This document shows, in pieces, positions 1 through 12,725 of a stretch of DNA of 12,725 nucleotides. The stretch is taken from IMG/VR virus record IMGVR_UViG_2859827302_000006. One strand, written 5' to 3'. Position numbers and translations under genes: made by a program. A model generated the notes under the pieces. It worked only from the letters and a program-made list of their open reading frames with translations. It searched no databases and was not told where the DNA came from. This DNA comes from a virus. Its lineage: Duplodnaviria; Heunggongvirae; Uroviricota; Caudoviricetes. Numbering within the stretch: the stretch's first letter is position 1; each line of letters begins with the position of its first letter.

Positions 1-1461
1 ATGAAAAAATTACTGCGTCTTTTTTTCCCGCTCTCGCTGCGGGTACGTTTTCTGTTGGCAACGGCTGCGGTAGTACTGGTGCTTTCGCTTGCCTACGGAA
101 TGGTCGCGCTGATCGGTTATAGCGTCAGTTTCGATAAAACTACGTTTCGGCTGTTACGTGGCGAGAGCAATCTGTTCTATACCCTTGCGAAGTGGGAAAA
201 CAATAAGTTGCATGTCGAGTTACCCGAAAATATCGACAAGCAAAGCCCCACCATGACGCTAATTTATGATGAGAACGGGCAGCTTTTATGGGCGCAACGT
301 GACGTGCCCTGGCTGATGAAGATGATCCAGCCTGACTGGCTGAAATCGAATGGTTTTCATGAAATTGAAGCGGATGTTAACGATACCAGCCTCTTGCTGA
401 GTGGAGATCATTCGATACAGCAACAGTTGCAGGAAGTGCGGGAAGATGATGACGACGCGGAGATGACCCACTCGGTGGCAGTAAACGTCTACCCGGCAAC
501 ATCGCGGATGCCAAAATTAACCATTGTGGTGGTGGATACCATTCCGGTGGAGCTAAAAAGTTCCTATATGGTCTGGAGCTGGTTTATCTATGTGCTCTCA
601 GCCAATCTGCTGTTAGTGATCCCGCTGCTGTGGGTCGCCGCCTGGTGGAGTTTACGCCCCATCGAAGCCCTGGCAAAAGAAGTCCGCGAACTGGAAGAAC
701 ATAACCGCGAATTGCTCAATCCAGCCACAACGCGAGAACTGACCAGTCTGGTACGAAACCTGAACCGATTGTTAAAAAGTGAACGCGAACGTTACGACAA
801 ATACCGTACGACGCTCACCGACCTGACCCATAGTCTGAAAACGCCACTGGCGGTGCTGCAAAGTACGCTGCGTTCTCTGCGTAGTGAAAAGATGAGCGTC
901 AGTGATGCTGAGCCGGTAATGCTGGAGCAAATCAGCCGCATTTCACAGCAAATTGGCTACTACCTGCATCGTGCCAGTATGCGCGGCGGGACATTGCTCA
1001 GCCGCGAGCTGCATCCGGTCGCCCCACTGCTGGACAATCTCACCTCAGCGCTGAACAAAGTGTATCAACGCAAAGGGGTCAATATCTCTCTCGATATTTC
1101 GCCAGAGATCAGCTTTGTCGGTGAGCAGAACGATTTTGTCGAGGTGATGGGCAACGTGCTGGATAATGCCTGTAAATATTGCCTCGAGTTTGTCGAAATT
1201 TCTGCAAGGCAAACCGACGAGCATCTCTATATTGTGGTCGAGGATGATGGCCCCGGTATTCCATTAAGCAAGCGAGAGGTCATTTTCGACCGTGGTCAAC
1301 GGGTTGATACTTTACGCCCTGGGCAAGGTGTAGGGCTGGCGGTAGCCCGCGAAATCACCGAGCAATATGAGGGTAAAATCGTCGCCGGAGAGAGCATGCT
1401 GGGCGGTGCGCGGATGGAGGTGATTTTTGGTCGCCAGCATTCTGCGCCGAAAGATGAATAA
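1..1461 (+). CDS. phoQ: Sensor histidine kinase PhoQ of the PhoP/PhoQ two-component system, full length (486 aa)
   Basis: Translation is recognised as enterobacterial PhoQ: two N-terminal transmembrane segments, periplasmic acidic patch EDDDDAE, HAMP region, H-box [11 protein letters not shown], and ATPase motifs DNACKY, DDGPGI, GQGVGL; ends in TAA at 1459-1461. Confidence 0.96.
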
Positions 1462-1675
1462 ATATGTCCTTTTATCACTATATCAAGACAAACCATTGAT
1501 TTAATTAAATAATCTACACTGAAAAAGTGCCAAAAATCGCAAATTGACTACACCATTAACTACACCGTTCGGTGCACCGTATGAAACAACGTGGAACAAA
1601 TAGACACAAGAAATATACAGGCGGATCATCTTTCCAGGGGGAAGCGCACCAATTCATGAGGGGCGTTAATGTCTA

Positions 1676-1945
1676 TATGGGGATCCCCACCTACCGGAAT
1701 TTTTTTCCGGTTAAACGTTAATCAGGCTGGTGGGCTTTACCTGTTCGGTAGGTGTTATGATTATCGTAATACCTTTCCCCCAATGGGGTAAAAGCATCAA
1801 CCGTAACGAAAGTCGTTATGGTTGCCACCGATACCCCAAATTTGGGTATCACGAGTAAGCCCCAAAATCTGGGTGTTACTCTTACTACCCAAACTACGGG
1901 TAGTTTCCGTAGTTTCATGGTCGAGTTGCAGATCTGCAACTCCCC
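1676..1945. other. Hairpin-dense non-coding region (perfect palindromes and tandem CCCAAA...GGGT stem-loops); candidate structured RNA or protein-binding array
   Basis: Palindromes TGGGGATCCCCA (1678-1689), CCGGAA-T5-TTCCGG (1694-1710), GATACCC-caaattt-GGGTATC (1830-1850), AGTAAG...CTTACT enclosing CCCA/TGGG (1854-1886), TACCC-aaactac-GGGTA (1886-1902), and the perfect 20-bp GAGTTGCAGATCTGCAACTC (1923-1942). The three overlapping ORFs of 60-76 aa here have no ribosome-binding site and do not look coding. Confidence 0.35.
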
Positions 1946-2077
1946 CATTAACCACAGGCGAATTTCCGCCTTCGGTCATTCCTTAATCATCTGCGTAATC
2001 ATAATGATTATTCAGCAAGCGCAATTTTGCGCTTTGCTTTAAGTTCAGCGAGTTACCGCGCCGACTTCCTCAAATTG

Positions 2078-2159
2078 AGGTTTCCGAAAATATCAACGGG
2101 TTAGGCTGGTTTCCCCGATGTTCGCCGCTGGCGAATTTCGAAAATATCAACCAGTTACC
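2078..2159. repeat. Imperfect direct repeats GGTTTCCGAAAATATCAAC / AATTTCGAAAATATCAAC, each next to a GTTACCGC motif
   Basis: Copies at 2078-2097 and 2133-2152; GTTACCGC at 2052-2059 and 2154-2161. The core GTTTCCG resembles the lambda cosB R-element core. Confidence 0.5.
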
Positions 2160-2436
2160 GCCGCAACCGCTCCGGCTTCTTCCAGTGGTACGTTATTTTT
2201 TCTTTCTCCCGATACAGTTCAACGCGGCGATTGTAGGCCAGCATTTCCAGAACGCGGATCCGTATGTCGCGCATATCAACATCATTAAGCTGGATACCAT
2301 CACGGCGCATCACCTCAGCAACAACACGCACATAATTTTCAGCGGTCACGCTGTCCGGCTGCGTGGCCTGTTCGTCATGCTGCTGGCTGATTCCGGCAAC
2401 GCGGCGGATTAATCGCAGTATTTCGGCTTCTGTCAT
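2155..2436 (-). CDS. Hypothetical protein (93 aa), last gene of the island before the non-coding terminus
   Basis: ATG at 2436 preceded by GGGGG 4-5 nt upstream; protein-like composition; the overlapping + strand ORF 2185-2412 looks like antisense noise. No recognisable motif. Confidence 0.55.
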   Translation of the reverse strand: MTEAEILRLIRRVAGISQQHDEQATQPDSVTAENYVRVVAEVMRRDGIQLNDVDMRDIRIRVLEMLAYNRRVELYREKEKITYHWKKPERLRR

Positions 2437-2470
2437 TGTGCCCCCATCGTTCTGATAGTCTGGTGTCGTC

Positions 2471-2535
2471 GGGTCCTTCCTGGAATTATGGCCCGTTACG
2501 GGGCGGCGACCTCGCGGTTTTTCGCTATTTATGAG
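2471..2535 (+). other. Lambda-type cos site (cos-1), cosN cohesive-end sequence GGGCGGCGACCT at 2501-2512, inverted relative to cos-2
   Basis: CCCGTTACGGGGCGGCGACCTCGCGGTTTTTCGCTATTTATGA matches the phage lambda cosN region and left-end leader with a one-base difference; the flank GGGTCCTTCCTGG resembles the lambda cosQ-side sequence. Confidence 0.75.
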
Positions 2536-2547
2536 CTTTTTTAGAGG

Positions 2548-2699
2548 GAGGTTGTTGTTTAATTGTTTGTCATATCCATTTGATAACTAAGTAAAAATAA
2601 AGAGCAATACAACAACCTGATAGTGTTTTTTTGATGCTAAAAATAAAAAAATGCTAATTGAATCAAATAGTTTTAAAAAAATACGTGGTTGTTGTATTG
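2548..2699. repeat. AT-rich region with three GGTTGTTGT elements (two direct, one inverted) on the cosB side of cos-1
   Basis: AGGTTGTTGTTT at 2549-2560; CAATACAACAACC at 2605-2617 is the exact reverse complement of GGTTGTTGTATTG at 2687-2699. Confidence 0.4.
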
Positions 2700-2729
2700 C
2701 GTATTTGATGGCGTAACAGAAAGTGATTT

Positions 2730-3170
2730 TTAACTTTGCTGTTCTGTAACGACTGATTGTTCCATGCTGGCACGGCGAACGCTTACGGCATGACGCCACC
2801 CAGCCAGAAAGCCAGCCATTTTATTTCGTGCCTTGCTCACATCTTCCGGTGAATAGCCGTAAATCTGCAAACCTTCATCAAATCGATGTTCTGTTTCTTC
2901 ACTGGAGTACTCGTCACGCTCAGATGAAAGCAGCCTGGCAAACATAATTTTTTCCAGCGCACTGGTTTCTACGTGATATCTGATGGCCTCAAGACGGCTT
3001 TTACCTGAAGACCAAAGCAATGTATGCCCGATGTGATAACCGCCAGACTTTCCGCGATCCGCATTAAGATACGGCATCCCCTGTTTGGTCCATGCGCGAA
3101 TAGTGGTTCTGTTAACCTTGAAATGTTCAGCTATTTCCTGCTGACTTACAAAACAAGCTTTATCAATCAT
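2730..3170 (-). CDS. Terminase small subunit homolog (lambda Nu1-like winged-HTH N-terminus); candidate packaging-redirection protein
   Basis: N-terminus QQEIAEHFKVNRTTIRAWTKQGMPYL parallels lambda Nu1 KKQLADIFGASIRTIQNWQEQGMPVL; ATG at 3170 with AAGGTA ribosome-binding site; cos-2 lies about 70 bp upstream, as in lambda cos-Nu1. At 146 aa it is shorter than Nu1 (181 aa). Confidence 0.85.
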   Translation of the reverse strand: MIDKACFVSQQEIAEHFKVNRTTIRAWTKQGMPYLNADRGKSGGYHIGHTLLWSSGKSRLEAIRYHVETSALEKIMFARLLSSERDEYSSEETEHRFDEGLQIYGYSPEDVSKARNKMAGFLAGWRHAVSVRRASMEQSVVTEQQS

Positions 3171-3240
3171 AATGTTACCTTAACCGCATGGTTAAATATT
3201 AATCAAGTGGTGGTGGTGTCACCTTCACGGAAAAACGTCA

Positions 3241-3300
3241 TAAATAGCGAAAACCCGCGAGGTCGCCGCCCCGTAACGGGTCCATATGCCGGAAAGGACC
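3241..3300 (-). other. Lambda-type cos site (cos-2) with cosQ-like flank, oriented toward the Nu1-like gene
   Basis: Minus-strand reading GGTCCTTTCCGG...CCCGTTACGGGGCGGCGACCTCGCGGGTTTTCGCTATTTATGA matches lambda cosQ/cosN/left-end sequence; cohesive-end 12-mer is the complement of 3260-3271. Confidence 0.8.
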
Positions 3301-3302
3301 CG

Positions 3303-3328
3303 TAAAAAAAGCCGGATTTCTCCGGCCT
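3303..3328 (-). terminator. Rho-independent terminator ending the capsid operon
   Basis: Minus-strand GCCGGA-GAAA-TCCGGC followed by T7, immediately after the stop of the 137-aa gene. Confidence 0.75.
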
Positions 3329-3332
3329 TGTC

Positions 3333-3746
3333 TCAGATGGTTTTCAGTATGCGCTCGATGTCGCCATCATCGCCCGGGTTTCTGCCGTCGTATGCCATGC
3401 CAGCTGAAACGGCTTGCGGGCTGTGCATGTCCATAAAGTTTTCAAAGGCTGCGGTAAGCTCCGGCGCAACCTTCTGGCGTTCCTGCTCTATGGTCATGCT
3501 AAGGATGCTTTTAGCCGTACCAACATCGATACAAGGCACGTTTGCCATTGCACGTAACAGCGGCTGATAGTCGTTATGCTCATGAAGCGCCATAATCGCA
3601 TCAGCGCGCGGCTTGTCCTGCTCTTCCAGTTTGTTGAGTTGATATACGGCCTCGTAGGTTGATAAACCTCTGTCAGCCATTGCCCGCGCTTCGGCTTTAA
3701 ATTTACTCGCCAGCGGTAGCGTCATGATGCTTTCATTCGTTGCCAT
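3333..3746 (-). CDS. Hypothetical protein (137 aa), last gene of the capsid operon
   Basis: ATG at 3746 with GGGGGA ribosome-binding site 4 nt upstream; 12 nt downstream of the D-like gene stop; protein-like composition; no recognisable motif. Confidence 0.65.
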   Translation of the reverse strand: MATNESIMTLPLASKFKAEARAMADRGLSTYEAVYQLNKLEEQDKPRADAIMALHEHNDYQPLLRAMANVPCIDVGTAKSILSMTIEQERQKVAPELTAAFENFMDMHSPQAVSAGMAYDGRNPGDDGDIERILKTI

Positions 3747-3758
3747 CGTTCCCCCTGC

Positions 3759-4094
3759 TTATCGGGCCAGCGGCTGAACGGATACGCCAGAACCCGCAAA
3801 GGCGGCGCATTTTTTCGCATCGGTGTCGACGCTCTCGGGCCAGTTCACGGCGGCGATATTAAAGATCCCCGTCTTGTAGCACTGTGCTGATTTCTGCTTT
3901 GACGTGTCCACGGGGTACGAAGTCAGATAAACAGCCTTTCCGGACGCCTGACCATCCCACGGCTTAAACTCGCCATTGTCCGCCAGCATCAGCGGGGTAA
4001 ATTCCTGAATGACGCCAGCATCAGCGGCAAAATGTACCAGCGTCGTGGATACCTGCTGACTGCCTGCAAATAACTCAATGTATGGAGTGTTCAT
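3759..4094 (-). CDS. Head decoration protein homolog (lambda gpD-like), 111 aa
   Basis: Size matches gpD (110 aa); C-terminal YKTGIFNIAAVNWPESVDTDAKKCAAFAGSGVSV parallels gpD [35 protein letters not shown]; ATG at 4094 with GGGGGA ribosome-binding site. Confidence 0.7.
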   Translation of the reverse strand: MNTPYIELFAGSQQVSTTLVHFAADAGVIQEFTPLMLADNGEFKPWDGQASGKAVYLTSYPVDTSKQKSAQCYKTGIFNIAAVNWPESVDTDAKKCAAFAGSGVSVQPLAR

Positions 4095-4105
4095 AGAATC
4101 CCCCG

Positions 4106-5161
4106 TTAACCAATTTTGACGGTAACAAATTTGCGAATGTCTGCCGGCACCGGCTGCGGTGCGCTGTGCGTCTGCACGTACTCAATCGCCGGATCGCCGT
4201 CCTCAATCCAGTTTTTCGGGTAGTACATGTTTTGCGTTGCGCCCGTTCTTACCGCTTCCTGATCCATAATCGCACCATAAGCAACCAGCCCTTTATTGTT
4301 GGTGTTGCCCAAGACCAGCAAATCAGGCTCAAGGAAATGTTTTTCGGTGCCGTCGCTGTCGGCGTATTTGCCGGAATAGACGATAAGGGCAATATCGCCC
4401 AGATAGCCTTTAAAGCTCACCACTTCGCCCAGGTTTTTACAGGCCAGTTCTGCGGCGGATTCTGAACCACGGGAAAGATCGTACAGTTCGCGGAATTTTT
4501 TAAAGCTGCGTAACGTGCGCCATACCTCAGCGCCCATAATCATGACGTTTGCGGGGCAATTGCCCTGATCCGCATAAAGCTCGATATCATAGATTGGATC
4601 GTGGGTTTCTTTGTCCTGCTCGGACCATTTACGGCCTTTGGCCTGCTCTATGATGTTGTTTTCCGGCATCTTCCAGTCGATTTCATAGCGTTCTATGCCT
4701 TCGCCCTCAATGATGTTTTTTCCGGTCGTTACCGCATTTACCGCCAGCCATTCAACACGCGCTTTAATAGCGTTTACCTGGCGGCGCATGTTGCCAGTAA
4801 TCAGGCGCATACGGCGATAGGTTGGGTCGTTAAGCTGTGCCGGATCTTCTCCAGCCATGCGCATGATGGTTTTTGTTGGATCGATTTCGTGCTTTGGCTT
4901 CATGTAGCCAGGTTTAATCGTGCTGGTTTCGTACCCTTTATCGCGCTGTACCTGGCTACCAACCATAGGCGAGCAAAACGCTGACATAGTGACTTCTTCG
5001 GTGTCCAGGTTATCCAGCATGATGTTTTGGGTGTTGAATGTCGCTACTTTCGGGAAAAACAGCGTGGTAAACAGCGGACTAAATTTAAATTCCGCAATAT
5101 CCCCGCGATTCAGGTACGCAAAAAGCTGGTGAGTGTTAAGTGCCGTTGCTTTGCCTGCCAT
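4106..5161 (-). CDS. Major capsid protein homolog (lambda gpE family), 351 aa
   Basis: Collinear motif matches to lambda gpE along the length: KPGYMKPKHEIDP, RRMRLITGNMRR, SFKGYLGDIALIVYSGKY, FLEPDLLVLGNTNNKGL, YPKNWIEDGDPA; ATG at 5161 with GGGGGTG ribosome-binding site. All + strand ORFs inside it are antisense. Confidence 0.9.
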   Translation of the reverse strand: MAGKATALNTHQLFAYLNRGDIAEFKFSPLFTTLFFPKVATFNTQNIMLDNLDTEEVTMSAFCSPMVGSQVQRDKGYETSTIKPGYMKPKHEIDPTKTIMRMAGEDPAQLNDPTYRRMRLITGNMRRQVNAIKARVEWLAVNAVTTGKNIIEGEGIERYEIDWKMPENNIIEQAKGRKWSEQDKETHDPIYDIELYADQGNCPANVMIMGAEVWRTLRSFKKFRELYDLSRGSESAAELACKNLGEVVSFKGYLGDIALIVYSGKYADSDGTEKHFLEPDLLVLGNTNNKGLVAYGAIMDQEAVRTGATQNMYYPKNWIEDGDPAIEYVQTHSAPQPVPADIRKFVTVKIG

Positions 5162-5367
5162 TATTCACCCCCATAATTTTTATGCATCCCAAGCGCCGCA
5201 AGTAAATAAGAGCGTACAAGTGAACCTATCGACGGCTCCGGCGTCATCAGCGGATCCAGTCCAGCCGCCACGCCAGCCTCATAGTTTTTTTTGTGGCGCT
5301 GCTTGAGCACCTCCACGATTTCGGGGCTTATGTACACCGAAACACCGCCTTTTTTCTCTTCAGCCAT
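5161..5367 (-). CDS. Hypothetical small protein (68 aa), first gene of the capsid operon
   Basis: ATG at 5367 with GAGGAA ribosome-binding site; its stop overlaps the capsid gene start (TAATG). Confidence 0.55.
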   Translation of the reverse strand: MAEEKKGGVSVYISPEIVEVLKQRHKKNYEAGVAAGLDPLMTPEPSIGSLVRSYLLAALGMHKNYGGE

Positions 5368-5402
5368 AGTAAGAAATTCCTCTTCGACTTAAAAAATCAT
5401 AA

Positions 5403-5452
5403 CTGGATGTTCATCCAGCTCTGATTATAATCATGATTGCATTTTGTGCAAT
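5403..5452 (-). promoter_or_regulatory. Putative capsid-operon promoter (TTGCAC-16 nt-TATAAT, minus strand) with a perfect 16-bp palindrome just downstream
   Basis: The -10 TATAAT is the complement of 5424-5429 and the -35 TTGCAC is the complement of 5446-5451; CTGGATGTTCATCCAG at 5403-5418 is perfectly palindromic. Confidence 0.4.
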
Positions 5453-5528
5453 GATATTGAGTTGTGTTGCAAATTATGAAATGATTATCCCGATCATGTG
5501 TGTCAGTGCACCAAAAAGCCTCATATGC

Positions 5529-5570
5529 AAAAGCCCGATAAGCCACCTCTGACCTTATCGGGCTTTTTTA
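5529..5570 (+). terminator. Strong hairpin plus T-tract, an intrinsic terminator for + strand transcription
   Basis: GCCCGATAAG-11 nt loop-CTTATCGGGC (10-bp perfect stem, 5533-5563) followed by TTTTTT; only AAAA precedes it, so it is weaker on the minus strand. Confidence 0.5.
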
Positions 5571-5694
5571 TCTGCCTGCAAAGATGTCGAACAAAAATTA
5601 ACCATAACCATCATCTTTTTTGCATCAAAACAATTAAAAACAATAAATTACGCTCATGATGATGATGACGATAAAATCACAAAAATGCGCTTTT

Positions 5695-5743
5695 TTCCGC
5701 GCCTCCCGCCCCGTGTTCAGGCCCACCCCGCCAGGAGGCCCCG
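5695..5743 (-). other. Degenerate cos-like sequence (cos-3) next to a copy of the cos-2 terminator
   Basis: Minus-strand ACGGGGCCTCCTGGCGG...ACGGGGCGGGAGGCGCGG aligns to cos-2 ACGGGTCCTTTCCGGCA...ACGGGGCGGCGACCTCGCGG, but the cohesive-end core is disrupted. Confidence 0.45.
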
Positions 5744-5767
5744 TAAAAAAGCCGGATTGCTCCGGCT
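5744..5767 (-). terminator. Rho-independent terminator ending the replication operon after the SSB gene
   Basis: Minus-strand GCCGGA-GCAA-TCCGGC followed by T6, 16 nt after the SSB stop; near-identical to the terminator at 3303-3328. Confidence 0.7.
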
Positions 5768-5782
5768 TCTGTCACTCGTCGC

Positions 5783-6205
5783 TTAAAACGGTATGTTATC
5801 CCCGTACGGATCATCATTCCCCGCCTGTTGTTTTGCCCTGTTCAGCGCGTCAGTAGCCTGGCCCTGTTGACCTTTTTTGCCGCCCAGTCGCGCCGTTCGC
5901 GCACTGATTACACTGTCTGCGATAACCTGCCAGCCCTGCCGCGTTTCTCCGTTCTGCCCAGTCCACTGGCTGATCTGCATGTTACCCGCCACGCTCAGGA
6001 GTTCACCCTTGCGGTGCCTTTCCAGTGCTTCGGCCTGTCTGCCAAATGCCAGGACGGATAACCACATCGTCGCCGTTCCGTCATCTGCCTGGCTGCACGG
6101 AAGGGGGACCGCCATACGTGCCAGCGTCATTGGTGTGCCCTTGCTGGTCTGTTTTACCTGCGGGTCGTCCACCAGCCGCCCGTAAGCTGCTATCTGTGCT
6201 GTCAT
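5783..6205 (-). CDS. ssb: Single-stranded DNA-binding protein homolog (140 aa)
   Basis: OB-fold-like N-terminal region, Gly/Gln-rich linker and acidic C-terminal tail ending DDPYGDNIPF (compare E. coli SSB DDDIPF); strong ribosome-binding site GGAGAGGTGG; ATGA overlap with the upstream gene. Confidence 0.8.
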   Translation of the reverse strand: MTAQIAAYGRLVDDPQVKQTSKGTPMTLARMAVPLPCSQADDGTATMWLSVLAFGRQAEALERHRKGELLSVAGNMQISQWTGQNGETRQGWQVIADSVISARTARLGGKKGQQGQATDALNRAKQQAGNDDPYGDNIPF

Positions 6206-6483
6206 GATTCCACCTCTCCGGTTTTAACGTTGATGGTTGTTACCTGTTCCGCTTCGGCAATCTCCCGTTCTGTCAGCGTGGCAAAGTTTGCCGCCGCCGT
6301 GGTCATGAATGCGCTTATCAGGTCGGGATGTTCCTTCGCGTATCCTTCCCGCGTGTGGCGGTCTATCGTTCTGATTGCCACCTTTAAGGTGTGCTCAGTC
6401 ATGTCTAACGCTTTATATTTTGGCTCTGTTCTGTCTCTGCGTTTTTGGGTCATTTCTCGCAACCTCTCACTTTTTCGCCTCAC
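6202..6483 (-). CDS. Hypothetical small protein; true start probably the internal ATG at 6453 (about 83 aa)
   Basis: Stop overlaps the SSB start (ATGA); the ORF 5-prime end overlaps the iterons, and the in-frame ATG at 6453 has a GAGAGG ribosome-binding site. Confidence 0.5.
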   Translation of the reverse strand: MRRKSERLREMTQKRRDRTEPKYKALDMTEHTLKVAIRTIDRHTREGYAKEHPDLISAFMTTAAANFATLTEREIAEAEQVTTINVKTGEVES

Positions 6484-6657
6484 TTTTTCAAGCGTCTCAC
6501 TTCGTCGCAGTTGGGATTTTCGGTTTTTCTATGTGTGTGTTTCATAAGTATTTTTTTACCCCTCACTTTTGAGGATGTATACAGGTCGAAAAGTGAGGGA
6601 GAGCGGGCTAATTTTGGCCCTCTTTCTATCCCCCTCGCTTTTGCTCCTCACTTTTAT
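6463..6657. repeat. Iteron array, putative replication origin: seven copies of CTCACTTTT (two variants, one inverted) around an AT-rich spacer
   Basis: Copies at 6465-6475, 6478-6488, 6495-6504 (variant), 6561-6570, 6589-6599 (inverted), 6634-6642 (variant) and 6646-6655; AT-rich stretch 6510-6560; lies directly 3-prime of the Rep ATPase gene. Confidence 0.6.
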
Positions 6658-8054
6658 AGCGGCGCTACATCATCCCCATCGATACGAATAACCCCATCTT
6701 TTTCCAGCTTGTACAGCCAGCGCCGGAAGTTTTTCATTTCATACCCCAGCTTTTTCATGTCATCACGTAACAGCGGGATCGTGCACTTGTCGCCGTTCTG
6801 TGTGCGTGAACGGATGCACCCCCATAGCGCGGTATGGTTTTCCGTCTTGTTCCCTGCCTCCTCGATGCGCTCCAGTTCAACAGGAGGGCGCGGATCATCC
6901 ACCACCACCAGCGACGTGATTAATTCACCGTCAGCGTCGGTAAAAAGCTCCACCACGCGTAAGTCATATGCGGCTTCTTTGAGTTCCTCCGCGTCCTTCA
7001 TTTTGGTGCATGAGATAACCAGCGCTTCGCTTCCTGCGTCCTCCCTGCGTATCCGGTATTCAGCATCCAGCGAAGCACGAAATGCACTGGAACCGCGCGC
7101 GCCTTTCGTCTCATCCTTGCCGGAATGGTGAACCACCAGCACCGTGGCCCCTGTGCGTCGTTTCAGTTCGTCACAACCACGGATAAACGCCCCCATATCA
7201 CGGGAATCATTTTCATCATTCCCACCAAAGCAACGCGCCAGCGTATCCAGAATAATCATGCGTACAGGTTTACCCGTTTCCCGCTCCACCTGACGGGCAG
7301 CGATAACCATTTCATCAACATCAAGCGGGGCAGCCGGAAAGATGGGGCGGTTTACCAGATACAGATTTTTCACCTGCTCATCGTGCACAACCTCCCAGGC
7401 TTTTACACGACGCGGAACACCTATACCGCCTTCACCAACCACATAGAGAACCGCACCATGTGCAACCCTGCGGCCTCCCCACTGGCGACCAGTGGCAACA
7501 TGGCACGCCCACGATCCGGCAAGGAATGATTTATAGGACCCGCTAGCTCCGTATATGCTGCATAGCGATACCGCCGGAATAATCCCCTTAACCACGTAAT
7601 CCAGTTGCGTGTCGTATCCGGTAGATCCAACGCTCATCGGTAGCGTGGTTTTTCGCTGGTGGTTTTTTTCTTCCGCCGGCTCTTTCCCGCGCACCCGTTC
7701 CAGGTATTCGCGCCAGTTCTCCCGCATATGGCTGTGCATCCCTTCGGGGTAATAATTCGCATCAGTTACACCCGCCGCCGCCAGCTTGTGCGCAATGGCA
7801 TTAATATTTGATGGCCTGATGTGGCCTGCCTTGTACAGCCGGACACAATAGCGCCCCTCGTCGATGATTCTCAGGTCTGCCAGTTCATCCAGTTGATCAT
7901 CAGCCAGCACAACGGGAGGCACATTATCGCCAGCCAGTCGCCCGTCCTGTTCCTGCCACTGTTTCGCATGTGCCCAGGCATCACTACCCGCAAAAATAAT
8001 GACTTCGGTCATCTTGTCGTAAGGCTGTTTTTTTAAGTTCGGTGCGCTTTTCAT
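6654..8054 (-). CDS. RepA-like RecA-fold (AAA_25-type) replication ATPase, putative initiator-helicase (466 aa)
   Basis: Walker A GASGSYKS, Walker B-like MIILDTLARCFGG, motif VLVVHHSGKD and a basic C-terminal region; ATG at 8054 with AGGGG ribosome-binding site and ATGA overlap with the upstream gene. The N-terminal 150 aa have no recognisable primase motifs. Confidence 0.85.
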   Translation of the reverse strand: MKSAPNLKKQPYDKMTEVIIFAGSDAWAHAKQWQEQDGRLAGDNVPPVVLADDQLDELADLRIIDEGRYCVRLYKAGHIRPSNINAIAHKLAAAGVTDANYYPEGMHSHMRENWREYLERVRGKEPAEEKNHQRKTTLPMSVGSTGYDTQLDYVVKGIIPAVSLCSIYGASGSYKSFLAGSWACHVATGRQWGGRRVAHGAVLYVVGEGGIGVPRRVKAWEVVHDEQVKNLYLVNRPIFPAAPLDVDEMVIAARQVERETGKPVRMIILDTLARCFGGNDENDSRDMGAFIRGCDELKRRTGATVLVVHHSGKDETKGARGSSAFRASLDAEYRIRREDAGSEALVISCTKMKDAEELKEAAYDLRVVELFTDADGELITSLVVVDDPRPPVELERIEEAGNKTENHTALWGCIRSRTQNGDKCTIPLLRDDMKKLGYEMKNFRRWLYKLEKDGVIRIDGDDVAPL

Positions 8055-8350
8055 TTCTTGCCCCTGAATCCGTTAACCATGGTTTTCAGCTTCTGGATGT
8101 TTGCCCGTGCCCTGGCGTTGCTGGTGGGCACGTTATGCGGCGCGGTCTGTACCAGAGAAAAATCACGCCGGAACTGATAAACAGGCATCACGCAATCATA
8201 TTCGTAACCTTCACGGCGGTAGGTTACACGCCGTTCTTCCACGCCCTTAATCATTACCGTGCCGCCGTACTGGTCGCGGTAAATATCACCGCGCGTAAAT
8301 TTAGGGTGAGTGTTGCCACTGGCAGTTAAGCCAGAATATTTAAGTTTCAT
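8051..8350 (-). CDS. Hypothetical protein (99 aa)
   Basis: GGAGAA ribosome-binding site before the ATG at 8350; stop overlaps the Rep start (ATGA). Confidence 0.55.
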   Translation of the reverse strand: MKLKYSGLTASGNTHPKFTRGDIYRDQYGGTVMIKGVEERRVTYRREGYEYDCVMPVYQFRRDFSLVQTAPHNVPTSNARARANIQKLKTMVNGFRGKK

Positions 8351-8355
8351 TATTT

Positions 8356-8589
8356 TTATTCTCCGGTGTGCTGTTCTTTATATCTGTCGTGCAATAGATC
8401 TATTTCTTGCAGTTCCATTATTACAGGCTCAAGAAGCGTTATTAATGCCGTGGCAATTCTTGATTTTTGTTTGTCGCGTTCATTGTCGCCAAGTGTTTCA
8501 AGCCATATGCGCAATATTTCCAGCATGTTTTCACTGTGAGAAAGTGCAAGAAATGCGCGGTCTATTGTTTCGTGGTAAATATCACGCAT
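8356..8589 (-). CDS. Hypothetical protein (77 aa)
   Basis: ATG at 8589 with GAGGA upstream; start overlaps the stop of the 196-aa gene by 8 nt. Confidence 0.5.
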   Translation of the reverse strand: MRDIYHETIDRAFLALSHSENMLEILRIWLETLGDNERDKQKSRIATALITLLEPVIMELQEIDLLHDRYKEQHTGE

Positions 8590-9172
8590 GGCTTACATCC
8601 TCAGGAAATTTTCTTCTGTAACGCGCCTCTGCCACATATTCCGCATAATCGGCGGCGATATTCAGTACATCAAGCCCCGTTGATTTATATTCTCTCGTGG
8701 AAAGTAAGAAAAAAGCCGCTCTAATAAGTTCTGGCATTGACGAAAGCGCATCAGCCGCATCATCAGGAACGCCGGAAAATTCCTGTTTCAGGGAATTAAA
8801 ACGATCATCACGCATGTTTACCCCCTGAATGACCTGATAACCGCAACTGGTCAGCAACTCGATAAATTCCGGCAGTGTGCCGAAACAGCAATCATCACGC
8901 AGCCGTTCGCAGGATACCTCGACGCCGTTTTCGTAGTGACTCACCATACATCCGGTAAAATGCAGATCATCATCGTGATGGCTCGTTGACGGCTTAATCA
9001 GTCGCGCACGTTCCGCCAGTTCCAGCAATGCTTCAACGCTTCCGGCAATTGCACCATCCGGCAGGTGATAATTACGCACTATGCGCCCGTTCTCCACATT
9101 GACCAGCAACTGCCCGGTAAATTTCTCATCAAACTGAATGCTGTTAAGGTCAGAAATTGACAGATTATGCAT
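8582..9172 (-). CDS. Hypothetical protein (196 aa; start taken at the internal ATG 9172 rather than the ORF-track start 9190)
   Basis: AGGAGG sits 6 nt upstream of the ATG at 9172; protein-like composition, no recognisable motif. Confidence 0.65.
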   Translation of the reverse strand: MHNLSISDLNSIQFDEKFTGQLLVNVENGRIVRNYHLPDGAIAGSVEALLELAERARLIKPSTSHHDDDLHFTGCMVSHYENGVEVSCERLRDDCCFGTLPEFIELLTSCGYQVIQGVNMRDDRFNSLKQEFSGVPDDAADALSSMPELIRAAFFLLSTREYKSTGLDVLNIAADYAEYVAEARYRRKFPEDVSHA

Positions 9173-9386
9173 GGTGCACCTCCTGCACATCAGCCATGAT
9201 AATTTTTCCGGCCTTATCCAGTGCCTGATCGGCTTTTAGCTGCACAAATGCTAAATGGAAGATGCATTCTGATTCTCTGGCTGCGTGTTTATGCGCCCTG
9301 TCAGCAATAACAGAAATATCAATAAGCGCGTGCATCAGCGTAGTGAGCGCGGCGGCGGCTGCGTCCGGTGTGGTTTTATTGCACAT
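9165..9386 (-). CDS. Hypothetical small protein (73 aa; start at internal ATG 9386)
   Basis: GGAGGGG ribosome-binding site 4-5 nt upstream of the ATG at 9386; Ala-rich, helical-looking; short overlaps with both neighbours. Confidence 0.5.
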   Translation of the reverse strand: MCNKTTPDAAAAALTTLMHALIDISVIADRAHKHAARESECIFHLAFVQLKADQALDKAGKIIMADVQEVHHA

Positions 9387-9606
9387 GTACCCCTCCGCAT
9401 TTTTTTTCGTTAGAAATAAGCGTTCTTCTTTCCTGTTCATCGCTCAGGAATACGCAGACCTCACCGCTAAGGCGTTTAAGTAAGCCGATGATTGCCCCTG
9501 ATTCGCTGTCGGTCATCATGCTAGGGTAATCCTCTGCCAGTGCGCAAATAACTTCGATTTGGTGGGCGCGTTCTGCTGCCTGTTGTAGTGTGATTTCCTG
9601 GCTCAT
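9376..9606 (-). CDS. Hypothetical small protein (76 aa)
   Basis: ATG at 9606 overlaps the preceding stop (ATGA); GGGGG upstream. Confidence 0.5.
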   Translation of the reverse strand: MSQEITLQQAAERAHQIEVICALAEDYPSMMTDSESGAIIGLLKRLSGEVCVFLSDEQERRTLISNEKKCGGVHVQ

Positions 9607-9803
9607 AAGCCTACCCCCTGACGAATACGGGCAGCAAATACCATCACGCAGCCAGCCGGAGATTGCTGGCGTGCTTCCTGTTCGCTGGTGGCCTCAATGG
9701 TAATCACGCGCGGTTGTGCCGTGCTCAGGGCGATAAAACGCCAGATGTATTTATTCAGGTTGTGCGAGTCCCGCCCTTTCGGGTGTGTGGTATGATTTCT
9801 CAT
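9603..9803 (-). CDS. Hypothetical small protein (66 aa), first gene of the main leftward operon; it is the C-terminal part of the 428-codon stop-free frame
   Basis: In-frame ATG at 9803 with GAGG ribosome-binding site, about 90 nt downstream of the predicted minus-strand promoter. Confidence 0.4.
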   Translation of the reverse strand: MRNHTTHPKGRDSHNLNKYIWRFIALSTAQPRVITIEATSEQEARQQSPAGCVMVFAARIRQGVGL

Positions 9804-9900
9804 AGCTACCTCGATACTGTTGCTATCGTTGGTGGTTAGAAGCCCCGTTACTGCTCCTACAGTGCGGGGTTTCGTCGTTTCTGTGCCTTTCATCAATAAG

Positions 9901-9981
9901 GTGTAAGACACAATGTAAAACAATGGTGTCTTACACGTCAACCCTTCAAAATATTTTTTTTTCGTGTATATTGTCTTACAC
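9901..9981. promoter_or_regulatory. Divergent promoter/operator switch between the RHH gene (+) and the main operon (-)
   Basis: Inverted repeat GTGTAAGACAC (9901-9911) / GTGTCTTACAC (9926-9936) plus half-site GTCTTACAC (9973-9981); + promoter TTCAAA (9945-9950)-16 nt-TATATT (9967-9972); minus promoter TTGACG (complement of 9936-9941)-17 nt-TTACAT (complement of 9913-9918). Confidence 0.55.
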
Positions 9982-10002
9982 CAAAAACATGAGGGGTTAA
10001 AC

Positions 10003-10182
10003 ATGGCAACGGGTCCAAAGAATGCAAAATCACAATCTGTAACTGCACGTATTGCCCATGAAATTATTGAAGGCATGGAGAACGTGAAAGAAGAAGGCGA
10101 AAGCACGGGACAGTTTATAAACGCAGCCATGCGCGGCGAAATCAAACGCCGCCAGCGCCGCAAGGCCAAAGAGCAGGAGTAA
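10003..10182 (+). CDS. Ribbon-helix-helix (CopG/Arc/MetJ-like) DNA-binding protein, about 59 aa; candidate repressor of the switch
   Basis: ATG at 10003 with GAGGGG ribosome-binding site; the pattern SVTARIAHEIIEGMENVKEEGESTGQFINAAMRGEIKRR fits a beta-strand plus two helices; the ORF-track start at 9964 (GTG) lies inside the promoter. Confidence 0.7.
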   Translation: MATGPKNAKSQSVTARIAHEIIEGMENVKEEGESTGQFINAAMRGEIKRRQRRKAKEQE

Positions 10183-10224
10183 CCATCACCAGCGCCGTGG
10201 TGTGAGTAACTACGGCGCATTGCT

Positions 10225-10413
10225 ATGCAGGACAACACAATGACCGATAAAGAATTGACCAAAACATTATCACCGGCACGGAAAAGACGGCGCAGAAAGA
10301 TAGAGCATGAATCAGAAAGATTCGCGCCATGTGCTTTTGCCCTTGAGCAATTCCTTAAAGAGTACAGGGAAAAGCGCTCATTGCAGGTATGGCAACGAAC
10401 TGAACCAGACTGA
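10225..10413 (+). CDS. Possible small Arg/Lys-rich protein co-transcribed with the RHH gene (likely start ATG 10240)
   Basis: Weak AGGA ribosome-binding site; basic stretch ARKRRRRK; followed by a + strand terminator. Could instead be untranslated. Confidence 0.35.
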   Translation: MQDNTMTDKELTKTLSPARKRRRRKIEHESERFAPCAFALEQFLKEYREKRSLQVWQRTEPD

Positions 10414-10490
10414 TTGCATTGCCCACCAGCCGCAAATGTGGCATTATTGGCAATGCTCATGCGTTGGGGATAACGTGTAGCTTGTGTCGA

Positions 10491-10520
10491 GGGGCCACCG
10501 TAGCGGGTGGCCTTTGTTTT
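10491..10520 (+). terminator. Rho-independent terminator of the RHH transcription unit
   Basis: GGCCACC-GTAGCG-GGTGGCC (10493-10512) followed by TTTGTTTT; a second weaker hairpin plus T-run lies at about 10613-10646. Confidence 0.6.
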
Positions 10521-10526
10521 GCCCGT

Positions 10527-10889
10527 TATTCGGCAATTGTGGCGCTTCTCCACATGGTTGATATAATCCCACTGCTCAGATTCATTTTTTGCGCAGTAGG
10601 TTAATTGTTCACAAAGGCGCTCCGGCAACGGGGCGCTTTTTGTTTTTATTAGTTTGTAGAAACCTGACTCAGAGATAATGCTCATATTCTGATTGCCGTC
10701 AGGGGTGTAAGTTAAATTTACTCCCTTTTTATCATCAAACATCTGCAACGCTCTGGCGTTAACAATATTGGTTTCACTCCCGCCAGTAAGGCCGGAAATA
10801 ACCGGAATAATTTCGGCAAAATTTTGCAGATTCTGTTTTTCAGGACGAACGAAGCCCCGCCCTTGTTCGGGAGAATATCCAGTATTCAT
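10527..10889 (-). pseudogene. Possible decayed gene with a Bro-N-like antirepressor N-terminus; the frame runs on without a stop to 9603
   Basis: The first 95 or so codons look protein-like and include ISESGFYKLIKTKSAPLPE, reminiscent of the Bro-N motif; downstream the frame is antisense to the RHH operon and rich in C/S/R; weak ribosome-binding site. Confidence 0.3.
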
Positions 10890-10941
10890 GGTTAGATCTC
10901 TGTATTAGTGGATGGGTGGCGGCTGTGTGCCGCCAGCCTGA

Positions 10942-11130
10942 TTAGTGAACTGCCTCGCAGCTGTCCTTCCATGCCAGAACTTCGGATAAAGACCAGCCAA
11001 CGGAACGACCGCCCAGCTTACGCCGTGATGGGAATTGTCCGGCTTTTTCCAGGCGGTACCGACATGAGCGGCTCAGGCCTGTAAGTTGCTGACATTCTTT
11101 TTCACGTATAAAGCGATCTGTGCTTAACAC
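10942..11130 (-). CDS. alpA: AlpA-family (prophage CP4-57 / P4 Vis-like) HTH transcriptional regulator, 62 aa
   Basis: FIREKECQQLTGLSRSCRYRLEKAGQFPSRRKLGGRSVGWSLSEVLAW fits the AlpA/MerR-like HTH pattern; GTG start at 11130 with GGGGGA ribosome-binding site; directly downstream of int. Confidence 0.8.
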   Translation of the reverse strand: MLSTDRFIREKECQQLTGLSRSCRYRLEKAGQFPSRRKLGGRSVGWSLSEVLAWKDSCEAVH

Positions 11131-11164
11131 AATTCCCCCTTTGTTGTTTCTTAAAGAGTCATTG

Positions 11165-11215
11165 GGTGGATTATTGGGTTGGGTTGTGTCGGATTGTGTC
11201 AGGGTGTTTGTGGAA
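11165..11215. repeat. Repeated TTGTGTC / GGGTTG elements upstream of alpA
   Basis: GGGTTGGGTTGTGTCGGATTGTGTCAGGGTGTTTGTGG, with GTTGTGTC at 11183-11190 and ATTGTGTC at 11193-11200. Confidence 0.4.
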
Positions 11216-11404
11216 TGGCAAACACTGGCGGCGGTCGTTTTACAGAAGCAGGGGGAATGAGAATAAAAACTCTTTTAATTCATTATGATGCAAAGGCATA
11301 AAATTTTACTTTTACGCCTTTTTTACATATTTTTAAGAGTGATTCGCCAGTGTATAAAAAAACAGTACACCTATAAAAATCAAATGGTTATTACGATGGC
11401 TGAT

Positions 11405-11470
11405 TTTTAACCCGTTGTTCCATTTTGTTCCTTGTTGTTCGTCGTTGTGTCTCGTTGTTTCACGTTGTCC
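11405..11470. repeat. Six tandem 10-bp-phased GTTGT repeats between the int stop and alpA
   Basis: cccGTTGTTc / cattTTGTTc / cttGTTGTTc / gtcGTTGTGt / ctcGTTGTTt / cacGTTGTCc at 11411-11470, one per helical turn. Confidence 0.5.
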
Positions 11471-11495
11471 GCATCCTGAAAAATCGCAAAAAAAA

Positions 11496-12725
11496 TTATA
11501 TTTCTCTGGCTATTGGCAATGTGGTTACGTTTTCATGTGTTCCCGCCAGTATCCCTAACCGCTCCGTCCACATATCCAGCGCGTCACGTTTCGCATCCAG
11601 ATAACGGGAATGGTTATAGACTCGTTGCATCCCTGGCATCTGATGACCTGTAAGCTGCTCCACGACGTGAGGATCCACGCCTAAATCGTTCAGCATCGTT
11701 GTAAAGGTGCGCCGGATGTCATGCAGTGACCAGTGAGGGTGTTTTAGCCTCCTGTGCGCTAATCTGCCGTACTGCGACACGCTTGTTTCCTGTTTCACTT
11801 CCCCCAGCAATAAGCCCGTGTGCCTGTTCTGCTCCACCAGCTGCGTGACGAACGGCAGTATTGCTTCCGGTATGGGCCGGAATATTGCCACCTTCGTTTT
11901 GCTGTGTTCTTTCGGCACGGTCCAGAGCATTTCGGTAAAATCCCACTCGCTGATCTCCGATAACCTCAGTTCTACCGTCCGGCATCCGAAAACAATCAGG
12001 AGGCGGATTAGTGCGACGTAGTAAGGGGAAAATATTTTTTTGTCCAGTGCCTGCAATAATTCGCCAAGTTCTTTGGTGCTTAAGACACGCTCGCTTATAT
12101 CCGGTTTTTTCCCAACGTCCGCCACACTCATATCATCAAGAACGTTGCTGATTGCATAGCGCCGCCTCCGGCAGAACTTAAGCGCCTGTTTGCACGTCTG
12201 TAGCAAGAATCCGGCAGTAACAGGCGTTCGCTTTGCCACCTGGTCAAAACAGGCCAGCCAGTGCCGTAGCTCGCATTTATCCAGCGGCATAGCACCAATG
12301 TGCTGTATTACGTGATTATTAAGGCGCTTTTTCAGGGCGGCATAATCCACGCGGTTTTCCTTTACGTAAGACTCAAGCCAGTAGGTAAGCGCATCGCCAA
12401 CCGTTACGGGCTTTAACGCTTTCTGTACGGTGTAATTCATCTCATGACGTGGATTTTTCCCCTCAGCAAGCCAAGCGCGACACTGTGCCGCTTTTTCCCT
12501 GGCAGCTTTCAGACTCAGATCAGGATAATTTCCCAGCTTAATCCGTTCCGGTCGTGCTCCCCTTCCCGTTCCGGCCCTGTAGGTGAAATACCAGGTTAAA
12601 AGGCCGCTGGTTGAATGCCTGACGCTCAGGTTTCCACCGTCATTAAGAAAGGCTGTTTTTTGGGCGGGTGTGCCGTTGATTTTCCTTAGCTGTGTATCAC
12701 TCAGTTTGTTAAGTGCTCTGCGCAT
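11496..12725 (-). CDS. int: Tyrosine site-specific integrase, P4-type (409 aa); start codon at the window edge
   Basis: N-terminal arm-binding region with the LNDGGNLSV motif (compare P4 Int LADGGGLYL); C-terminal catalytic signature with R in GCRTVELR, HxxR in LHDIRRTF and the Tyr region GHQMPGMQRVYNHSRYL. Confidence 0.92.
   Translation of the reverse strand: MRRALNKLSDTQLRKINGTPAQKTAFLNDGGNLSVRHSTSGLLTWYFTYRAGTGRGARPERIKLGNYPDLSLKAAREKAAQCRAWLAEGKNPRHEMNYTVQKALKPVTVGDALTYWLESYVKENRVDYAALKKRLNNHVIQHIGAMPLDKCELRHWLACFDQVAKRTPVTAGFLLQTCKQALKFCRRRRYAISNVLDDMSVADVGKKPDISERVLSTKELGELLQALDKKIFSPYYVALIRLLIVFGCRTVELRLSEISEWDFTEMLWTVPKEHSKTKVAIFRPIPEAILPFVTQLVEQNRHTGLLLGEVKQETSVSQYGRLAHRRLKHPHWSLHDIRRTFTTMLNDLGVDPHVVEQLTGHQMPGMQRVYNHSRYLDAKRDALDMWTERLGILAGTHENVTTLPIAREI

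Follow-up and report, generated by a model that had tools for sequence, protein, structure and literature searches.

A phased repeat array between int and alpA in a relative of the phage-inducible chromosomal island EcCICFT073 as a candidate operator for AlpA

The window, that is, the whole stretch of 12,725 nt analyzed here, opens with phoQ, beyond which an island of ~11 kb is read on the - strand (Table 1). For int and alpA, the gene calls of an earlier sequence-only reading were right. An int-alpA query returned a 100% identical match in E. coli 2017C-4173W12, between phoQ and roxA, whose record has the same accessions for Int (WP_000085269.1) and AlpA (WP_000953274.1) as EcCICFT073; the AlpA protein of the window is identical to that of EcCICFT073. 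In the 1800 nt that run from the int start codon through alpA, 4 positions are different between the window and EcCICFT073 of CFT073, one of them intergenic, and the repeat array described below is identical in the two. The two islands share their integration site and have different replication genes. Judged from these sequences, the island in the window is closely related to EcCICFT073, which is the prototype of the phage-inducible chromosomal islands (PICIs) of E. coli. The second junction of the island is found just past the end of the window, at 171 bp upstream of int.

Table 1. Position, strand and description of features in the window
Feature	Position	Strand	Description
phoQ	1-1461	+	Opens the window
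att core AAATATGTCC	1460-1469	+	Left island junction, directly after the phoQ stop; from comparison with the empty phoQ-roxA site
Tandem 12-mers ATTGACTACACC and ATTAACTACACC	1543-1566	+	Putative Int arm-type sites
P' arm units	1583-1612	+	ACAA at 1586, 1596 and 1606; exact 10-bp spacing; G at -3 in each
Rpp homologue	2730-3170		
Head decoration protein	3759-4094		
Major capsid protein	4106-5161		Lambda-E-type
SSB	5783-6205		
RepA-type helicase	6654-8054		
alpA	10942-11130	-	62 aa; GTG start; PF05930, E = 3e-18; Shine-Dalgarno AGGGGG at 11135-11140
Cluster 2	11200-11181	-	Two consensus-grade units, GACACAATCC and GACACAACCC; degenerate CCAAT repeats after them, at 11161-11180
Predicted alpA promoter	11193-11221	-	-35 TTGCCA at 11221-11216; 17-bp spacer; extended -10 TGaCACAAT (hexamer 11198-11193)
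Hairpin	11292-11321	-	AAAGGCGUAAAA-N6-UUUUAUGCCUUU; 12-bp stem, sense transcript; found as inverted repeat
IHF consensus match AATCAAATGGTTA	11378-11390	+	Pattern WATCARNNNNTTR; between the array and the promoter
Array 1	11411-11470	-	Six 10-bp units; GnaACAAyg on the int/alpA coding strand, TTGTnnC on the + strand
int	11496-12725	-	P4-type tyrosine integrase; Arm-DNA-bind_3 (N-terminal) and Phage_integrase domains; stop TAA at 11496-11498

The sequence-only reading had described six helically phased 10-bp units with a GTTGT core immediately after the int stop. The array is real, and it begins 25-27 nt from that stop. Read on the + strand, five units carry GTTGT (starts at 11414, 11434, 11444, 11454 and 11464) and one carries TTTGT (start at 11424), so that TTGT recurs at 11415, 11425, 11435, 11445, 11455 and 11465 with a spacing of exactly 10 bp; on the coding strand the units read gaACAACg. 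Tandem Repeats Finder reported a period of 10 over 11414-11468. Only one place in the window has six ACAA[ACT] hits in a row, each exactly 10 bp from the next, and the longest chain in 2000 first-order Markov simulations of the window had three members. The array thus comprises six direct repeats in a single orientation, where an operator array of winged-helix recombination directionality factors (RDFs) of the Xis, Cox, Apl, TorI or Vis type is recognized by at least three such repeats, 10-11 bp apart.

Five integration sites (roxA, abgR, ilvL-yifB, tqsA and cspD-clpS) in complete E. coli genomes supplied the first relatives, and 80 more loci were added from IMG/VR; a scan of the genome collection for Int gave one locus, and a protein search with AlpA gave 19 proteins. 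A full int-alpA intergenic region of the array type was present at 76 loci, which correspond to 55 distinct sequences. All 55 carry at least five units in register, so the idea of a functional array came through the check that the sequence-only reading had itself proposed, namely whether related islands conserve the phasing. Over these 55 sequences, the cores (ACAA) and the -3 G are kept and the spacers vary, and an alignment of four sequences already shows this pattern of fixed cores and free spacers. In a matrix of 51 distinct units, the ACAA positions hold 1.1-2.0 bits each, the G three bases upstream holds 1.0 bit, and the remaining five positions hold 0.2-0.4 bits. The fis-type and int-iolg-alpA islands (L013-L018 and L090-L101) are without an ACAAY array.

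A second cluster of repeats, which had been noticed just upstream of the alpA ribosome-binding site, was likewise found: GGGTTGTGTC and GGATTGTGTC at 11181-11200 are two coding-strand ACAAY units 10 bp apart. The cluster is kept in both diverged island types, with the equivalent GGAACAATAC and GACACAATAA in the intergenic regions of the O157 type. Its units (11183-11200) overlap the -10 and start region of the predicted alpA promoter, and the -10 hexamer itself belongs to a consensus-grade unit. This promoter is the sole promoter-like site of the intergenic region; by eye and by scan, no convincing promoter was found nearer the array. TTGCCA, the 17-bp spacer and (C/A)ACAAT are kept in all 55 distinct regions, even across a 10-11-bp indel that turns the -10 into AACAAT. 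The array lies ~190-250 bp upstream of the predicted -35, and in 47 of the 55 regions its last unit is within 1 bp of 20, 21 or 22 helical turns from the -10 unit, a suggestive sign of phasing between array and promoter that involves few independent indels and depends on how units are called. Units placed over a -10 are normally repressive, yet the net effect of AlpA measured in EcCICFT073 is activation.

Two further elements occupy the stretch between the array and the promoter, where the 130 bp adjoining the array have 25-32% G+C. One fits the IHF consensus and is separated from the array by 20-30 bp, a distance that is fixed in 53 of the 55 distinct regions. Across nine variants of this site the consensus positions are kept and only the unspecified NNNN bases change; the pattern has 6 matches in the whole window, counting both strands. 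The other is a hairpin with a predicted RNA fold of -17.6 kcal/mol (z = -4.7), whose fourth pair is G.U, A-U or G-C among relatives, a variation that fits an RNA structure on the sense strand. The hairpin is probably the int terminator, or an insulator ahead of the alpA promoter. No intrinsic terminator was found directly after int or between the int stop and the array, and the first hairpin follows ~175 nt after the stop, so the array is probably transcribed with int.

To look beyond the intergenic region, we built a weight matrix from the array units alone and scanned the ~11-kb L001 island on both strands for phased triplets, with 200 shuffles as the null (median 11.9, 95th percentile 18.7, maximum 25.4). 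The array reached 34.7 and 26.8, scores of 31.8 and 31.6 were obtained for the P' arm and the P arm, respectively, and nothing elsewhere in the island exceeded 11.2, apart from cluster 2, which at 17.6 is borderline when taken alone. The two att arms are therefore the only other strong phased clusters in the island besides the array. Presence of the motif in the att arms is a further mark of RDF operator arrays, and in both arms the units adjoin tandem 12-mers; the other arm, upstream of int and beyond the window, holds a co-oriented copy of the 12-mers. Each arm is a composite module, co-oriented and near the core, with two tandem 12-mers of the form (A/G)TT(A/G)ACTACACC, then GNTCGNTGCAC, and then three or four ACAA units at 10 bp. 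The 14-mer ACAACGTGRAACAA is found in the array and in each arm; ACAACGTGAAACAA opens the array as well as the P arm, ACAACGTGGAACAA opens the P' arm, and the arm units are inverted relative to the array. The layout of the 12-mers matches that of the features annotated as 'attP arm sequence repeat' in P4, and a doubled motif of a similar kind was proposed earlier as Int arm sites in helper-embedded PICIs. It counts against AlpA as the binder that the island units stand on both att arms, whereas all five TorI sites of KplE1 are on one junction, attL.

The 12-mers and the ACAA units follow different proteins. Among the islands, an Int N-terminal domain with RHSTSGL goes with the 12-mer GGTGTAGTTAAT, KYLTSGK with GGTGTAGTCACT, KVTKSGV with GGTGTAGTCATT, KVSKIGV with GGTGCAGTCAGT or GTGTAGTCAGT, and IKHSKGG with GTGTGGTCAGT. 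The sequence of the tandem 12-mers thus changes with the Int N-terminal domain, and that of the ACAA units does not; because the 12-mers track this domain and have a P4-like layout, we assigned them to Int. AlpA alleles of the LSR(S/T)C type go with GnnACAA and those of the RTT type with CGAACAA (that is, TTGTTCG), in few independent lineages and with sites that are linked to alpA. The cspD-clpS islands (L010, L011 and L021) are instructive, as their Int N-terminal domain is almost identical to that of the window and their AlpA allele is different, with the recognition helix CRTTRYELEKKG instead of the SRSCRYRLEKAG of the window type. These islands are without the ACAAC array, and three or four copies of TTGTTCG, spaced at 10 bp, are present in their arms. 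In L021, every GTTCG pair exactly 10 bp apart is in an att arm or upstream of alpA (GTTCG at 566/576, 639/649 and 14733/14743/14753; CGAAC at 2246/2256). For each island type, the motif in the arms is also the motif upstream of alpA.

Among loci with enough upstream sequence, all of those with AlpA of the LSR(S/T)C type have the array, and ACAAY was found in none of the 12 RTT-type loci, for which up to 470 bp of upstream sequence was available. The RTT-type islands have other elements upstream of alpA instead of the long array, so a long array is no general requirement for AlpA function. Overall, the motif variant, G or C at -3, appears to track AlpA and not Int; with linked loci and few independent lineages, this pattern is supportive of AlpA as the binder.

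The sequence-only reading had offered arm-type integrase sites, an AlpA/Xis-like protein and a nucleoid protein side by side, and the first of these does not fit well. Under it, the units would be extra arm-type sites for the N-terminal domain of Int, at which constitutive Int silences alpA in the resting island or is stored beside int. The same units are indeed found in both att arms, Int has an Arm-DNA-bind_3 domain, and every array-bearing island has this Int family. Moreover, units over the -10 and start would fit repression, no repressor is known for Gram-negative PICIs (PMC6092414), and IntS of KplE1 represses its own promoter via arm sites. However, the tandem 12-mers already show the P4-type layout and track the Int N-terminal domain, the motif changes from G to C at -3 between islands with nearly identical Int N-terminal domains, and L010 and L021 have the same domain and no array. 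Additionally, Int arm sites are expected ~100-200 bp from the core, whereas the array lies beyond int, ~1.4 kb from the int-side core. We consider it unlikely that the array consists of Int sites.

The properties of AlpA itself point in the other direction. The AlphaFold2 model of the protein (pLDDT 87.5) has a helix-turn-helix, a beta wing and a C-terminal helix. Its best structural match in Foldseek is the GIsul2 excisionase 8C3T (TM 0.83, rmsd 1.1 A), the second is RdfS, and Pukovnik Xis, BldC and TorI are among the further matches listed. AlpA is thus predicted to adopt the excisionase winged-helix fold and, with its PF05930 domain, would be the small excisionase-fold protein that is a third mark of RDF operator arrays. 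RDFs bind head-to-tail and cooperatively on tandem repeats one helical turn apart (PMC7498355), which, together with the predicted fold of AlpA, favors an AlpA/Xis-like protein as the binder.

Published experiments on EcCICFT073 can be placed on the window as well. The primers of the PalpA-lacZ reporter pJP2038 map to window positions 11528 and 11073, so its insert holds the whole array, the intergenic region and 57 nt of alpA. AlpA expressed from pBAD activates the EcCICFT073 PalpA-lacZ fusion in DH5alpha without the island Int (PMC6092414), and the presence of the array in this AlpA-responsive fragment again favors an AlpA/Xis-like binder. Lambda and phi80 helpers raise alpA expression from pJP1290, whose insert has the same upstream end as pJP2038, in an SOS-independent manner (PMC6092414). 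Deletion of alpA abolishes EcCICFT073 transfer, and overexpression of AlpA causes int-dependent excision and replication of the island (PMC6092414). The phage inducer of EcCICFT073 alpA was not identified as of 2018 (PMC6092414). EcCIMP1 behaves like EcCICFT073, and cross-talk among excisionases of co-resident elements has been reported for it. AlpA overexpression had no effect on a Pint-lacZ fusion (PMC6092414), whose insert (L020 9623-10469) spans the whole P arm including its units; this is mild evidence either against AlpA binding at the P arm or that such binding leaves int transcription unaffected. In the literature searched, we found no paper describing these repeats, and no description of the cis-elements of PalpA or of the AlpA recognition sequence was found in the searchable literature.

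Taking these data together, we think it rather likely that the array is a head-to-tail operator array for AlpA which, with the conserved IHF consensus site, serves alpA autoregulation; the motif in both arms, its tracking of the AlpA allele, the AlpA-responsive fragment and the predicted excisionase fold all speak for AlpA among the binders that had been proposed. We provide a putative mechanism. AlpA monomers would bind cooperatively to the GnnACAA units, which are phased at 10 bp, and build a short, DNA-bending nucleoprotein filament. IHF, bound at the site 20-30 bp downstream, may then fold this filament back over ~200 bp of AT-rich DNA, so that it approaches the promoter (TTGCCA as the -35, CACAAT as the -10), whose -10 and start region are overlapped by two further units. 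The array would form the upstream half of the alpA regulatory region, and positive autoregulation could turn a small, helper-triggered rise in AlpA into full induction; the units that overlap the -10 may add negative feedback at high AlpA. On the three or four identical units of each arm, beside the Int-bound 12-mers, AlpA would direct excision, such that one motif and one protein could link excision to the alpA feedback loop. In this scheme we infer AlpA binding, bending, the role of IHF, looping and the regulatory sign of each site. The sequence-only reading had also suggested that excision and alpA expression are coupled at this place. That coupling is plausible insofar as one motif, and presumably one protein, acts at the arms and upstream of alpA, but nothing points to recombination at the array.

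The helper response of the alpA reporter raises the possibility that the array docks an inducer from the helper phage, for instance an excisionase-like protein of the phage, or else a regulator of the host with affinity for direct repeats, rather than AlpA. With an EcCICFT073 reporter that spans the region, alpA is induced by lambda and phi80 independently of SOS, and the cross-talk seen with EcCIMP1 would be in keeping with such docking. The cores GTTGTGT and TGTAGTC also resemble the lambda attP stretches ATGTTGTGTTTT and ATGTAGTCTGTT, which we take to be the Xis sites X1 and X2, respectively. However, this resemblance spans 6-7 bp only, AlpA on its own is enough to activate the fragment, the variant of the motif goes with the AlpA allele of the island itself, and the units are also found in the island att arms, where an island-encoded factor is expected. 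We regard docking of such an inducer or host regulator in place of AlpA as quite improbable.

Slightly less credible is a reading in which the phasing reflects DNA shape, with an intrinsically curved or easily wrapped segment that draws nucleoid proteins, of which H-NS, Fis and IHF are examples, and has a modulating effect on the AT-rich region of the alpA promoter. A 10-bp period does set A/T-rich cores on one helix face, and the low G+C of the adjoining 130 bp and the conserved IHF consensus beside the array would suit it. However, conservation resides in a specific tetranucleotide and the -3 base, not in A-tracts, an extended 14-mer is common to the att arms, and the motif changes in step with the AlpA allele.

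We also give a slim chance to a variant in which the array, the IHF site and the -10 units make up an att-arm-like switch that is tripped directly by the helper, whose excisionase-like protein would recognize the Xis-like TTGT units and seed the AlpA filament at the promoter and the arms; if so, satellite induction would be wired to the excision step of the helper itself. That the repeats act as RNA in the int 3' UTR, for instance as an A-rich RNA-chaperone platform affecting int stability or read-through into alpA, is the least credible reading, because, even with the array probably transcribed along with int, its exact 10-nt period is a DNA helical turn, the same units stand inverted in both att arms, and no secondary structure is associated with it.

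Several other candidates were considered and dropped. A cos site is one of them: the window has exact lambda-type cosN sequences elsewhere, at 2501-2512 and 3260-3271, beside the Rpp homologue and far from the array, and the GC-rich stretch at 11226-11238 has only a loose resemblance to cosN and is not conserved. A set of replication-origin iterons was rejected too: other repeats, TTTTNCNCCTCACTTTT in three copies at 6471-6655, adjoin the RepA helicase gene, and the array recurs unchanged in EcCICFT073, whose replication gene is of the primase type. A LexA box at 11347-11366 (CTGT-N8-ACAC) was set aside because its CAG half is not conserved and the published induction is SOS-independent. Q-like antitermination, as by AlpA of P. 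aeruginosa, was also rejected: that protein has more than 140 aa and binds DNA via residues 128-142, whereas PICI AlpA has 62 aa and a winged helix only. The P. aeruginosa type has a ring-forming N-terminal segment and a C-terminal helix-turn-helix, and acts with a binding element located between the -35 and the -10, together with a pause site that resembles a -10.

Gram-negative PICIs have AlpA as their master activator, with a promoter that is helper-induced. For EcCICFT073, our analysis defines the array of six units, the IHF consensus match, the conserved promoter, the two units that overlap its -10 and the units of both arms, and it predicts that G or C at position -3 sets AlpA allele specificity, so that the question of PICI induction becomes one of defined mutations and footprints. 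Should the operator reading be confirmed, AlpA would be one more directionality factor with a dual purpose, beside Apl, Cox, Vis and TorI, and the coordination of excision with autoinduction would thereby be explained. That RDF operator arrays can serve two purposes is already well known; what is new is a specific example in the best-studied E. coli PICI.

Among these systems, Apl of coliphage 186 binds five direct repeats at att and seven between pR and pL, with 10-11-bp spacing, cooperative binding and bending (PMC7498355). The proposed arrangement is alike in that one small protein would act at two kinds of place, with three or four units per att arm and six plus two upstream of alpA in the island. 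However, Apl represses both promoters from sites between face-to-face promoters, whereas the net effect of AlpA is activation of its own promoter, with most sites ~200 bp upstream; Apl is also a sequence outlier and not a PF05930 protein.

TorI and IntS of KplE1 (CPS-53) offer a closer parallel in motif. IntS has the same Arm-DNA-bind_3 domain, and TorI is a winged-helix directionality factor that regulates both transcription and recombination. The sequences recognized by TorI are GTTCG, GATCG and GTCCG, and three of its sites adjoin the intS promoter (PMC2951348); the order GTTCG, GTTCG, GATCG at exactly 10 bp gives a site motif and spacing nearly those of the RTT-type PICI arms, in which TTGTTCG occurs three times at 10 bp. 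In contrast to the island, the TorI sites are all on attL and repress intS, and no separate array upstream of torI is reported in the literature examined. Moreover, TorI is 26% identical to AlpA and falls below the PF05930 threshold.

Vis of the satellite phage P4 has been described as a homologue of PICI AlpA (PMC6092414). P4 attP has its arm-repeat 12-mers in tandem on both arms, in the same layout as the 12-mers of the island, and (G/T/A)TCCG motifs at roughly 10-bp spacing lie between these 12-mers and the core. In the work of Cali et al. from 2004, Vis is said to bind two boxes between int and the core, to bend DNA and to regulate late promoters. The two elements differ in that vis is not beside int, no array follows int in P4, and the motif sequences are not the same; in addition, Vis is reported to lower int expression, whereas AlpA has no effect on Pint in EcCICFT073.

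Lambda Xis binds its sites X1, X1.5 and X2 as head-to-tail winged-helix monomers, with the sites 10 bp apart and beside an Int arm site, much as we propose for AlpA at the arms, and the PICI units are similar to TGTTGTG and TGTAGTC, two cores in lambda attP. However, lambda has three such sites, on one arm only, no promoter array is noted for it in the literature examined, and the two proteins are unrelated in sequence. Finally, RdfS of ICEMlSym R7A, the second-best structural match to AlpA, binds attP and promoter regions including its own and oligomerizes along DNA (PMC11963761). RdfS differs from AlpA as proposed here in that it has no clear motif, attenuates its own promoter and possesses an extra N-terminal helix that drives DNA-independent polymerization.

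A conserved hairpin with a 12-bp stem lies between the array of ACAA units and the predicted alpA promoter, and one of its stem pairs varies among relatives as G.U, A-U or G-C, a variation that fits only a sense-strand RNA. Probably the hairpin serves as a weak terminator for int and so shields alpA from int read-through. Upstream of the predicted -35, ATTCCCCCT is the perfect complement of AGGGGGAAT, the Shine-Dalgarno region of alpA. Such complementarity means that int read-through transcripts could hide the alpA ribosome-binding site; the pairing is weaker or absent in O157-type intergenic regions. Additionally, measured from the last array unit, the -10-hexamer unit lay 20, 21 or 22 helical turns away (window 11194-11418), within 1 bp, in 47 of the 55 distinct intergenic regions, which is suggestive of a helical-phase constraint between the two, with few independent indels behind it.

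Other islands carry different elements upstream of alpA. In islands with an RTT-type AlpA (int-iolg-alpA layout), a hairpin stands immediately 5′ of the alpA start and contains the Shine-Dalgarno in its 3′ arm; in some of these islands a T run comes after it, and GTGATATCAC-type repeats are found just on its 5′ side. This arrangement is a different mode of alpA gating. In the cspD-clpS islands, the position that the ACAAC array would occupy after int holds three AATATC copies at 10-bp spacing, plus two further copies. A related sequence, GAAAATATCAAC, recurs in the window near the att/cos end.

Coordinates of sequence features in the window island and in other islands
Feature	Location	Coordinates	Strand	Remark
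Conserved hairpin	window	11292-11321	-	
ATTCCCCCT	window	11250-11258	-	
AGGGGGAAT	window	11132-11140	-	
Pre-alpA hairpin regions	RTT-type islands	L092 ~2520-2560; L100 ~2240-2290; L099 ~2490-2535; L013 9960-10000		
AATATC copies	cspD-clpS island L021	2018-2043, 2079, 2315		
GAAAATATCAAC repeats	window	2078-2157, 2261-2280		
IHF consensus match (AATCAATGGTTTG)	window, P′ arm	1489-1501	-	between core and 12-mers
Tandem 12-mers	window	1543-1566		
Tandem 12-mers	related island L001	14822-14845		
Tandem 12-mers	P4 (L104)	3942-3965, 4151-4174		
cosN, lambda-type	window	2501-2512	+	exact sequence match to GGGCGGCGACCT
cosN, lambda-type	window	3260-3271	-	exact sequence match to GGGCGGCGACCT
RppC homologue	window	2730-3170	-	E = 5.7e-31 to PDB 6HLK
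17-bp repeats (TTTTNCNCCTCACTTTT)	window	6471-6487, 6554-6570, 6639-6655		spacing ~84 bp

A 428-aa open reading frame (9603-10889, minus strand) gave no match when a family was sought. The RefSeq annotation of the corresponding region, both in the matching record and in related islands, shows small genes only (an Icd-like protein, a YlcI/YnfO-family protein on the other strand and hypothetical proteins), and the frame is probably not a gene. The three TTTTNCNCCTCACTTTT repeats, immediately 3′ of the RepA helicase gene, are likely replication-origin iterons.

Both att arms bear co-oriented tandem 12-mers, whose sequence tracks the Int N-terminal domain in a comparison of five Int variants, and the IHF match in the P′ arm is similar to the IHF site adjoining the array. 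In P4, the annotated arm repeats share their layout with the 12-mers of the window island. The roxA-phoQ site is common to the window island (1460-12725) and EcCICFT073 (NC_004431.1, 1377681-1389209), with 94-97% identity both across the int-alpA segment and at the packaging end, whereas the replication gene encodes a RepA-type helicase in the window island and a primase in CFT073. The window island is thus related to EcCICFT073 as a mosaic. The two cosN copies are oppositely oriented, one of them ~90 bp upstream of the RppC homologue, in agreement with the pair of cos sites that EcCICFT073 is reported to have.
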